Source: Ignavibacteriota bacterium
GTDB lineage: Bacteria; Bacteroidota; Ignavibacteria; UBA10030; UBA6906
DNA length: 64,000 nucleotides
Direction of reading: 5' to 3'
Assembly: GCA_016707525.1 (NCBI GenBank)
Contig: JADJHP010000003.1
Span: 76,677-140,676, forward strand
Below, in pieces: positions 1 to 64,000 of the stretch; within the stretch, counting starts at the first letter, position 1, and each line of letters opens with the position of its first letter. The notes under the pieces were generated by a model. The model searched no databases. It saw only the letters and a list, made by a program, of their open reading frames with translations, and was not told the origin of the DNA. The position numbers and the translations under genes are program-made.

Positions 1-164
1 AGTCCGGCTTTGCTGAGCCGCTGGAGAACCTTCGCGAGGAGGTCGTAAGGAATGCCGTAGCGGTCGGAGATCTCCTTCGCGGTCACAAGGTCACCCCCCG
101 ACCGCGCAGCGATATCGCGGATGGCGATGAGCCCATATTCTACTCGTTTTGAGAGTCTGACCAT
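1..164 (-). CDS. Rrf2-family transcriptional regulator, partial (runs off the window start)
   Basis: Reverse-complement translation from ATG at 164-162 gives MVRLSKRVEYGLIAIRDIAARSGGDLVTAKEISDRYGIPYDLLAKVLQRLSKAG, the typical Rrf2 (IscR/NsrR-like) N-terminal wHTH; not in the ORF track because it is truncated by the window edge. Confidence 0.7.
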   Translation of the reverse strand, partial: MVRLSKRVEYGLIAIRDIAARSGGDLVTAKEISDRYGIPYDLLAKVLQRLSKAG

Positions 165-337
165 GTTCGATATACGACCAATACAGTCCGAGTTACCTGC
201 CGAAAAAATGCGCCTTCAGGCGCTGTACCATAATAACAGCGGAACGGGCATATTCGTTCCGAAACCATCAAAAGATAATGGTTTTCATCGTATTTTTCAA
301 TACCCCATCGACGGGGCGGTGGCCCGGGGGGCCCCCA

Positions 338-357
338 GGGCGGTGCATGCACCGCCC
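338..357. repeat. GC-rich 20-bp perfect palindrome GGGCGGTGCATGCACCGCCC (copy 1)
   Basis: Read directly; lies between the DLH stop (368) and the Rrf2 start (164). Same element recurs at 1305..1324, shortened at 1365..1380 and degenerate at 1167..1187. Confidence 0.8.
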
Positions 358-367
358 CCAATCCTGC

Positions 368-1144
368 CTATTTGAAGGTCTCGGTAAAGAGCGCCTTCAT
401 ACGATCGAACGAACGGGCATCGGCAGAAGCATTGTAAGCGGCTCCTTTGGAAGGATCGTCGCCGGCACCCTTTTGACTGAACGCGTGAACCGCCCCCCCG
501 TATGCTGTGAATTCCCAATCCACATGGGCGTCACGCATTTCCTTCTGAAACGCCTCCACCGCCGGGCCCGGAACGTACGGATCGTCGGCACCGTGCAAAA
601 CCAGAACCCTCCCCTTGATCTGTTTCGCATCGTCGGGGTTCGGGGTATCGAGGTTCCCGTGGAAGCTGATCACGCCACGCACCTGAGCGCCGCTGCGGGC
701 AAGTTCAAGGACAGTGCCGCCGCCAAAGCAGTACCCGATCGCCGCAACCCTCTGCGCATCCACTCTCTTGTTCGCTGTGAGCTGATCAAGTGCCGCCTGT
801 GCCCGGGCACGCAAGAGCGGACGATCGCCCCGGTAGATGCCTGCCTGCTTTGAAGCCTCCTGCACATTCACCGGCCGGACGCCCTGCCCATAGATGTCGG
901 CCACGAACGCGACATAGCCCATCTCCGCAACCTGCCGCGCACGCATCTGCACGTACTCGCCGACACCCATCCAGTCGTGCACCAAAACCACACCGGGGCG
1001 CGGCCCCTTCAGCGCAGGGTCATAGGCAATGAACCCCTCAAGGACGGTATCGCCGTGTTTGTAGGTCACCTTCTCCATTTTCACTTCACTGAAGGAAGGC
1101 ACGGCAATGAGGACTGCGAGCAGGGCGAGAATGAAGCTCTTCAT
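368..1144 (-). CDS. dienelactone hydrolase family protein (secreted, with signal peptide)
   Basis: ORF 368..1252; the likely start is the internal MKSFILALLAVLIAVPSFS signal peptide (ATG at 1144). Body matches dienelactone hydrolase (DLH) family motifs (VLVHDWMG..., GYCFGG nucleophile elbow). Confidence 0.75.
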   Translation of the reverse strand: MKSFILALLAVLIAVPSFSEVKMEKVTYKHGDTVLEGFIAYDPALKGPRPGVVLVHDWMGVGEYVQMRARQVAEMGYVAFVADIYGQGVRPVNVQEASKQAGIYRGDRPLLRARAQAALDQLTANKRVDAQRVAAIGYCFGGGTVLELARSGAQVRGVISFHGNLDTPNPDDAKQIKGRVLVLHGADDPYVPGPAVEAFQKEMRDAHVDWEFTAYGGAVHAFSQKGAGDDPSKGAAYNASADARSFDRMKALFTETFK

Positions 1145-1166
1145 AGGAACTCCCGGTTGGTGTGTG

Positions 1167-1187
1167 GGGCACGATGCATGCACCGCC
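1167..1187. repeat. degenerate copy of the GGGCGGTGCATGCACCGCCC palindrome
   Basis: GGGCACGATGCATGCACCGCC; right arm intact, left arm diverged. Confidence 0.5.
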
Positions 1188-1304
1188 ATTAGAACCGCGT
1201 GGGACGGACAGAGGTTCCCGCGAGACCTAAACGCGCGGGGGCGATCCCACAAGCAGGACCGCCCCTACAAGATCTGGCCACGGCATCATCGGATACCTGT
1301 GTAC

Positions 1305-1324
1305 GGGCGGTGCATGCACCGCCC
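1305..1324. repeat. GC-rich palindrome GGGCGGTGCATGCACCGCCC (copy 2), followed by CTACAA
   Basis: Exact 20-bp match to the copy at 338..357; followed by CTACAAACC. Confidence 0.8.
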
Positions 1325-1364
1325 TACAAACCTCGATCGGCGTACCGGGATCCGCAGCCCCTGA

Positions 1365-1380
1365 GGGCGGTGCACCGCCC
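1365..1380. repeat. short variant GGGCGGTGCACCGCCC of the same palindrome, abutting the hemL stop
   Basis: 16-bp perfect palindrome lacking the central ATGC; followed by CTACACAACC, whose CTA is the hemL stop codon on the minus strand. Confidence 0.7.
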
Positions 1381-2748
1381 CTACACAACCCCTCCACGAT
1401 CGGCGTGACCCGGGATCCGGGAACCTGCCCCCCAGATCCCCACGACAGAACCTCTTTCGCCGCGTCCGACCGTTCCGACGTCCTCACCGCTGCGGTCGAT
1501 GTCCGCGTCCGAATGCGCGATGGACATGAACCCGGCCTCGAACTGCGACGGCGCAAGGTTGATCCCCCGCTCAAGCATCCCGCGGAAGAACGCGCCGAAC
1601 TTCGCACGGTCTGCGACCGCGGCCGTGGTGTAGTCCGTCACCGGCCCCTTCGTAAAGAATGTGGTGAACATCGCGCCGACACGGTTCTGTACGAGCGGAT
1701 ATCTCCCATCGTCAAGGACCTTCTGCATGCCGCTGGCGAGGCGTGCGGACTTCGCCTCGAGCCGCGTATAGAATGCCGCATCTTCCTGGATGATCGAGAG
1801 CGTCTCGAACCCTGCAGCCATCGCCAGCGGGTTGCCTGACAACGTGCCGGCCTGATACATGGGTCCGGCCGGAGCCACCATCGACATGATATCCTTTCGC
1901 CCGCCGTACGCACCCACCGGCAATCCTCCGCCGATGATCTTGCCGAGCGTCGTCAGGTCGGGTGTGATCGCATACAGCTCTTGAGCCCCGCCGCGGGCGA
2001 CACGGAAGCCCGTCATCACTTCATCGAAAATGAGCAGGATCCCTTCCTTCGTGCAGATCGTCCTGAGGCCCTCGAGGAACCCTGGCTGCGGGGGGACGCA
2101 TCCCATGTTCCCCACGACGGGCTCGACGATGATGGCCGCTACCGCGCCGCGGTTCGCATCCACCAGTGCCTGCACGGACGGCAGACTATTATATGCTGCC
2201 GTGAGGGTGCCATTGGCAACGCCCGCCGGCACACCGGGGCTGTCCGGCACCCCCAGCGTCATTGCGCCGGAGCCTGCCTTGATCAGGAACGCATCGCCGT
2301 GGCCATGATAACACCCTTCGAACTTGATGATCTTCTCCCGACCGGTGAACGCGCGGGCAAGCCGGATCGCGCTCATTGTCGCTTCCGTGCCGGAATTCAC
2401 CATGCGCACCATCTCGATCGACGGTACGATGCTGATGATGAGTTCCGCCATGCGGATCTCCAGCTCGGTGGGTGCGCCGTAGCTGGTCCCCTCCAGGGCG
2501 GCCTTCCGCACCGCATCGATCACGCGGGGGTGGGCATGGCCGAGGATCATGGGCCCCCAGGAGCCGACATAGTCGATGTACTCGTTCCCATCCACATCGG
2601 TGATGCGTGAACCGGCAGCCTTCGCAATGAAGAGCGGGTTGCGGCCCACCGATGCGAATGCGCGCACGGGGGAATTGACGCCACCGGGGATCACCATCTT
2701 CGCCCGGCCGAACAGCGCGTCGGAGGTCTTCGTGGTCATGGAGGTCAT
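1381..2748 (-). CDS. hemL: glutamate-1-semialdehyde 2,1-aminomutase
   Basis: 455-aa ORF; [13 protein letters not shown]-aminotransferase class III motifs and HemL-specific regions throughout. C-terminus is ~25 aa longer than typical HemL. Confidence 0.9.
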
Positions 2749-3737
2749 CTCTTTTTCAGGATCGTCGCTGCTTCTTTTGCAAAGTACGTCAGGATCATGT
2801 CGGCACCCGCGCGCTTGATGCTCGTGAGTACCTCCATCATCACCCGTTCGCCATCCACCCAGCCCTTCGCGGCCGCGGCCTTGATGAGCGAATACTCACC
2901 GCTGACGTTGTATGCCGCAGTGGGCATATGGAATTCATCCTTCACGCGGCGGATGATGTCGAGATAGGACAGCGCGGGCTTCACCATGACGATATCCGCA
3001 CCCTCGCGGATATCCTGCGCCACCTCCCGCAGAGCTTCGTCGGCATTGGCGGGGTCCATCTGATGCGACCGCCGGTCGCCGAACTGTGGCGTGCTCTCTG
3101 CCGCTTCGCGGAACGGGCCGTAGAAGCCCGAGGCATACTTTGCCGCATACGACATGATCGGAAGGTTCGTATACCCGTTGGCATCCAGGACGCGGCGGAT
3201 GGCACCGACCCGGCCATCGAACATGTCCGACGGCGCGACCATATCGGCCCCTGCCTGCGCATGGGTGAGCGCTTCCTTCGTCAGGAGCTCCACCGAGGCG
3301 TCGTTCACGATCTCATCGCCCTTCACGATGCCGCAGTGGCCATGCGATGTGTACTCGCACATGCACACATCCGTGATGAGGTACAGTTCCGGGACCTCCT
3401 TCTTGACAGCGCGGAGGGCAGTCTGCACGATCCCGTGTTCGTCATACGCACCGCTCCCGACCTCGTCTTTCTTCGGCGGGATGCCGAAGAAGATGACGGC
3501 AGGGATACCCAGGGCGTGCACATCGACACATTCGCGCACGATCTCATCCACGGACATCTGATAGACGCCGGGCATGGACGAGATCTCCTTCTTCACTTTC
3601 GTCCCGGGCACCGCGAAGAGCGGATAGATGAAGTCGTTCACCGACAATTCCGTTTCGCGCACCATGGCGCGGAGCACGGGACTCATGCGGGTGCGACGCA
3701 ACCGGCTGACCGGGTAGTTGCCCTCATATATCGACAT
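2745..3737 (-). CDS. hemB: porphobilinogen synthase (delta-aminolevulinic acid dehydratase)
   Basis: ORF 2745..3776; likely start MSIYEG (ATG at 3737). Strong HemB similarity (active-site Lys regions, metal-binding Cys cluster [12 protein letters not shown]). Overlaps hemL by 4 nt (ATGA). Confidence 0.9.
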
Positions 3738-3790
3738 GATCGGTCTCCATAAACTCGTTTGAAGTTCCCATGACAATGCAATGCAGATAT

Positions 3791-3814
3791 CAGATATCTG
3801 AATTCAGATATCTG
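3791..3814. repeat. AT-rich 24-bp perfect palindrome CAGATATCTGAATTCAGATATCTG in the hemY-hemB intergenic spacer
   Basis: Read directly; preceded by an extra CAGATAT half-copy (3784..3790); abuts the hemY stop (3817..3819). Centre is GAATTC, flanked by GATATC. Confidence 0.8.
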
Positions 3815-3816
3815 AA

Positions 3817-5199
3817 TCAGCTTCTCACGATCCTCTCGGCAACATCCCGCCCGTTCCGCACACAATCCCCTACCGCAATGCCGCCACGGTAGTTCGCGCA
3901 CACCACGAGTCCGGGGTGCGAGGCTTCCAGCGCGTCCACCATCGTCATGATCTTCCCGTGACCCAGATTGTACTGGGGGATCGCACGGTCCCACCGGATG
4001 ACCCGGGCATACGCCGGCTCGCCCTGCACTGCCATGATCGAGGCCAGTTCCGAGCGCACCATCGCGAGGATCTCCGCATCCGTCTGCGCGAGGAGTTCGG
4101 GCTGGCGCGACCCTCCCACAAAGGTCGTCAGTGCACAATGCCCCTCCGGCGCCCGGCCGGGGAACAGAGCCGAGGACCAGATCGTCCCGAGGATATTCCG
4201 CTTCTCGACCGCGGGGATGAGGTACCCGAACCCATCCAGCGGGCGCCCGCACTGGCCGGTGCGGTATCCGAGATACACTTCCGCCACGGGGGGATAATAG
4301 ATCCCCCGGAGTGCACGCGCGAGGTCCGCTGCATGCGGCTGGAGCAATCCTGCTGCCGTGTACGACGGCACCGCGAGCACGACATCCGAGGCCTCCAGGC
4401 GCGAGGCCCTTCCACCCAAGGTATAGTCGATCGAAAAGCCCTGCCCCTTCCCCTGCGCAGACGGCTGCACGCCGATCGCGGTGACGGTGCAGTTGCATTG
4501 CACCGCCATGCCGAGACGATCCGCAATGGCTTCCGGGAACTGCTGCATGCCCCGCACGAACGAGAACATCCGTGCGCGGTCTTTCGCGACCTCTGCGCGC
4601 TTCTTGCGCTCGCGCGCACCGCCGATCATGCCACGGATCAACCCGCCATACTTCTCTTCCAGTGCGTAGAGCTTCGGGAAGGCGCTCCGGACGCTCAACT
4701 CTTCGGGGTTACCGGCATACACCCCGGCTACGAAGGGATTGATCGCATAGTCCAGGAATTCCCGGCCCAGGCGGCGTTCCACGAACTCGGCGATGGTCTC
4801 CTCACGGGCAGCGCGACCCACAAACGGTTCTTTCAGGAGCCGCAGTTTCCCGGGAACGGTCCACAGGCGCGACCTCAGAAAAGCCGGCGGGGACATGGGC
4901 AGAGCATGCAGCTGCCCGTTGCGGAGGATGTATCGGTTGTTGGATGCATCGTCCGCATACAGCCGGTCGCGCGTGAGTCCGAGGATCCCGAACATCTCGC
5001 CGAAGACCGGAGTGGTCTCCAGCGCGCTATTCGGCCCGGTCTCGACCATCCAGCCGCCGTCCTGCATCGTACGCATGGTCCCGCCCGCAACGCTCTCGCG
5101 TTCCAGGACGGTGACAGGCACACCGTTCTCTTTCAGCCAGAAGGCTGCGGTGAGTCCGGAGATCCCCCCGCCGATGACGACAACATGTTTCGTGCTCAT
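3817..5199 (-). CDS. hemY: protoporphyrinogen oxidase (FAD-dependent, HemY type)
   Basis: 460 aa; N-terminal VVVIGGGISGL Rossmann dinucleotide-binding motif, HemY/PPOX-like throughout; sits in a heme operon next to ferrochelatase. Confidence 0.85.
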   Translation of the reverse strand: MSTKHVVVIGGGISGLTAAFWLKENGVPVTVLERESVAGGTMRTMQDGGWMVETGPNSALETTPVFGEMFGILGLTRDRLYADDASNNRYILRNGQLHALPMSPPAFLRSRLWTVPGKLRLLKEPFVGRAAREETIAEFVERRLGREFLDYAINPFVAGVYAGNPEELSVRSAFPKLYALEEKYGGLIRGMIGGARERKKRAEVAKDRARMFSFVRGMQQFPEAIADRLGMAVQCNCTVTAIGVQPSAQGKGQGFSIDYTLGGRASRLEASDVVLAVPSYTAAGLLQPHAADLARALRGIYYPPVAEVYLGYRTGQCGRPLDGFGYLIPAVEKRNILGTIWSSALFPGRAPEGHCALTTFVGGSRQPELLAQTDAEILAMVRSELASIMAVQGEPAYARVIRWDRAIPQYNLGHGKIMTMVDALEASHPGLVVCANYRGGIAVGDCVRNGRDVAERIVRS

Positions 5200-6161
5200 G
5201 TGAGTTGCGCCTGTGCCAGTTCGGCCAGCGCACCGATGAATGATGGATTGGTATTGAGTGCCGGCATCATGTCATAGTATTGGATCCCGCGCGACCGCGC
5301 ATGACGCCGCACTTCGATGTTGATCTCCCACAGCGTTTCGCTGTGGTCGGACACGAACGCCACCGGTACAACGATCACGTGCGTGGCGCCTTCGTCCGCC
5401 AGCCGGTCCAACGTCTGCAGCAGCGAGGGCTCCAGCCATTTCTGCGGGCCCACCTTGCTCTGATAGCAGAGGTGATGGGGGATGCCGAACTTCCCTTCCC
5501 GGACCACCGCTTCATAGGTCCGCACCACCTGTCCCTGATACGGATCCCCCTCCCGTACAAGTTTCATCGGTGTGCCGTGTGCGCTGAACACGATGTGGAC
5601 ATTCTTCCGGTCCGCCTCCGGGACGCGCCGGAGAGCGATCCCGATATTGTTCACCAGCGCCCGGATCAGGAGCGGATGTTCGCAGTACTCCTCGACCACC
5701 GAGACCTCTGGCGCATATCCCACGCGGGCGCAGATCCGGTTCCACTCGTTGACGGCAGAGCCCGTCGTGCTCTTCGAAAAGTGGGGGTAGAGCGGCAGGA
5801 GCACCACGCGTTCGATCCCATCCTTCATGAGGCGTGCAATGGCTTCATCGGTCATAGGATGCCAGTACCGCATCGCGACATACACCGGCATCCCGGTACG
5901 GGCAGCAAGCGCATTGGCCTGACGCTGGGTCAGCCGGAGGATCGGCGATCGTCCGCCGATGTTCCGGTAGTACTCCTGCACTTTCGGGGCACGCTTGCCA
6001 GAGATCAATCGTGCGAGAGGCTTTCGGAACAGGAACGCGAGGGGCAGATCGATGATGTCCGGATCGCAAAAGAGGTTATACAGGAACGGCTCGACGGCCC
6101 CGAGGGCATCGGGTCCGCCGAGCTGAAGGAGAACGATGGCGGTGCGGGTGGACGGGGTCAT
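5196..6161 (-). CDS. hemH: ferrochelatase
   Basis: 321 aa, ferrochelatase family (LLQLGGP..., HGTP, VPVAFVSDHSETL motifs); 4-nt overlap with the hemY start. Confidence 0.9.
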   Translation of the reverse strand: MTPSTRTAIVLLQLGGPDALGAVEPFLYNLFCDPDIIDLPLAFLFRKPLARLISGKRAPKVQEYYRNIGGRSPILRLTQRQANALAARTGMPVYVAMRYWHPMTDEAIARLMKDGIERVVLLPLYPHFSKSTTGSAVNEWNRICARVGYAPEVSVVEEYCEHPLLIRALVNNIGIALRRVPEADRKNVHIVFSAHGTPMKLVREGDPYQGQVVRTYEAVVREGKFGIPHHLCYQSKVGPQKWLEPSLLQTLDRLADEGATHVIVVPVAFVSDHSETLWEINIEVRRHARSRGIQYYDMMPALNTNPSFIGALAELAQAQLT

Positions 6162-6164
6162 GCT

Positions 6165-7220
6165 TCAACCCCGCCGGTGGAAGGCCGGGCTCAATTCCTG
6201 GACGGCGCGCACCATCGCGCGGGCGTGGTCCGGAGGAACATCCGGCAGGATGCCATGGCCCAGGTTGAAGATGTGTCCGGGCCCATCGCCGTACTTCTTG
6301 AGGATCGATCCGACCTCGTGGCGTATCCGTTCGGGCGCGGCGTACAGGTACGCCGGGTCCAGGTTCCCCTGCAGCGCGACACGGTCACCGACGAGCTCAC
6401 GCGCCTCACCGATATCGACCGTCCAATCGACGCCGACGACATCAGCCCCGATGGTCGAAAGTTCCTTCAGCGTCCCATGGATCCCCTTCGAGAAGACGAT
6501 CACCGGAACGCCGCCGCGGTGCATCCGGGCAACGATGTCTGCGATCCATTCGAGCGAGAACTTCCTGAAATGGTCAGGAGCGAGGATGCCGCCCCATGTA
6601 TCGAAGATCTGTACCGCGTCGACCCCTGCCGCGATCTGTGCTTCGAGGTAGTTGCGCACGGAGACCGAGAGCTTCTCCAGCAACGCCATGAGTGTCGCGG
6701 GCTCATCCAGCATCATCTTCTTGATCACGCTGAAGTTCTTCGTCCCGCCACCTTCGACCATATATGCAGCCAGTGTCCAGGGTGCCCCCGAGAACCCGAT
6801 CAGCGGCACGCGCCCCTGGAGTTGCCGCTTGACGAGCGACGCCGCATCGGTGACGTACCGGAGGTCCCTGTCGGGATCGACCACCGGCAACGCATCCACC
6901 TGGCCGGCCGAACGGATGGGCATCGGGAAGCGTGGGCCGCGGGCCTCTTCCATGACCAGGTGCATGCCCATCGCTTCCGGGATCACGAGGATATCGGAAA
7001 AGAGGATCGCGGCATCGACACCGATGAGGTCCACGGGCTGGATGGTCACTTCGGCCGCCAGTTCCGGTGTCCGCACCATCGTGAGGAAATCCGACTTCGC
7101 TCGCACGGCACGGTACTGGGGCAGGTAGCGCCCGGCCTGGCGCATCATCCAGACCGGCGTTCGTTCAACATGCTGGCGCCTGCATGCGCGGAGGAAAAGA
7201 TCGTTCTGTAGAGTAGCCAT
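6165..7220 (-). CDS. hemE: uroporphyrinogen decarboxylase
   Basis: 351 aa; N-terminal PVWMMRQAGRYLP URO-D signature. Confidence 0.9.
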   Translation of the reverse strand: MATLQNDLFLRACRRQHVERTPVWMMRQAGRYLPQYRAVRAKSDFLTMVRTPELAAEVTIQPVDLIGVDAAILFSDILVIPEAMGMHLVMEEARGPRFPMPIRSAGQVDALPVVDPDRDLRYVTDAASLVKRQLQGRVPLIGFSGAPWTLAAYMVEGGGTKNFSVIKKMMLDEPATLMALLEKLSVSVRNYLEAQIAAGVDAVQIFDTWGGILAPDHFRKFSLEWIADIVARMHRGGVPVIVFSKGIHGTLKELSTIGADVVGVDWTVDIGEARELVGDRVALQGNLDPAYLYAAPERIRHEVGSILKKYGDGPGHIFNLGHGILPDVPPDHARAMVRAVQELSPAFHRRG

Positions 7221-7253
7221 ATGTTCCCGTTATTCACAAGGGCACAGCGTTTT

Positions 7254-8051
7254 TTACCTGCCGGCGGCGGTGGCAACGTATGCCACGAGCGCCTCGACCA
7301 GTCCCTCATCGCTCGGCGTCGCGGCGATACCGTGCACAGGCACACCGCAACGGGCCGCCGCCGCACCGGTGGTCGACCCTATCACCGCCACCACACAGCC
7401 GTGCAGGAAGTGTTCGAGCTCCCCGGCGGCAAAGATCCCGCAACATTCCTCCACGGCAGAAGGACTCGCGAAGAGGAGCGCCTTGGGGGTCGCCGGGCGG
7501 AGAACCTCGCGCAAGGCCGACGCAGTGGCCGCATCGGGACCCGCCGTACGATACACGACGACGGGTACGATCTCCGCTCCTGCCGCTGCGAGGGCATCGG
7601 CGATCTCTTCCCGTCCGCGGTCGCCCCGCGGAAGCAGGAAGCGTTTCCCGCGGATATCCATGGATCCGAGCAATGCTCCGAGTGCGGCACCGGTGGCGGC
7701 GGCGGGGACCGCACGGGCGGTGATCCCGTAGTCGTTCAGAGCATCGGCGGTCTTCGGGCCGACGGCAAACGCCCCGACATTCCGCCACGCGTTGGCGGGT
7801 ATGCCCAGCGCCTTCGCTCTCCGAAAAAATGCATGGACGGCATTCGTGCTGGCGAACACCATACCGTGATACCCGGTCCGATGCAGCAGTGCTTCATCAC
7901 ACGCCACGAAGCTCCCGGGCGGAAGGATACGGATCATCGGCAGAAGCACAGGGATCCCGCCGGCACTGCTGACCGCTTCCGCGGTCCGTGCGCCCTGGCC
8001 TTCCGGGCGCGTGATGATGACCCTCAGGCCATCAAGGGTTGTTCGCTTCAT
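7254..8051 (-). CDS. hemD: uroporphyrinogen-III synthase
   Basis: ORF 7254..8267; HemD-like sequence begins at the internal MKRTTLDGLRVIITRP (ATG at 8051); small overlap with the hemC 3' end. Confidence 0.75.
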   Translation of the reverse strand: MKRTTLDGLRVIITRPEGQGARTAEAVSSAGGIPVLLPMIRILPPGSFVACDEALLHRTGYHGMVFASTNAVHAFFRRAKALGIPANAWRNVGAFAVGPKTADALNDYGITARAVPAAATGAALGALLGSMDIRGKRFLLPRGDRGREEIADALAAAGAEIVPVVVYRTAGPDAATASALREVLRPATPKALLFASPSAVEECCGIFAAGELEHFLHGCVVAVIGSTTGAAAARCGVPVHGIAATPSDEGLVEALVAYVATAAGR

Positions 8052-8982
8052 GCCGGATCGCTTCCAGGATAGCGCGGGCACCGAGGGCCAGCAGATCATC
8101 CGCGAGCGAGCGCCCGAGGGCATCCGCTTCTGACGGTGCTGCGTGTTGAGACCCCCGCACCACCTGTTTCCCGTCGAGCGAGCCGACCATCGCGTCCATG
8201 ATGAGCTCGCCCTTTTCGATCCGGGCATAGGTGCCGATGGGGACCTGGCAGCCACCTTCGAGTGCACGGAGCAACGCCCGCTCCGCGGTCGTCGCCTGGC
8301 TGGTCACTTCATGATGCAGACATTTCACTACTTTCCGGATCTTCCGGTCTTTGGACCGGACCTCGATCCCGAGCGCCCCCTGCCCTACGGCAGGCAGCAT
8401 CACGTGCGGATCGAGCGTCTCCCCGATCCGGTCCGCCCACCCCAACCGCACCACACCAGCGCGGGCGAGGATCATGCCGCCCCAGGTGGAGCCGGTGAGT
8501 TTTTGATACCGTGTATTCAGATTGCCACGGAGATCGATGACCGAGAGGTCCGGGCGCCGATGCAGGAGCTGTGATGTGCGGCGCAGGCTGCCCGTCGCGA
8601 TCACGGCACCGGCCGGCTGGCCCGTCAGCGTCCGTTCTTTGGCATTCGGGCGCGGAAGGAACACGTCGCGCACATCCTCGCGCTCGGTGACCGCGGCGAG
8701 CACCAGCCCATCGGGCAGGTGTGTGGGCAGGTCCTTCAGGCTGTGCACCGCGAGATCGATGGCACCATCGAGGAGGGCACGTTCGATCTCCCGCGTGAAG
8801 AGGCCCTTGTCGCCGATGCGCGACAGGGGTGCGTCCAGGATCCGGTCGCCGGTCGTCTTGATGATGACGATCTCGACGCTGGTGGACGGGAATGTCTGCG
8901 TGAGGCGGTCGCGTACCCAGTGGGCTTGCCAGAGCGCCAGGGCGCTCCCGCGGCTGCCGATGCGGATGATGTCAGTCGCCAT
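8032..8982 (-). CDS. hemC: hydroxymethylbilane synthase (porphobilinogen deaminase)
   Basis: 316 aa; IRIGSRGSALALWQA N-terminus and dipyrromethane cofactor Cys region. Confidence 0.9.
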   Translation of the reverse strand: MATDIIRIGSRGSALALWQAHWVRDRLTQTFPSTSVEIVIIKTTGDRILDAPLSRIGDKGLFTREIERALLDGAIDLAVHSLKDLPTHLPDGLVLAAVTEREDVRDVFLPRPNAKERTLTGQPAGAVIATGSLRRTSQLLHRRPDLSVIDLRGNLNTRYQKLTGSTWGGMILARAGVVRLGWADRIGETLDPHVMLPAVGQGALGIEVRSKDRKIRKVVKCLHHEVTSQATTAERALLRALEGGCQVPIGTYARIEKGELIMDAMVGSLDGKQVVRGSQHAAPSEADALGRSLADDLLALGARAILEAIRHEANNP

Positions 8983-10255
8983 GTGATTCGTTCTTTGTCA
9001 GGCCGAACAATTCACGGAGCACTTTGATGCGCTGCAGCGTATCAGGCCCGTGGCTTCCGTTCTCCGCCCCTTGCTTCAGCGTCGTCAACGGTTGGTGCAG
9101 GATCTTGTTCACGATGCGTTTCGTGAGCATCTCCACCAGCTCGCGGTCCTCAGGCGTGAACCTGTTGATATTCTTGTGCACTTCCTCGGCACGGATCGCT
9201 TCGAGGGTGGTACGGAAATCCTGGATCGTGGGTGCGACCTGCAGCGACTTGTGCCACCGGAGGAACTCCGCCATCTCCTCGCGCACGATGCGCGTGACCG
9301 CGGGCATTTCCGCCGTCCGCTTCTGCAGGTTCCGGTCCACGATCGCGCTGAGCGCGTCGATGTCGTACAGGAACACGTTCTCGATGCGACGTGCGGCCGG
9401 GTCGACGTTGCGCGGCACGCCGATGTCAATGATGAAGAGCGGGTTGTTCCCGCGGCGGCGCATCACCTTCTGGACATCCTCCGGCCCGACGACGTAGGTC
9501 GGGCTGTTCACGGACGTGATGACGATGTCCGCGACGCGGAGCCCCTCCGCCATCTGCTCGTAGTCCACCACTTCGCCGCCGAGTTCGGCGACAAGCGCCT
9601 CGGCGCGGGCACGGGTCCTGTTAGCAACACGGACGGTCCCGATCCCCTTCCCTACCATGTGCTTCAGTGTCAGCTCGCCCGTCTCGCCGGCACCGATCAG
9701 CAGGACCGACTTCCGGGAGAGGTCGGCGAAGATCTTGCTGGCAAGTTCCACGGCCGCATAGCTCACCGACACCGCGCCCTCGCAGATCGACGTCTCGGTG
9801 CGGACCCGTTTCCCCACATGCAGGCTTGCCTGCATGAGCCGGTTCATCACGGGGCCCAGGGCGCCGGCATCGCGCGCGAGCTGGAACGCTTCCTTGACCT
9901 GATTCAGGATCTGGATATCGCCGATGACCATCGAATCGACGCCCGCCGCCACCTTGTAGAGGTGGTTCAGCACGGCACCGTCACGCCATGCGGTGAAATG
10001 CTCGGGGCGCACGGATCCATCGGCATGCTTGAGGTCGAGGAGCGTGGCGATCACATCGGTGTGATGGAGAGAGGCGTCGCGCGGGACACCATACAGCTCC
10101 GTGCGGTTGCAGGTGGAGACCAGCATGCACTCGTCAAAGAACCGTTCCTTCAACAGCGTCACAGCCTGCCGGGCTTCGTCGGTCGAGAGCCACATCCGTT
10201 CACGCACTTCCACCGCGGCGGTGTGGTGACTGATACCGATGGAAAAGAGATTCAT
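8972..10255 (-). CDS. hemA: glutamyl-tRNA reductase
   Basis: 427 aa; STCNRTELY catalytic Cys motif, NADPH-binding GAGETG. Confidence 0.9.
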   Translation of the reverse strand: MNLFSIGISHHTAAVEVRERMWLSTDEARQAVTLLKERFFDECMLVSTCNRTELYGVPRDASLHHTDVIATLLDLKHADGSVRPEHFTAWRDGAVLNHLYKVAAGVDSMVIGDIQILNQVKEAFQLARDAGALGPVMNRLMQASLHVGKRVRTETSICEGAVSVSYAAVELASKIFADLSRKSVLLIGAGETGELTLKHMVGKGIGTVRVANRTRARAEALVAELGGEVVDYEQMAEGLRVADIVITSVNSPTYVVGPEDVQKVMRRRGNNPLFIIDIGVPRNVDPAARRIENVFLYDIDALSAIVDRNLQKRTAEMPAVTRIVREEMAEFLRWHKSLQVAPTIQDFRTTLEAIRAEEVHKNINRFTPEDRELVEMLTKRIVNKILHQPLTTLKQGAENGSHGPDTLQRIKVLRELFGLTKNESHGD

Positions 10256-10273
10256 CCTACCCGCACGGCCCGT

Positions 10274-11104
10274 CTAGTGAAACGTGTGAAAGCTGCTGAG
10301 AAAGAGATTGATCACCATCATGGAGATGAACACGAACAGGAATCCGACCAGCGACACGATCATCGTCTTGCGCCCCTGCCACCCTCCGCGGCGCTTTGCC
10401 GTCAGGGCCAGGGCATACAGGCACCAGATCGCGATCGTACCGATGAGTTTCGGATCGAAATACGAGATATCCTTGAAGACGATCGGCAGCCAGACCACCC
10501 CGACAAGGATGGCGATGGTCAGCATCACGAACCCGAAAGCCTCCGAACGGTGGCTCATCGTCTCCAGGGTCTCCAGGTTCGGGAGCCGGCTGTAGACGAT
10601 GCCGAAACGGCTGGACTTGATCTCGTGATACAGCATCAGATACAACAGGCCGTAGACCGCGGAGATGGAGAGTGCGGTGTACCCGAGGATCGCTGCGGAC
10701 ACATGGAAGCCGAGCAGCCGGCTGTGCAGGTAGTCCGGGATCACCAGGAGGTCCCGGATGAACAACGACGAGATCGTCTGGAAGATGAACGCCAGCGTCA
10801 GGACGAACAACCCTGTATTGTGCACCCGCGTACGGAATTCGAGGTACAGGTACGCACCGCCGATGGAGGCGGCGAGCAGCGTCATGATCTCGAACAAGGA
10901 CGTGATCGGCGGATGGTCGAAGAGCACCGTCCTCGCACCCAGGAACACCAGGTGGAGGACGATGATCACGATCAGCGCCGGATGCTTGATCCTCTCAAGC
11001 ACGGGTGCACTCCTGAAGAACGTGATGCCATACACGGCCACGAGTGCAGCGTACAGCACCGGCAGGAGCACCTGCAGGGCATCAACGATAAGGCGGACAT
11101 CCAT
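10274..11104 (-). CDS. cytochrome c assembly protein family (HemX/CcsA-like) integral membrane protein heading the hem operon
   Basis: 276 aa, ~8 TM helices; position immediately upstream of hemA mirrors Bacillus hemX and FCB-group arrangements. Confidence 0.6.
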   Translation of the reverse strand: MDVRLIVDALQVLLPVLYAALVAVYGITFFRSAPVLERIKHPALIVIIVLHLVFLGARTVLFDHPPITSLFEIMTLLAASIGGAYLYLEFRTRVHNTGLFVLTLAFIFQTISSLFIRDLLVIPDYLHSRLLGFHVSAAILGYTALSISAVYGLLYLMLYHEIKSSRFGIVYSRLPNLETLETMSHRSEAFGFVMLTIAILVGVVWLPIVFKDISYFDPKLIGTIAIWCLYALALTAKRRGGWQGRKTMIVSLVGFLFVFISMMVINLFLSSFHTFH

Positions 11105-11153
11105 AGTATTTAAATATACGTATTTGGCGATTGAAAATGAAACCGCGGACCGG
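11105..11153 (-). promoter_or_regulatory. candidate promoter of the hem operon: ACGTATATT -10 element 8 nt upstream of the ATG (near-leaderless geometry)
   Basis: Minus strand reads ...TTTCATTTTCAATCGCCAAATACGTATATTtaaatactATG. Same ACGTATATT-N8-ATG arrangement as the trp leader promoter. Confidence 0.4.
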
Positions 11154-13046
11154 TCACTCTTCCAGCGTCGTGAGGTCCTTCGGATCCTGCCCGAGTGCCC
11201 TCGCCTTCAACACGCGGCGCATGATCTTCCCGCTCCGCGTCTTCGGCAGCACATCCATGAACTGAATGCTGTCCGGCTTGGCGATGGGGCCCATCTCGTG
11301 CGCCACATGTGCACGCAACTCATCGATCAGCTTGTCCGTCTTCTCGATGCCGGACTTCACCGTGACGTACGTATGGATGGCATTCCCCTTCACCTCATGG
11401 GGGAGCCCGATCGCTGCGGCTTCGGCGACGGCCGGATGGCTCACGAGCGCGCTCTCGATCTCGGCGGTGCCCAGGCGGTACCCCGATACCTTGATCACAT
11501 CGTCCACACGGCCGATCACCCAGTAGTATCCGTCCTCGTCACGGCGCGCGGAGTCGCCCGTCATGTACACGCCGGGGAACTTGGTCCAGTATTGCGCTTT
11601 GTACCGTTCGGGGTCCTTGTAGATCGTCCGCATCATGGCCGGCCACGGGGTCTTGATGATCAGGAACCCCTCCTCATTCGCACCGACCGGGGTCCCCTCT
11701 TCATTCACGATATCCATCTTCACCCCGGGGAACGGGCGCGTGCCTGAACCAGGCTTCAGCGCCACAGACGGCATCGGCGTGATCATGAACATCCCGGTCT
11801 CCGTCTGCCACCAGGTATCCATGATCGGACATTTCCCCTTGCCGATCACCCGGTGGTACCATTTCCACGCTTCGGGGTTGATGGGTTCACCGACGGAGCC
11901 CAGCAGGCGGAGCGACGACAGGTCGTGCCGGTTCGGCCAGTTCTCTCCGAATCGCATGAGTCCGCGGATCGCCGTGGGCGCCGTATACAGGATGTTGATC
12001 CCGTACTTCTCCACCATCGACCACCACCTGTTCGGATACGGATAGGTGGGTGCTCCTTCATACATGAAGGACGTGGTGCCGTTCAGCAGCGGGCCATACA
12101 CGATGTAGCTGTGGCCCGTGATCCATCCCGGATCCGCGGCACACCAATACCTGTCCTCCTCATGGATATCGAAGACGTACTTGAGAGTGGTGTATGTCCC
12201 CACCATGTACCCGCCATGCGTGTGGAGGATCGCCTTGGGTTTGCCGGTGGTGCCTGACGTGTACAACATGAACAGCGGGTCTTCGGCGTCCATCACTTCG
12301 ATATGGCAACCGCCGCCGGCGATCGGGAGCGCCATCAACTCGTGATACCACATGTCGCGCCCGGATTCCATGTTCACCGGCTCACCGGTGCGCTTCACCA
12401 CGAGCACGCTTTCCACCGTTGCCGCACGCTGGAGTGCTTCATCGGCGATCGCCTTCAGTGGCACGACCTTGCCGCGCTGGTAGGACCCGTCCGACACGAT
12501 CAGCACCTTGGACTGGCTGTCCTCGAGGCGCTCGTGGAGCGCTTCCACCGTGAACCCGCCATACACCACCGAGTGGATCGCCCCGATACGCGCACATGCC
12601 AGCATACCGATCACGAGTTCCGGGATGCGGCCCATGTACAGCGTGACACGGTCGCCCTTCTGCACGCCCAGGCTCCGCAGCACGTTCGCAAAGCGGCAGG
12701 TGTCGCGACGGAGCGCGAAGTAGCTGAACGACTTGAAATCGCCGTTCTCTCCTTCCCACATGAGTGCCAGTTTGTTGCGCCGGGCTGTTTCGGTGTGGCG
12801 ATCGAGACAGTTGTAGACGATGTTCGTCTTGCCACCCGTGAACCATTTGTAGAACGGCGGATTGGTGTCGTCGAGCACCCTGTCCCAGTGTTCGAACCAG
12901 TGCAGTTCATTCGCCTCCTTCGCCCAGAAGCCTTCGAGATCGCGCTCGGCGTCGGCCGCGAGCTTGTTCCAGTCAGGGACATGCGCGTGGCGGACCACGT
13001 CAGCGGATGGATAGAACACTTCACCGGACATGTGTGTGTCTGGCAT
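11154..13046 (-). CDS. acs: acetyl-coenzyme A synthetase (acetate--CoA ligase)
   Basis: 630 aa; full-length match to Acs (AMP-binding motif YTSGTTGKPKG, conserved C-terminal SGKIMRR). Confidence 0.9.
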   Translation of the reverse strand: MPDTHMSGEVFYPSADVVRHAHVPDWNKLAADAERDLEGFWAKEANELHWFEHWDRVLDDTNPPFYKWFTGGKTNIVYNCLDRHTETARRNKLALMWEGENGDFKSFSYFALRRDTCRFANVLRSLGVQKGDRVTLYMGRIPELVIGMLACARIGAIHSVVYGGFTVEALHERLEDSQSKVLIVSDGSYQRGKVVPLKAIADEALQRAATVESVLVVKRTGEPVNMESGRDMWYHELMALPIAGGGCHIEVMDAEDPLFMLYTSGTTGKPKAILHTHGGYMVGTYTTLKYVFDIHEEDRYWCAADPGWITGHSYIVYGPLLNGTTSFMYEGAPTYPYPNRWWSMVEKYGINILYTAPTAIRGLMRFGENWPNRHDLSSLRLLGSVGEPINPEAWKWYHRVIGKGKCPIMDTWWQTETGMFMITPMPSVALKPGSGTRPFPGVKMDIVNEEGTPVGANEEGFLIIKTPWPAMMRTIYKDPERYKAQYWTKFPGVYMTGDSARRDEDGYYWVIGRVDDVIKVSGYRLGTAEIESALVSHPAVAEAAAIGLPHEVKGNAIHTYVTVKSGIEKTDKLIDELRAHVAHEMGPIAKPDSIQFMDVLPKTRSGKIMRRVLKARALGQDPKDLTTLEE

Positions 13047-13079
13047 GACGCTCTCCTGGGTGGTTGGGTTGAGTGATCG

Positions 13080-14654
13080 TTACATGGAAAGGCTAAAACT
13101 GCCGGGTCCCCCGACCACGGTCAGCATCGGCTCGAACATCGCATTCGCTTCCTGGCACTCCACGACCACCTGCGCAAACCGCGTGAAGCGGCCGGCAGGG
13201 ACCTCGAAGGCGGCTTTCAGGATAGGCTTCCAGTCCTCGGATGACCCGCTGCCCAGGCCCACCATCGACTCGACCGTATGGGTGTCCGATGCACCGGCAA
13301 GCCGCTGCAGGATCGATTCCGCAAGTTTCTTTTCGCGATTGAGAAGGCGTTCCAGCGTCTTGATATCCGTCTTCCTGGTGGCCGCGGAGACGCGCGCCCG
13401 TTCGGAGTCGTGCCGCCCTCCCCGCGACGGCGATGTCTCTGCGGGAAGCATCCGCTGGACATGGGCATCGAGGACGAAGGCATGCACGCGCCACGTGCTG
13501 AGCGTGGAAAGCCCGACCAGGATCTCGAACAATGCATCGCGCCGGAGATCGACGCGGCGCAGAAGATCGTTCCGGCCGAACACCACGGTGCCCGGTTCAG
13601 CGGGAAGGACGAGTGACCGCAGCCGCAGCGTATTCACCAGGGATTCGTGAACGTTGCGGTGTCTGATGGATTCCTGCTTGCCCAGAAGCAACATGCCTGT
13701 CCTGCTCACACTTGCTTCCTGGTTCTTCAGCGTGCTGAGGAAGAACCTCATGCCGGCATGATCGAAGGCAAAGATCTCGCTGCCGCGCTCCACACCGTCG
13801 ACGCCGACGCCGAAGGCGTGCGGGGATGGCGTATCCTGCAGAGAGATCAACCCGGCCGCAAGAACGAAGGCGGTCTGCTCATCGAATGCAATGCGCACAC
13901 GCACTGACGGCGTATGCAGCGGCGATGGGGGATCGGGGACGTATGGCTCAGCCGGTGCGGGCGCAGGCGCAGGCTGATGCGGCGGAACGAACGGCGCCGG
14001 TGCTTCCACCGGAATTCGGGGCGCAGCAACCTGAGAAACCGCGGGCCGCTTCGGTTCGGGAACAGATGATGGTGGCACCGGTGGGGTGACCGGTACAGGC
14101 CGGGAGAGTTCAACCGGCGGATGCGGAACAGCTACAGGACGTGACGCCTCAACCGGTGGTTTCGGAACAGCGAGGGCGGAGGCCTCAACCGGCGGTTTCG
14201 GAAAGCGACGAGGACGTGACGCCTCAACCGGTGGTTTCGGAACGGCCACAGGCCGTACCTGTGGCGCCGCTGGATCGGAAGCCTCGATGCGCCGGGGTGT
14301 TGGAGCCACGACCGACGTGGGAGCGTCGGGGGTGACCTCCGGAACAGGCCGCGGAGCCGGCGGTGCAGAAGCAGGGACAGGAATTTCGGGAACCGGAAAA
14401 GGCTTCCGCAGCGGCTCCTCTTTCAGCGGGGGCGGAGGAGGTGTAGAAAACAGCGCGGGCTTCTGGTGGACCGGCGGAGGAGGCGGAGCGGCGCCTTCCG
14501 CGGCAAGTCGTTCCACTTCGCCGACCATCCTGCGGACGACCGCATCAGCTTCCTCTGCCGGCACCCCACCGAGGGATGTGCGGAGGGCAGAGCTCCTGGC
14601 AAGTGCTCCCAGGAGTTCACCGAGGAGTGCGGCACCCATGATGTCTTTCATCAC
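13080..14654 (-). CDS. proline-rich tandem-repeat protein with a C-terminal globular domain (possibly GvpL/GvpF-like)
   Basis: 524 aa; central ~200-aa Pro-rich region with 13-aa repeats (VPKPPVEASRP...); C-terminal 250 aa shows a GvpF-like pattern (IRHRNVHESLVNTL...LPAEPGTVVFG). Divergent from the ECF sigma gene. Confidence 0.5.
   Translation of the reverse strand: MMKDIMGAALLGELLGALARSSALRTSLGGVPAEEADAVVRRMVGEVERLAAEGAAPPPPPVHQKPALFSTPPPPPLKEEPLRKPFPVPEIPVPASAPPAPRPVPEVTPDAPTSVVAPTPRRIEASDPAAPQVRPVAVPKPPVEASRPRRFPKPPVEASALAVPKPPVEASRPVAVPHPPVELSRPVPVTPPVPPSSVPEPKRPAVSQVAAPRIPVEAPAPFVPPHQPAPAPAPAEPYVPDPPSPLHTPSVRVRIAFDEQTAFVLAAGLISLQDTPSPHAFGVGVDGVERGSEIFAFDHAGMRFFLSTLKNQEASVSRTGMLLLGKQESIRHRNVHESLVNTLRLRSLVLPAEPGTVVFGRNDLLRRVDLRRDALFEILVGLSTLSTWRVHAFVLDAHVQRMLPAETSPSRGGRHDSERARVSAATRKTDIKTLERLLNREKKLAESILQRLAGASDTHTVESMVGLGSGSSEDWKPILKAAFEVPAGRFTRFAQVVVECQEANAMFEPMLTVVGGPGSFSLSM
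14108..14259. repeat. imperfect tandem DNA repeat, ~4 copies of a 36-39-bp unit (GCCTCAACCGG[C/T]GGTTTCGGAAC...)
   Basis: Read directly; encodes the PKPPVEASRPV peptide repeats of the Pro-rich protein. Confidence 0.75.
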
Positions 14655-14807
14655 GCCCCTTCGTTCAGACCGGTGTATTTCATAGAACGCCTCTCAGACG
14701 AAGATACATATTGCGGGCGAAAACATCAAACTTGCGAGTGGTTTCAGGTTTTGGTACGTTAGTGAAACATTCCCTGACTCTTCTTCCTCCGAAAGAGCAT
14801 CTTACAA

Positions 14808-15431
14808 GTGACACAGCGATCTCCCCGGCTGTTGCCGGACGACGAGCTTATCGGGCTGGCCCGCGGGGGCGACGCGCGGGCATTCACGGAGCTCGTGAAG
14901 CGCTACGAGGACACGGTGTATCGGTTCTCGTACAAGATCTGCCGGGACAGCGAGGCGGCATCGGAGACCCTTCAGGACACGTTCATCAATGTGTACCGCA
15001 AATTGAACAGTTTTGACGGGAAATCCAAGTTCTCGACCTGGCTGTACACGATCGTGACCAATAATTGTCTGATGAAGCGCCGGAAGCGGAAGAGCGATCT
15101 GATGGAAGAGTCCCTCGAGGCCTACGATCATCCCCCCGGCCAGTCCGGCGGCACGCCACGGCAGAAACCGGTACACACACCGGAGACGCCGGCGGATGTC
15201 GTGATCGGGCGTGAACTCAAGACCTTGCTCGAAGATGCCATGGCAAAGCTTCCTGAAGAATATCGTGTGGTCTTCACCATGCGGGATGTCGAGGGGCGAT
15301 CCACGGAGGAAACCGCCGGGGTGCTCGGACTGTCGGTGGAAGCCACCAAGTCGCGCCTTCGCCGTGCACGGGCGTTCCTCCGCGACCAACTGCAGCCACA
15401 CCTGACGGCACATCCGGAGATCCTGACATGA
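14808..15431 (+). CDS. RNA polymerase ECF-type sigma factor (sigma-70 family)
   Basis: 207 aa; sigma region 2 (DTFINVYRKLNSFDGKSKFSTWLYTIVTN) and region 4 HTH; GTG start. Confidence 0.85.
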   Translation: MTQRSPRLLPDDELIGLARGGDARAFTELVKRYEDTVYRFSYKICRDSEAASETLQDTFINVYRKLNSFDGKSKFSTWLYTIVTNNCLMKRRKRKSDLMEESLEAYDHPPGQSGGTPRQKPVHTPETPADVVIGRELKTLLEDAMAKLPEEYRVVFTMRDVEGRSTEETAGVLGLSVEATKSRLRRARAFLRDQLQPHLTAHPEILT

Positions 15432-15703
15432 AGTGCGGGGACGTGTATCTCCATATATGTGACCACCTCGACGAGGACATCAATTCCGAGCGTTGCCGCC
15501 AGATCAAGCAGCACCTTGCAGAATGCCCGAATTGCAGCGAATACCTGAGCTCGCTCAAGCAAACGATCACGTTGTACCGTGCCCTCCCCCCTCCGCGCAT
15601 TCCGGCAGGAGCGCATCGCGACCTGTTCAAGACGATCTCATCGCTTACGGCAGAAGCGGCACCGGGGGCATCAAAACGCGGACGGAAAGCGAAGCGGGCC
15701 TGA
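15428..15703 (+). CDS. zinc-finger (ZAS, HX3CX2C) anti-sigma factor, soluble RsrA-like
   Basis: 91 aa, no TM segment; upstream Cys (C11) plus HLAECPNC = H-x3-C-x2-C; start overlaps the sigma stop (ATGA). Confidence 0.7.
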   Translation: MKCGDVYLHICDHLDEDINSERCRQIKQHLAECPNCSEYLSSLKQTITLYRALPPPRIPAGAHRDLFKTISSLTAEAAPGASKRGRKAKRA

Positions 15704-15778
15704 CCCTTCCGGCCCCCACCGTGCATCCTATGGACACAATTCGGGGGTCCCGTCCACACAGTACAGGAGTTTGATCGC

Positions 15779-15991
15779 ATGACAAAGAACGTAGGTCCGG
15801 CTGACCGGATCGTCCGCACCCTGCTCGCCATCGTCCTTGGCATTTTGATCTTCACCGGCGAAGTGACCGGCACGCTTGCTATCGTCCTCGGTGTCCTGGC
15901 TGTCGTTCTGCTCGCGACAAGCGCCGTGAGTTTCTGCCCGCTGTACACCATCGGGAAGATCTCCACCGCAAAGGACGGGGCGAAGAAGTAA
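15779..15991 (+). CDS. DUF2892 (YgaP-like) small membrane protein
   Basis: 70 aa; GPADRIVRTLLAIVLG ... FCPLY motif characteristic of DUF2892. Confidence 0.7.
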   Translation: MTKNVGPADRIVRTLLAIVLGILIFTGEVTGTLAIVLGVLAVVLLATSAVSFCPLYTIGKISTAKDGAKK

Positions 15992-16224
15992 TGGGTCCGT
16001 CGTCCGGGAGTCCGATCTCCGGTTCGATGCAGGTCGAGGAGTTGTTGGAACGATATCCGATGGCAACGGGACTTCTGCTACAGCACGGGGTCCCCTGTCT
16101 CGTGTGCGGTGAACCGGTGTGGGGCACGCTCGGCGAGGTTCTGGGAAGCCATGGCAAGAAGCCGGAGGAGGCCGCCGCGATCGTGCAGGAACTCAAGAAG
16201 GAGCTGGAGGTGAAACCCCTATGA
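15991..16224 (+). CDS. DUF1858 domain protein (small CxxC redox-type protein)
   Basis: 77 aa (or 65 aa from MQVEELLERYP); ...LLQHGVPCLVCGE...LGEVLGSHGKKPEEAAAIVQEL matches the DUF1858 fold pattern; TAATG stop/start overlap with the upstream gene. Confidence 0.6.
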   Translation: MGPSSGSPISGSMQVEELLERYPMATGLLLQHGVPCLVCGEPVWGTLGEVLGSHGKKPEEAAAIVQELKKELEVKPL

Positions 16225-16403
16225 TGCGTAGCATATGGTTCAAACGCGCGGCTGCGGTGCTGCTTGGCAGTGCCGGCGGCTTCGCGTACTATTATTTCAT
16301 CGGGTGTGCGAGCGGAACATGTCCGATAACGTCCAGCCCGTACATCAGCACGGGATACGGGGCGTTGATCGGCGTGATACTCACAACAGGACGGAAGTCA
16401 TGA
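16221..16403 (+). CDS. DUF6132 family small membrane protein
   Basis: MMRSIWFKRAAAVLLGSAGGFAYYYFIGCASGTCPITSSPYISTGYGALIGVILTTGRKS; ORF-track ORF 16119..16403 trimmed to the ATG that overlaps the upstream TGA (ATGA). Confidence 0.6.
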   Translation: MMRSIWFKRAAAVLLGSAGGFAYYYFIGCASGTCPITSSPYISTGYGALIGVILTTGRKS

Positions 16404-16789
16404 CGACCATCGGGGTGGTGCTCGGGATCTTCGCCTCGCTGCTGATCATACTGCAGCTCGTGATCGTGATCAATGCGAAGAAACGGAGAGGGCGCCGTAT
16501 CCTCGGCGTGGGTGGGCCACTCGGTGAGGCGGTCAATTCGGGCGACCGCGTTCTTGCCTATTTCTACTCTCCGACCTGCTCGGAGTGCAAGACCCAGACG
16601 CCGATCATCGACATCCTTCAGCGCGAATACCCCAATGTGTACAAGGTCGACGTTGCGGAGCATTTCGAAGCCGCGCGGGCATTCGGTGTGATGGCGACGC
16701 CGACGACCGTCCTCGTTGACCAGAGCAAGATCGTCGACGTCTTCGTCGGCACCCGCAGTGAAGCGGTCCTCCGGGAAGCACTGCTGTAA
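16400..16789 (+). CDS. membrane-anchored thioredoxin-fold protein (CSEC active site)
   Basis: ORF 16235..16789 trimmed to MTTIGVV (ATG 16400, overlaps the upstream stop); N-terminal TM helix, then thioredoxin fold with FYSPTCSECK. Confidence 0.7.
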   Translation: MTTIGVVLGIFASLLIILQLVIVINAKKRRGRRILGVGGPLGEAVNSGDRVLAYFYSPTCSECKTQTPIIDILQREYPNVYKVDVAEHFEAARAFGVMATPTTVLVDQSKIVDVFVGTRSEAVLREALL

Positions 16790-16801
16790 CACTCTCCTGT
16801 C

Positions 16802-18320
16802 TCAGGTGGCGGAGCCGGACAACCGGCTCTTCCTCCATCCGAAGACGGCATACACCACGAGTCCGGCGGCAAGCCACGTACCGAAACGGATCCACGTGAT
16901 CTCCGGCAATCCCATCATCAGGTAGATGCAGCTCGCGATCCCGAGGATCGGGACCAGAGGCACCAGCGGCGTGCGGAAATGCACGTTTCCGGTGGGGGTC
17001 CTTGACGCGGAGCACGATCACACCGGCACACACGAGCATGAATGCGAACAGCGTCCCGATGTTCGTCAACTCAACGATCTCATTGATGTTCGCCACCGCG
17101 GAAACGACCGCAACCCCAACACCGGTCCAGAACGTCGTGATGTGCGGCGTCTTGTATTTCGGGTGCACGCGGGAGAAGTACGCCGGCAATAATCCATCGC
17201 GCGACATCGCAAAGAAAATGCGGGGCTGGCCGTACTGGAAGACCAGAAGGACCGCGGTCATGGAGACCACGGCGCCTACGGCAACGATCCCCGCGGAGAC
17301 ATCGGAGTGGACATACGCGAATGCCGCCGCCAGCGGGTCCGCGACGCCCAGGTGCTGCCACGGCACCATCCCGGTGAGCACGAGCGCCACCACGATATAG
17401 ATCACCGTACAGACCGCCAGTGATCCGATGATGCCGATCGGCAGATCGCGTTCCGGGTGTTTGCATTCCTCCGCGGCGGTCGAGATCGCATCGAACCCGA
17501 TGTAGGCGAAGAAGATGAGCGAGGCGCCGACCCACACGCCGGAGAACCCATTGGGCATGAACGGCGACCAGTTCTCGGGTTTCACGAATTGTGCGCCGGC
17601 ATAGACGAAGAACATCAGGATGACGAGCTTCACGATCACCATGACGTTGTTGACCCGTACGGACTCCTTGACGCCGATGATGAGCAGCCAGGTGATGACC
17701 GCCACGATGCCAACGGCAAGGGCATTGAAGATGATGGGGATGCCGAGGAAGGTGGGGTGTGCACGCCAGGCTTCGAGCGGCAGAAGGAGCGAAGCATCCA
17801 CCTGTCCACCCGCTTTCAGGGCCGCCTCGGCCGCCTGGGCAGCGGATCGATAGTCCACCGCCAGCCAGGCCGGGATGTGCCATCCGATCCCCTCGCAGAG
17901 CTGATGGAAGTAGGCGGCCCAGGCGATGGCGACCGCGACATTCCCTACCGCATATTCGATGATCAGGTCCCACCCGATGATCCACGCAACAAGCTCACCC
18001 AGCGTCGCATAGGAATACGTGTACGCGCTTCCCGAGATCGGCACGAGCGACGCGAATTCCGCGTAGCAGAGCCCGCAGAACGCGCACGCGACCGCCGTCA
18101 GTCCGAACGAGAGGACGATCGCCGGGCCGGCACCGGGGCGCATCGCATCACCCGCCACAGCGGTCCCGATGGTGGCGAAGATGCCTGATCCGATGATCGC
18201 GCCGATACCGAGCATGACGATGTCGAATGGCCCGAGCGCCCTCTTGAGCTGATGCTCGGGGTTCTCCGCCTCGCGCATGATCGCATCAAGGCTCTTCGTG
18301 CGGAACAATTGACGGAACAT
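16802..18320 (-). pseudogene. APC-family amino acid permease interrupted by a +1 frameshift (extra C near 16975-16980)
   Basis: ORF 16605..18320 is permease-like up to ...VLRVKDPHRKRAF, then turns into junk. The authentic C-terminus (RTPLVPLVPILGIASCIYLMMGLP...) sits in ORF 16802..16984 in the adjacent frame. Junction reads aaacgtgcatttCcgcacg. Confidence 0.75.
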
Positions 18321-18403
18321 GTTCCCTCTGGATGGTGCAGGTGAGAACAGCGGAACCCCGCAGGCACCGGGGTGTACGGCGCGCTGCGTGGGCCACGAAC
18401 GGA

Positions 18404-19450
18404 TCAGTTGAAACGGTACTTGCGGTAGGTGCTCACGCCTTCCTGCAGGACGACCTTGAAGAAGCCTGCGACCGGCACGGCGAGCAGCATGCCGAGGATC
18501 CCAAACAGCTCTCCGCCGATCATGATCGCGATCAGAACGAGGACCGGATGCATCTCCACGCTGGAGGCGACGATCGTCGGTGCCACAACGAAATCGTCGA
18601 GCAATTTCAGGATGAAGTACGCGATGATCACAGGGGTCGCACTGTTCAGATCGCCGCTCCCCAGCACGGCAACGATCGCCGCGGGGATCACCCCGGCGAT
18701 GGGTCCGACATACGGGATCAGGTTGGCGAGACCGGCAAAGACACCCAGGAACACGAAGTAATTCACACCGAGGATCCAGAGCGCAAGGATGGACATGAGG
18801 CCGAATGCCACGGCATCCACGAACTGGCCACGGAGATAGTTCCCCAGCTGCATGTCCATCTTGTACAGCAGGTCCAGGGTGAACTCAAAGTACCGGTTCG
18901 GCACCATACTCACCAGTTTCTTCTTCATCTCCCTGCCGTCCTTGAGGAAGAAGAACATCAGGAACGGGATCGTCACCGCATTCACGATCAGACTGAGGGA
19001 ATCGCTCAACAGGAATGAGAAGACACGTTCGGCGATGGATTGTTTGATGGTAGCGATGCGGCCGAGGAGGTCAAGGTCCTCAAGCCCGAGGAACGCGAAC
19101 GAGGTCTTCAGCGAGCGTTCGATCCCCCGGATCGCCTCCGCGGCCTGTTCGGTGGTCGCGCCCGACTGCAACGCGCCCATCTGGTCCATGATGGCCGGGA
19201 CAAGGAGATACGCCGTTCCACCGATGACCAACGTCAAGGTGAGCACGACGAGAACGACGGCAAGCGTCCGGCTCATCCCCCGCGCCTCGAGTGCCGTGGC
19301 AGCGGGATCCAGGATGTACGCCAGGAGCAACGAGAGGATGACCACCTGCGCCGCACCTCCGAGAAAGAGCAGGAGGATCGCGATCGTCATCGCGGCCAGC
19401 AGCGGCACCAATTCGTGCGACGGACGCGTCGGAGGAATGGTCGGGGTCAT
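18404..19450 (-). CDS. AI-2E family transporter (PerM/UPF0118)
   Basis: 348 aa; 8 TM, characteristic AI-2E family profile. Confidence 0.8.
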   Translation of the reverse strand: MTPTIPPTRPSHELVPLLAAMTIAILLLFLGGAAQVVILSLLLAYILDPAATALEARGMSRTLAVVLVVLTLTLVIGGTAYLLVPAIMDQMGALQSGATTEQAAEAIRGIERSLKTSFAFLGLEDLDLLGRIATIKQSIAERVFSFLLSDSLSLIVNAVTIPFLMFFFLKDGREMKKKLVSMVPNRYFEFTLDLLYKMDMQLGNYLRGQFVDAVAFGLMSILALWILGVNYFVFLGVFAGLANLIPYVGPIAGVIPAAIVAVLGSGDLNSATPVIIAYFILKLLDDFVVAPTIVASSVEMHPVLVLIAIMIGGELFGILGMLLAVPVAGFFKVVLQEGVSTYRKYRFN

Positions 19451-19974
19451 CGGGCCGCCGGGCCGTTCAGCGCGTTCACGCGTTCTGTCAACGCCAGCAC
19501 CTGGACGTTCGCCTTGCGCAATCTGTCACCCAGGATCTTCGCAAGCCGGATCACGATCTTCACCCCGAAGCGCGGGTCGCGTTCGATGAGTGCGAACAGG
19601 TCGGACTGAAAGAACCCGAGGATGAGGCAGTGGGTCCTGGCCACGACCGTTGCAGAACGTGAGGTCTCATCGAGCAGAGAGACCTCACCGAAGAAGTCGC
19701 CATCCCCGAGGGCCGAGAGCTGCACGTCGTCGCGGCCGGAGATGACCGCGGCTTCACCGGACTGGATGATATACATCCCGAGGCCCGGCTCATCCTGACG
19801 GATGATCACTTCACCCGGAAGATACTCACGCTTGTGCAGGACGCGTCCAAGGGCCGCGAGTTCACGTGGCGAGAACCCTTCGAAGACCGGGATCTTCTCG
19901 AGGATGGCCTGCAATGCTTCGTCGGGCTTCGCTTTACGATTGTAGCCGAAGACCCGCGCGCGGAAGTCGTTCAT
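19447..19974 (-). CDS. cyclic nucleotide-binding domain protein (stand-alone cNMP-binding)
   Basis: 175 aa; GDFFGEVSLL...RSATVVA phosphate-binding cassette of CAP-family cNMP-binding domains; no effector domain. Confidence 0.75.
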   Translation of the reverse strand: MNDFRARVFGYNRKAKPDEALQAILEKIPVFEGFSPRELAALGRVLHKREYLPGEVIIRQDEPGLGMYIIQSGEAAVISGRDDVQLSALGDGDFFGEVSLLDETSRSATVVARTHCLILGFFQSDLFALIERDPRFGVKIVIRLAKILGDRLRKANVQVLALTERVNALNGPAAR

Positions 19975-20039
19975 GGTGTAAGGCCTCAGTGGGGGATCGA
20001 TCGGTGCAATATAGGGGATTCGGTGGTAAAAATCACCAC

Positions 20040-22793
20040 CTACCGCGAGAGGAGAAGCGTTCCGTACTTCTCAACGATACTCCGGACCTCCTCGAGGCGG
20101 ATCGGCTTGCTCAGGAAATCATCCATGCCGGATGCCATGCACGCCTCACGGTCGTTCGCCATGACATTGGCTGTCAGGGCGACGATCTGGGGTCTGTCAT
20201 CCCCGGTGTAGCGCTCCCGGATGATCCGGGTGGCGCGGAGGCCGTCCATGACGGGCATCTGGACGTCCATGAAGATCAGGTCATACTGTTGCCGTTCAAG
20301 AGCATCGATGGCTTCCTGGCCGTCGGCGGCCACATCCGCACGATACCCCATCTTGCGCAGGATCGCGAGGGCCAGGGCCTGATTCACGGGATTGTCCTCC
20401 GCGACCAGGATCCGCAGCGGCAGCCGCAGCGCCAGCGTTTTGTCCAGGACCGTGCTGCCCACCGCACGTATCTGCTGGGGGGGGCCGCCGGGTGCCAGAC
20501 GGATGGCCTTCAGGATCTGCGCAGGCTTCACCGGCTTGAGGGTTTGACCGGCGAAGAGTCCGACAACGTCCTCGCGCACCATGCCCGCTCCCGTAGCCAT
20601 GAGGACCATGGGCAACGAAGCTCCGGTCGCGAGGGTGCGGACATGGCGTGCAAACTCGATCCCGGACATCTGAGGCATGACCGCATCAACCAGGAGAACG
20701 TCCACATGCCCCCCGGCGGCCAGCGTAGCCAGAGCCCGGGCAGGATCCGTGAATGCACGGACGCGCATCCCTTCCGATTCGCACACCCGTTGCAGCAACG
20801 CTGTCACGGTCGTATTGTCATCCACGATCATGATATCGGTCGGACCAGCAGGCCTCTTCCCGTCAGCCTTCTCTTTCGGCGCCACCGCGGCGACCGGAAC
20901 GCACAGAGCGAAGAAGAATGTCGCACCCAGCCCCTCCGTGCTTTCTACCCAGATGCGCCCCTCCATCAGTTCCACCAGGCGCTTGGATATCGCCAGGCCG
21001 AGCCCCGTGCCACCATATTTACGATTCACGGAACGGTCGGCCTGCGAAAACGGCTGGAACAACCGGTGCCTCGCGGACTCGGCGATGCCAATGCCTGTAT
21101 CCTTCACGCTGACGAGGAGTTCAACCCGATCACCATCGGTCAACCGGCCCACGGCATTGACCGCAACCTCCCCCTGTTGCGTGAACTTGACGGCATTGCC
21201 GACGAGATTCGCGAGTACCTGACGGACACGGGAGGCATCGCCCATCAGGACCTCGGGAACCGTTGGGTCCACGGACCCGATCAATTCGATGTTCTTTTCT
21301 GCGGCTTTCCCTGCGAAGAGATCGAGCACCTCTTCGATGCAGGAGTGAAGAGAGAAGGGCTCCCGCTCAAGGTCGATCCGTCCCGATTCCACTTTCGAGA
21401 AATCCAGGATCTCATTCAGGATCCCCAGGAGCGATTCCCCGCTGTTCCGGATGGTCTCGGCATATTCGCGCTGCTCTTCGGTGAGCCCGGTCTCAAGGAG
21501 CAGACTGGTCATGCCGATGACGCCATTCATCGGCGTGCGGATCTCATGGCTCATGGCAGCGAGAAAACTCGCCTTCGCTCTCCCTGCTTCCTCCGCCTCG
21601 TCTTTCGCAAGGCGCAGCTGTTCCGCATAGAGCCGGAGTTCCTCTTCGGACTGCTTTCGCTCCGTGATGTCCTGCATCGTCGAGCGAATACCGATCACGT
21701 TCCCTGCACTGTCCAGCTGTACACGGTCCTCGACAAGGACCGGCACTTCCGAACCATTGCTCCTGCGGAACACCCGCTCATACGGCTCCTTGGGAGCGGC
21801 CTCACCGTTCATCTTGCGGGCGACCGCCTTGCGGGAGGTCTCCGGGTCGGCAAGAAAATCCCACACCGGACGGCCGAGCATCTCTTCTTCGGAATATCCG
21901 AGCATGGCCTGCTCGGTCCGGTTCACACGCGTGAAGATACCGTTCCTGTCGATCTCATGGTACCCCACCGGTGCATCGTCGTACAGGTCGCGGAACCTCT
22001 GTTCGCTTGCCCGCACGGCTTCCTCCGCCTCCCGGTCTTCGGTGATGTCCCGGAAGATACCGAAGGCCCCGGCAAGGACGCCGCGCCCGTCGAATTGAGG
22101 TGTTGCGGTAACGAGGAGTGTCCGGTGCTTGCTGTCCGGACGGCGGATCATGATGTTGTACGTGCTGCGGATGCCGGTCCCGCGGATGCGGGTCTGTTCC
22201 CGGATGGACGCGAACACCTCCGGCGTGGTGAACTCACCGATGCACCGCCCCTTCAACGTCCCCTCTTCTACACCGAAGATCGTCTCCGCTGCCGGATTCA
22301 CGAACGTGAACCGCTCGTCGAGATCGACGAAGACGATCCCCTCCCCGGTATTCTCGATCAGCGTGCGGTACAGCTCTTCGCTGGCCCGGAGTTTCTGTTC
22401 CGCGTGATGGCGGTACAGTGCCATCTCCACCGTCGTAGCAAGCTCGCGTTCATCGAACGGCTTCAGGACGTAGCCGAACGGACCGATCTGCTTCGCCCGA
22501 TGGAGGGTCTCCTTATCCGAATACGACGTCACAAAGATGACCGGCACATCGACCTCGGCCCGGATCTTCTCCGCGGCGGTGATGCCGTCGTACTCACCGT
22601 CCATCCCGATATCCATCAGCAACAGGTCGGGCCGATGCTCTATCGCTGCATGATAGGCATCCACCCCGCTGCCGACCACAGCAACGACTGAGCAGCCAAG
22701 CGCGAGCATGCGCTTCCGCAGATCGGCAGCGACGATGCGTTCGTCGTCGGCAATGATGACCCGGGCATTCTCGGGTGTCATGAGACCATTCAT
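20040..22793 (-). CDS. hybrid sensor histidine kinase/response regulator (REC-PAS-PAS-HisKA-HATPase-REC-REC)
   Basis: 917 aa; H-box LAAMSHEIRTPMNGVIG, N/G boxes, three receiver domains with conserved Asp. Confidence 0.85.
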   Translation of the reverse strand: MNGLMTPENARVIIADDERIVAADLRKRMLALGCSVVAVVGSGVDAYHAAIEHRPDLLLMDIGMDGEYDGITAAEKIRAEVDVPVIFVTSYSDKETLHRAKQIGPFGYVLKPFDERELATTVEMALYRHHAEQKLRASEELYRTLIENTGEGIVFVDLDERFTFVNPAAETIFGVEEGTLKGRCIGEFTTPEVFASIREQTRIRGTGIRSTYNIMIRRPDSKHRTLLVTATPQFDGRGVLAGAFGIFRDITEDREAEEAVRASEQRFRDLYDDAPVGYHEIDRNGIFTRVNRTEQAMLGYSEEEMLGRPVWDFLADPETSRKAVARKMNGEAAPKEPYERVFRRSNGSEVPVLVEDRVQLDSAGNVIGIRSTMQDITERKQSEEELRLYAEQLRLAKDEAEEAGRAKASFLAAMSHEIRTPMNGVIGMTSLLLETGLTEEQREYAETIRNSGESLLGILNEILDFSKVESGRIDLEREPFSLHSCIEEVLDLFAGKAAEKNIELIGSVDPTVPEVLMGDASRVRQVLANLVGNAVKFTQQGEVAVNAVGRLTDGDRVELLVSVKDTGIGIAESARHRLFQPFSQADRSVNRKYGGTGLGLAISKRLVELMEGRIWVESTEGLGATFFFALCVPVAAVAPKEKADGKRPAGPTDIMIVDDNTTVTALLQRVCESEGMRVRAFTDPARALATLAAGGHVDVLLVDAVMPQMSGIEFARHVRTLATGASLPMVLMATGAGMVREDVVGLFAGQTLKPVKPAQILKAIRLAPGGPPQQIRAVGSTVLDKTLALRLPLRILVAEDNPVNQALALAILRKMGYRADVAADGQEAIDALERQQYDLIFMDVQMPVMDGLRATRIIRERYTGDDRPQIVALTANVMANDREACMASGMDDFLSKPIRLEEVRSIVEKYGTLLLSR

Positions 22794-22932
22794 ACGACTC
22801 CATAGTGCAAGAGCTGTACCAACGAGGGAATGCCCGGAGGAACGTCAATCGGGGGGAGAAAGAGGCGAAATCAGGCCAATTTCGAGAACCAGTGGTCAAC
22901 CACGGCCAGCTGCTCTCTATTAAACAGGCATG

Positions 22933-23790
22933 CTATTGAAGTTTCTTCAGCAGGTCGAGGCGGAGAGATTCGTTCTTACCGTATCCGAGGATGCCATACA
23001 CGTCGGAACCCCGGACCACGATGTCCAGCGGACCGTGGTGGGGATCGATCAGGTGCGTCGTTGCAGGTCCGGCCGGAGAACCCTTGCCCCCCGCCGTCCT
23101 GACGAACGATGCACGAATACGCTCCGCGGCGTCGGGAGACGCGGTGCGGATGAGGAAGGCCTGTGCACCCTCCCCGCTTCCGTAGCGGGCCAGGTACACA
23201 CGGGAGAGAAATCCGTACCCGAGAAAATCGCTCGCAATATACTGCTCCGACCGGGGTATGCGTCCGCCCGAAGGCAGCGCAGCGAATTCCGGAGGGAGCC
23301 CGCGCGGCGACCCCAACACAACATCAAAGGACCGCGCGAGCAGCAGGAGATCATCGCGTCCGACAGCAGGAGGCGACGACAACTTGAGATACCAGCGGCC
23401 GAAAACAACGATCATCATCCCGGCATCCGCGCATCCTTCGTTGCCCACCTCGACGGCAGCGTTGTCAGGCGAACGTTCTTGCGAGTACATGCCATACGCA
23501 TCAGATACTCCGGCATGGCGATACAGCTCCGCACGCACCTCCTCACCTGACGGCGTGCGGTAGGTCGCACATTGCAGGCGCTCAAAACCATAGATCACAA
23601 AAAGATCCGCGGCACCGTCGATGTACTCCCAGAGATCGTCCGGGCCGTAGACAGCCGTGTCGGCCTGCACAGTCCACCCCCCGGGGACAGGGAAGACGAA
23701 CGCGTCACGGTCGTCCTCGCTCCTTGCAGGGATCGCACCCGAGAGAGCGATGAGGGCGGGGAGGACGAGCGCACGGACCGCCCGCGTCAT
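22933..23790 (-). CDS. hypothetical secreted protein (signal peptide)
   Basis: 285 aa; N-terminal signal peptide; overlaps the upstream AKR gene by 4 nt (co-operonic). Confidence 0.55.
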   Translation of the reverse strand: MTRAVRALVLPALIALSGAIPARSEDDRDAFVFPVPGGWTVQADTAVYGPDDLWEYIDGAADLFVIYGFERLQCATYRTPSGEEVRAELYRHAGVSDAYGMYSQERSPDNAAVEVGNEGCADAGMMIVVFGRWYLKLSSPPAVGRDDLLLLARSFDVVLGSPRGLPPEFAALPSGGRIPRSEQYIASDFLGYGFLSRVYLARYGSGEGAQAFLIRTASPDAAERIRASFVRTAGGKGSPAGPATTHLIDPHHGPLDIVVRGSDVYGILGYGKNESLRLDLLKKLQ

Positions 23791-24974
23791 GACAGGAACT
23801 CTTCCGGGATCTGGCCGACACGCCTCACGTCAGCGATCCGGTCGCGGACCGGGAATCCCTTCACGCAGGAAGCGGAGCAGGTCTCACAATCGTGACACGG
23901 GTCGTTGCCACCGTCATGCTGCTTCACCACCGCATGGGCCATGGCAAGGTCGCGATAGCCATAGGCGTACATGAAGGCACGCATATATTCCGGGATCGAC
24001 AGGCTGCGCGGACAGCCGGCCACACAGTGCTCACACCCCTGGCAGTACAATCCACCTTCCAGCCGCCCTGCCACGAGCGAGTCCTGTTCCTCTTCGGTCA
24101 TCGTCAGATCCTGATTCACACTGGCGTTCTCGTCCAGTTGATCGAAGGAGGTGATACCGGGGATCGTGGTCGCGACATTCGGATCCTGCAGCACGAATTT
24201 CAGCGCGGCCTTGCAGTTGATGGGCTTCGTCTTCTCTTTGTCGAGGAACCCCCCGGCCATCGTCTTCATCCCGACGATGCCCACGCCCGCCTGCGCAGCA
24301 CGTGCGATCGCAGCCTTCACGGAGGGATAGTGGTCCTGTTTGAAATTCACGGCGGTCAGGACGACGTCGTACACGCCGCAGTCGACGGCGGCATCGATCA
24401 CATCGGGTTCGTTCTTGTGCGTGGAAACCCCGAGGAAACGCGTGTAGCCCTTATCCTTCGCCTGCTGCAAGGCATCCAGCATGGCCGGCGCACAGGTGTC
24501 GTCCTTCGACGAGGTCGAATGCAGATACAGAATGTCCACATGATCCAACTTGAGCCGTTGCAGGCTCACCTCGACGAGGCTGAGCCACTTCCGTACCGCA
24601 GCCGTGGAGTCGCCAGTTTCAGACGGGACCTTCGTCGAGATCACGTACGAGTCGCGGGGCACATTGGCAAGGAACTTGCCCAGCATCACTTCGTTCATTC
24701 CCCGCTGGTACCCATGGGCCGTGTCCAGGTGCAGGAACCCCTTGTCGAGCGCGGCACGGACGAGACCGGGATTGTCCGAACGCATGACACCCATGCTCAC
24801 GACGGGAAGCATCAGCCCCGTCCGCCCGAGCTTCCGTGTATGCTTCACGGCCACGATGGGCGCCGGTGCGGATGATCCCCCGTTCTCCTGCGCATGCAGC
24901 GACCCGGTCAGGACCGCGCCGGAAGCAGCAACGAGTGAGGTCTTGAGAAAGCCGCGGCGGTCGAACTGTTCCAT
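23787..24974 (-). CDS. TAT-exported aldo/keto reductase fused to a C-terminal 2x[4Fe-4S] ferredoxin-like domain
   Basis: 395 aa; twin-arginine RRGFLKTSLVAASGAV; AKR TIM-barrel body; C-terminus has CQGCEHCVAGCP and CHDCETCSASC (Cx2Cx2Cx3C twice). Confidence 0.75.
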   Translation of the reverse strand: MEQFDRRGFLKTSLVAASGAVLTGSLHAQENGGSSAPAPIVAVKHTRKLGRTGLMLPVVSMGVMRSDNPGLVRAALDKGFLHLDTAHGYQRGMNEVMLGKFLANVPRDSYVISTKVPSETGDSTAAVRKWLSLVEVSLQRLKLDHVDILYLHSTSSKDDTCAPAMLDALQQAKDKGYTRFLGVSTHKNEPDVIDAAVDCGVYDVVLTAVNFKQDHYPSVKAAIARAAQAGVGIVGMKTMAGGFLDKEKTKPINCKAALKFVLQDPNVATTIPGITSFDQLDENASVNQDLTMTEEEQDSLVAGRLEGGLYCQGCEHCVAGCPRSLSIPEYMRAFMYAYGYRDLAMAHAVVKQHDGGNDPCHDCETCSASCVKGFPVRDRIADVRRVGQIPEEFLS

Positions 24975-25000
24975 GGAGCCTCTCGAAGTGATGGGCGTGC

Positions 25001-26689
25001 CTAGTGATGATCCCTGCGGAGCGCAGTCGGGATATAGAGATGGCGCTTGATCTTCTGTGTCGGTGTTTTCTGGAACGGTTCCGCCTGCTCGATGATCCGG
25101 TGGATGCGCGCATACAACGGCACCCTGTCGTTGATCTCCTTCTGCAGGTCGGCAAGGAGTGCGTTCGCCTTCTGACGGATATCGGATTCACTGAGCGATT
25201 GCAGTGCCTTCTGCAGGCGCTCGTAGTCGAGATGCACCAACGCCACGAGTCGCTTCTGGTGCTCATACACCACCGATTCGCGGACGTGCTCGAACTCGTT
25301 GATAACGGCTTCGATCTCTTCGGGATAGATGTTCTTCCCGCTCGGGCCCAGGATCATGTTCTTGGAACGGCCCTTGATGAAAATGAAACCATCCGCATCG
25401 ATCACGCCAAGGTCGCCCGTGCTCAACCACCCGTCGTCGCTCAGGACCTGCCGGGTCTTCTCTTCATCTCGGTAGTATCCCTTCATCACCGTGGGGCCCT
25501 TCACCATGATCTCGCCCTCCCCCGTCCGGGGATTGGGATCCTGGATACGGATCGTCGTCCCACGCAGTGCGGGGCCGGTCGAGCGCAACCGCGTCCGTTC
25601 GGGACCGGTGCCCGCGATCAGGGGTGCGGTTTCCGTAAGGCCGTAACCGATCGCATACGGGAACTTCGCTTCGCGCAGGAACGACTCCACGTCGGGTGCC
25701 AGCGGCGCGCCATCGATGCAGAACAACCGCAGCTCACCACCGAAGGTCCGCAGGAGTTTCTTGCCGGCGATCCGGTGGAGTGCCTTGCGCAGCACCGGCA
25801 CCCCTATCGCCTTTCTCAAGAGCGCACTCTTCATCAGCTCCGGCTGGATCTTCGCCTTGTAGATCTTTTCGATGATCAGCGGTACGGACAACATGACCGT
25901 GGGCCGAACCCGTGTGAGCGCCGGGAGAAGGACCGGGGCGGTGGGCGGTTTGTCCATATAGTACACACTGGACCCCCTCACGATCGGCAGGATCATGCCA
26001 AGGGTGCTCTCATACGTATGGGGCAAGGGGAGGATCGACAGCATGCGATCGGTCTCGTCCAGCGACACGATCGTCATTGTTGCTTCAACATCCGACAGCA
26101 GGTTGCCATGCGTGAGCATCACGCCCTTGGAGTGGCCCGTCGTCCCCGACGTATACACGATCGACGCCAGGTCATCGGCAACCGGGAGGCGTTCGGGCAC
26201 GGCGTACACCGTGGACGGTGCCGCGTGCACATCCAGGATCGGTGTTCCATCGTCAGGATCGGTCTCTCCGGCGATGACCTGCTGCCAATTCTCGAGGAGC
26301 ACGATCGCCCCCGTTTCCGACGGGGCAAGCTCGCCGATCTTCGTGAGAAGGCGGCGCGACACGAACACCGCTTTGATCTCGGCGTGACGCAGGATCCGGG
26401 CGATGTCCGACGAATGGAAATCCGGGAGAATAGGCACCGCAACCGCACCGGACGCGGTGATGCCAAAGTACGCCGCCACCCAGTTCGGCATATTCTCGGA
26501 CAGTAGTGCGACGCGGTCACCGAAGCCGATGCCCGCTCCCTTCAGGAATGCACCCACCTGCTGTGCACGCTGCCAGAGCACATCATAGGTCATAGAGTCG
26601 CCGTCGACCAAGGCGACCGACGGACGGGAGCCGAAGCGTTGCGCGGACTGCTCGAGCGCACGACGCAGTGAACGGGGGAATGATGACAT
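25001..26689 (-). CDS. AMP-dependent synthetase/ligase (long-chain fatty acid--CoA ligase-like)
   Basis: ORF to 26704 with a TTG alternative start; ATG at 26689 gives MSSFPRSL...; AMP-binding motif YTSGTTGHSKGV. Confidence 0.8.
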   Translation of the reverse strand: MSSFPRSLRRALEQSAQRFGSRPSVALVDGDSMTYDVLWQRAQQVGAFLKGAGIGFGDRVALLSENMPNWVAAYFGITASGAVAVPILPDFHSSDIARILRHAEIKAVFVSRRLLTKIGELAPSETGAIVLLENWQQVIAGETDPDDGTPILDVHAAPSTVYAVPERLPVADDLASIVYTSGTTGHSKGVMLTHGNLLSDVEATMTIVSLDETDRMLSILPLPHTYESTLGMILPIVRGSSVYYMDKPPTAPVLLPALTRVRPTVMLSVPLIIEKIYKAKIQPELMKSALLRKAIGVPVLRKALHRIAGKKLLRTFGGELRLFCIDGAPLAPDVESFLREAKFPYAIGYGLTETAPLIAGTGPERTRLRSTGPALRGTTIRIQDPNPRTGEGEIMVKGPTVMKGYYRDEEKTRQVLSDDGWLSTGDLGVIDADGFIFIKGRSKNMILGPSGKNIYPEEIEAVINEFEHVRESVVYEHQKRLVALVHLDYERLQKALQSLSESDIRQKANALLADLQKEINDRVPLYARIHRIIEQAEPFQKTPTQKIKRHLYIPTALRRDHH

Positions 26690-26730
26690 GGGTCCTGCCT
26701 GCAACGTCTGAGAGGGGAGATTTGGAAGTA

Positions 26731-26777
26731 CGCCGTAAAATACACAATCCCCCGGATACTCACAAGCACCGGGGGAT
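26731..26777 (-). terminator. probable rho-independent terminator downstream of trpA
   Basis: Minus-strand hairpin ATCCCCCGG-(13 nt)-CCGGGGGAT followed by UGUGUAUUUUAC. Confidence 0.45.
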
Positions 26778-26812
26778 CGGGTGGAACGAGAGAACTGCCT
26801 GAGGGGCGGAAT

Positions 26813-27601
26813 TCAGATCGTATCGAGCGCCCGGCGGAACGCCGCGGTCCACACACGGGTGCCACCCGGCGAAGGATCGCTCTCCAGCTGCCGGAGAAGT
26901 GCCGAACCCACGATCACGCCGTCGGTGTCGCGGGCAAAGGTCACCGCATCCTCAGGCCGCGAGATCCCGAATCCCACGAGCATCGGGTTGCGCGTGACAT
27001 GCGCACGCACCGCACGGACGTTGTCGAGCGCCGAACCGGCCACGGCCCCGCCGGTCACGCCGGTGGTGGACACGCAGTACACGAATCCCGACGACGCAGC
27101 ATCGATCGCACGCACGCGCGCCGGAGGCGTCGTGGGCGTCGCGAGCAAGATCCCGGCCAATCCCGCGGATGTCACCGCCGGCGCATACGAGCTCCACTCC
27201 TCCAGGGGCAGCTCGGGAAGGATCAGGCCGTCAACCCCGGCAGCAGCCGCATCGACGAAGAATCTGTCCACTCCATAGCGCATGATCGGATTGAGATATC
27301 CCATGAGCACCAGTGGGACACCGGACCGCTGCCTGATCCGTGCAACGAGTTGCAGGATCCACGGCAGGGTCACGCCGTTCGCGATCGCCGTGCCGGACGC
27401 CTTCTGGATGACCGGACCATCGGCGAGGGGGTCCGAGAACGGAACCCCGATCTCCACGATGTCCGCCCCGCCATCCTCAAGTGCGCACACGAGGTCTGCC
27501 GTTGCATCCAGTGTCGGATACCCGGCGGTGAGGAACATGGCAAGCGACCGCCTGCCCTTCGTTGCATTGCCGCTCAACCGTTCTTGGAGTTTCATCGTCA
27601 T
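26813..27601 (-). CDS. trpA: tryptophan synthase alpha subunit
   Basis: 262 aa; TrpA family. Confidence 0.9.
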
Positions 27602-28800
27602 AGGTTCGCGTATGTTGTCATATCCTTGTCACCCCGCCCCGACACGTTCACCAGGATGAGGGGTGAGCCGGTGGTGCGCGGCGCGAGCTTTTCCAGCCAT
27701 GCAAGAGCATGCGCAGACTCGAGCGCGGGGATGATCCCTTCGAGGCGGGAAAGCAGTTTCGCCGCGGCAAGGGCTTCCTGATCTGTCACGGCAACATACT
27801 CCACCCGCCCGGCATCCTTCAGCGCGCTGTGCTCGGGGCCGACGCCGGGATAGTCCAATCCCGCGGAGATCGAGTGGGCAAGTTGCACCTGTCCGTCATG
27901 GTCCTGCAGCAGATAGCTGAGGGAACCGTGCAGGACACCGGGAGCTCCCAGCGAGAGCGTCGCGGCATGCTGCCCGGACGTGAGGCCGTGCCCGGCAGCT
28001 TCGACGCCGATCATGCGTGCCCTCGTGCCCAGGAACGGCTCGAAGAGCCCGATGGCGTTGCTCCCTCCCCCGACGCACGCCAGCAGGATATCCGGATCGC
28101 GTCCTTCAGCGGCACGCACCTGCTGCATTGCCTCTTCACCGATCACGCTCTGGAAATCGCGAACGATGGCGGGGTACGGATGAGGGCCAACGACCGATCC
28201 GATGATATAGAATGTATCGCGGACGTTGGTCACCCAATCCCGGATCGCTTCGCTCGTCGCATCCTTGAGCGTGCGCGTCCCGGAATGGACCGGCACCACG
28301 CGCGCACCGAGCATTTCCATCCTGCGCACATTCAACTGCTGACGCTCGATGTCCTCGTCGCCCATGTACACATCGCAGGCAAGTCCCATCCGCGCGGCCA
28401 CCGTGGCCGTTGCCACCCCATGCTGCCCGGCACCCGTCTCGGCAATGATCCGCTTCTTCCCCGATCGTTTTGCCAGAAGGATCTGACCGATGGTGTTATT
28501 GATCTTGTGTGCCCCGGTATGGCAGAGATCCTCCCGCTTCAGGTAGATCTTCACCTTTCCGTAGTGTGCGGCAAGGCGGTCGGCGCGTGTGATCGGCGTG
28601 GGCCGCCCGGCAAAGGTCGTCAGGAGTTCGCGCAGCTCTGCCGTGAATGCCGGGTCCTTCCGCGCGTCCTGATACAACGCCTCGAGTTCGTCCAGCGCGG
28701 GAATGAGGGTCTCGGGCACATAGCGGCCACCGTACGCTCCGAAATAGCCCCGTGCATCGGGCATACCTCCGGGAGCAAGTGCAGCAGGAGCGTGTGTCAT
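27598..28800 (-). CDS. trpB: tryptophan synthase beta subunit
   Basis: 400 aa; PLP site HTGAHKINN. Confidence 0.95.
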
Positions 28801-29828
28801 GTGGTGCTTCCTTCGTTCAGTGTTCTTCCAACCACCGGCGCGAGCCGGCGGATATCATCCATCAGCGCAGCAAAGCGGGATGGTTTCAAGGACTGTGCGC
28901 CATCCGAAAGTGCGGCAGCAGGATCCGGATGGACCTCGATCATCAGCCCATCCGCCCCCGCCGCGATCGCGGCCATGCTCATCGCCGGAACAGCTTCCCA
29001 GATCCCGACACCGTGACTCGGATCCACGATCACAGGCAGGTGGGTGAGCCGCTTGAGGACGGGGATCGCATTCAGATCCAGCGTGTTCCGTGTCGCCGTT
29101 TCGAACGTCCGGATCCCCCGCTCGCACAGGATGATCTGCAGGTTGCCGCGGCTCGCGATGTACTCTGCCGCCATCAGCAGTTCCTCGATCGTCGCGGCGA
29201 TGCCGCGTTTGAGCAGCACCGGTATGCGGAGTTCGCCGACGGCCTCCAGGAGACTGAAATTGCTCATGTTCCGTGCGCCGATCTGCAGCACGTCCGCCAC
29301 TTCCGCCACGGCGGGGAGGGTGCCCGTATCCTTCACTTCCGTCACGATCGCAAGCCCCGTCTTCTCGCGCGCCTCGCGGAGAAGGACCAATCCTTCTTCC
29401 TTCATGCCCTGAAAACTATACGGCGACGAACGTGGTTTGAATGCGCCGCCCCGCAAGAACTGTGCACCTGCCGACTTCACGTTTCGCGCAACGGTAACGA
29501 TCTGCTCCCGGCTCTCCACCGAGCAGGGCCCGGCCATCACCGCAAGTTCGGGCCCTCCAATGCTCGCTGTCCCGACCTTGATCACGCTGCTCTCCGGCCT
29601 CGCCTCACGACCGACGAGCTTGTACGGCTTGGAAACCGGTATCGCCCGTTCCACACCGGGCAGGATCGTGAACACATCCGCGGCGATCGCGCCGTGATTA
29701 CCGGTGATGCCGATGGCCGTCCGCTCCGCCCCGGGTATCTCGTGGGCCCGGAATCCGAGATCGCCGATCTTCAGCATCACTTCCCGGACCTGGTCCGGCG
29801 TCGCATCCTGTCGCATCAGGACGAGCAT
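28797..29828 (-). CDS. 3-deoxy-7-phosphoheptulonate (DAHP) synthase, type I-beta with N-terminal regulatory domain, embedded in the trp operon
   Basis: 343 aa; KDO8P/DAHP synthase I-beta TIM barrel ([23 protein letters not shown]); 4-nt overlaps with trpB and trpF. Confidence 0.85.
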
Positions 29829-29831
29829 CTG

Positions 29832-30476
29832 TCATCTCCCTTGTGCTTCACGTGAACGATCCCATGCCAACGCCTTGAGTGCCGCATGGACGAACGCCCT
29901 CACCTTCTCATGATCCTTGATACCCGGCGCCACTTCCACGCCGCTGCTCACGTCCACACCCATGGGACGTGCTTGTCTGATCGCTTCCGCAACATTCGCC
30001 GGCGAGAGTCCGCCGCCCAGGATCACGGGCCCATGCCCGGCAGCCGCCCGTGCGATGCTCCAATCGAACACCTGGCCGGTACCGCCATGCACACCGGCAA
30101 CGAAGGTGTCCAGCACGTGGGCATCCACGCGATATGTTCCCACGCTGGCCGGATCGAAATCGGGTCCCACACGGTGTGCCTTCAGGACGCGGACCGGCAG
30201 GCCTTCCGTCTCCGCCGGCGACTCCTCCCCATGCAATTGTACCGCCTTCACCCCGCTCCTCCGGATCGCATCGAGGATCGCGGCGCGTGGCGCATTGACG
30301 AACACGCCGACCGTCACGATATCATTCGGGATGGACCGGACGATGTCCGCAACGGCATCAGGGCTGATGCACCGCTTACTCGAAGGCACGAAAATGAAGC
30401 CCAGCATGTCGGCACCCGCATCGAGCGCGCACAGGGCATCGTCACGCCTGGTGATCCCGCAGATCTTCACCCTCAT
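29832..30476 (-). CDS. trpF: phosphoribosylanthranilate isomerase
   Basis: 214 aa; MRVKICGIT N-terminus. Confidence 0.9.
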   Translation of the reverse strand: MRVKICGITRRDDALCALDAGADMLGFIFVPSSKRCISPDAVADIVRSIPNDIVTVGVFVNAPRAAILDAIRRSGVKAVQLHGEESPAETEGLPVRVLKAHRVGPDFDPASVGTYRVDAHVLDTFVAGVHGGTGQVFDWSIARAAAGHGPVILGGGLSPANVAEAIRQARPMGVDVSSGVEVAPGIKDHEKVRAFVHAALKALAWDRSREAQGR

Positions 30477-31261
30477 GCGCGGACCCCGGCAAGCACGTCC
30501 CGGAGTGCCTCACCGGGATCGGGAGCCCGCATGAACCCTTCGCCGATCAGGAATGCATCGATGTTGTGGGACCGCAGCATGCGTATATCTGCAGCGGACT
30601 GGATACCTGACTCGCTCACGCAGACCACATCGGAACCGATCAGGCCGCGCAGTCGCACCGACGTCTGCATATCCGTCGCAAATGTCGCAAGGTCACGATT
30701 GTTGATCCCGACCACGGGGAATCTTCCGCCCTCCAGCGCACCCACTTCCTCTTCATTGTGCACTTCCACGAGGACGCCGAGGCCGAGTTCATCGGCAAGG
30801 GCTTTGAGCTCATTCAGCAGGATGCGGTCCAGGGCGGCGACGATGAGCAGGACCGCATCGGCCTGGTACGCTCGCGCTTCATGAAGTTGATAGGGGTCAA
30901 GGATGAAATCCTTGCGGAGGACAGGCACCGCATGTCCTGCACGAGCAAGCGCCATGTAGTCCAGATGGCCCTGGAAGAACGGAACATCCGTGAGCACGGA
31001 GAGCGCCGCGGCGCCCGCCGCTACATACGACCGTGCGATCGCCGGTACGTCCATATCAGCGCGGATGACGCCCCGGGAGGGCGATGCTGCCTTGATCTCC
31101 GCGATGACCGCGGGGGAACGTTGGCGCAGGGCAAGTTCGAATGGCCGGCGGGGCACGTGATAGCCGGGCATATCCATCAGTGCGGCAAGCGGGGCCCTCT
31201 GCTTACGGGCGTCCAGGTCCTCCTGTGTGCGCCGGAGGATCGCGTCGAGATAGGTGCTCAT
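30473..31261 (-). CDS. trpC: indole-3-glycerol phosphate synthase
   Basis: 262 aa; IAEIKAASPS motif. Confidence 0.9.
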   Translation of the reverse strand: MSTYLDAILRRTQEDLDARKQRAPLAALMDMPGYHVPRRPFELALRQRSPAVIAEIKAASPSRGVIRADMDVPAIARSYVAAGAAALSVLTDVPFFQGHLDYMALARAGHAVPVLRKDFILDPYQLHEARAYQADAVLLIVAALDRILLNELKALADELGLGVLVEVHNEEEVGALEGGRFPVVGINNRDLATFATDMQTSVRLRGLIGSDVVCVSESGIQSAADIRMLRSHNIDAFLIGEGFMRAPDPGEALRDVLAGVRA

Positions 31262-32271
31262 GCTCTGTTCGTGAACTCCACCAGTGCCTTGAGGGTTGCC
31301 AGCGCGCGGCCCGAGTCGATCGCTTCCGCCGCGAGGCGTGTCCCGGCCGTCAGGTCGGCGGCCTTGCCTGCCACAAAGATCCCCATCCCTGCGTTGGCGA
31401 GAACGATATCACGACCCGGAACCGGTTCGGCCTGGAGGATGCTGAGCGCAATACGGGCATTTGTTTCAGGATCCCCACCCTTCACGGCGTCGTGCGGCGC
31501 TGTCGCAAGCCCGAAATCGGAAGCTTCGACGATATACCTGCGCACAGGCCGATCCCCTCCCACCTCGTGGACCGACGTCGGCCGTGCGAGGCTCACTTCA
31601 TCCATCCCGTCATCGCTGTGGATCACGCACGCTTTGTCCGTGTCCAGCACGTGCAGCGCACCGGCGAGCCGCCGGGCCACATCATGATGATAGGTCCCGA
31701 GCACCTGGCGCCGCACGCTGGCAGGGTTGGTGATCGGACCGAGCATATTGAAGATGGTCCTGACGCCAAGCTCCTGACGCGCTTTCGCCGCGAACTTCAT
31801 CGCGGGATGGAACAACGGAGCGAACAGGAACCCGATCCCGACGGTATTCACGCACGCCTCCACGCGGTCCGGTGCCAGTTGTGTCTTCACGCCGAGCGCA
31901 GCGAGCACATCGGCGCTGCCGCTGCGGCTCGACACGGAGCGGTTGCCGTGCTTCGCAACGGTCACGCCCGCGCCGGCAGCCACGAGCGCGGCCACCGTGG
32001 AGATATTGAACGTATCGCGTCCATCCCCACCGGTACCGCACATATCGATGGCGTCGCCATCGTCGGTGGTGATCCGGACCGCATGGGCACGCATCGTTCG
32101 CGCGAACCCGACGACCTCGGATTCGCTCTCCCCTTTTGCGCGGAGTGCGATGAGCAATCCGGCGATCTGCGCATCCGTAGCGGTGCCGCTCATGATCCTC
32201 TCCAGGGCATCCGCTGCCTCGTCGATCGACAGGTCCTGCTTCTCCAGACACTTCTCGATATAGTGCTTCAT
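31258..32271 (-). CDS. trpD: anthranilate phosphoribosyltransferase
   Basis: 337 aa; CGTGGDG motif. Confidence 0.9.
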   Translation of the reverse strand: MKHYIEKCLEKQDLSIDEAADALERIMSGTATDAQIAGLLIALRAKGESESEVVGFARTMRAHAVRITTDDGDAIDMCGTGGDGRDTFNISTVAALVAAGAGVTVAKHGNRSVSSRSGSADVLAALGVKTQLAPDRVEACVNTVGIGFLFAPLFHPAMKFAAKARQELGVRTIFNMLGPITNPASVRRQVLGTYHHDVARRLAGALHVLDTDKACVIHSDDGMDEVSLARPTSVHEVGGDRPVRRYIVEASDFGLATAPHDAVKGGDPETNARIALSILQAEPVPGRDIVLANAGMGIFVAGKAADLTAGTRLAAEAIDSGRALATLKALVEFTNRA

Positions 32272-32837
32272 GACAGCCTCTCCACCCAGTTCCTGAGAAT
32301 TTGCATGCCCTCTGTGGTCAGGATCGATTCGGGGTGGAATTGCACGCCTTCCACCGGCAACGTCCTGTGACGCACGCCCATGATCACGCCATCCTCGGTC
32401 TCCGCGGTGATCTCCAGAGCATCAGGCAGCGAGGAACGCTCGACGACCAACGAATGGTAGCGCGTCGCATCGAAGGGATCCGACACGCCCCGGTACAGCG
32501 ACGTTCCGTGATGCCGCACGCGCGATGTCCGTCCGTGCATCAGCGACGGCGCGTGGATGACGGATCCGCCGAAGGCGGCGCCGATCGCCTGATGGCCGAG
32601 GCAGACGCCGAAGAGCGGGAACGAGGTACTACAGTGGCGGATGACGTCAAGGGTGACGCCGGCATCCTCCGGTCGGCCGGGGCCGGGGGACAACAGGATC
32701 CCGTCCGGCGCCAATGTTGTGATCTCGTCGACGGTCACGGCATCGTTGCGGCGCACCAAGAGATCGGTGCGGAAGGTGCCGAGTGCCTGCACGAGATTGA
32801 ACGTGAAGGAATCATAGTTGTCGATCACGAGGATCAT
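32268..32837 (-). CDS. trpG: anthranilate synthase component II (glutamine amidotransferase)
   Basis: 189 aa; class I GATase triad (GVCLGHQ). Confidence 0.9.
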   Translation of the reverse strand: MILVIDNYDSFTFNLVQALGTFRTDLLVRRNDAVTVDEITTLAPDGILLSPGPGRPEDAGVTLDVIRHCSTSFPLFGVCLGHQAIGAAFGGSVIHAPSLMHGRTSRVRHHGTSLYRGVSDPFDATRYHSLVVERSSLPDALEITAETEDGVIMGVRHRTLPVEGVQFHPESILTTEGMQILRNWVERLS

Positions 32838-34324
32838 TGTGCACCTTCCTCCTGCCCGTCGGGCGCGGCGAGCCCGCGTGAGGCGAGACGTATCGCCTCC
32901 ATGAGCACCCGCGCCTTGTTGACCGTTTCGTCGTATTCATTCGACGGCACGGAGTCGGCAACGATCCCCGCGCCCGCCTGCAGCTTCAACGTTTGTCCAT
33001 GCGCGAACACCGTGCGTATCGCGATACAGGTATCCATCGTGCCGTCCATGCCGAAATACCCCACGGCGCCTGCGTACGCTCCACGCGGAAAGGGTTCGAG
33101 GTCAGCGATGATCTCCATCGCACGCACCTTCGGGGCACCCGAGACCGTCCCTGCAGGGAAGCACGATTCAAAGATGCCCACCGCGTCGATGTCCGGACGG
33201 ATCCGGCCGCGCACTTCCGAAACGATGTGCATCACATGCGAATAGCGGTCCACGCGCTTGAAGACCGGCACTTCCACGGAACCGTACTCGGAGACCCGGC
33301 CAACGTCGTTGCGCCCGAGGTCCACAAGCATCACATGCTCGGCAAGTTCCTTGGGATCGGCGAGAAGGTCCAGTTCAAGACGTTTGTCGTCGGCTTCATC
33401 CACACCGCGGCGCCGGGTACCGGCGATCGGCAGAAGCTCCACTGTGCCGCCGTGTGCCTGGATGAGCATTTCCGGCGAAGAGCCGGCGAGTTTGGTAGCG
33501 CCGAAATCCAGGAAGAAAAGGTACGGGGATGGATTGATGATGCGCAGGGAACGATAGACGGCAAAGAGATCGCCGGTGAACGTACTGCGTGTCCTTCGTG
33601 AGAGCACCACCTGAAAGATATCGCCTTCGGTGATGTGTTCTTTCGCACGAAGCACGGCCTGCTCGAACCCCGCGCGGTCCGGTTCACCCGCTCCATCCAT
33701 CGCACAACTGAACGGCGTGGCCGGTGCGGTCACTCTCCGCAGGCGGAGTTCCAGCGCAGACAGGGCGGCCTTCCCCGATTCGTACTGGTCTTCCAGTGGC
33801 GCCGCCGGGTCGATGAAGACATTGTGCATGAGCGTCATGACCTGCCGGTGATGGTCGAACTGCACGACCGAGCCGAACAGGCCGAGGATCGCATCGGGCT
33901 CCTCACCCGCTGCGGGCGTGATAGGTATCCGTTCGATGTGCCTGACGCAGTTGTACCCGATGTATCCCACAAGTCCGCCAAGCAGCCCGTGGGGCTCCTG
34001 CACCGGTGCGATCCTGTGCGGTGCGAGGATACTGCGGATGACGGAGAACAGCGGGCCCTGCACCTCCTCCGTTCCCCTGGCATCGCGCACGGTCACCGAT
34101 CCGTTGCGGGCTTCGAGGATCACCCGCGGACGCGTGCCGATGAACGAAAAGCGTCCGATCTTTTCGTTCGGTTCGACGCTCTCCAGGATGAAGGACGGCA
34201 CCCCCTCTTCACGGAGCGTGAGGTAGGTCAGGACCGGGGTCAAGGTATCCGCCACCAGGGTCCGCACGAGCGGGATCACGGTGTACGAAGCTGCCAGTTG
34301 CCTGAATGTTGCGAACGGTATCAT
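32834..34324 (-). CDS. trpE: anthranilate synthase component I
   Basis: ORF 32834..34384 trimmed to MIPFATFRQ (ATG 34324), preceded by a GGGAGG Shine-Dalgarno; chorismate-binding domain. Confidence 0.9.
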   Translation of the reverse strand: MIPFATFRQLAASYTVIPLVRTLVADTLTPVLTYLTLREEGVPSFILESVEPNEKIGRFSFIGTRPRVILEARNGSVTVRDARGTEEVQGPLFSVIRSILAPHRIAPVQEPHGLLGGLVGYIGYNCVRHIERIPITPAAGEEPDAILGLFGSVVQFDHHRQVMTLMHNVFIDPAAPLEDQYESGKAALSALELRLRRVTAPATPFSCAMDGAGEPDRAGFEQAVLRAKEHITEGDIFQVVLSRRTRSTFTGDLFAVYRSLRIINPSPYLFFLDFGATKLAGSSPEMLIQAHGGTVELLPIAGTRRRGVDEADDKRLELDLLADPKELAEHVMLVDLGRNDVGRVSEYGSVEVPVFKRVDRYSHVMHIVSEVRGRIRPDIDAVGIFESCFPAGTVSGAPKVRAMEIIADLEPFPRGAYAGAVGYFGMDGTMDTCIAIRTVFAHGQTLKLQAGAGIVADSVPSNEYDETVNKARVLMEAIRLASRGLAAPDGQEEGAQ

Positions 34325-34332
34325 GGACCTCC

Positions 34333-34373
34333 CATAAAAACGAAAAAACCCTTCCTGGCTGTCAGGAAGGGTT
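34333..34373 (-). terminator. trp attenuator terminator: AACCCTTCCTG-ACAGC-CAGGAAGGGTT hairpin plus UUUUUUCGUUUUUAU tract, immediately 5' of trpE
   Basis: Read directly from the minus strand; 11-bp GC-rich stem with a 5-nt loop followed by a U-tract; ends 9 nt before the trpE ATG. Confidence 0.85.
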
Positions 34374-34400
34374 GTGCATGGCACAACGATGGAAAAGACA

Positions 34401-34484
34401 CTAACCTCCTGCAGGTTGCGGGCTCATCATCGTGCGCCACCACCAGGACGACAGGTTTGTGCGATATGCGTTGACGGATTTCAT
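34401..34484 (-). CDS. trpL: trp operon leader peptide MKSVNAYRTNLSSWWWRTMMSPQPAGG (three consecutive Trp codons)
   Basis: Manual translation of the minus strand: ATG at 34484; TGG TGG TGG at 34445..34437; TAG at 34403..34401. Not in the ORF track (<60 aa). Confidence 0.85.
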   Translation of the reverse strand: MKSVNAYRTNLSSWWWRTMMSPQPAGG

Positions 34485-34492
34485 GATGGTGC

Positions 34493-34521
34493 AATATACG
34501 TGCAGAGGGGTGTCGTGTCAA
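34493..34521 (-). promoter_or_regulatory. trp operon promoter: TTGACA(-35) / 17-bp spacer / TATATT(-10), -10 placed 8 nt upstream of the leader ATG
   Basis: Minus strand reads TTGACAcgacacccctctgcacgTATATTgcaccatcATG; consensus sigma70 hexamers with optimal spacing. Confidence 0.6.
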
Positions 34522-34542
34522 GCGAAAAGTGGCAACGCGGTG

Positions 34543-38943
<4,401 letters not shown>

Positions 38944-39119
38944 GGTTCCCAGTTGAGCTGTGGCCGATATCAGCCCAATGGCTGATGATGGTCGACGGCT
39001 TTCCCCCCGCGTTCAGGAATTGCGCCTTCTGCGACAGGGCGAGCAGGGGGAACCGCCTTTTCATGAACTATCTGCCTCCAGGAACGCAATCATCATGCCA
39101 TTGTCACTCTATTGTATGC

Positions 39120-42100
39120 CTATTGGCTGAATTTCCACTCAAGAACGCCCGAGGAAAGGCCCTTCTGGAGCTGAACTTCCATGCGCAAACCTCTGGTCGT
39201 GACCGGTGTGAAGCGGACGACATTGAGCGCGTCCTTCTCCGTTGCATATGCCGACTGCGCCTGAACAGGAACCCACGCATCACCCGCCCGATAGAGGATC
39301 CGCCATGACTGCGGTACCCGGGAGAAACCATCGACTCCATCGTCGAACCAATACACGGAGCAGGAGGAAACCGACTGCTCTGATGGGAGATCGTACTGGA
39401 TCCACTCCGCGGTCCCCTTGTGATCCCACCAGCTCATGCGCGTGATGCTCTCATCGTTCGAAGCCTTCGGCTCGAAGCCATCGGCGACCGCTTCAGGATC
39501 TTCATATCGATTGATATACGAGTAACTGATCGTGAACGGGATCGGACGCGGGCGTTGCGGCGGCACCCATTCCACCCCCCGCGCATCCGTCGTCACCGTG
39601 GGGAACGATGTGATACGGAGCCGCGCCGTACCCATGGGCACGAGCGTGAGCGGTTCTTCAGGTGCGGCCGTACGTGCTGGACTCTTCTGCAGTGGCCCGA
39701 CCAGGTTACGGTAGTCGGCCTGCCACCCATCGATCCTCCGTCCCGTGGCCTTGATCACGAACGGCAATGCCGCAGGGGTCCAGGGGAGCGCATGCGGATC
39801 CGGCGTGCGGGGTTCGACGGTGAACGACCGGGCTGCATCCACGGAGTCGAGCACCAGGCCGTAGTTCCAGGCCGTCGTGGGGAACACTTCCCACTCCGGC
39901 CACGCGGTGTTGGTGCCGTACTTTTCCCACCGTTCGCCGATGCTCAGGGAGAAGGTCAACGGGCCGCGATTCACGGACACGGAGTTCTGATTCTTCTCCC
40001 ACCGTTGTACCTGCAGCGGCATCGCGAAGGTGATCACGACCTCGTCACCCGGCGACCACTGCCTGTCGATGCAAGCGAACATCCCGCCGGATGAAGGCAA
40101 TGCGGTCGCGGCGCCATTGATGCTGACCGATGCCTCCGCGCACCAGCCGGGGATGCGGACGTAGAGCGGAAAGCGTACTTTCTTCGCCGGTGTCACGCGC
40201 AATCGAACCACACCGTCGTAGGGATAGTCCGTCCGCTCCTCGATGCCCACGGCGATGCCATCTCCTACCACCGCGCGCACCTGCGAGGGAGCGTAGAGAG
40301 AGGCGCACAGGCCGCCATCACGCGTCGCAAGCCACATCTCCTCTGCGAAGTACGGCCAGCCATGGGCGACGTTGTGCTGGCAACAGCGGTAGGTCTGGAA
40401 AGGACTGTACGAGAACATCGTGCCGCCGTTCTGGATCCCCGGCGTCTTCAGCTCCTTGTCCAGTTGCACCTGATTGGCACAGGTAAGATAGTGCAACCCC
40501 TTCTGGTCCGGTGTGAGGGCCACGGGCAGGCTGTTGAACGCGAGCTCTTCGCAGCGGTCGGACCAGACCGTACCGCCGCCCGTACGCGTGAGCATTTCGA
40601 AGCTGTGCATGAACTCCACGATCCCGCATGTCTCAAATCCCTGACGGGGGTCGATGAAGCCGGGCCGCGCATTCTCATCGGCCGCGAAACCGCCGCCGGG
40701 AAATTGGCCGTACATCCCGCGGACCTGGCGGTAGTTCCGCTCCACGGCATGCAAGAGGGAGAAGTCGCGCGCCACCGGATAGTACATCGCCGGGCCACGG
40801 AACCCCTGGGCGATGTTCACATTGTGCCAGTTCACGACCGTGGAGTCCCACCGCGACATGTTACGATGCATCTTCCCCGCAAGGTCGAGCAGCCACACTC
40901 TCCCCGTTCGGTTGTACAGCCACACCACGCTCTCGATGTTGTCTCCCATCCTCGTCTTGGGCCAGTAGCCCTCACCGAAGGCCGTCTCCGGAAGCGTGTT
41001 CTCCCATGCGAAGTACTTCTCCATGAACGGGATCACGCGCGGGTCTGCGGTATATTCATAGTAGGATTGCAGGACGTTGAGCATGACCATGTGCGGCCAG
41101 AGATCGGGCTTCCCCTCGAGCGAGGTGAGCAGATCGCGCGGGCCGAACCAGCCGTCCTCGCGTTGCGACGAGAGCATCGCCTCGATCCAGAAACGTGCCT
41201 TGCGCTGTATGGAGGTATCCCCGAGGACGTAGCCGAGATCCCCATACCCTTTCAACCAGTACGGGAGTTCCTCCCACCCGCGCGAGCCCTTTCCCTCTGC
41301 GTTCGCCCACGCGCTCGTTGAAGGATCGAGCCAGGGAGAGATCTCGGCCAGGTGCCCGACCATGCCATCGCGTTCGATCTCCAGCATCCGCTGGAGCCAC
41401 CCTTCGGGCCTGATGCTTCCGATCGGCAACCGCGTCATCGGCGTGCCCACAAGGGGTGGCCGGTTCCACTGGCTCCCCGTCGAGGTGTGCGGCGGATCGA
41501 TCACGGCATGCAGGGAGATGCCGTTCGCAGGCGCGGGAGGAGTGATCGCACCACGGTTCGCTTCAGCGACCAGGTGCGCCGGTGCCTTGACGACCATCCT
41601 GTCGTAGGTCATCAGGCCGTTACATTCCACCTCGACGTCCGTGATCTGCGTGTACACCGCGGCACAGAGCCCATCGGTATCTTTGAGCCGGCGTACCGAA
41701 CCGAGGAACTGTGCATACGTGGACGTCAGTTCCTCTGCATCCTTCATCCCCTTGTATCCCCAGTGCTCCTTTTTCCACGTGTGTCCGGGCAGGGCGAGGC
41801 CAAGTCCTCCGAACTCGCCGAGGACGATCGCGCGTGCCGATTCCGCGATCGGCGCCGCCGGTTTCGGGTAGGAATGAATGTCCATGACATCGCCGGCATT
41901 CTTGTCGGTCCAACCGCTGGCATTGTTCACCAGCCGCGCCGGATCGAGCTGCTTCACATGGGCCGTCAGACGTTCGGTGTCGTACTGCCCCCACCCTTCA
42001 TTGAAGACCACCCACATGATGATGGACGGATGGTTCCGGTGCGTCGCCACGAGCCGGTCGAGTTCGGCCTCGAACTGGGTCCGCGAAGCAGGGGTGGTGT

Positions 42101-43352
42101 TGTTCGCGCTTGGCATGTCCTGCCACACCAGAAGGCCGAGACGATCCGCCCAATAATACCACCGCGCCGGCTCCACTTTCACATGCTTGCGCGTCATGTT
42201 GAAGCCGAGTTCTTTCGTGATCTCGATGTCGTACCGGAGTGCGGCATCTGTCGGTGCGGTGTAGATGCCGTCAGGCCAGAAGCCCTGATCGAGGGGACCG
42301 ACCTGGAACACAGGCTTCCCGTTGAGCATGAGGCGTTGGATCCCGCGCGCGTCGCGTGCCACGGCGATCGTGCGGAGGCCTGCATAGCTTCCGACGGCAT
42401 CGATCGTCTTCCCATTGCGGACGAGTGTCACCTTCAGATCATAGAGGAACGGCGTCTCCGGCGACCAGAGTCTCGGGGAGCGTACACCCACACTGATGGG
42501 TGCCCCGGGTGTGCCGCGCCCCTTCCCCACTTCTTTCCTGCCGTTGAATACCGTCACGATGCACTCCGTACCCGCAGGCTCACCGCTGGCATCCACCGTC
42601 ACCATGAATGACGCGGCATCCTTCCCTGTCTCGATGCGGAGGTCCCTGACCGCGGTGGCGGGTACAGGTTCACACCATACCGTCTGCCAGATCCCGGTGC
42701 AGGGGGTATACCAGATGCCGCCAGGTTTCCGCACCTGCTTTCCGCGGGGCTGATCGCCTGCATCCGACGGATCGTGCACACCAACCACGATCTCCTGTGC
42801 GCCCGACGACTTCAGCGCATCCGTGATGTCGAAGGAGAACGGGTCGTAGCCGCCCCGGTGTGTTCCGACCCGGGCACCGTTCACGAAGACCACCGATTCC
42901 CAATCCACCGCGCCGAAATGCAGAAGGATCCGTTTGCCGGCCCAGGCCTTCGGAACGGAGAACATCCGCCGGTACCATATCCGGTCCGTGCGCTTCATGA
43001 CACCGGAGAGTGCTGATTCTACAGGGAAGGGCACAAGGATCTGTGAAGACAGGTCCTTCCCGAAAGGCGGCGTGTCCAGAGTTGACGGCAGCTCATATCC
43101 CCAGAGTCCGTTGAGGTTGAGCCACTCCTTGCGCGTCATGATGGGCCGCGGGTAATCCGGGAGCGGCTTCGCGGGATCCACTTTCGCCGACCAGGGGGTG
43201 AGAAGCGGCGCATCGGCAGGCAGGCGCCATGCGTCCCCGGCCCGGCAGAACGCAGCAGAGAGCATCAGGGCAAGCACGGGGACAAGGATACGGGAGACTG
43301 TGTGCATAGGTGTTCTCACAGAGTGAAGGAGAGACGAGGACAGTGATCTCAT
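39120..43352 (-). CDS. secreted bifunctional glycoside hydrolase: GH2 module fused to a GH127-like (beta-L-arabinofuranosidase/DUF1680) module and a C-terminal discoidin/CBM-like domain
   Basis: 1410 aa; signal peptide. GH2 sugar-binding and TIM motifs (LLHFGAVDWESVVFVNG..., NHPSIIMWVVFNEGW). Second half carries the GH127 Zn-site signature E-x-C (GFETCG) and Cys-Cys (YRCCQHN). C-terminal F5/8-type domain. Confidence 0.7.
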   Translation of the reverse strand: MRSLSSSLLHSVRTPMHTVSRILVPVLALMLSAAFCRAGDAWRLPADAPLLTPWSAKVDPAKPLPDYPRPIMTRKEWLNLNGLWGYELPSTLDTPPFGKDLSSQILVPFPVESALSGVMKRTDRIWYRRMFSVPKAWAGKRILLHFGAVDWESVVFVNGARVGTHRGGYDPFSFDITDALKSSGAQEIVVGVHDPSDAGDQPRGKQVRKPGGIWYTPCTGIWQTVWCEPVPATAVRDLRIETGKDAASFMVTVDASGEPAGTECIVTVFNGRKEVGKGRGTPGAPISVGVRSPRLWSPETPFLYDLKVTLVRNGKTIDAVGSYAGLRTIAVARDARGIQRLMLNGKPVFQVGPLDQGFWPDGIYTAPTDAALRYDIEITKELGFNMTRKHVKVEPARWYYWADRLGLLVWQDMPSANNTTPASRTQFEAELDRLVATHRNHPSIIMWVVFNEGWGQYDTERLTAHVKQLDPARLVNNASGWTDKNAGDVMDIHSYPKPAAPIAESARAIVLGEFGGLGLALPGHTWKKEHWGYKGMKDAEELTSTYAQFLGSVRRLKDTDGLCAAVYTQITDVEVECNGLMTYDRMVVKAPAHLVAEANRGAITPPAPANGISLHAVIDPPHTSTGSQWNRPPLVGTPMTRLPIGSIRPEGWLQRMLEIERDGMVGHLAEISPWLDPSTSAWANAEGKGSRGWEELPYWLKGYGDLGYVLGDTSIQRKARFWIEAMLSSQREDGWFGPRDLLTSLEGKPDLWPHMVMLNVLQSYYEYTADPRVIPFMEKYFAWENTLPETAFGEGYWPKTRMGDNIESVVWLYNRTGRVWLLDLAGKMHRNMSRWDSTVVNWHNVNIAQGFRGPAMYYPVARDFSLLHAVERNYRQVRGMYGQFPGGGFAADENARPGFIDPRQGFETCGIVEFMHSFEMLTRTGGGTVWSDRCEELAFNSLPVALTPDQKGLHYLTCANQVQLDKELKTPGIQNGGTMFSYSPFQTYRCCQHNVAHGWPYFAEEMWLATRDGGLCASLYAPSQVRAVVGDGIAVGIEERTDYPYDGVVRLRVTPAKKVRFPLYVRIPGWCAEASVSINGAATALPSSGGMFACIDRQWSPGDEVVITFAMPLQVQRWEKNQNSVSVNRGPLTFSLSIGERWEKYGTNTAWPEWEVFPTTAWNYGLVLDSVDAARSFTVEPRTPDPHALPWTPAALPFVIKATGRRIDGWQADYRNLVGPLQKSPARTAAPEEPLTLVPMGTARLRITSFPTVTTDARGVEWVPPQRPRPIPFTISYSYINRYEDPEAVADGFEPKASNDESITRMSWWDHKGTAEWIQYDLPSEQSVSSCSVYWFDDGVDGFSRVPQSWRILYRAGDAWVPVQAQSAYATEKDALNVVRFTPVTTRGLRMEVQLQKGLSSGVLEWKFSQ

Positions 43353-43371
43353 AGGGGCACGTTCTGCAACG

Positions 43372-44781
43372 TCAATGTGTCAGTTCCTGTTCGATGAGTT
43401 CCAGGGACTTTCCCTTGGTTTCAGGGACGCGGAACCAGACGAAGACAAAACCTGCGATACAGATGGCGGCATAGAGCCAGAACGTCCCTGATACGCCGAG
43501 GGCGGCGTTCAGGAAGGGGAAGGTGTACGTCAGGAGGAAGCAGGCGATCCAGAGCGCAGAGACCGCAACGGCAACGGCCGCCCCCCGGATCCTGTTCGGG
43601 AACAACTCCGAGATCAGGACCCATGTGATCGGTGCAAGCGACATGGCATAGCTTGCGATGGCCAGGAGGACGAACGTGATCACCACCGGGCCCGTCCAGT
43701 GCAGCAGGTAGGCGAGACCGATGAGGATATGAAAGAGACCGATCCCGGCACACCCGATGAGCAACAGCGCGCGCCGTCCGAACCGGTCCACCGTGCCGAA
43801 GGCGATGAACGTGGCCACCATGTTCACGATGCCGGTGATGACGATATTAAAGAGGATCGAACTCACCCCGTACCCGGCGGTGCGGAAGATCTCTTCCGCA
43901 TAGTTGAAGATCACATTGATGCCGCTCCACTGTTGCAGCACGGCGAGGGTGACACCGACGAAGAGGATGCTGCGCACACCGGGGGCAAGGAGGTCGCGGA
44001 AGTGCACCTGCCGTACCTCTTCCGTGGCGATGGTCTCCTGGATCGTGGCACATTCCGCTGCTGCGTACGCTTCACCACCGATGCGCCGCAGGACCTCCCG
44101 GGCGCGGTCCACGGCACCGTTCTTGATCAGCCAGCGTGGACTTTCGGGAATGGCGAGTGATCCGAGAAAGAAGGCAACCGCGGGGATCGCGACCACCGTG
44201 AACATCCAGCGCCACCCTTCCTGTCCGTTCCACGACATGCGGATGAACTCCGCTGTTGCGGCATCCGGTACGGGTTCCGCGATGCGCCAGTTGACCACCT
44301 GCGCGGCGAGGACGCCGATGACGATCGTGAACTGGTTCAGCGAGACCAGCCGCCCCCGCAGGTGGGCCGGGGCGATCTCGGCGATGTACATGGGTGAGAG
44401 TGCGCTGGCCATCCCGATCGCAACGCCCCCGGCGATGCGCCAGGTGACGAACGCGGTGAAACTGCCCGCCCAGCCCGTCAGGATGGAGGAAGCGGCAAAG
44501 AGCACGGCCGACAACAGGAGCAGTCGTTTCCGTCCGAAGCGATCGCTCACGCCTCCTGTGAAGAGCGCGCCGAGCAGACACCCGAGGAGAGCGCAGCTAT
44601 TGGCCCATCCGCGAACGGCCTCATCCTCGAGCCCGAAGTACGGCTCAAAGAATGGCTTTGCTCCCCCGATCACCACCCAGTCGTACCCGAACAGCAGTCC
44701 GCCCATCGCGGCGACGGCGGAGATGAGCCATACAAAACGCAGATCGAATGATGCAGAGAGGTCCTTCGAAGCTGATGTCAT
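43372..44781 (-). CDS. MFS sugar porter family transporter (sugar:H+ symporter)
   Basis: 469 aa; 12 TM; sugar-porter signatures (GGVSDRFGRKRLLL, PESPRWL). Confidence 0.85.
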   Translation of the reverse strand: MTSASKDLSASFDLRFVWLISAVAAMGGLLFGYDWVVIGGAKPFFEPYFGLEDEAVRGWANSCALLGCLLGALFTGGVSDRFGRKRLLLLSAVLFAASSILTGWAGSFTAFVTWRIAGGVAIGMASALSPMYIAEIAPAHLRGRLVSLNQFTIVIGVLAAQVVNWRIAEPVPDAATAEFIRMSWNGQEGWRWMFTVVAIPAVAFFLGSLAIPESPRWLIKNGAVDRAREVLRRIGGEAYAAAECATIQETIATEEVRQVHFRDLLAPGVRSILFVGVTLAVLQQWSGINVIFNYAEEIFRTAGYGVSSILFNIVITGIVNMVATFIAFGTVDRFGRRALLLIGCAGIGLFHILIGLAYLLHWTGPVVITFVLLAIASYAMSLAPITWVLISELFPNRIRGAAVAVAVSALWIACFLLTYTFPFLNAALGVSGTFWLYAAICIAGFVFVWFRVPETKGKSLELIEQELTH

Positions 44782-44820
44782 AGCGATGTTCCGTTTGCAG
44801 TGTGACGTGGATCGGTCGTT

Positions 44821-46857
44821 TCAATGGAGGGGGCGCACCCTGACGAACATGACGCCCCTGGCTGGCACGCGGTACGTCAACGACCCCGCGGCGGTACCGA
44901 TATCCTTCTGCCGCCACAGATCGCGGAGAGTGTGCGTTCCCTGAAGTCCGAGCACGCTCCAGGATGCCGTCAGATCCCGGTCGATCTCATCGCGGTTGAA
45001 GAACCCGACGGCCTTCGAGCCGTCCTCCATTTCTTTCACCATCACGAACGTTTCCTCGTCGAGCGGGATCATCGCAGCGCTCTGTCCCAACGGGTCCTGG
45101 TTCACCTCGTTCACTTCAGGATTGCAGAGGATGTTGAGCGTGAAGGGATCGAGCCGGTTCATATCGCCGCTGAAAAAGAGCGGCGATGCCATCAGAGACC
45201 AGAGCGACATGTACACATACTGCATGCGTGGCGGGACGGGTGTTGGTGTCGGTTCCCCTCCCGTAAATGCGCTCCCCACATACCCGATCTGAATATAGTC
45301 CGGATCGTTCCACGAGCCGGGGCCCGACCATGCACGATGCTCTGCGTTCTGGAGGGCGACCTCGAAGATCCGGTCAAGTTCGAATCCAAGATCACCCGCG
45401 GTCCGCCAGCATTGTCCACCCACGGCAGCACCCCACTCCCATACGTTGCCCATGCCGTACTGGCACAGATTCAACACGATGTCGCGGTCCTGCGAGGCCA
45501 GCACCTTGCCCATGATCTCGTAGGGCTTCCGGAGCGCGGCACGATCGGGATTATTTCCGGTGACCTCCGTGTAACTGCACCAGTCGTACTTCAGGAAGTC
45601 GAATCCCCATGCCGCGAACTGCTTCGCATCCTGTTCCTCATGGCCAAGTGTTCCTGAGAAACCCGCACAGGTGAGGCGGCCGGGCGACGTATAGATGCCG
45701 GCCTTCAATCCCAGTGCATGGATATGATCCGTGAGGCCGCGCATCGAAGGAAAGTGTTTGTTCGGCAGGATGTTCCCCTGCGCATCACGCAGCGGGCCGA
45801 CGCGGAGCGGATCGCTGTGCTGCGGCGCATTCATCCAGCAATCGTCGATGGACACATATTGATAGCCTGCGTCCGCCATGCCGCTGCGGACCATCACATC
45901 GGCCGCATCACGCATCAGTGCATCGGTCACGCGGTTGTAGTGCGCGTACCAGTGGTTCCAGCCCATGGGCGGCGTCAGCGCAAGCGTTGCGCCACTCACG
46001 ATCCGGAACTGTGTGGAAGCGGATCCCCGCGCGTTCGTCGCCGTGATCGTCACGCGGTGCGTCCCGGCCGCAGGAGCGGTGCCGCGGATGATCCCGGAAG
46101 AGGCGTCAAGCGTGAGTCCGGTCGGCAGGCTCACGGCTGTGAACTTCATCGGACGTTCGCCGGTGCATGGGATACGGTGGAGGAACGGGTGGCCGGGCCT
46201 GCATCCGATAACACGCGCACCATTGATGCGCGGGATCGGGCCCGGGGTCGGGGTCAGGAGGAACGGCTGTTCGGGGGCCGGCGTGAACGCCCGGGGCGGC
46301 ACACCCGAATACAGGATCCGTGCATCACACAGGTCCACGTGATCGTGGTCAATGCCATCCCCTGCATCCGTCGCCATGAGGATGAGCGTATCGATGCCGC
46401 GAAGATCGGTATCGATGGCCACCCCGCCCCTGCCTGTGCGAAGCGCACCGGACTCAAACAGGATCTTTCCGTCGCCGAGGAGCCGCACGCGTACGGACCC
46501 CGCGCCGTTACTGCTATCGTTCACCCCGGCGATCGCACGGAAGCGCACCGCGGATCCGTGCAGGTCGATCCGAAGAATGGCACGTGCATGAGTGCCGACG
46601 CCCTTCCGGTACGTGACGCCTCCGAGGCGCAGCGGCGATCCATCGACGGAAGAATCGGCCCTGGGCCTCCCCCACCCCTGCCGGAGATGGGTAAGATCGA
46701 GAGCGCCCAGCCACACGGAATCCTGAGGGGCTGGAGGAATGGCTGAGGCTTCCGTGAACGAGCACGCGAGAATTACGAGGACGAGAAGGATACGGCGGGT
46801 CACGGTTGAGTCTCCGGCTGGAAAGTGATCAGGGATGTCGTGCGGTGGCTTCATCAC
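44821..46857 (-). CDS. alpha-galactosidase (GH27) with N-terminal NPCBM carbohydrate-binding module; secreted
   Basis: 678 aa; signal peptide; NPCBM-like N-terminal domain; GH27 motif LTPPMGWNHWYAH...VSIDDCW. Confidence 0.75.
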   Translation of the reverse strand: MMKPPHDIPDHFPAGDSTVTRRILLVLVILACSFTEASAIPPAPQDSVWLGALDLTHLRQGWGRPRADSSVDGSPLRLGGVTYRKGVGTHARAILRIDLHGSAVRFRAIAGVNDSSNGAGSVRVRLLGDGKILFESGALRTGRGGVAIDTDLRGIDTLILMATDAGDGIDHDHVDLCDARILYSGVPPRAFTPAPEQPFLLTPTPGPIPRINGARVIGCRPGHPFLHRIPCTGERPMKFTAVSLPTGLTLDASSGIIRGTAPAAGTHRVTITATNARGSASTQFRIVSGATLALTPPMGWNHWYAHYNRVTDALMRDAADVMVRSGMADAGYQYVSIDDCWMNAPQHSDPLRVGPLRDAQGNILPNKHFPSMRGLTDHIHALGLKAGIYTSPGRLTCAGFSGTLGHEEQDAKQFAAWGFDFLKYDWCSYTEVTGNNPDRAALRKPYEIMGKVLASQDRDIVLNLCQYGMGNVWEWGAAVGGQCWRTAGDLGFELDRIFEVALQNAEHRAWSGPGSWNDPDYIQIGYVGSAFTGGEPTPTPVPPRMQYVYMSLWSLMASPLFFSGDMNRLDPFTLNILCNPEVNEVNQDPLGQSAAMIPLDEETFVMVKEMEDGSKAVGFFNRDEIDRDLTASWSVLGLQGTHTLRDLWRQKDIGTAAGSLTYRVPARGVMFVRVRPLH

Positions 46858-46920
46858 AGCAATGTTACACCCGGTGCCCGGGGCGATCGGAACAGATGGA
46901 TGTGGCGGACAGTGGCGAGA

Positions 46921-47310
46921 TCAGGGGCCGGGCACCACGGCTTTGCGGAGCCACGCGATGGCCTCATCCCTGTCGTTGAACACGCGTGCATTGAACCCCC
47001 GGTTGCGGCACGCGGTCTCATAGAACTCTGCATGTTGACCGAGAGGCGTTCCCGGGGGAACGAGGACAGCTTCCCGGAAGCTCCGGTCGATCCCTTCCGC
47101 TTCGATACGCGATACGATGTCCATCAGATCAATGATGGAGTGGCCTCCGGTGAGCGAGGCCAGGTTCGCGAGGAAGAGCAGGCTCTGGCGCTGAGATCCT
47201 TCGGCAAGCGCAGCGTAGAATGCGGCTTCCAGGTCGGTGGGAGCGACGACACCTTCATAGATCACTTCGATGATAGCGGGAGAACCGGAGACCTCGAGTT
47301 TCCAGGGCAT
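46921..47310 (-). CDS. hypothetical protein (possible SpoIIAA/STAS-like fold)
   Basis: 129 aa ORF, protein-like composition; no confident family assignment. Confidence 0.4.
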   Translation of the reverse strand: MPWKLEVSGSPAIIEVIYEGVVAPTDLEAAFYAALAEGSQRQSLLFLANLASLTGGHSIIDLMDIVSRIEAEGIDRSFREAVLVPPGTPLGQHAEFYETACRNRGFNARVFNDRDEAIAWLRKAVVPGP

Positions 47311-47523
47311 ACCGTAACTTTCTGTGTGGCTTCCCGGGAGGAGTGGCTATGCAGGTGAATGTACGCCGTGTTCTTGAGAGATGCAACGAGAGCCCGTGGA
47401 CAGATGTCTCAGACGGATGCCGCAAACGGATGACCCCGGGCGTCGGGCAGCAGCGCTCCGGGCTCTTGCCTTTGGCCGCCGGCTTTAGTATTCTGAGTGG
47501 TCGTTTCCTTTCACATGGACCAC
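47311..47523 (+). promoter_or_regulatory. long GC-rich 5' region upstream of the Ni/Co transporter gene; candidate metal-responsive cis-regulatory RNA (unverified)
   Basis: ~210-nt divergent intergenic region with several potential stem-loops (e.g. GGACAGAUG / GGGCAGCAG segments) directly upstream of a NicO-family transporter. Confidence 0.2.
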
Positions 47524-48237
47524 ATGAACAGCGATCTGTATACCCTCATCGGCACTGCCGCATCACTCGGTTTCATCCACACCCTTGTCGGGCCGGATCA
47601 CTATGTGCCGTTCGTCGCTATGGCCCGCGCGGGCAAATGGAGCCGGCTCAAGACGTTGTACGTGACGGTACTCTCCGGCCTCGGCCATGTAGGGAGTTCC
47701 ATCCTCCTCGGAGCGGTCGGGATCGCATTGGGCAGTGCACTGTCGCATCTTGAGTGGGTCGAATCGATACGCGGTGAGGTTGCGGCATGGATGCTGACCG
47801 GCTTCGGACTGGCATACATGGTCTGGGGGATCTGGCACGGGATCCGCTCCCGCCCGCATTCCCATGCACACGCCCATGCAGATGGCGCGGTGCACGAGCA
47901 CACGCACACGCATCACTCAGCGCACGCGCATCCCCATGAACACGGCAAGCCCGCGAACCTGACGCCCTGGATCATCTTCAGCATCTTTGTCTTCGGCCCG
48001 TGCGAGCCGCTGATCCCGTTGCTCATGTATCCCGCGGCCATCCACTCGTCGCTCGGCGTGGCCCTCGTTGCGACGGTCTTCGCCCTTACAACGATCGCAA
48101 CGATGCTCGGCATGGTCTTCCTCGGATTGGCCGGCGTCGAACTGATCCCCTTCCCCCGCCTCGAACGCTACATCCACGCCATGGCAGGCGGGATCATTGC
48201 CATGTCGGGGCTGAGCGTGCTCTTTCTTGGCCTCTAA
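47524..48237 (+). CDS. nickel/cobalt efflux-type transporter, NicO/RcnA family, with His-rich cytoplasmic loop
   Basis: ORF 47497..48237 (likely start MNSDLY at 47524); H-x4-DH motif (HTLVGPDH), 6 TM, loop HSHAHAHADGAVHEHTHTHHSAHAHPHEHG. Confidence 0.65.
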   Translation: MNSDLYTLIGTAASLGFIHTLVGPDHYVPFVAMARAGKWSRLKTLYVTVLSGLGHVGSSILLGAVGIALGSALSHLEWVESIRGEVAAWMLTGFGLAYMVWGIWHGIRSRPHSHAHAHADGAVHEHTHTHHSAHAHPHEHGKPANLTPWIIFSIFVFGPCEPLIPLLMYPAAIHSSLGVALVATVFALTTIATMLGMVFLGLAGVELIPFPRLERYIHAMAGGIIAMSGLSVLFLGL

Positions 48238-48274
48238 GAATTAAGAACTAAGAATTCTTAGTTCTTAATTCTTA
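48235..48274. terminator. 40-bp perfect AT-rich palindrome TAAGAATTAAGAACTAAGAATTCTTAGTTCTTAATTCTTA between convergent genes; likely bidirectional terminator that includes both TAA stop codons
   Basis: Read directly; first TAA (48235..48237) is the stop of the + strand transporter, last TTA (48272..48274) is the TAA stop of the minus-strand gene; centre is GAATTC. Confidence 0.6.
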
Positions 48275-48796
48275 TTTCGTCAGGCCAAGATACACGTACT
48301 CCACCGTCATCGCTTTCTGCGCATGGATGCCGATCCGGTTGAGCCCCTGGAGCAACGACGGCTCAACGGAGAACTCGACCGACTTCTTCACATCGGGAAG
48401 TTGGCGGACCACCTTCTCGGGAAAGATCTGTGGAGCGGCGGGCATGTGGCCGTCCTGCAAGCGTATGCCATTGAAGAAGACCACCACATCCTCCAGCTCC
48501 ATATCCTCCTTGCACTCGATCCGCAGCACCAGTGTCCGCGGAGGCATGGACTCTTTGACTCTCAGCTCTACAGTCTCGAGTTGAGCCTTGCGCAACGCGA
48601 GTGGAAGCTGCGATGTCAAGCTTACGCCGGGCACCGGGAACCACGCCGGCGCAAGCGAGTACAGTTTGTCCTTCCCTTCCAACAGTGACGGATCGATCAG
48701 CTCATGCAGGACCTCCAGATCAGGTTCGATCCCTCCATCCCATGCCACGAAGTAGTTGAACAGGTAGATCCCGTCAGCGCCGTTGGCGTAGTGCAA
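48272..48796 (-). CDS. probable C-terminal continuation of the upstream beta-helix/glycoside-hydrolase-like protein (separated by a frameshift)
   Basis: 174-aa ORF overlaps the 3' end of ORF 48697..51828 in another frame; sequence HYANGADGIYLFNYFVAWDGG... continues protein-like while the long ORF's tail becomes low-complexity. Confidence 0.5.
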   Translation of the reverse strand: MHYANGADGIYLFNYFVAWDGGIEPDLEVLHELIDPSLLEGKDKLYSLAPAWFPVPGVSLTSQLPLALRKAQLETVELRVKESMPPRTLVLRIECKEDMELEDVVVFFNGIRLQDGHMPAAPQIFPEKVVRQLPDVKKSVEFSVEPSLLQGLNRIGIHAQKAMTVEYVYLGLTK

Positions 48797-51700
48797 CGCA
48801 GCTGTTGCCCGCTTTTCCCCCGCGTCATCTGACGGTTCCCCATGGTGAACTCCTGCGCCGCATACACGGGCACAGGGCCGCAGACCGCCTTGAACTCGCG
48901 CGCATTGATGTCATTCTCGGTCGACAGGAACGGTGCGATCGCAAGAACGTCGATCATGCCCTTCGTGCACCAGGTTGCCGGATCCACACCAAGATATGCG
49001 CACCCTTTGAGTGATGAAGGCACCCGGGCGGTAAGGAGTATCCGATGCCCGCGCGCAACCGAGATGCTGTCCACCACTCCCCTCACGCGGCCGACAAAGT
49101 CCGTCAGGATGCCTGCGAAGTGGGTCATCGAATCCGGCTTCAGCGGAAAATAGTACGGGAAACGCATGAAGTCGAGTTCAAAGCCGTCCATGTCGTACCG
49201 CTCAAGCGCTTCCCTCACGAGGGAGTAGAAGTATGCACGCACCTCGGGCACCGCGTAGTTTAGGGCCTCTTTTCCCCAGCCGGCATATCCCCCCACCCGC
49301 CACTCCGGGTGGGCCTTCCAGAAATCGCCGAGCAGAGGGCTCTCGGGCTTGTCCACATCATGCAGTTCATTCATGCGGAAGCTCAGGAAGGCCTCCATGC
49401 CGCGCAGCCGGGCACGATCAAGGACGATCCGCACCTGGTCGAGGGAGTCGGTGCCGAAGCGTGCGAGGTTCCTGCTCATCCTGGCCCCCAGCAACGGCCA
49501 TCCCTCTTTCGCATGCACCGGGGCATCCGGCCAATGGAACATGGACTCAACGCTGCTCGGGTACCCCGGGTTCTGTCCGGGATTGATATTATAGATGAAC
49601 GTCGTCACCCCGGCCTCCGCAATGGGATCGACACGGCCGTGGATGTCGCGCACGGTGAGTGAATCGAAATCCATCGGGATGCTTGAACCGTCATTATTAT
49701 AGATGAGGCGCCGGGCGAACCGGGGCGGCAGGGTCGCATCCCCTACCGGAGCCGAAGAAAGGGCCGCAGACAGATCGAAGGGGCGGAAGCCAAGCGCGAA
49801 TGCCGGCGAACCCTCTTTGAGCCGGAAATCGCCTCCGGCGGCATCGGCGAACCCGGGGTCAGCGACCAGGGAATGCACGTCGCGTCCGGTACGCTGCCAG
49901 CCGCTGAAATCGAGGGAATCGTACCGGAACGACCCCTGCACCGGCCAGTACAGATTCCGGTCCATGATGAGATTGCTGTCGCGCATCGAACCGAAGAGCA
50001 CGGGCCCACCGCTCCAGAGAATGATATTGCGTTCGAATGCGAAACTCATGTGGGGTTCGAAGCGGGTCCGGGCGACCTGATACTCCGCGCCGAACGCCAG
50101 GATATTGTTCCGGAAGATGTTCTCCTTCCCGTAGTGCTGATGGAACCCCCCGTGCTTCGTGCGGTACACCAGGTTCTCCTCGGCGCGGATATTCGTCGTC
50201 CCCTCATCGAAGTAGATGCCCCATCCGCCGTACACCCGTCCCGCGATATCATGGAAGACGTTGCGCCGAATCTCGGTCCCGCGTTGATAGCCAAGCGTGT
50301 AGATGCCGCCGAGATCGCTCAGCATCGGCCCTTCGCCATTGCTCAGGACACCGATGTGATGCACATGATTCAGCTCGACGATATTCCCGTACGCAAGCGC
50401 CGGCCCATACCCCCACGTCCACCCGATCGAGATGCCGGTATACTCGAAATCGTGAATATGGTTGTGGATGAGGCGGTTGAACGGGCTCTGGCCGATCCAC
50501 ACGCCGATGGCACTGTGGAAGATCTTCCCCCCGCTATGGATATGATTATCGAGGAGCCGGTTCCGCTGCGTCAACAATGCACGATCGTTCTCCAGGGTCT
50601 TGAGGCCAAGGAAGACGCCCCCGGCGCCAAGATCGGCGATCTCGGACCGCTGAATGAGATTGTCCTGGCATGCGGCCCCGAGGGAGATGCCGTAGGTTCC
50701 GGTGTGTGTGATCGCGCACTCCTCGAACGTGACGTGCCGCATCCCGGTGCACGCTACGGCCGCGGGCACTCCTGTCGCGGCCTGATTGAATCCGCCAACA
50801 TCCGGATTGCGCGAATCGGTCGTGTATCCTTTCGGGAAGAACCACTCGGCATGGCTGAAACCGATCCCGCGGAAGACGACGTGTTCCACCCAGCGGCCTC
50901 GTGCGGGTTCGCCTTCGATCCGCATCACCTGCTCCAGGACGGGCACGACCGCATCGATGCTCCGGATGTCCTCACCCGGCATCGGCAGATAGTAGATCTT
51001 CCCCTGTTTCTCGTCGAGCCACCACTCCCCCGGTACGTTCAATGCGCCACGCGCGGACTGGATATAGTACACATCACCGGGATCGATGCGGAACACCGAC
51101 CTGCGCGCGAAACGGAACGTGCGCGACGCCGGTTCATAGGTTGTCACGGGCAGGTACGACTCGACCCATTTTGTGGAGAGGACGACCTGCGCCCCTCTGA
51201 GGTCGAACTTCGGCGGTACGGTCCCCGGTTTCGCGACGAAGGAACGCTGACCCTCCATCCAGTCCATGGACGGCGTGATCTCAGGGATGGTATCGACGGA
51301 GAGATAGCCGGAATCGGGAAAGCGTGCCGGAGATCTGCGCTCACCGTTCACCCACAGTTCGCGCACATCGGGATTGGACCTGCGTACCTGTGCGGGCAAC
51401 GCGGCAACCCAGACGTTCTTCCCATCGAGGGTGGTCCGGGTCCACTGTGTGAGGACGGCGCCGCCGCTGAGCACAGGCGATGCGCCCGGGAGGGCCGCGA
51501 TGACTGTGGGCGATGTTGCGGAACCGCTGATCCCGGATCCCAGATGGAGAGGTGCGTTCAGGAAGTACCGTCCGCCATGGAGCAGGACCAGCACGGTATC
51601 CGTGAGGCCTGGCCGGGCCGACCGGAGATCCTGCACTGCCCGGGCAGCCCGGGCAAGCGATGCGAACGGGTGGGCGGCATCACCCACAGCGCGGTCGTTG

Positions 51701-51828
51701 CCAGAAGGCGCAACATGGAAAACGGCGGCCGGGGGGAGGGCCCAGGCAGCACTGATGGACAACAGCAGACTGAGGGCGGCGATACGGAATGAGCGGGAGA
51801 ACATCGGAGGCCTCTGCTTGTGGGACAT
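48697..51828 (-). CDS. secreted right-handed beta-helix (pectin-lyase-fold) protein fused to a glycoside-hydrolase-like TIM-barrel domain; probable frameshift near 48813..48821
   Basis: 1043 aa; signal peptide; parallel beta-helix repeats (HNHIHD..., GWGIYFDEG), then GHL/TIM-barrel-like region. Frame restored by +1 nt in the TTTTCCCCC run, giving ...TMGNRQMTRGEKRATAALHYANGADG... Confidence 0.6.
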   Translation of the reverse strand: MSHKQRPPMFSRSFRIAALSLLLSISAAWALPPAAVFHVAPSGNDRAVGDAAHPFASLARAARAVQDLRSARPGLTDTVLVLLHGGRYFLNAPLHLGSGISGSATSPTVIAALPGASPVLSGGAVLTQWTRTTLDGKNVWVAALPAQVRRSNPDVRELWVNGERRSPARFPDSGYLSVDTIPEITPSMDWMEGQRSFVAKPGTVPPKFDLRGAQVVLSTKWVESYLPVTTYEPASRTFRFARRSVFRIDPGDVYYIQSARGALNVPGEWWLDEKQGKIYYLPMPGEDIRSIDAVVPVLEQVMRIEGEPARGRWVEHVVFRGIGFSHAEWFFPKGYTTDSRNPDVGGFNQAATGVPAAVACTGMRHVTFEECAITHTGTYGISLGAACQDNLIQRSEIADLGAGGVFLGLKTLENDRALLTQRNRLLDNHIHSGGKIFHSAIGVWIGQSPFNRLIHNHIHDFEYTGISIGWTWGYGPALAYGNIVELNHVHHIGVLSNGEGPMLSDLGGIYTLGYQRGTEIRRNVFHDIAGRVYGGWGIYFDEGTTNIRAEENLVYRTKHGGFHQHYGKENIFRNNILAFGAEYQVARTRFEPHMSFAFERNIILWSGGPVLFGSMRDSNLIMDRNLYWPVQGSFRYDSLDFSGWQRTGRDVHSLVADPGFADAAGGDFRLKEGSPAFALGFRPFDLSAALSSAPVGDATLPPRFARRLIYNNDGSSIPMDFDSLTVRDIHGRVDPIAEAGVTTFIYNINPGQNPGYPSSVESMFHWPDAPVHAKEGWPLLGARMSRNLARFGTDSLDQVRIVLDRARLRGMEAFLSFRMNELHDVDKPESPLLGDFWKAHPEWRVGGYAGWGKEALNYAVPEVRAYFYSLVREALERYDMDGFELDFMRFPYYFPLKPDSMTHFAGILTDFVGRVRGVVDSISVARGHRILLTARVPSSLKGCAYLGVDPATWCTKGMIDVLAIAPFLSTENDINAREFKAVCGPVPVYAAQEFTMGNRQMTRGKSGQQLRCTTPTALTGSTCSTTSWHGMEGSNLIWRSCMS

Positions 51829-51966
51829 GCCAATGTAGCAAGTGCATCAGGACGATGCAAGCAAGAACAGCACCAATTTAAAGGAGTTAACAACCTCTCG
51901 TTAAACCGCTGTCCTTCTCCTCCGGTCTAATGAGGACGAATCTCCGATACCACCCCGGGCCACCCG

Positions 51967-54799
51967 ATGCGCATTCTCACGTTCTGCATTCTCACCGCCT
52001 TATTCGCCTTCCCGGCGAGGTCCCGATCGCATGAGATCCATGGATGCGTTCTTGCCATGGATTCACGCATCCCTGTCTCCGGCGCGATCATCACCCTTTC
52101 ACACGACACAGACACCGCCGTTGTTCATCGCACCTGGACCGATACCAGCGGCGTCTTCAGGTTCGCAGAGATCGATCCCGGCACGTATCTCCTGCAGGTC
52201 AACCATCTCGCCTACCATCACGCACGGCGGACCATCACGATCACGGCTTCCTCAGGACAGATCGAAGATGTCCTGTTGCGGCCACGCACGATCCCTATCG
52301 GTGAAGTCCTGGTCCACGCAACCCCTCCCGCCGTCCAGAAGGCCGACACAACGGAATATGTTGCCGACGCGTTCAAGCTCCATCGCGATGCGCAGGCGGA
52401 AGACCTCTTGATGAAGCTTCCCGGTGTCTCGGTGACGGAGGGCATCGTGCGTGCCGGGGGTGAAGAGGTGAAGCAGGTCCTGGTGGATGGCCGCCCGTTC
52501 TTCGGCACCGATCCGTTGATCGCTCTGCGCAACATCCCCGCCGACGCCATCGAGAAGGTGCAGGTCTTCGAGAAGATGAGCGAGCAGTCGGAGTTCACCG
52601 GGTTCGATGACGGCCAGTCGATGCGGACCATCAACATCATCACACGTGAAAGCCGGCGCCGGTCGCAATTCGGACGCGCATCCGCAGGCTATGGTGAGAG
52701 CGGCAGGTATGTCGCCACCGGCTCCGGCAATATTTTCAACGGCACCCAGCGGATCTCCCTGCTGGGGCAGAGCAACAACGCGAACCAGCAGAACTTCTCG
52801 GCACAGGACATCCTGGGCAGCCTGGGAGGCCCACCGGGTGGAGGTGGGCCGCGGGGAGGATTCGGTGAGGGGCGGCCACGCGGTGGACCGGGAGGCGGGC
52901 CGGGCGGCGGAGCCGGGGGTGCGCCTCCGCAGGGGGGGATGGGACGCCCGGGAGGGACCGTCGAACTCGCCAACAGCATGATCGGGATCCAGAGCGGCAT
53001 CTCGACGGTCCACTCGATCGGAACGAACTATACCGATATGTGGCAAAGCGGTGTGAACATCACAGGAAGCTACTTCTTCAACCGGTCGGACAACGAGAAC
53101 GACCGATCAACGCATCGCGACTACACCATCGCCGGCGATACGCGGACCGCATACGAAGAGCGGTCGACGGGCTCCACCGGTAATGGCAACCACCGGTTCA
53201 GCATGCGGCTCGACGTTCCGATCGACTCCATGAACTCGTTGCTGTTCGTTCCCAACGTCAGCTATCAATCCACCGACGGCATCAGCGTCATGGATGGTGC
53301 CTCGCTCTTCGCGGGCGGATCGTCCAGCGTGGCATCGACCGACAGTTGGTCCAGCAGCACGGGGTACACCCTTTCGCAGAACGTGTTGTACCGTCACAAA
53401 TTCGACCTGCCGGGGCGCACCATCTCGGTGGACGCCACGCTTTCCGGGAACGCCCGCGACCGGGACGCGACGCTGGGGTCTTCGGTATCGACCGACGGCA
53501 ACCTGGCCGATCTCACGCGGCAACAACGATCGACGGAGATCTCGGGGCTGGGATACTCGGCGCGTGTGGCATACACAGAACCCATGACGGTGAACAGCCA
53601 GGCGCAGGTCGAAGTGCAATCCTCGCTCACGCGGTCCGCATCGGACACGCGGACGTACAACGAGGATAGCATTGGCGTGCGCACCCTCGATCAGGCATTG
53701 TCGAACAGCTACGACAACCTGTACTGGTCGCAGCGCGGAGGAGTGAGTTATCAGATCAGGACAACGTCAACACGGTTCACTGTCGGAGCGGCGCTGGAGA
53801 GGGCCACGCTGGAGGGTGAGCGGAGGTATCCGTCCGACGCGGAGTCCAGGTATACATTCTGGTCCGTGCTGCCAAGCGTGACACTGGATCACTCCCCTGC
53901 GCTCGGACATCACTTCCGGGTGAACTATCGCGGTTCGACACAGGCACCGTCGATCACCCAGTTGCAGGATGTCGTGGACAACAGCAACCCGCTCTTCCTG
54001 AGCGGCGGCAATCCGTCCCTCCGGCAAACGTACACCCATTCGCTCACCGCGCGGTTGCTCGAGACCGAAGCGGACCGCGCGACAAGCAGGATGTTCATGG
54101 TGATGGTGTCGGCGGCCAATGACTACGTCGCGAACCACATCCGGACGCTTCATGCGCGACACGATCCTTGCCGGTGGTGTTGGAGCGACCGCCGGGAGTC
54201 AGATCACGACACCGGTGAACATGTCGGGTTACTGGAGCGTTCGCGGGAATGCGGACTTCGGATTCCCTCTCGAAGACATCTCCAGCAACCTCAATTTGAG
54301 CACCAATGCCTCCGTGAGCCATTCCCCCGGCATGTTGAATGACTTGGTGTATGCCACGACGGGTTGGTCCTTCGGAGGGGGCCTCGCGGTGGGAACGAAC
54401 GTGGGCCGTGAAGTGGATGGGCATCTGACGTACAACGCAACGTACACGACGAGCAGGAACACGCTCACGCAGAATTCGCAGGCGTCATACCTCACCCAGA
54501 CAGCGAGTCTGCGATCCACGCTCACATTCTGGGACATCGTGGTGGTACGCAATCAAGCGTCCTATATGCTGCGGACGGGATTGGCCGGCGGACAGGACCA
54601 GGACAGTTTTCTGTGGACGGCGACGGTGGGGATGAAATTCCTGGCCGAGAGCCGGGGGGAGGTGCGGTTGACGATGTACGACATCCTGGATCAGAACAAG
54701 AGCATCGGGAGGACGGTAACGGAATCCTACATTGAGGACACCACGAACCGTGTTCTCCCGCGGTATCTCATGCTCACGGTCGAGTACATGTGGCGGTAG
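51967..54799 (+). CDS. TonB-dependent/SusC-like outer membrane receptor with N-terminal carboxypeptidase-regulatory-like domain; frameshift near 54140..54155
   Basis: ORF 51967..54342 (signal peptide, CarbopepD_reg-like, plug domain, Gly-rich linker, beta-barrel) continues in ORF 54119..54799 in another frame, ending in a C-terminal aromatic-rich beta-strand (...TVEYMWR). Confidence 0.65.
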
Positions 54800-54892
54800 G
54801 AAGAAGCATCCCGCCACGAGCAGCATAGCGGGATGCGCACCACAACCGTGAGGCTGCCTGCAATTTGTCTGGCAGCATCTATTCATGTGGCA

Positions 54893-56272
54893 TTACAGGA
54901 GCGTCCCCGCCAGGATGAAGGAAGCGACGCTGAAGTAGATCACCAGTCCTGTCACGTCAACAAGCGTTGCCACGAACGGTGCCGATGAAGCCGCGGGATC
55001 TGCACCGAGTGCCCTGAGGAGGAACGGCAGCATCGATCCGGACAAGGTACCCCACATCACCACCCCCACCAGACTTCCCGAGACGGTCAGCCCCACCAGC
55101 AGCCAGTGTTCGCCGTAGATCGGCGAGAATGCCGACCAGACTGCAATGCGAAGGAATCCGATTGATCCGAGGATGAGGCCAAGGATGAGTCCGGAGAGAA
55201 GCTCGCGTCTCATGACACGCCACCAGTCCGCCAGCCTGATCTCTTCGAGTGCCATCGCACGGATGATCAGGGTCGCGGCCTGCGACCCGGAATTGCCCCC
55301 GCTGGAGATGATCAGGGGGACGAACAACGCGAGGACGACGGCGCGGGCGATCTCGTTCTCGAAGTAGCCCATGGCCGTTGCCGTGAGCATCTCCCCTAGG
55401 AAGAGAACCACCAGCCATCCGGCACGCTTCCACACGAGCGTGAGGAGTGGTGTTGCGGCATACGGGGTCTCGACCGCTTCCAGACCGCCGAATTTGTGAA
55501 TGTCTTCGGTGTGCTCTTCCTGCGCAACGGCCAGGGCATCGTCGACGGTCACGATGCCGATCAGGACGCCTTCTTTATCGACCACCGGAAGTGCGGTCCG
55601 CCCGTAGCGCTGGAACATCTGAATGGACGCTTCCCTGTCTTCCGTGACGTTCAGGGAGACGACGATCCCGTCGGCGATCGATCCGATGGACACCTCGGGG
55701 GGAGCGAGGAGGAGTTCGCGGAGCCGTACGTCATCCAGAAGGACTCCCTTGGTGTTGACGATATAGATGACATCGAACGTCTCGCTGTCGCGTCCGTGTT
55801 TCCGGAGGTTCTCCATGACCGCCGCAATGGTCGTTTCAGGCCGGACGGCAAGGTACTCGGGCGTCATGAGGCGCCCGATGCTGTTCTCGGGATATCCCAG
55901 CAGGGCCTGAGCAACGCGCCGTTCGTCGGGAGAGAGAGATCCGATCAGGTCACGTGCGATCGTACCGGGAAGGTCCTCGAGCAGTGCGGTACGGTCGTCG
56001 GGGTGCATCTCGTCCAGCAGCGAGACCACCTCGGCCTTGCCGAGTTCGGCGAGCAGTTCCCGCTGGGCGGTGCCGTCCAGGTATTCGAACGTCTCCAGGG
56101 CGATCTGTTTCGGGAGGAGGCGGAACAGGACGGCGCGGTCGGTCGGTTTGATATCCTCGATCACCTCGGCGATATCGGGGACGAGCATCTCTTTGAAGAC
56201 GGCCTGCAGGCCGCTGAAGTCGCGCGAAGCGATGAATGCTTCGAGTTCCGGTTGGATGATCTTGCCGATCAT
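54893..56272 (-). CDS. mgtE: magnesium transporter MgtE
   Basis: ORF 54893..56467 trimmed to MIGKIIQPELEAF (ATG 56272); N-domain, tandem CBS domains and C-terminal 5-TM MgtE domain. Confidence 0.85.
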   Translation of the reverse strand: MIGKIIQPELEAFIASRDFSGLQAVFKEMLVPDIAEVIEDIKPTDRAVLFRLLPKQIALETFEYLDGTAQRELLAELGKAEVVSLLDEMHPDDRTALLEDLPGTIARDLIGSLSPDERRVAQALLGYPENSIGRLMTPEYLAVRPETTIAAVMENLRKHGRDSETFDVIYIVNTKGVLLDDVRLRELLLAPPEVSIGSIADGIVVSLNVTEDREASIQMFQRYGRTALPVVDKEGVLIGIVTVDDALAVAQEEHTEDIHKFGGLEAVETPYAATPLLTLVWKRAGWLVVLFLGEMLTATAMGYFENEIARAVVLALFVPLIISSGGNSGSQAATLIIRAMALEEIRLADWWRVMRRELLSGLILGLILGSIGFLRIAVWSAFSPIYGEHWLLVGLTVSGSLVGVVMWGTLSGSMLPFLLRALGADPAASSAPFVATLVDVTGLVIYFSVASFILAGTLL

Positions 56273-56460
56273 GGGGTGTTCTCTACGATGGTTCGTTCGC
56301 TGAGCGAAGACAGGTAAAAAGCGATTATCAGCACCGTGACGGCGATTCCGGGCATGGACGATCAATGGACAAGGGTGGAGACGGTACGGACCTTCTGAGG
56401 ACTGGAGGTGGTTGGCCCAAGATACCATCATAAGGTCGGAGAGTGGCGAGGAAAAAGCAA

Positions 56461-56495
56461 TTGACATTTTCCCCGAGAAGCATTATCTTGAAAAT
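56461..56495 (+). promoter_or_regulatory. candidate sigma70-type promoter for tRNA-Asn (TTGACA, 17 bp, TATCTT)
   Basis: ttgacattttccccgagaagcattatctt read directly; ~60 nt upstream of the tRNA 5' end. Confidence 0.35.
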
Positions 56496-56557
56496 ATCCT
56501 CCGGGTTGGACAATGAGCGGTACATCGCGGTGGTTCAGCGAAGAGGATGAGGTAGAT

Positions 56558-56629
56558 TCCGCGATAGCTCAATGGTAGAGCATGCGGCTGTTAACCGCAG
56601 GGTTGCAGGTTCGAGTCCTGCTCGCGGAG
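56558..56629 (+). tRNA. tRNA-Asn (anticodon GTT)
   Basis: Manual cloverleaf: acceptor TCCGCGA/TCGCGGA, D-arm GCTC/GAGC, anticodon stem TGCGG/CCGCA with loop CTGTTAA, T-arm GCAGG-TTCGAGT-CCTGC; no encoded CCA. Confidence 0.85.
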
Positions 56630-56635
56630 CACAAG

Positions 56636-56672
56636 AAAGCCCCGGAAGAAATTCCGGGGCTTTCTGCGTTTT
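56636..56672 (+). terminator. rho-independent terminator after tRNA-Asn (12-bp stem, GAAA tetraloop, U-tract)
   Basis: AAAGCCCCGGAA-GAAA-TTCCGGGGCTTT followed by CTGCGTTTT. Confidence 0.75.
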
Positions 56673-56722
56673 GGAACACGCCCTACGCTATGCAATCGTG
56701 GCATCCCTGATGGCGATCACCA

Positions 56723-59413
56723 CTACCGGAGAACCAAAAGCCTCCCGGGTCTCCGTGAAGTTGCCCCCTGCAGTCTATAGAAATAGACCCCGCTTGAAAA
56801 TCCTCCCGCATCGAATTGCACGCTATGATCCCCCGCATCCTGTTCTCCATCCTGCAGAACGGCGACCTGCTGGCCGAGAACGTTGAACACCGTGAGCTTC
56901 ACGCGCATGCGTGCAGGCAAGGCGAACCGGATGGTAGTTGTCGGATTGAAAGGATTGGGAAAGTTCTGCGCAAGCATGAATCCTCCAACAGGATCGGCAC
57001 GCCTCTCCCGGACGGCAGTAACCGACGACCCGGGACTTTTCAGCAGCGTTCCCGCATTGCCGGCGATGAGCTGGGTCTGCCCGTTCACAACCGCGATGGT
57101 ATGCAGATCCTGCGTCGTCCCGCTCACCATGTACCCCCACGTCGCTCCTCCATCGGTCGTCCTGAGGATCGTGCCCCGGGCTCCCGCCACCCAACCGGAA
57201 TCGCGGCCGGAGAATGCAACGGCATTCAGGGATGATCGCGTTGGGACCCCCTGTTGCAGGATCCAGACTTCGCCACCATTCGTTGTCCGGTAGATACGGC
57301 CGAAGTCCCCCACGAGGTATCCTGTCAGCGAGTCTGCGAATGTCATGCTCTGCATGGTGAGCGTATCGGTAAAGGTCCAGACCGTCCAGGTGGCACCGCT
57401 GTCCTGTGTCGCCGCCAGAGTGCCATGGTCCCCCATCGCCCATCCTCGCGATGGATCAGCGAAGTATACACCCCGGAGAGTCCTGGTGGTCGACAACGGT
57501 ACGAGCGTCCAATGTATGCCGCCATTCGTGGTCGTGTAGAGCACACCTCCCGTTCCCACAACCCATCCACGGGTGGCCGAGAGCATCTGGATCGCGCACA
57601 GGCGGCCACCCTCAGGCACGCTGACAAGCGACGGCTCCCAGGAAACACCGCCGTCTGATGTGCGGTTTATCGCCGCAGAGTCGATGACCCAGCAACGGAG
57701 TGGATCCACCGCACTCACTCCATATGACGGTTTGTTTGATTGAGAAGATACGGCCGCCCAGGTGAGTCCGGCATCCGTTGATCGAAGGAGCCCCGACTCT
57801 CCCGCCAGCCACCCTGACGCAGGGCTCGTGAAAGTGACCGCATTGATCGCCCCGGGCGTTGGTGAAGCAACACGCTCCCACGCAGGAGGGGCGGGCTTCA
57901 TGTTCACCGTGAATGTGATGCTGTCTCCCGGGAAACCGATCTCCGAGAGATCCAGATTCCCCATCAGCCCTGATGCGAGGATGCACGCCGGATTCGTCAT
58001 CCCGCTGATCGCCGTGCGTGCTGGCCTGCAGAATGCAGCGGAATCCAGCGTGCCGTTCAGTTGGAAACCAAGGTAGGGATTGCCGCCCGGTCGATAGGGA
58101 TACACTTCATCGGGAGGGCCATCCGCATTTCCGCGAAGGAGACTATCGATCCGGTATACCAGCAACCCTTCGCCCGGAAGAATGCTCTCAAAGATGGAAG
58201 TCCGCTTCCGATACTCAAGGATGAAGCACTCGCCTTCCACAGGAGAATCGATCCTGTAGCAGTTGTTCGAGGGTGAAGTCAAGGGCCGAAGAGAATAGCG
58301 CCCCGATGTTGTGATCCGCGGGATCGTGTCGATCCATCCCAGGTATTTGTACCGGAGCCATGCCCCGGTGTGTTGAGGGATCTCCCGGGTATCCGCCATG
58401 AGATCCCAACGACCGACTGGAACAACGTTATCCGATGTGGTGTACCGATACGTGTCAGGCGCACCAAGCGAATGTAACATTTCATGGACGAACACGGCAA
58501 CGGTGGCACGCGACTGCATCTGGACATTGAACAAGTTCACCTTCTTCGTCCCGATCATCGGGCCCATATCCCGCATCGACGACATATGAGGCCAGAGGAA
58601 GGTACCCCGTGCAACAGGATCACCCTGTATGATGAAGCACACGTTGTCGACATACCCGTCCCCATCGCCGTCGAGCACAAGGCCGTTGGGGATCTGGCCA
58701 GCGATAGCGCTGATCGCCCGGTCAGTGAGTTCCCGTTCGCGGATGTACCGTTGCGAGGGTGGATAGCCGATGGTGTCGCTTGCGCTGTACGGATAGTAGT
58801 ACGCGCGGGGCCGGACATCCAGATACGAGAGGACCGTGGATCCCGGCTGTGTCGGGAAGAACGATGTCATCACCTCAAGCCGGCCGAACGATATCTCCCG
58901 GATGTAGTTGTACACCGAGCTCACTCCAGGAGTGGCCTCATTGAATTTGGCGACATACTGCGCGAAGCTATCCCCGAATGCGTCATCATCACTGAAGCGT
59001 ACGAAGATGACCAGGTTGGACATCACGCCGGTCCTCGGCGTGGCCGCGTGCACTGGCGGTGCATACTCCGGCGTCAGGGCACGGATCGCCTCTTCCGCCT
59101 GGAGGGAAATGTTCGCGTGCGGAAGCAGCCCTGCGCCGGCGGGATCATCTCGGCCGGGGAGTTCGGCTGTCGGGACAAGCAACTCTCCCCTCCGCTCGGC
59201 GTACACGTAGAACCCACTCGTCCGGTCCTGGATGATGGTGAACCCGTTGCGGTCGTGGAGCCAGTTATGATACTCGTCGCCTGTCGCAAAGCATTGCAGC
59301 GTACTGCCGTCCGGTTGCCGGACGGTGACCGGAACATCGTGCAGGTACGCCGTGTGTGAGATGAACGGAAGGAGAAAGAGGCACGTGATAAGAATGGCAA
59401 TGCGCATGTGCAC
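56723..59413 (-). CDS. secreted M6-family (immune inhibitor A-like) zinc metalloprotease fused to a BNR/Ycf48-like beta-propeller and a T9SS C-terminal sorting domain
   Basis: 896 aa; signal peptide; HEMLHSLG (HExxH) zincin motif; repeated S-x-D-x-G-x-T-W (BNR) units; C-terminal ~80 aa match the Por_Secre_tail/T9SS CTD pattern (FPNPFNP...KLTVFNVLGQQVAVL...GVYFYRL). Confidence 0.75.
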   Translation of the reverse strand: MHMRIAILITCLFLLPFISHTAYLHDVPVTVRQPDGSTLQCFATGDEYHNWLHDRNGFTIIQDRTSGFYVYAERRGELLVPTAELPGRDDPAGAGLLPHANISLQAEEAIRALTPEYAPPVHAATPRTGVMSNLVIFVRFSDDDAFGDSFAQYVAKFNEATPGVSSVYNYIREISFGRLEVMTSFFPTQPGSTVLSYLDVRPRAYYYPYSASDTIGYPPSQRYIRERELTDRAISAIAGQIPNGLVLDGDGDGYVDNVCFIIQGDPVARGTFLWPHMSSMRDMGPMIGTKKVNLFNVQMQSRATVAVFVHEMLHSLGAPDTYRYTTSDNVVPVGRWDLMADTREIPQHTGAWLRYKYLGWIDTIPRITTSGRYSLRPLTSPSNNCYRIDSPVEGECFILEYRKRTSIFESILPGEGLLVYRIDSLLRGNADGPPDEVYPYRPGGNPYLGFQLNGTLDSAAFCRPARTAISGMTNPACILASGLMGNLDLSEIGFPGDSITFTVNMKPAPPAWERVASPTPGAINAVTFTSPASGWLAGESGLLRSTDAGLTWAAVSSQSNKPSYGVSAVDPLRCWVIDSAAINRTSDGGVSWEPSLVSVPEGGRLCAIQMLSATRGWVVGTGGVLYTTTNGGIHWTLVPLSTTRTLRGVYFADPSRGWAMGDHGTLAATQDSGATWTVWTFTDTLTMQSMTFADSLTGYLVGDFGRIYRTTNGGEVWILQQGVPTRSSLNAVAFSGRDSGWVAGARGTILRTTDGGATWGYMVSGTTQDLHTIAVVNGQTQLIAGNAGTLLKSPGSSVTAVRERRADPVGGFMLAQNFPNPFNPTTTIRFALPARMRVKLTVFNVLGQQVAVLQDGEQDAGDHSVQFDAGGFSSGVYFYRLQGATSRRPGRLLVLR

Positions 59414-59856
59414 CCCCAGCGTGAAGCGGTCTGAAATCTGGAATCACGGGAGGAAAGGGATCAGGACGGGATTGATACGAATCCCCCACTCCGATCAATC
59501 AACATCATTAGGTGGGGGCATCTGCTCCTCTCTCCCTTTCCGGTGAGGTGTCGAATTGTCCGACATGGCATTGCTGATCGGTCAAGGGCCATATCGTTCC
59601 CCGGTGATGCCATTCAATAATACGGCTCGGCAGCGAGGTTGTCAAATCCGATGTGAACCACGAATGATCACCGCGAACGAACTTTCCGTCACTTCATGTC
59701 CCGTCTGGGAGTCGATGTTGCTCATCATACGATCCATTCATTCAGCAGAAGATATGTACCATCCGTGATAGGAGACCCCGCCTTGCCTGCCATCAAGCAG
59801 CTTGGGCGATGATCCAAGAAGAAGAGGTAGATGTGGACCCGGCTACCCAGCCTTTT

Positions 59857-60162
59857 TCACATACCCTTCAGCACTCTGCTTACCCAGACCCTGATCACTC
59901 CCAAATGCTGGGCCAGATCCGTTTGCGTCGTGAATGGTCCGTCGTCAAGCATTCGGCGGTACAGTCGTTGTAGCGCCACATAGTCGATTCGTGATCTGGT
60001 GATCCTCTCCGTAACGAATGGGAGTATCAGACCGCACTCACGCAAGTGCATGATTCCGCCCGCCGATATCTCCCGCGACGAATGGAGAGTCGCTTCAGTG
60101 ATCGAAAAGACCTTCTCACCATGTGCGGAATTGCGGATTTCAAGGGGAATCCGGACCAACAA
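59857..60162 (-). pseudogene. remnant of a Crp/Fnr-family regulator (C-terminal HTH fragment only)
   Basis: 101-aa ORF ending ...TQTDLAQHLGVIRVWVSRVLKGM, the Crp/Fnr DNA-binding HTH pattern (TRETVSRVL); N-terminal cNMP-binding domain absent; region is AT-richer than the flanks. Confidence 0.4.
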
Positions 60163-60192
60163 AAGTTTGAGTTATGGTGTCTTTCGCGGAGC

Positions 60193-60230
60193 AAGGGGTC
60201 CCCTCAGACGGGACCCCTTTTTCTTTTTTG
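60193..60230 (+). terminator. orphan rho-independent terminator (GGGGTCCC-loop-GGGACCCC + UUUUUCUUUUUU) with no obvious upstream gene
   Basis: Read directly on the + strand; 8-bp GC stem, 7-nt loop, 13-nt U-tract. Confidence 0.55.
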
Positions 60231-60443
60231 TCCAGTGTTGCAGGCTGAGTCCCGATGCCCTTCATCGGGACGAAATCCCTCCGTTCGTTAGCGGGATGCG
60301 AGTTGAGCCCCTCAATTTTGCACATAGTCTCCCCCGTTGCATTAGCAGGATCCTGCTCGCTGGCCCCCCCGATTGTACTGGAGTAAGTCCACATATTTAG
60401 TTAAATTTGTGGAGTCATCATCCACATATTTGGGGCCCGCATT

Positions 60444-61658
60444 GTGATCGAAAGAGCACTTCATATTGAACGGCTTCTGAAACCCAGGAAGGTCCTGATC
60501 ATGTACGGGGCCCGTAGGGTTGGCAAGACGACCCTCCTGAAAGACTTCCTGTCTCATTCGAAGCTCAAATACCGTATTGATTCCGGCGACAATATCAGGC
60601 TCCAGCATGTGTTCGAGTCGCAGGACTTTGAGGCATTGTCCGATTACGTCGAAGGGTATGAACTGATTGCGATTGATGAAGCGCAGCAAATCAGGAACAT
60701 CGGCATGGGCCTGAAGATCCTTGTGGACCAACACCCGTCTCTCAAGATCATCGTTACAGGTTCCTCTTCTTTCGACCTGTCACAATCGGTCGGTGAACCA
60801 TTGACGGGCCGCAAGAAAACGGTGGTCCTCTATCCGATGTCGTTGTTGGAACTCGGCGCCCTCTACAATAAGCAAGAACTCTCAGAGCAACTGGAAAACT
60901 TCTTGAGATTCGGGCTGTATCCTGAGATCATCACGACGAAAAGCAAGAAGGGAAAGATGGAAATCCTGCGGGAACTTGTCGATTCCTACCTCTTGAAGGA
61001 CATTCTCAGCCTCGAAAAGATCAAGGGTTCGCGCCAGCTTCTGGATCTCCTCAAGCTTCTTGCATTCCAGATCGGCAATGAGGTGTCTTTCACTGAGTTG
61101 GCCACACAGGTCCGGCTGGATGTGAAGACCGTAGCACGCTACCTCGATATCCTGGAAAAAGGATTCGTGATCCAGCGCATCGGTGCATTGAGCCGGAATC
61201 CGCGCAAGGAGGTGACCAGCAAAGCGAAGTACTATTTCTTCGATGTCGGCATCCGGAACGCCATCATTTCGCAGTTCAATGAGATCGGAGATCGGAACGA
61301 TACAGGAAATCTCTTCGAGAACTTCATCGTCATGGAGCGCCAGAAAACGAATGCCTACAAGCAGAGGATCTCTCAGACATATTTCTGGCGAACCTACGAC
61401 GGACAGGAAGTCGATGTTATTGAGGAACAGAATGGCAGGATCCACGGCTATGAGGTGAAGTCGTCTCCGGGAAAGAAATCCAGAACACCCTCATCGTGGA
61501 AAACAACATATCCGGATGCCCTTCTGACGCTGATCAACAGAGAGAACTATCTCCCGTTCATTCTGGATGAAAAGCGTAGAGAGAAGCAATTGCGCGAGGA
61601 CATACCGCAGATCCGGGGAAATGAACGCGTAGAAGTTCCGGTCTATTGCCCCCCGTGA
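60444..61658 (+). CDS. ATP-binding protein, AAA (AAA_14) + DUF4143 domain family
   Basis: 404 aa; Walker A GARRVGKTT, Walker B IAIDEAQ; C-terminal DUF4143 region; visibly lower GC than surrounding genes; GTG start. Confidence 0.8.
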   Translation: MIERALHIERLLKPRKVLIMYGARRVGKTTLLKDFLSHSKLKYRIDSGDNIRLQHVFESQDFEALSDYVEGYELIAIDEAQQIRNIGMGLKILVDQHPSLKIIVTGSSSFDLSQSVGEPLTGRKKTVVLYPMSLLELGALYNKQELSEQLENFLRFGLYPEIITTKSKKGKMEILRELVDSYLLKDILSLEKIKGSRQLLDLLKLLAFQIGNEVSFTELATQVRLDVKTVARYLDILEKGFVIQRIGALSRNPRKEVTSKAKYYFFDVGIRNAIISQFNEIGDRNDTGNLFENFIVMERQKTNAYKQRISQTYFWRTYDGQEVDVIEEQNGRIHGYEVKSSPGKKSRTPSSWKTTYPDALLTLINRENYLPFILDEKRREKQLREDIPQIRGNERVEVPVYCPP

Positions 61659-61665
61659 TACCAGG

Positions 61666-63003
61666 CTACTTCACAACCAACCGATACGTCTCGATCGCCT
61701 GATGTCCGACGGGTACCGATATACGGTTCCCGCTCTGGTTCATGGGACCGACTTTCACCTCAATGATGTCCGTCGAGAACGATGCCTTCGCTTCGAATGG
61801 AAGCCCAATGCGGGCCGTCGCGCTCTCCCTGTCCGCCTCGTAGAGCCGGAGGATCACATCATCGTTGTCTTCCGCCTTCTTCATCGTGCTCAGCACGATA
61901 TTGTCCGCCTCCACCGAGAGAAAACTCTTCGATCCGGGAAGCGTCCCGCCCGCATGACCGGGATCGAGCACGACCGCTGTCAGCGGAGAATTCGCCTCGA
62001 CGCCGAACCGGCGCCCGTTTCTCCATCCGGGTTGATGCGATGTGAGAGAGAATCGGAAATCATGATCGCCGGTCTGCGGATACCAGTTGCCTTCCCAGTG
62101 GCAGCTCTTCCGGGAGGCCAGGAGGATCGGCTGCAGCAACGTCGCGGTATCCGTGCTGTCGGTCGGATTCCGATAATCCCATACGGCGACGCTTGAGCTC
62201 AACGTGATCCCGAGGTCATTGTCCGAGGCGTTGATCCAGTTCTGGATCGTGCGCGGACGGACGCCCGGAGCCGGACTGGTATACCGCTCTCCCGGCGCAC
62301 CGCGCATTTCGTCCTTCCCTATCTCGACCGTTTCGAACGGTGCTTCGTACGCAACCGTGCCCCGGTTGACGTTCACCGGGAACGCCAGACGGAACTCGCG
62401 GTAGTGCGTTCCATCCCATCCAAGCAGCGATGTTGAGAAGTCGATCTGCCTGAGGGCATGATACAGAGTGATCCGCTGTACCACGGTCGTGTGCTCGATC
62501 GGCTGGCGGAGTTCAAGTACATCTCTGACCGGTCCCTGCTCAAGGACATACCAGCGCGAGGGATGATTGCTCATCCTGTCGAATCCCTCCATCGTCGGAT
62601 ATTGGGGGTCAGCCCATTCTCCCGCATCCTCGCCGATCGACTGCATCGTGAAAAGTTCGCCTCCAAGAAACGCCGAGCGTGCCAGCAAATTCTTTCCGAG
62701 CTTCTTGTCGGTTATCTGCTTCACGCCGCCAGGCGCGAGGGCGATGCGGTAGTGCTCGTTCTCAATGATGCTGGGGGCCGGCGCATTCGCCGGCGAACCG
62801 GAAACCGCATTGCCACCGACAACCCGGTACGTCGCATACCCGATGGAGGGGACCCCGGCGGCGATGAAGGTGATCTCGGCGCTCCGTATGCTTCCATCGT
62901 CAAAGCGCTCGAGTCTGCTCACCTGAGCCGGGATCACTTCTCCCCCTGTCCCCTGATCCCCACTCCCTTCTTGAACATCCCCTTGGCCGGTTCCACCGTG
63001 CAC
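61666..63003 (-). CDS. GH38 alpha-mannosidase, central + C-terminal domains (3' part of a frameshifted gene)
   Basis: 445 aa; C-terminal domain pattern LAFPVNVNRGTVAYEAPFETVEIG matches the GH38C consensus (AFPVD...ATYEIQFGxVER). Confidence 0.6.
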   Translation of the reverse strand: MHGGTGQGDVQEGSGDQGTGGEVIPAQVSRLERFDDGSIRSAEITFIAAGVPSIGYATYRVVGGNAVSGSPANAPAPSIIENEHYRIALAPGGVKQITDKKLGKNLLARSAFLGGELFTMQSIGEDAGEWADPQYPTMEGFDRMSNHPSRWYVLEQGPVRDVLELRQPIEHTTVVQRITLYHALRQIDFSTSLLGWDGTHYREFRLAFPVNVNRGTVAYEAPFETVEIGKDEMRGAPGERYTSPAPGVRPRTIQNWINASDNDLGITLSSSVAVWDYRNPTDSTDTATLLQPILLASRKSCHWEGNWYPQTGDHDFRFSLTSHQPGWRNGRRFGVEANSPLTAVVLDPGHAGGTLPGSKSFLSVEADNIVLSTMKKAEDNDDVILRLYEADRESATARIGLPFEAKASFSTDIIEVKVGPMNQSGNRISVPVGHQAIETYRLVVK

Positions 63004-64000
63004 GTCACTGCCCCTGTCCGCTTCCAGCTGAGCCGATTGAAGACCACAACGGGGATACCTCCCTTCGTGTCCCTCCTCACCATCTTTGCGATATTCTTCG
63101 TGGCTTCGCCATAGATCTCTTTGGACATATCGCGGGCCGTCCGGTACTTCGCCAGGAAGGTACTATCCGTGACGTCGCCGTTCTTGCCGCCCCATCCGTG
63201 ATCAGGATAGAGCTGCGCTTCCCACGCCGCCGTCAGGCGCGCGGCGGGGTAGCCGGAGAACGAACGGGCGAGAAGTGCACCGATCGTGGAGAAGGTCTCC
63301 GCCGCGGTGAGGTACGTGTCCGCCTCCCGCTTGGCGTCGATCGCCCAATGATGGGTCGGCCCGTGAATATACAGCCAGATGTTCGGCCGTTCCCCGCGGA
63401 TCTCCGGGAAGGAGCGGCCTTCCTTTGCGACCTGATCCAGCCACCCGGCTGCCGTCGAGTACTGCAGGGCAGGCAGACGGAGGGGTTGACTCTCGCCGGA
63501 TTCCGACGTGATGGAACTCAGGCTGTTCCAGGTGTGCATGAAGTCGCCATAGTTGATCGGGGCGCTCATGTCACTCATCGAGATCACAGGGATGGCTCTG
63601 GTGCCATTGGGAATGCCGACGGCCCAATCGCGGGAGAACGATGCGAGAAACCCTGCAGCCTCGTGGAACGGCTTCCCGAGCGAGCGTTCGATGAAGAGTG
63701 CATAGTGCGCAGGACTGAAAACAGTGATCGACGAGCTGTCGTAACTCTTCCAGGTGTACAGTCCTTTTTCCTGACGGCTCACGATGAGCGCCGGGACGCC
63801 GGCCTTCGCCATCACCTGGGGCATCTGTCCGGCCCGCCCCGGGACGTCCGGGTTCCATGCAACTCGCGAATCGCATCCGGGGAAATTCGTCAGGAGCCAT
63901 TTCTTACCCGCGTAGAACTGGCGGACCAGCATTTCGCCCGAGCAGAGATCTTCGTACGGCATATTGTAGCTGGCGCCGATACCGAGCCGTCCGTCGGCGA
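62934..64000 (-). CDS. GH38 alpha-mannosidase N-terminal/middle part (partial; continues beyond the window; frameshifted relative to the downstream part)
   Basis: ORF 62934..63962 contains GEMLVRQFYAGKKWLL (the GH38 GESxIRQFLxGQRF motif) and YPDHGWGG; overlaps ORF 61666..63003 in a different frame across a C/G-homopolymer-rich stretch (62937..63000). Confidence 0.55.
   Translation of the reverse strand, partial: ADGRLGIGASYNMPYEDLCSGEMLVRQFYAGKKWLLTNFPGCDSRVAWNPDVPGRAGQMPQVMAKAGVPALIVSRQEKGLYTWKSYDSSSITVFSPAHYALFIERSLGKPFHEAAGFLASFSRDWAVGIPNGTRAIPVISMSDMSAPINYGDFMHTWNSLSSITSESGESQPLRLPALQYSTAAGWLDQVAKEGRSFPEIRGERPNIWLYIHGPTHHWAIDAKREADTYLTAAETFSTIGALLARSFSGYPAARLTAAWEAQLYPDHGWGGKNGDVTDSTFLAKYRTARDMSKEIYGEATKNIAKMVRRDTKGGIPVVVFNRLSWKRTGAVTCTVEPAKGMFKKGVGIRGQGEK

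Follow-up and report, generated by a model that had tools for sequence, protein, structure and literature searches.

The locus examined here lies on the plus strand at positions 14808-16789 of the window, by which the whole 64-kb stretch of DNA analysed, from an uncultured bacterium of the Ignavibacteria group, is meant, and comprises six open reading frames (ORFs), all of which were confirmed where an earlier sequence-only reading had placed them. The genes, together with two predicted promoters, are as follows:

14775-14805, plus strand: P1, predicted ECF-dependent autoregulatory promoter (PWM score 32.4 bits)
14808-15431, plus strand: ECF (group 4) sigma factor, 207 aa, GTG start
15428-15703, plus strand: ZAS, soluble zinc anti-sigma factor, 91 aa, with C3, C11, C23, H29, C33 and C36
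15701-15731, plus strand: P2, predicted ECF-dependent cassette promoter in the ZAS-DUF2892 gap (PWM score 24.7 bits)
15779-15991, plus strand: stand-alone DUF2892 (YgaP-like_TM) protein, 70 aa, motif FCPLY
15991-16224, plus strand: DUF1858-like soluble CxxC protein, 77 aa, with C36 and C39, motif CLVCGE
16221-16403, plus strand: DUF6132 protein, 60 aa, motif GCASGTCP
16400-16789, plus strand: TM-anchored thioredoxin, 129 aa, with C60-S-E-C63 (CSEC)

As read from the sequence, the sigma factor and ZAS genes share an ATGA (15428-15431), the DUF2892 and DUF1858-like genes meet in TAATG (15989-15993), and the DUF1858-like/DUF6132 and DUF6132/thioredoxin junctions are again ATGA (16221-16224 and 16400-16403, respectively), the run from DUF2892 to the thioredoxin being translationally coupled from gene to gene, as had been claimed. 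The chain is not unbroken as was also proposed, since the ZAS and DUF2892 genes do not overlap and lie 75 nt apart (15704-15778), with AGGAG at 15765-15769 preceding the latter gene. The six-gene unit is isolated, being flanked by minus-strand genes. The window has a GC content of about 60%, and overlapping spurious ORFs are numerous in it in all frames.

The first gene product matches the Pfam models Sigma70_r2 (64.6 bits), r4_2 (60.6 bits) and Sigma70_ECF (30.9 bits) and belongs to the ECF factors according to the NCBIfam model TIGR02937 (106.4 bits, cutoff 42.9). It passes the NCBIfam cutoff of none of the named ECF equivalogs (SigW, RpoE, SigM, PRK11922 and others), the top model being PRK11922 (159 bits vs 204), with SigW at 127 bits vs 209. 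The nearest solved structure is that of SigW (5wuq_A, 6.8e-26), to which the protein scores 94 bits vs 30 bits to a SigR fragment. The second gene product matches zf-HC2 (25.3 bits, threshold 22.2), contains the zinc motif H29-x3-C33-x2-C36 (H-x3-C-x2-C) and shows no hydrophobic or TM segment in a hydropathy scan of its 91 residues; this motif, the anti-sigma domain and the adjoining ECF sigma gene with its 4-nt overlap place it in the ZAS class. Given these Pfam and NCBIfam matches, the zinc motif and the lack of a TM segment, the assignment of the two genes to an ECF sigma factor and a soluble ZAS stands.

The DUF2892 protein (PF11127, 68.7 bits, threshold 25.3) has two hydrophobic segments, predicted to be TM helices, and a single cysteine, Cys53 of the FCPLY motif, at the cytoplasmic end of TM2, which is conserved in 34 homologues. 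Its counterpart in Escherichia coli YgaP, a rhodanese fused to DUF2892, is C159, located close to the SCN- site at the C-terminus of TMH2 (PMC4730233). The DUF1858 call holds at the family level and not for the window protein itself, which stays below the cutoffs of both PF08984 (19.2 vs 32.2 bits) and TIGR03980 (23.5 vs 44.95 bits): 21 of 21 homologues match PF08984 (E<0.01, the best at 5.5e-9), the family profile finds the DUF1858 structure 2K53 in the PDB (4.6e-5) with the CxxC aligned, and CxxCGEPxWG is invariant or nearly so among the homologues.

The DUF6132 protein (PF19628, 36.4 bits, threshold 23.2) carries C29-x4-C34 in a loop between helices, with both cysteines invariant in 35 sequences and the conserved stretch G..GGFAYYYFIGCxSGTCPIxSxPY. 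It is predicted to be a helical hairpin, the AF2 model (pLDDT 76) containing helices at 3-26 and 40-56, and its insertion into the membrane is putative, as its hydropathy is only moderate, with a KD17 maximum of 1.36 that is below the usual TM threshold. Nearly all of the 1421 cluster representatives of this family are 57-100 aa long, and one is fused to a rhodanese.

The last gene product has the thioredoxin fold (PF00085, 49.3 bits, threshold 23.5) with a CxxC active site. It contains one N-terminal TM segment (residues 8-24) followed by NAKKRRGRR, with six K/R residues after the helix and none before it, from which a cytoplasmic thioredoxin domain is predicted by the positive-inside rule alone. 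The role of an envelope reductase, which had been part of the earlier thiol-disulfide proposal, is thus not favoured. The protein was assigned neither to the canonical thioredoxins (TIGR01068, WCGPC; 51.4 bits vs 96.8, the motif here being TCSECK) nor to the periplasmic ResA/TlpA/DsbE type (ResA 17.6 bits vs 170, DsbE 14.1 vs 123). Its orthologues retain the TM helix, the basic stretch and the CxxC (CSAC, CAAC, CGAC). The Cys motif noted earlier in each small protein is kept across the homologues of every cassette protein.

The neighbourhood was compared in 156 related loci, of which 81 came from genomes and 75 from metagenomes. An orthologue of the sigma gene is directly upstream of ZAS in 54 of 55 loci (the two overlap in 82 of 102 adjacent pairs), and at least one cassette family is found within 2.5 kb downstream of ZAS in 41 of 45 loci, suggesting that the pair is dedicated to the cassette. 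DUF2892 is the commonest first gene after ZAS (24/45 loci), DUF1858 adjoins DUF6132 with a median gap of -4, and thioredoxin orthologues directly follow DUF6132, also with a median gap of -4. The same gene order and 4-nt overlaps recur in many lineages differing in GC content, and the occurrence of the same genes together in more than 150 loci, far beyond chance, together with their conserved homologues, confirms that the small genes are real. The neighbourhood is conserved in the FCB group, where a check had been suggested earlier, though not as a fixed four-gene unit, all four families being present in only 8 of the 156 loci. The closest relatives L001, L004 and L005 have no DUF1858 and in L006 it is truncated, so the DUF1858-like protein is an accessory member. 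The cassette is of a mix-and-match kind and just as typically includes rhodanese, DUF302, OsmC or a Zn-ribbon protein: the 81 genome loci include a thioredoxin in 52 cases, rhodanese in 35, DUF302 in 29 and the Zn-ribbon protein with a Cys-rich tail in 24, other frequent neighbours being OsmC, TauE and CcdA (the last in 6 loci). In Bacteroidales, the same genes adjoin an ArsR-family regulator, or a LysR-type regulator and a peroxiredoxin. A function in thiol or sulfur chemistry is supported by the retained Cys motifs, by these neighbours (thioredoxin, rhodanese, DUF302, Zn-ribbon protein, OsmC, TauE and CcdA) and by the DUF6132-rhodanese fusion, and the family neighbourhood points to sulfane-sulfur/rhodanese chemistry at least as much as to plain disulfide stress. 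As neither rhodanese nor DUF302 nor OsmC is encoded in the window operon, the link to sulfur is drawn from the relatives. The literature searched contained no description of such a sigma/ZAS/cassette system, in agreement with the earlier remark that the combination matched no described system.

The predicted promoter P1 consists of a -35 element TGACTC (14775-14780) and a -10 element GCATC (14797-14801) followed by TTAC, and conserved blocks in front of the orthologous sigma genes align with it; with only 2 nt between its end and the GTG start codon, it would yield an mRNA with little or no leader. In P2, the TGA of the -35 element TGACCC (15701-15706) is the ZAS stop codon, and the -10 element GCATC occupies 15723-15727. 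When the window was searched with TGAC[CTA]C-N15-16-GCATCnnA[CT], exactly two copies of TGAC[C/T]C-N15-16-GCATCnnAY were detected in its 64 kb, namely P1 and P2. Across the 156 loci, this motif occurs about 100 times, nearly always on the module strand and upstream of the sigma gene and DUF2892, compared with less than one match in shuffled sequences. The strict pattern gives 35 matches in the 81 genome loci, all on the module strand, against about 0.45 in Markov shuffles, and a PWM score of at least 20 bits is reached by 50 matches on the plus strand and one on the minus strand; the motif also precedes DUF2892 in many of these loci. The motif was derived from the same locus family and was validated on a second set, the 75 metagenome loci, which were anchored on ZAS and are independent of the motif derivation: here, 62 matches were found, 58 of them on the plus strand (shuffles, about 0.2); the ECF gene is preceded by 28 and DUF2892 by 27. 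Positions beyond the initial search pattern are conserved too (C at -35+5, a T-rich tract and A at -10+5), and the ZAS-to-DUF2892 junction, which accommodates P2 in the window, shows no overlap in 57 loci, where the gap has a median of 77 nt. Residues 178 and 180 in the region 4.2 helix of the sigma factor best separate the TGAC-35 from the TGAA-35 loci, a correlation confounded by phylogeny. The search for an ECF promoter proposed in the sequence-only reading thus yielded one motif that precedes the sigma gene as well as the cassette; since it is conserved in the 156 loci, the cassette is very probably under the control of the ECF sigma factor. A SigR-type regulon was rejected, as the conserved motif is TGA(C/A)(C/T)C-N15-16-GCATCnnAY and not GGAAT-N18-GTT, the SigR promoter consensus.

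We lean, with no great margin of confidence, towards an autoregulated ECF sigma factor with a soluble ZAS as its thiol switch, driving a cassette against thiol and sulfane-sulfur stress near the membrane. In the resting state, the sigma factor would be held by the 91-aa anti-sigma factor with zinc bound to C3, H29, C33 and C36. Under thiol-reactive stress in the cytoplasm, be it from disulfides, reactive sulfur species or electrophiles, the anti-sigma cysteines would be modified, leading to loss of zinc and release of the sigma factor, which may then direct RNA polymerase to the near-identical P1 and P2. P1, in front of the sigma factor's own gene, would provide feedback, and P2, in the 75-nt gap, would express the coupled DUF2892, DUF1858-like, DUF6132 and TM-thioredoxin genes. 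Their products would act at or in the inner membrane: DUF2892 as a dimeric two-helix protein with its Cys on the cytoplasmic face, DUF6132 as a hairpin with the C-x4-C loop, the thioredoxin as a membrane-tethered protein with its domain toward the cytoplasm, and the DUF1858-like protein as a small soluble CxxC protein. Jointly, they could keep membrane-associated thiols reduced or hand on sulfane sulfur, in most relatives together with rhodanese, DUF302 and OsmC. Of this picture, the genes, their motifs and coupling, the conserved neighbourhood and the conserved pair of promoters are observed, and the reading of these promoters by the sigma factor, the thiol switch, the topologies and the biochemical role are inferred.

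The thiol switch itself is suggested by the cysteine pattern of ZAS. C3, C11, C23, H29, C33 and C36 are invariant in a 17-sequence alignment of the core clade, and this set of five Cys and one His exceeds what is required for four zinc ligands. In BLASTP, C3/C23/H29/C33/C36 pair without gaps with C11/C31/H37/C41/C44 of RsrA, so that the invariant C3 is the counterpart of RsrA C11, a zinc ligand and disulfide partner. Membership in the RsrA/RshA family (TIGR03988) was rejected at 31.3 bits vs a cutoff of 62.5, the match covering model positions 1-39 of 77 only. A phmmer search of the PDB with ZAS matched RsiW (E=0.019), and RsrA was not among the matches. At the positions of the RsrA redox determinants flanking the Cys pair, namely E39, E40, L45 and E46 (Jung et al. 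2011, PMC3177212), ZAS has A31, E32, S37 and E38, of which two of the four match (E32 and E38), and its orthologues vary there. RsiW is a ZAS insensitive to thiol oxidants, and ChrR, RsiW and RsuA bind zinc and do not sense thiol oxidation, as is the case for many ZAS proteins (PMC3177212). The missed RsrA threshold, the RsiW match, the incomplete set of determinants and the frequency of non-sensing ZAS all weaken the switch reading. The earlier label "SigR/RsrA-like" is consequently retained for the architecture and for the spacing of Cys and His and dropped with regard to the RsrA model score, the nearest structures (SigW and RsiW) and the promoter. To our knowledge, redox-sensing ZAS anti-sigma factors have been experimentally established in Actinobacteria only.

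The same observations could be accommodated if the zinc were only structural and the sigma factor were freed by proteolysis, a partner protein or an envelope signal, with the cassette serving routine thiol upkeep of membrane proteins or supplying reductant for cytochrome or periplasmic maturation. The nearest solved structures, SigW and RsiW, come from a proteolysis-regulated system, and along with the RsrA score and the two of four determinants, CcdA/DsbD_TM and TlpA-like thioredoxins in some loci agree with this explanation. We nevertheless consider it unlikely, as ZAS has no TM or extracytoplasmic domain for regulated intramembrane proteolysis, C11 and C23 are invariant beyond the zinc ligands, which is hard to explain structurally, the window thioredoxin is predicted to face the cytoplasm, and CcdA occurs in so few of the genome loci.

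Quite improbable, in our view, is a response to thiophilic metals or metalloids, in which Hg, Cd, Cu, As, Te or Se would displace zinc from, or bind to, the anti-sigma cysteines, the Cys hairpins would bind or pass the metal like MerT/MerF, and the thioredoxin and the CxxC protein would be the cytoplasmic acceptors. The Cys pairs do lie in or beside short membrane hairpins, and some loci contain methyltransferases (with a weak TehB match at L002), a weak HMA-like protein, ArsR-family regulators or a Zn-ribbon protein bearing a CSSGSCCGGSC tail, with CcdA and thioredoxin together in several of them. However, no efflux pump, P-type ATPase, CDF, RND, MerA, ArsC or ArsB was present among the recurrent neighbour families recognised in the 156 loci (clustered or HMM-scanned neighbours, which include a minority of the singleton ORFs), the HMA match is below threshold (17.5 vs 24.8 bits), and rhodanese, OsmC, peroxiredoxin and TauE suggest sulfur and peroxide chemistry. 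Persulfide sensors, among them YgaV, BigR and SqrR, likewise belong to the ArsR family. That the small ORFs are chance neighbours or spurious products of a high-GC region, as the abundance of such ORFs in the window and the sub-threshold DUF1858 match might suggest, is in effect refuted by conservation, since all six products have homologues with conserved Cys motifs, the order and overlaps recur in lineages of varied GC and the promoter motif is conserved.

Within the thiol-switch reading, a bolder and rather doubtful version can be put forward, in which an undescribed minimal membrane relay of FCB-group bacteria for thiol-disulfide or sulfane-sulfur transfer would be formed by DUF2892, DUF6132 and the non-canonical tethered thioredoxin, optionally joined by DUF1858 and rhodanese. 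The relay would be controlled via TGACCC-N15-16-GCATC by an RsrA-type anti-sigma factor that senses thiols, the first of its kind outside Actinobacteria. If this is true, the promoter would let the whole regulon be read from genomes. The module is widespread and unstudied, and its probable role is in handling thiol or sulfur damage at the membrane. It represents a large FCB-group sigma/anti-sigma family with the RsrA cysteine layout, a defined target promoter and a compact regulon, and it gives the uncharacterised families DUF6132, stand-alone DUF2892 and DUF1858 a regulatory context as well as partners, namely rhodanese, thioredoxin, OsmC and DUF302. Should the cassette handle sulfane sulfur or membrane thiols, it would be a new addition to the means by which Bacteroidota, Ignavibacteriota and Chlorobiota with an anaerobic or microaerobic life in sediments and wastewater withstand sulfide and oxidants. 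The Bacteroidetes/Chlorobi proteins CHU_0600 (Cytophaga hutchinsonii) and Ctha_1264 (Chloroherpeton thalassium) belong to the small number of BLAST relatives that RsrA has outside the Actinobacteria (Jung et al. 2011, PMC3177212), and their loci, if members of the family, would provide cultured carriers.

Compared with known systems, the module resembles SigR-RsrA of Streptomyces coelicolor (ECF12, thiol-oxidative stress) in having the sigma gene followed by a small soluble ZAS gene, in the identical C-x19-C-x5-H-x3-C-x2-C spacing, in an autoregulatory promoter, here a predicted one, and in a thioredoxin in the regulon. It differs in that the sigma factor resembles SigW and RpoE more closely than SigR, the promoter reads TGAC[C/T]C...GCATC, the host belongs to the FCB group and has no mycothiol, and the effectors are small membrane proteins from families of unknown function. 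SigW-RsiW of Bacillus subtilis offers the best structure matches for both the sigma factor (6.8e-26) and the anti-sigma domain (0.019) and shares the H-x3-C-x2-C zinc motif, but RsiW is a membrane protein, freed by regulated proteolysis and insensitive to thiol oxidants (PMC3177212), whereas the ZAS described here is a soluble 91-aa protein with three extra conserved cysteines. The relays of CcdA/DsbD with ResA/TlpA likewise combine a thioredoxin fold with Cys-bearing membrane proteins, and CcdA is found in a minority of the related loci; the window, in contrast, has neither CcdA nor DsbD, its thioredoxin is predicted to be cytoplasmic, and the membrane partners are two-helix mini-proteins. 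With YgaV-YgaP of E. coli, an ArsR-type regulator and a membrane rhodanese, the module shares DUF2892, which is the TM domain of YgaP with the same Cys at the end of TM2; the clusters of relatives hold separate rhodanese genes, the single DUF6132-rhodanese fusion mirrors YgaP, and in some Bacteroidales loci an ArsR-family regulator replaces the ECF pair. Unlike in YgaP, the TM domain stands alone and no rhodanese is present in the window, while the regulator is an ECF sigma factor with its ZAS, and DUF6132, the DUF1858-like protein and the tethered thioredoxin are added.

The module occupies positions 14808-16789 and consists of six ORFs following one another on the plus strand; minus-strand genes lie on both sides, so the block represents an isolated unit.

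Genes of the module and its flanks (window positions)
13080-14654, minus strand, GvpL/GvpF-like gene flanking the module, divergent from the sigma gene
14808-15431, plus strand, ECF sigma factor, GTG start, 207 aa, Pfam Sigma70_r2/r4_2/ECF
15428-15703, plus strand, anti-sigma factor (soluble zinc anti-sigma, ZAS), 91 aa, zf-HC2 above threshold
15779-15991, plus strand, DUF2892/YgaP-like transmembrane (TM) protein, 70 aa, two hydrophobic helices, sole Cys53 (FCPLY)
15991-16224, plus strand, DUF1858-like protein, 77 aa, CLVCGE
16221-16403, plus strand, DUF6132 protein, 60 aa, GCASGTCP
16400-16789, plus strand, thioredoxin (Trx), 129 aa, one N-terminal TM helix, CSEC active site
16802-18320, minus strand, amino-acid permease flanking the module, ending near 16802

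The sigma factor passes the TIGR02937 cutoff and reaches no named equivalog cutoff. The anti-sigma factor, 100% identical to a 'hypothetical protein' from an Ignavibacteriae MAG, possesses Cys 3, 11, 23, 33 and 36 together with His29 and has no hydrophobic segment. The DUF1858 match of the window protein itself is below threshold; all 21 of its homologues match PF08984, and their profile finds 2K53, a solved DUF1858 structure, with the CxxC motifs aligned. The module's families have no further gene elsewhere in the 64-kb window. The sequence-only reading had joined each gene to the next by an overlap, which holds for the sigma/anti-sigma pair (ATGA) and within the cassette of small Cys-bearing genes downstream of it (TAATG, ATGA and ATGA), but the ZAS and DUF2892 genes are separated by 75 nt.

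The divergent neighbour codes for a 524-aa protein whose long N-terminal half is proline-rich, with repeated PKPPVEASRP-like units, and whose C-terminal domain is of the GvpL/GvpF family (E 4.8e-9); as a neighbour of the module it is confined to the window's clade (L001, L004-L006, L037, L073, L079). The permease gene contains a frameshift near 16977-17002 (an intact orthologue aligns in frame -1 over its residues 2-449 and in frame -2 over 441-502) adjoining a run of five C (gacccccacc), so that either the sequence has a homopolymer error or the gene is a pseudogene; a 571-aa minus-strand ORF at 16605-18320 overlapping the Trx gene was rejected as an artefact of this frameshift. The Rfam scan of 14000-17500 (E<=1) gave no match, and scanning 14500-17000 for sigma-70 promoters and terminators gave chance-level matches only, with no terminator found between ZAS and DUF2892 or downstream of the Trx gene.

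For the analysis of gene neighbourhoods, 80 species-representative genome loci, mostly from Bacteroidota, Ignavibacteriota, Chlorobiota and Calditrichota, were collected around DUF6132, and their ORFs were annotated by profiles seeded from the window proteins, with neighbour families checked against Pfam.

Families recurring in the 81 genome loci
Thioredoxin, 52/81
Rhodanese, 35/81
DUF2892, 33/81
ECF sigma and ZAS pair, 31/81
DUF302, 29/81
Zn_ribbon_8 protein with a Cys-rich tail, 24/81
DUF1858-like, 21/81
OsmC-type, 18/81

CcdA, TauE and methyltransferases are each found in a few loci of this set. The four small proteins had been regarded as one unit. The neighbourhood is indeed conserved, but its composition is not fixed: all four families occur together in only 8 of the 156 genome and metagenome loci, the exact six-gene order recurs in L006 only, and the closest relatives (L001, L004, L005, L037), although sharing the flanking genes, lack DUF1858, which argues for a mix-and-match assembly.

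Two other small proteins are found in such clusters. One, designated u96, is a family of about 96 aa with three conserved-looking cysteines and no Pfam match; it is absent from the window, is present in 21 of the 81 genome loci and sits between DUF2892 and DUF1858 or DUF6132 (L016, L033, L097, L101, L114, L125, L127, L022 at 200-490, and others). The other is the Zn_ribbon_8 (FmdB-like) member, for example at L056 5292-5525 and in 23 other genome loci, which is usually located just upstream of rhodanese and carries a serine-rich linker and the C-terminal tail CSSGSCCGGSC. In Bacteroidales, the DUF6132, YgaP-like, Trx and DUF302 genes adjoin an ArsR-family regulator, or a LysR-type regulator together with a 1-Cys peroxiredoxin, a context suggestive, once more, of stress by oxidised thiols, peroxide or sulfur. 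The DUF6132 clusters of Paludibacter and Prevotellaceae MAGs (L040, L050, L059, L076, L077, L083) have no ECF pair and include a divergent YgaP-like protein and a lipoprotein-type Trx, with a weakly HMA-like CxxC protein in between.

The reverse test was anchored on the anti-sigma factor and comprised 75 metagenome contigs from a search with a 7-sequence ZAS alignment. The ECF gene lies directly upstream of ZAS in 54 of 55 loci, and at least one cassette family is encoded within 2.5 kb downstream of it in 41 of 45; in these 45 loci with enough sequence, DUF2892 was found in 27, Trx in 21, DUF6132 in 12 and DUF1858 in 5. The ECF and ZAS genes overlap in 82 of 102 pairs, and the median gap is -4 both from DUF6132 to Trx and from DUF1858 to DUF6132. 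The ZAS and DUF2892 genes never overlap (n=57; median gap 77 nt).

The search for an ECF promoter upstream of 14808 and elsewhere, proposed in the sequence-only reading, led to a motif that is present both upstream of the sigma gene (predicted promoter P1) and in the ZAS-DUF2892 gap (predicted promoter P2) and recurs in related loci. Counting motifs de novo ahead of sigma genes had given clade-specific signals only; the motif was found in an alignment of close relatives, where a CTGAC...GCATC block is conserved immediately ahead of the sigma start codon, and was afterwards generalised. In the window this block is present at 14774-14801 and, inside the ZAS-DUF2892 gap, at 15700-15727. The generalised form is a two-block motif, ccTGAC(C/T)CnTTTT and tGCATCnnA(T/C), with a 17-18-nt spacer from TGAC to GCATC, and positions beyond the search pattern are also strongly conserved. 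Within the 64-kb window this refined pattern is matched at 14775-14805 and 15701-15731 and nowhere else; a third match to a looser pattern, at 47959, fails it.

In the 81 genome loci the refined pattern was matched 35 times, always on the strand of the module, against about 0.45 in Markov shuffles. The independent ZAS-anchored set yielded 62 matches (58 on the plus strand) against about 0.2 expected; 28 of them precede the ECF gene and 27 precede DUF2892. A PWM scan at >=20 bits produced 50 plus-strand matches and one minus-strand match, and revealed TGAA(C/T)CCTTTT as the first block in more distant lineages, the classic ECF 'GAAC' -35 element. Sites are also found ahead of second sub-operons, such as Zn-ribbon-rhodanese-DUF6132-DUF302-Trx, and ahead of cassettes without an adjacent sigma gene (L007, L010, L013, L014, L022, L072).

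We infer recognition of both promoters by this sigma factor, which would regulate itself through P1 and switch on the cassette through P2. At P2, the -35 element (TGACCC, 15701-15706) opens with the stop codon TGA of the anti-sigma gene (15701-15703), and the same sharing is seen in L001, L004, L005 and L006. In the stretch 14797-14810, the P1 -10 block ends 6 nt upstream of the start codon, so a leaderless or near-leaderless sigma mRNA is predicted. Different relatives use GTG, TTG or ATG as this start codon, which is unusual for a leaderless mRNA because AUG is normally preferred in leaderless translation. Within the region 4.2 helix of the sigma factor, residues 178 and 180 (15339-15347) best separate TGAC loci (E178/T180, with E in 42/42) from TGAA loci (mostly P178/V180, with P in 15/18); this may be co-variation of sigma with its -35 element, confounded by phylogeny as the two groups are separate clades.

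Another intergenic block, AAGATACATATTG ... CAAACTTGCGGGT ... GGTTTTGGTACGTTAG, is conserved at 14700-14745 between the GvpL/F-like and sigma genes in the window's clade only, and may serve the divergent GvpL/F-like gene as its promoter or operator. Its part AAGATACATATTG...CAAACTTGCGGGT (14700-14740) was rejected as an ECF promoter, being limited to that clade and having no counterpart upstream of the cassette.

The window DUF2892 protein corresponds to the TM domain of E. coli YgaP, but stands alone here. That domain is a dimeric helix-loop-helix, with the rhodanese domain cytosolic and the conserved C159 at the cytoplasmic end of TMH2, near a thiocyanate site (PMC4730233). In the relatives, rhodaneses are encoded by separate genes. 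One DUF6132 cluster representative, P0249 (174 aa), is a fusion of DUF6132 (residues 8-54) with a C-terminal rhodanese (81-169, 75 bits), a mirror image of YgaP, which joins rhodanese to DUF2892; the 150 best matches contain no other such fusion, and this one is possibly a gene-calling artefact. Both DUF2892 and DUF6132 are thus linked to sulfurtransferases. DUF302 is found elsewhere in sox clusters (PMC5037610).

The DUF6132 family (1421 cluster representatives at E<=1e-3) comprises stand-alone proteins of 57-100 aa with the nearly invariant core G..GGFAYYYFIGCxSGTCPIxSxPY. An AF2 model (pLDDT 76) predicts a helical hairpin with C-x4-C in the loop, and a Foldseek search of it against the PDB gave no match with E<4, only generic membrane hairpins. 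The termini are basic and the loop uncharged; hydropathy is only moderate, and membrane insertion is probable. The cassette thioredoxin is a distinct subtype in which basic residues follow the TM helix and the CxxC is non-canonical (CSEC, CSAC, CAAC, CGAC), and its gene invariably lies directly 3' of the DUF6132 or anti-sigma gene. The catalytic domain of this thioredoxin is predicted by the positive-inside rule to be on the cytoplasmic side, which would be evidence against a ResA/TlpA-like periplasmic role.

We lean, with modest confidence, towards a scheme in which a cytoplasmic thiol-switch anti-sigma factor would let go of an autoregulated ECF sigma factor, and the freed sigma would activate P1 and P2 and thereby a membrane-proximal thiol/sulfane-sulfur system made up of DUF2892, DUF6132, the tethered Trx and the soluble CxxC protein. 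That a non-redox signal frees the sigma factor, the cassette serving routine thiol maintenance, seems unlikely. A response to thiophilic metals is quite improbable, as a pump or reductase is absent among the recurrent neighbour families of the 156 loci. Chance is hardly credible as an explanation.

ECF/ZAS switches in general are well known. In the literature searched there was no description of this sigma/ZAS family, its promoter or the DUF-protein regulon, nothing on DUF6132, and no link of DUF2892 or DUF302 with ECF sigma factors; the module is of interest as widespread and immediately testable. In 17 ZAS orthologues, all of 75-91 aa and without a TM segment, C3, C11, C23, H29, C33 and C36 are invariant. 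A second ZAS-like paralogue, which may be a further layer of anti-sigma control, is located just downstream of DUF2892 in L046 (3820-4188), L058 (1742-2068), L131 (1570-1818), L145 (3518-3850) and L148 (4582-4806); it keeps H-x3-C-x2-C, lacks the upstream cysteines and often has u96 directly after it.

The pair had been called SigR/RsrA-like, which is true of the anti-sigma design and of the Cys/His spacing: ungapped BLASTP pairs C3/C23/H29/C33/C36 of ZAS with C11/C31/H37/C41/C44 of RsrA. Four non-actinobacterial BLAST relatives of RsrA include a Cytophaga and a Chloroherpeton protein, and the redox determinants named for RsrA are E39, E40, L45 and E46 (Jung et al. 2011, PMC3177212), two of these four being matched in the window ZAS. 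However, ZAS scores 31 bits against the RsrA model cutoff of 62.5, the best solved relatives of the window sigma and anti-sigma factors are SigW/RsiW, and the promoter differs from the SigR type. The window ZAS is RsrA-like in design and putatively redox-sensitive, and lies outside the RsrA family.

What the first reader, a model, noticed from the sequence alone, without database searches (positions are those of the whole stretch)
34325..34521. Complete, textbook-style trp attenuator with a WWW leader peptide
Upstream of trpE, the minus strand encodes a 27-aa leader, MKSVNAYRTNLSSWWWRTMMSPQPAGG*, with three consecutive TGG codons (34445..34437). The leader stop region (CCTGCAGGAGGTTAGTG) is a near-copy of the terminator 3' arm, so it can pair with the 5' arm (CACAACCCTTCCTGACAG) as an antiterminator. 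A strong intrinsic terminator follows (AACCCTTCCTG-ACAGC-CAGGAAGGGTT plus UUUUUUCGUUUUUAU) and ends 9 nt before the SD-ATG of trpE. A consensus TTGACA-17-TATATT promoter sits so that the leader ATG is ~8 nt from the -10, a near-leaderless leader mRNA. All elements of ribosome-mediated attenuation are readable directly. This is unexpected outside Proteobacteria-like lineages if the organism is FCB-group.
Basis: seen in the sequence. Interest (0 to 1): 0.7.

Follow-up and report, generated by a model that had tools for sequence, protein, structure and literature searches.

The report
Tryptophan operon leader-peptide attenuator
This is a real, evolutionarily conserved tryptophan-sensing "leader peptide" switch in front of the trp biosynthesis operon of an uncultured Bacteroidota/Ignavibacteria-type bacterium: a well-known kind of regulator found in a lineage where it is not catalogued, but not a new mechanism.

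Summary
- an 11/12 sigma-70-type promoter;
- a 27-codon ORF with three consecutive UGG codons, starting 8 nt after the -10;
- an 11-bp terminator with a U-tract;
- then trpE, heading a trpEGDCF-DAHP synthase-trpBA operon.

Chance is excluded by conservation, not by the UGG run (1 found in the window, 0.73 expected). Fourteen further loci, about 9 lineages in all and labelled Bacteroidota/Ignavibacteria where labelled, carry the same promoter, near-leaderless Trp-run mini-ORF and terminator upstream of trpE. The peptide sequences diverge.

Folding supports ribosome-mediated attenuation:
- **Ribosome at the Trp codons:** the stop-codon region pairs with the terminator 5' arm.
- **Ribosome at the stop codon:** that strand is masked.
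- **No ribosome:** a 20-bp hairpin holds the Trp codons.

This strand co-varies with each lineage's own terminator (p≈2.5e-4).

Caveats:
- The terminator is always the equilibrium state, so the switch must be kinetic.
- In the window the antiterminator dominates for only about 6 nt of transcription.
- It is weak in L088 and L007.

There is no Rfam, Pfam or NCBIfam match. Leader-peptide trp attenuation, including leaderless versions, is known in Proteobacteria, Actinobacteria and Deinococcus. Verdict: new member of a known kind, modest interest.

The parts
34516..34521 (-). -35 hexamer TTGACA of the trp leader promoter
   Evidence: Promoter scan, 11/12 match. TTGAC(A/T) is conserved in all 15 family members.
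34493..34498 (-). -10 hexamer TATATT, 17-nt spacer from the -35. The predicted transcription start is around 34487..34484, giving a 5' UTR of 0-3 nt.
   Evidence: TATATT is invariant in all 15 members while the spacer sequence is not conserved. The start site is inferred from the spacing, not measured.
34401..34484 (-). Leader-peptide ORF (27 codons plus UAG): MKSVNAYRTNLSSWWWRTMMSPQPAGG*. It has no Shine-Dalgarno sequence and its ATG lies 8 nt after the -10.
   Evidence: Orthologous mini-ORFs of 24-34 aa have their ATG 6-15 nt after the -10. The peptide sequence is not conserved apart from the Trp run.
34437..34445 (-). Three consecutive UGG (Trp) regulatory codons, codons 14-16
   Evidence: Trp runs (WWW, WWWW, WCWW, WRWW, W-x-x-W) sit in frame at codons 14-22 in all family members.
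34423..34443 (-). Region 1: the Trp codons and downstream sequence, forming the 5' strand of the 20-bp no-ribosome hairpin (a candidate pause / anti-antiterminator helix)
   Evidence: MFE of the free leader. The segment 34447..34374 folds at -29.2 kcal/mol.
34374..34397 (-). Region 2b: the 3' strand that pairs with region 1 when no ribosome is present
   Evidence: helix 34443..34423 x 34397..34374.
34405..34414 (-). Region 2a: the antiterminator 5' strand CUGCAGGAGG, inside the last four leader codons just upstream of the stop codon. A terminating ribosome masks it. It can alternatively sit in a local hairpin (34420..34413 x 34407..34399).
   Evidence: Constrained folds. The equivalent strand lies at -25..+23 relative to the stop codon in every lineage. 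It co-varies with each lineage's own terminator.
34359..34369 (-). Partner of region 2a in the antiterminator: the terminator 5' arm plus loop (CUUCCUGACAG)
   Evidence: 10-bp helix 34414..34405 x 34369..34359; conformation -18.8 kcal/mol.
34347..34373 (-). Intrinsic terminator (attenuator) hairpin, 11 bp with a 5-nt loop
   Evidence: The ACCCTTCC / GGAAGGG core is conserved in most relatives.
34334..34346 (-). U-tract of the terminator (UUUUUUCGUUUUU)
32834..34333 (-). trpE with its GGGAGG ribosome-binding site (34333..34328) and ATG at 34324. It is the first gene of the regulated operon.
   Evidence: Pfam. tblastn alignments of relatives begin at residue 1.
26813..32837 (-). Remainder of the operon: trpG, trpD, trpC, trpF, a DAHP synthase with a ferredoxin-like N-terminal domain, trpB and trpA. 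The ORFs are tightly packed or overlapping.
   Evidence: Pfam and ORF coordinates.

Best explanation
This is a ribosome-mediated (leader-peptide) transcription attenuator of a trpEGDCF-aroG-like-trpBA operon.

Transcription starts at a strong sigma-70-type promoter. The transcript begins at, or within about 3 nt of, the AUG of a 27-codon leader ORF, so the leader is translated as a leaderless or near-leaderless mRNA.

- Trp-tRNA plentiful: the ribosome runs to the UAG stop and covers the G-rich strand CUGCAGGAGG that lies in the last four codons. The terminator hairpin (34373..34347) plus U-tract then forms and transcription stops about 20 nt before trpE.
- Trp-tRNA scarce: the ribosome stalls at the three UGG codons roughly 30 nt upstream. 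The G-rich strand stays free and pairs with the terminator's 5' arm and loop as they emerge. The terminator is blocked and RNA polymerase reads into trpE.
- Leader not translated at all: the UGG region pairs with a downstream segment in a 20-bp hairpin, and termination is the default.

Shown: the sequence anatomy, its conservation, and the position-dependent alternative pairings in silico. Inferred: the transcription start site, translation of the leader, and the actual response to tryptophan.
For: 1. Anatomy is complete and correctly ordered.
2. Conservation: 14 further loci upstream of trpE share TTGACx-16/18-TATATT, an ATG 6-15 nt after the -10, a 24-34-codon ORF with an in-frame Trp run, about 11 codons from the run to the stop, 23-38 nt from the stop to the terminator 5' arm, and then a terminator. 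With the window they form about 9 lineages; the loci from named genome assemblies are all labelled Bacteroidota or Ignavibacteria. The peptide sequence itself drifts (4 of 27 residues differ between the window and L001, whose TrpE is 93% identical).
3. Among 160 TrpE-related loci, Trp-run leaders occur only in this group and in L091/92/94 (the first 95 loci were scanned); Chloroflexi, Acidobacteria and others lack them.
4. Constrained folding of the nascent RNA in the window:
   - stalled ribosome: antiterminator, -18.8 kcal/mol;
   - ribosome at the stop: 5' arm free;
   - no ribosome: 1:2b hairpin, -29.2 kcal/mol.
5. The same logic holds across the family. The fraction of the 5' arm paired upstream is higher when stalled than at the stop in all 15 members. 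It exceeds shuffles with Fisher p=1e-4 over 9 lineages.
6. Swap test: each lineage's ribosome-maskable strand pairs better with its own terminator arm and loop than with other lineages' (-15.8 vs -11.9 kcal/mol, permutation p=2.5e-4).
7. Rival RNA mechanisms are absent: no T-box, no TRAP-type repeats, no Rfam family.
8. Precedent for leaderless trp leader peptides: PMC4007540, PMC7298713.
Against: - No experimental data: the start site, leader translation and Trp response are all unmeasured.
- At equilibrium the terminator state wins in every scenario. Even with a stalled ribosome it is -30.2 vs -18.8 kcal/mol.
- In the window the antiterminator strand first folds into its own 8-bp hairpin. 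The antiterminator is the dominant state only while about 6 nt are transcribed. Estimated direct-path barriers are 7.9-12.7 kcal/mol to enter it, which may be slow relative to transcription.
- Taken singly, the antiterminator is not better than shuffles in L002, the L003 group, L082, L088 and L007. In the swap test L088 and L007 are poor.
- The UGG triplet run by itself is not statistically unusual in the window.
Confidence: 0.85

Rival explanations
1. Chance coincidence. An ordinary promoter for trpE, a terminator that really serves the upstream histidine-kinase gene, and a meaningless short ORF that happens to contain TGGTGGTGG.
For: TGGTGGTGG occurs about as often as expected in the window (1 vs 0.73). 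No terminator lies between the kinase stop (34543) and the promoter, so the hairpin could also stop kinase read-through.
Against: The promoter sits upstream of the terminator on the same strand, so the terminator interrupts the trpE transcript. The arrangement is conserved in loci whose upstream genes differ (L003, L004, L006, L082, L088, L079). The Trp run stays in frame in all 15 mini-ORFs.
Confidence: 0.02
2. A leader peptide senses Trp, but the output is not intrinsic termination switched by the 2a:3 antiterminator. Alternatives include Rho-dependent polarity, or stalled-ribosome effects on mRNA stability or trpE translation, with the hairpin acting as a constitutive partial terminator or a stabiliser.
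For: The kinetic window for the predicted antiterminator is narrow in the window sequence. The antiterminator is weak or not significant in several relatives. In L007 and L079 the terminator lies 167 and 91 nt upstream of trpE.
Against: The antiterminator strand co-varies with each lineage's own terminator, and its position at the stop codon is conserved. The hairpin has a canonical U-tract. The trpE ribosome-binding site is not sequestered in any predicted state.
Confidence: 0.08
3. The small RNA or peptide released by termination is the main functional product, acting in trans like Sinorhizobium rnTrpL/peTrpL, rather than or in addition to working as a cis regulator.
For: There is precedent for a leaderless trpL attenuator RNA and peptide with trans functions (PMC6614838, PMC7298713). 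The promoter is near-consensus, so the terminated roughly 150-nt RNA should be abundant under Trp sufficiency (inference).
Against: The peptide sequence is not conserved outside the Trp run. It matches no protein family. No target complementarity was sought or seen. The position immediately upstream of trpE is invariant.
Confidence: 0.05

Closest known systems
Escherichia coli / enterobacterial trpL attenuator (Rfam RF00513 Trp_leader)
   Same: Same logic. A short ORF with tandem UGG codons is followed by an intrinsic terminator. An antiterminator uses the terminator's 5' arm. An upstream hairpin involves the Trp codons. The terminator is the most stable helix, so the choice is kinetic.
   Different: - No sequence or structure match to RF00513 at E up to 10.
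- The leader is 27 aa rather than 14 aa, with three Trp codons rather than two.
- About 11 codons separate the Trp run from the stop, against 3 in E. coli (E. coli figures from established knowledge).
- The antiterminator 5' strand lies inside the last codons, rather than being the strand that also pairs with region 1.
- There is no Shine-Dalgarno sequence and the mRNA is near-leaderless.
- No TrpR-type operator is evident; the promoter spacer is not conserved.
Actinobacterial classical trp attenuators (Corynebacterium glutamicum, Streptomyces venezuelae/coelicolor)
   Same: Double or triple UGG leader peptides, GC-rich terminators with U-tracts, and 'complementary triples' shared by the antiterminator and terminator (PMC1262725). 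The design matches CAGGAGG / CCUUCCUG / CAGGAAGG here.
   Different: Different phylum and unrelated sequences. The conserved triple here is purine/pyrimidine-rich (GGAGG/CCUUCC) rather than gGCC-rGCy-GGCC.
Deinococcus deserti leaderless leader peptides, including trpEGD
   Same: The leader peptide is translated from a transcript whose start lies at or 1 nt upstream of the start codon, with no Shine-Dalgarno sequence (PMC4007540). Here the ATG lies 8 nt after the -10 (6-15 nt across the family).
   Different: In D. deserti the start sites were mapped by dRNA-seq; here the start is only inferred from the promoter spacing. Different phylum and no sequence relation tested.
Sinorhizobium meliloti trpL / rnTrpL attenuator
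   Same: A leaderless trpL upstream of trpE(G). The operon is apparently controlled by attenuation alone, without a repressor (PMC7298713, PMC6614838). From memory, its 14-aa peptide also carries WWW.
   Different: The peptide there is 14 aa, and trans-acting RNA and peptide roles have been shown. Nothing here suggests trans roles.

Membership tests
Ribosome-mediated (leader-peptide) transcription attenuators of amino-acid operons | Short ORF in the 5' leader with tandem codons for the amino acid made by the downstream operon | tested here: met
   A 27-codon ORF with UGG x3 lies upstream of trpE. The feature is conserved in 14 related loci.
Ribosome-mediated (leader-peptide) transcription attenuators of amino-acid operons | Intrinsic terminator between the leader ORF and the first structural gene | tested here: met
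   An 11-bp stem plus U-tract at 34373..34334, 22 nt from stem end to the trpE ATG. Present in all relatives.
Ribosome-mediated (leader-peptide) transcription attenuators of amino-acid operons | An antiterminator that excludes the terminator, and whose formation depends on where the ribosome sits | tested here: met
   Constrained folds, shuffle control with Fisher p=1e-4, and swap test p=2.5e-4. This is in silico only, and individually weak in L002, L003, L082, L088 and L007.
Ribosome-mediated (leader-peptide) transcription attenuators of amino-acid operons | The antiterminator forms fast enough co-transcriptionally to pre-empt the terminator | tested here: inconclusive
   The antiterminator dominates for about 6 nt of transcription in the window. 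Barrier estimates are 7.9-12.7 kcal/mol to enter and 12.7 kcal/mol to leave. The window is wider in L079, L004, L006 and L003.
Ribosome-mediated (leader-peptide) transcription attenuators of amino-acid operons | The leader ORF is on the transcript and is translated; read-through rises on starvation for the cognate amino acid | not testable with these tools
   The promoter position implies a start 0-3 nt before the AUG. No transcriptome, ribosome-profiling or reporter data are available.
Rfam RF00513 Trp_leader | Scores at or above the gathering threshold against the covariance model | tested here: not met
   No RF00513 hit even at E up to 10 in 33800..35000. The gathering-threshold scan of the whole window finds only a tRNA.
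Curated leader-peptide protein families (Pfam / NCBIfam) | Significant profile match of the peptide | tested here: not met
   No family matched at E up to 10 for the window's peptide or for one relative; the third peptide tested gave only a chance TadE hit at E=0.06.
T-box leader (tRNA-sensing) | T-box covariance-model match and the conserved T-box sequence | tested here: not met
   No Rfam hit and no T-box motif.
TRAP-dependent trp attenuation (Bacillus type) | About 9-11 (G/U)AG triplets separated by 2-3 nt in the leader | tested here: not met
   Only four (G/U)AG triplets are present, and the longest correctly spaced chain is 2.

The most novel reading that the evidence does not exclude
The element defines a distinct, homologous family of trp leaders confined to an Ignavibacteria/Kapabacteria-like branch of the FCB group. 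Members share an ACCCUUCC/GGAAGGG terminator core, an invariant TTGACx-17-TATATT promoter, and obligately leaderless or near-leaderless leader translation. The family is absent from Rfam. Its conservation would imply that this lineage maintains tight transcription-translation coupling with Shine-Dalgarno-independent, 5'-end-dependent initiation. That would make it a natural reporter for coupling and leaderless initiation in a phylum where both are poorly characterised.
Probability: 0.5. Interest if true: 0.45.

Novelty: new member of a known kind. Interest (0 to 1): 0.3.

Why it matters
It shows that classical Yanofsky-type attenuation operates, or at least is strongly selected for, in uncultured Bacteroidota/Ignavibacteria-type bacteria. 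It also supplies about 15 sequences from which a covariance model could be built to annotate these genomes.

Leader-peptide attenuation only works if the first ribosome follows RNA polymerase closely. The element is therefore indirect evidence for transcription-translation coupling in this lineage, and for efficient translation of an mRNA with essentially no 5' UTR.

A DAHP synthase sits inside the attenuated operon. Entry into the common aromatic pathway would thus also come under Trp control, which matters for metabolic reconstruction. None of this changes the understanding of the mechanism itself.

Tried and rejected
- **Rfam.** An E-value scan of 33800..35000 and a gathering-threshold scan of the whole window found only chance terminator-like hits (rnk_leader, RcsR1; E 3-5) and one tRNA.
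- **Protein families.** Pfam and NCBIfam scans of the leader peptides found nothing.
- **Formal covariation on the terminator.** MAFFT alignments (A1, A2) have register shifts on the 5' arm and the core helix is nearly invariant, so a pair count would say little. I used per-sequence folds and a cross-lineage swap test instead.
- **Source of the window.** Look-up by exact TrpE sequence: not on record.
- **Literature on trp attenuation in Bacteroidota/Ignavibacteria.** Nothing specific is in the held library. Merino, Jensen & Yanofsky 2008 (PMC2387123) is not held. From memory only, the abstract of Vitreschak et al. 2004 (FEMS Microbiol Lett 234:357) mentions candidate attenuators in Bacteroidetes/Chlorobi; I could not verify this.
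- **A second ORF.** A GVG-initiated 27-codon ORF overlaps the leader stop (UAGUG) and ends at the trpE ATGA. I read this from the sequence, and it is not conserved in L002 or L003, so I dismissed it as chance.
- **'AWW' mini-ORFs upstream of trpE in Acidobacteria loci.** These look like the C-terminal ends of a conserved upstream gene, not leaders.

Full report
**Observation.**
On the minus strand the region reads, in order:
- TTGACA (34521..34516), a 17-nt spacer, TATATT (34498..34493);
- 8 nt;
- ATG (34484) and a 27-codon ORF, MKSVNAYRTNLSSWWWRTMMSPQPAGG, ending in UAG at 34403..34401, with the three UGG codons at 34445..34437;
- a 27-nt gap between the UAG stop and the terminator;
- an 11-bp hairpin, AACCCTTCCTG-ACAGC-CAGGAAGGGTT (34373..34347), then TTTTTTCGTTTTT;
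- GGGAGG (34333..34328) and the trpE ATG (34324).

The promoter matches 11 of 12 positions and is the only such site within 2 kb.

**Context.**
Downstream, all on the minus strand and tightly packed, lie:
- trpE (32834..34324)
- trpG (32268..32837)
- trpD (31258..32271)
- trpC (30473..31261)
- trpF (29832..30476)
- a DAHP synthase with a ferredoxin-like N-terminal domain (28797..29828)
- trpB (27598..28800)
- trpA (26813..27601)

Upstream lies a 1466-aa CHASE/PAS hybrid histidine kinase ending at 34543. The window is about 62% G+C. The nearest TrpE relatives in species-representative genomes are MAGs labelled Bacteroidota or Ignavibacteria: 93% identity, then 68-55%, then one at 45%. Both labels fall in the FCB group. 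L001 (93%) also shares the upstream kinase gene and the leader. The FCB placement is therefore well founded, although the exact class is unknown.

**Is it more than chance?**
TGGTGGTGG alone is not unusual: 1 occurrence, 0.73 expected. The composite of promoter, ATG within 16 nt and mini-ORF occurs once on both strands of the window.

Conservation is decisive. Upstream of trpE, the following loci all carry the same arrangement: L001, L002, L003/L081/L085, L004/L005, L006/L084, L082/L083, L088, L007 (=L087) and L079. The shared features are:
- TTGAC(A/T), 16-18 nt, TATATT;
- an ATG 6-15 nt after the -10;
- an ORF of 24-34 codons containing WWW, WWWW, WCWW, WRWW or W-x-x-W at codons 14-22;
- about 11 codons from the Trp run to the stop;
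- 23-38 nt from the stop to the terminator's 5' arm;
- a U-tract terminator.

Their upstream genes differ, so the element travels with trpE. The peptides are otherwise dissimilar. Even the window and L001 differ at 4 of 27 residues, which is the signature of a leader peptide selected for its codons and RNA rather than its protein product. Most terminators share an ACCCTTCC...GGAAGGG core, suggesting one homologous family. L079 has an unrelated terminator sequence but the same architecture.

Among the 160 TrpE-related loci fetched, the Chloroflexi, Acidobacteria, Actinobacteria, Firmicutes and other loci examined lack such leaders.

**Mechanism.**
I folded the nascent RNA with the ribosome represented as a mask reaching about 13 nt past its A-site codon.

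In the window:
- *Ribosome at the UGG codons, 3' arm not yet made.* The lowest-energy structure pairs CUGCAGGAGG (34414..34405, the last leader codons) with CUUCCUGACAG (34369..34359, terminator 5' arm plus loop). This conformation is -18.8 kcal/mol.
- *Ribosome at the stop codon.* That strand is covered, and the 5' arm is free to form the terminator (-18.5 kcal/mol as an isolated hairpin).
- *No ribosome.* A 20-bp helix joins the UGG region (34443..34423) to 34397..34374 (-29.2 kcal/mol for the segment), and the terminator forms.

This is the classical three-state logic, with one difference from E. coli. The antiterminator's 5' strand is not the strand that pairs with region 1. It is a separate segment that sits inside the ORF's last codons.

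Across the family:
- The fraction of the terminator 5' arm paired upstream is higher in the stalled state than in the at-stop state in all 15 members.
- It exceeds dinucleotide shuffles of the intervening segment with p<0.05 in the window, L001, L006, L084 and L079. The combined Fisher p is 1e-4 over 9 lineages (an earlier version is).
- The antiterminator strand always lies at -25..+23 relative to the stop codon.
- In a swap test, each lineage's ribosome-maskable strand pairs better with its own terminator arm and loop than with those of other lineages (mean -15.8 vs -11.9 kcal/mol, permutation p=2.5e-4). This is compensatory evidence that does not depend on an alignment.

**Caveats.**
- With the whole leader present, the terminator state is always the equilibrium winner, even with a stalled ribosome (-30.2 vs -18.8 kcal/mol). 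This is also true of E. coli trp (established knowledge) and means the decision is kinetic.
- In the window, the antiterminator strand first forms a local 8-bp hairpin (34420..34413 x 34407..34399). Stepwise folding shows the antiterminator dominating only while about 6 nt are transcribed.
- Direct-path barrier estimates are 7.9-12.7 kcal/mol to enter the antiterminator and 12.7 kcal/mol to leave it. Whether it forms quickly enough cannot be settled with these tools.
- The interval is wider in L079, L004, L006, L003 and L007. The antiterminator is weak in L088.
- The transcription start, translation of the leader and the Trp response are all inferred.

**Alternatives excluded.**
- No Rfam family matches, including RF00513 and T-box.
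- There are no TRAP-type (G/U)AG repeats and no T-box motif.
- The peptide matches no Pfam or NCBIfam family.
- The promoter spacer is not conserved between lineages, so there is no sign of a repressor operator within it.

**Comparison with what is known.**
The element works like the E. coli trpL attenuator but is not a member of RF00513.
- Classical trp attenuators with double or triple UGG, and with complementary 'triples' shared by the antiterminator and terminator, are described for Corynebacterium and Streptomyces (PMC1262725).
- A trpEGD leader peptide whose transcript starts 1 nt before its start codon is described in Deinococcus deserti (PMC4007540).
- Sinorhizobium trpL RNA begins at its ATG (PMC7298713).

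The near-leaderless feature is therefore a known variation. I found no paper in the held library describing trp leader-peptide attenuation in Ignavibacteria or Bacteroidota. From memory, Vitreschak et al. 2004 reported candidate attenuators in Bacteroidetes/Chlorobi, but I could not verify this, and Merino et al. 2008 is not held.

**Verdict.**
The claim of taxonomic surprise is overstated, and there is a kinetic caveat. It is a new, uncatalogued member (in fact a small family) of a well-known kind of regulator. Confidence that it is a functional ribosome-mediated trp attenuator is about 0.85. Interest is modest, at 0.3.

Noticed in passing
window 28797..29828 (-): A DAHP synthase (DAHP_synth_1 plus an N-terminal ferredoxin-like domain) sits between trpF and trpB inside the attenuated operon. 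The first step of the common aromatic pathway would therefore be co-regulated by Trp-tRNA availability.
   Followed up: partly
L091 1085..1480 (also L092, L094; TrpE 48-49% identical, metagenome contigs of unknown phylum): A possible tandem arrangement. TTGACA-17-TATGAT is followed by the near-leaderless mini-ORF MSHNDGRVSKLDQDVRFGLFWWWHNAGSL and a terminator. A second Trp-rich stretch (...SWRCVLWWRRA) follows about 50 nt before trpE. A similar second stretch (TGGCGCTGCGC...TGGTGGCG) lies upstream of trpE in L089 and L090.
   Followed up: partly
L086 about 140..195 (upstream of trpE; TrpE 56% identical): This relative has no Trp-run leader. Instead it carries AT-rich repeated or palindromic motifs (TGTACAATGTACACTATCGTATAGTATGCAATGTATACTATGCA). 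This suggests that a protein operator replaced the attenuator in this lineage.
   Followed up: no
window 34493..34521 and the equivalent positions in L001-L007, L079, L081-L085, L088: An essentially consensus sigma-70 promoter (TTGACx-17-TATATT) is the most conserved feature of the family. From memory, Bacteroidia use a different promoter consensus (TTTG / TAnnTTTG), so this FCB branch appears to use canonical -35/-10 recognition.
   Followed up: no
window 34325..34333 and the trpE starts of L002, L003, L081, L085: The GGAGG-type ribosome-binding site of trpE sits only 3 nt from the ATG in several lineages, and it is absent in others (L082, L088). The spacing is unusually short. The same GGAGG motif also forms the antiterminator strand at the leader stop codon.
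   Followed up: no
L007 2834..3000 and L079 2910..3000: In these two relatives the attenuator terminator lies 167 and 91 nt upstream of the trpE match, rather than about 20 nt. The intervening sequence was not examined, so there may be a mis-set trpE start or an additional element.
   Followed up: no
L085 leader, codon 16: One Trp codon of the WCWW run is CGG (WCRW) in L085, compared with L003 and L081. This is a natural variant with fewer regulatory codons.
   Followed up: no
window 56558..56629 (+): A single tRNA gene is the only Rfam gathering-threshold hit in the 64-kb window.
   Followed up: no
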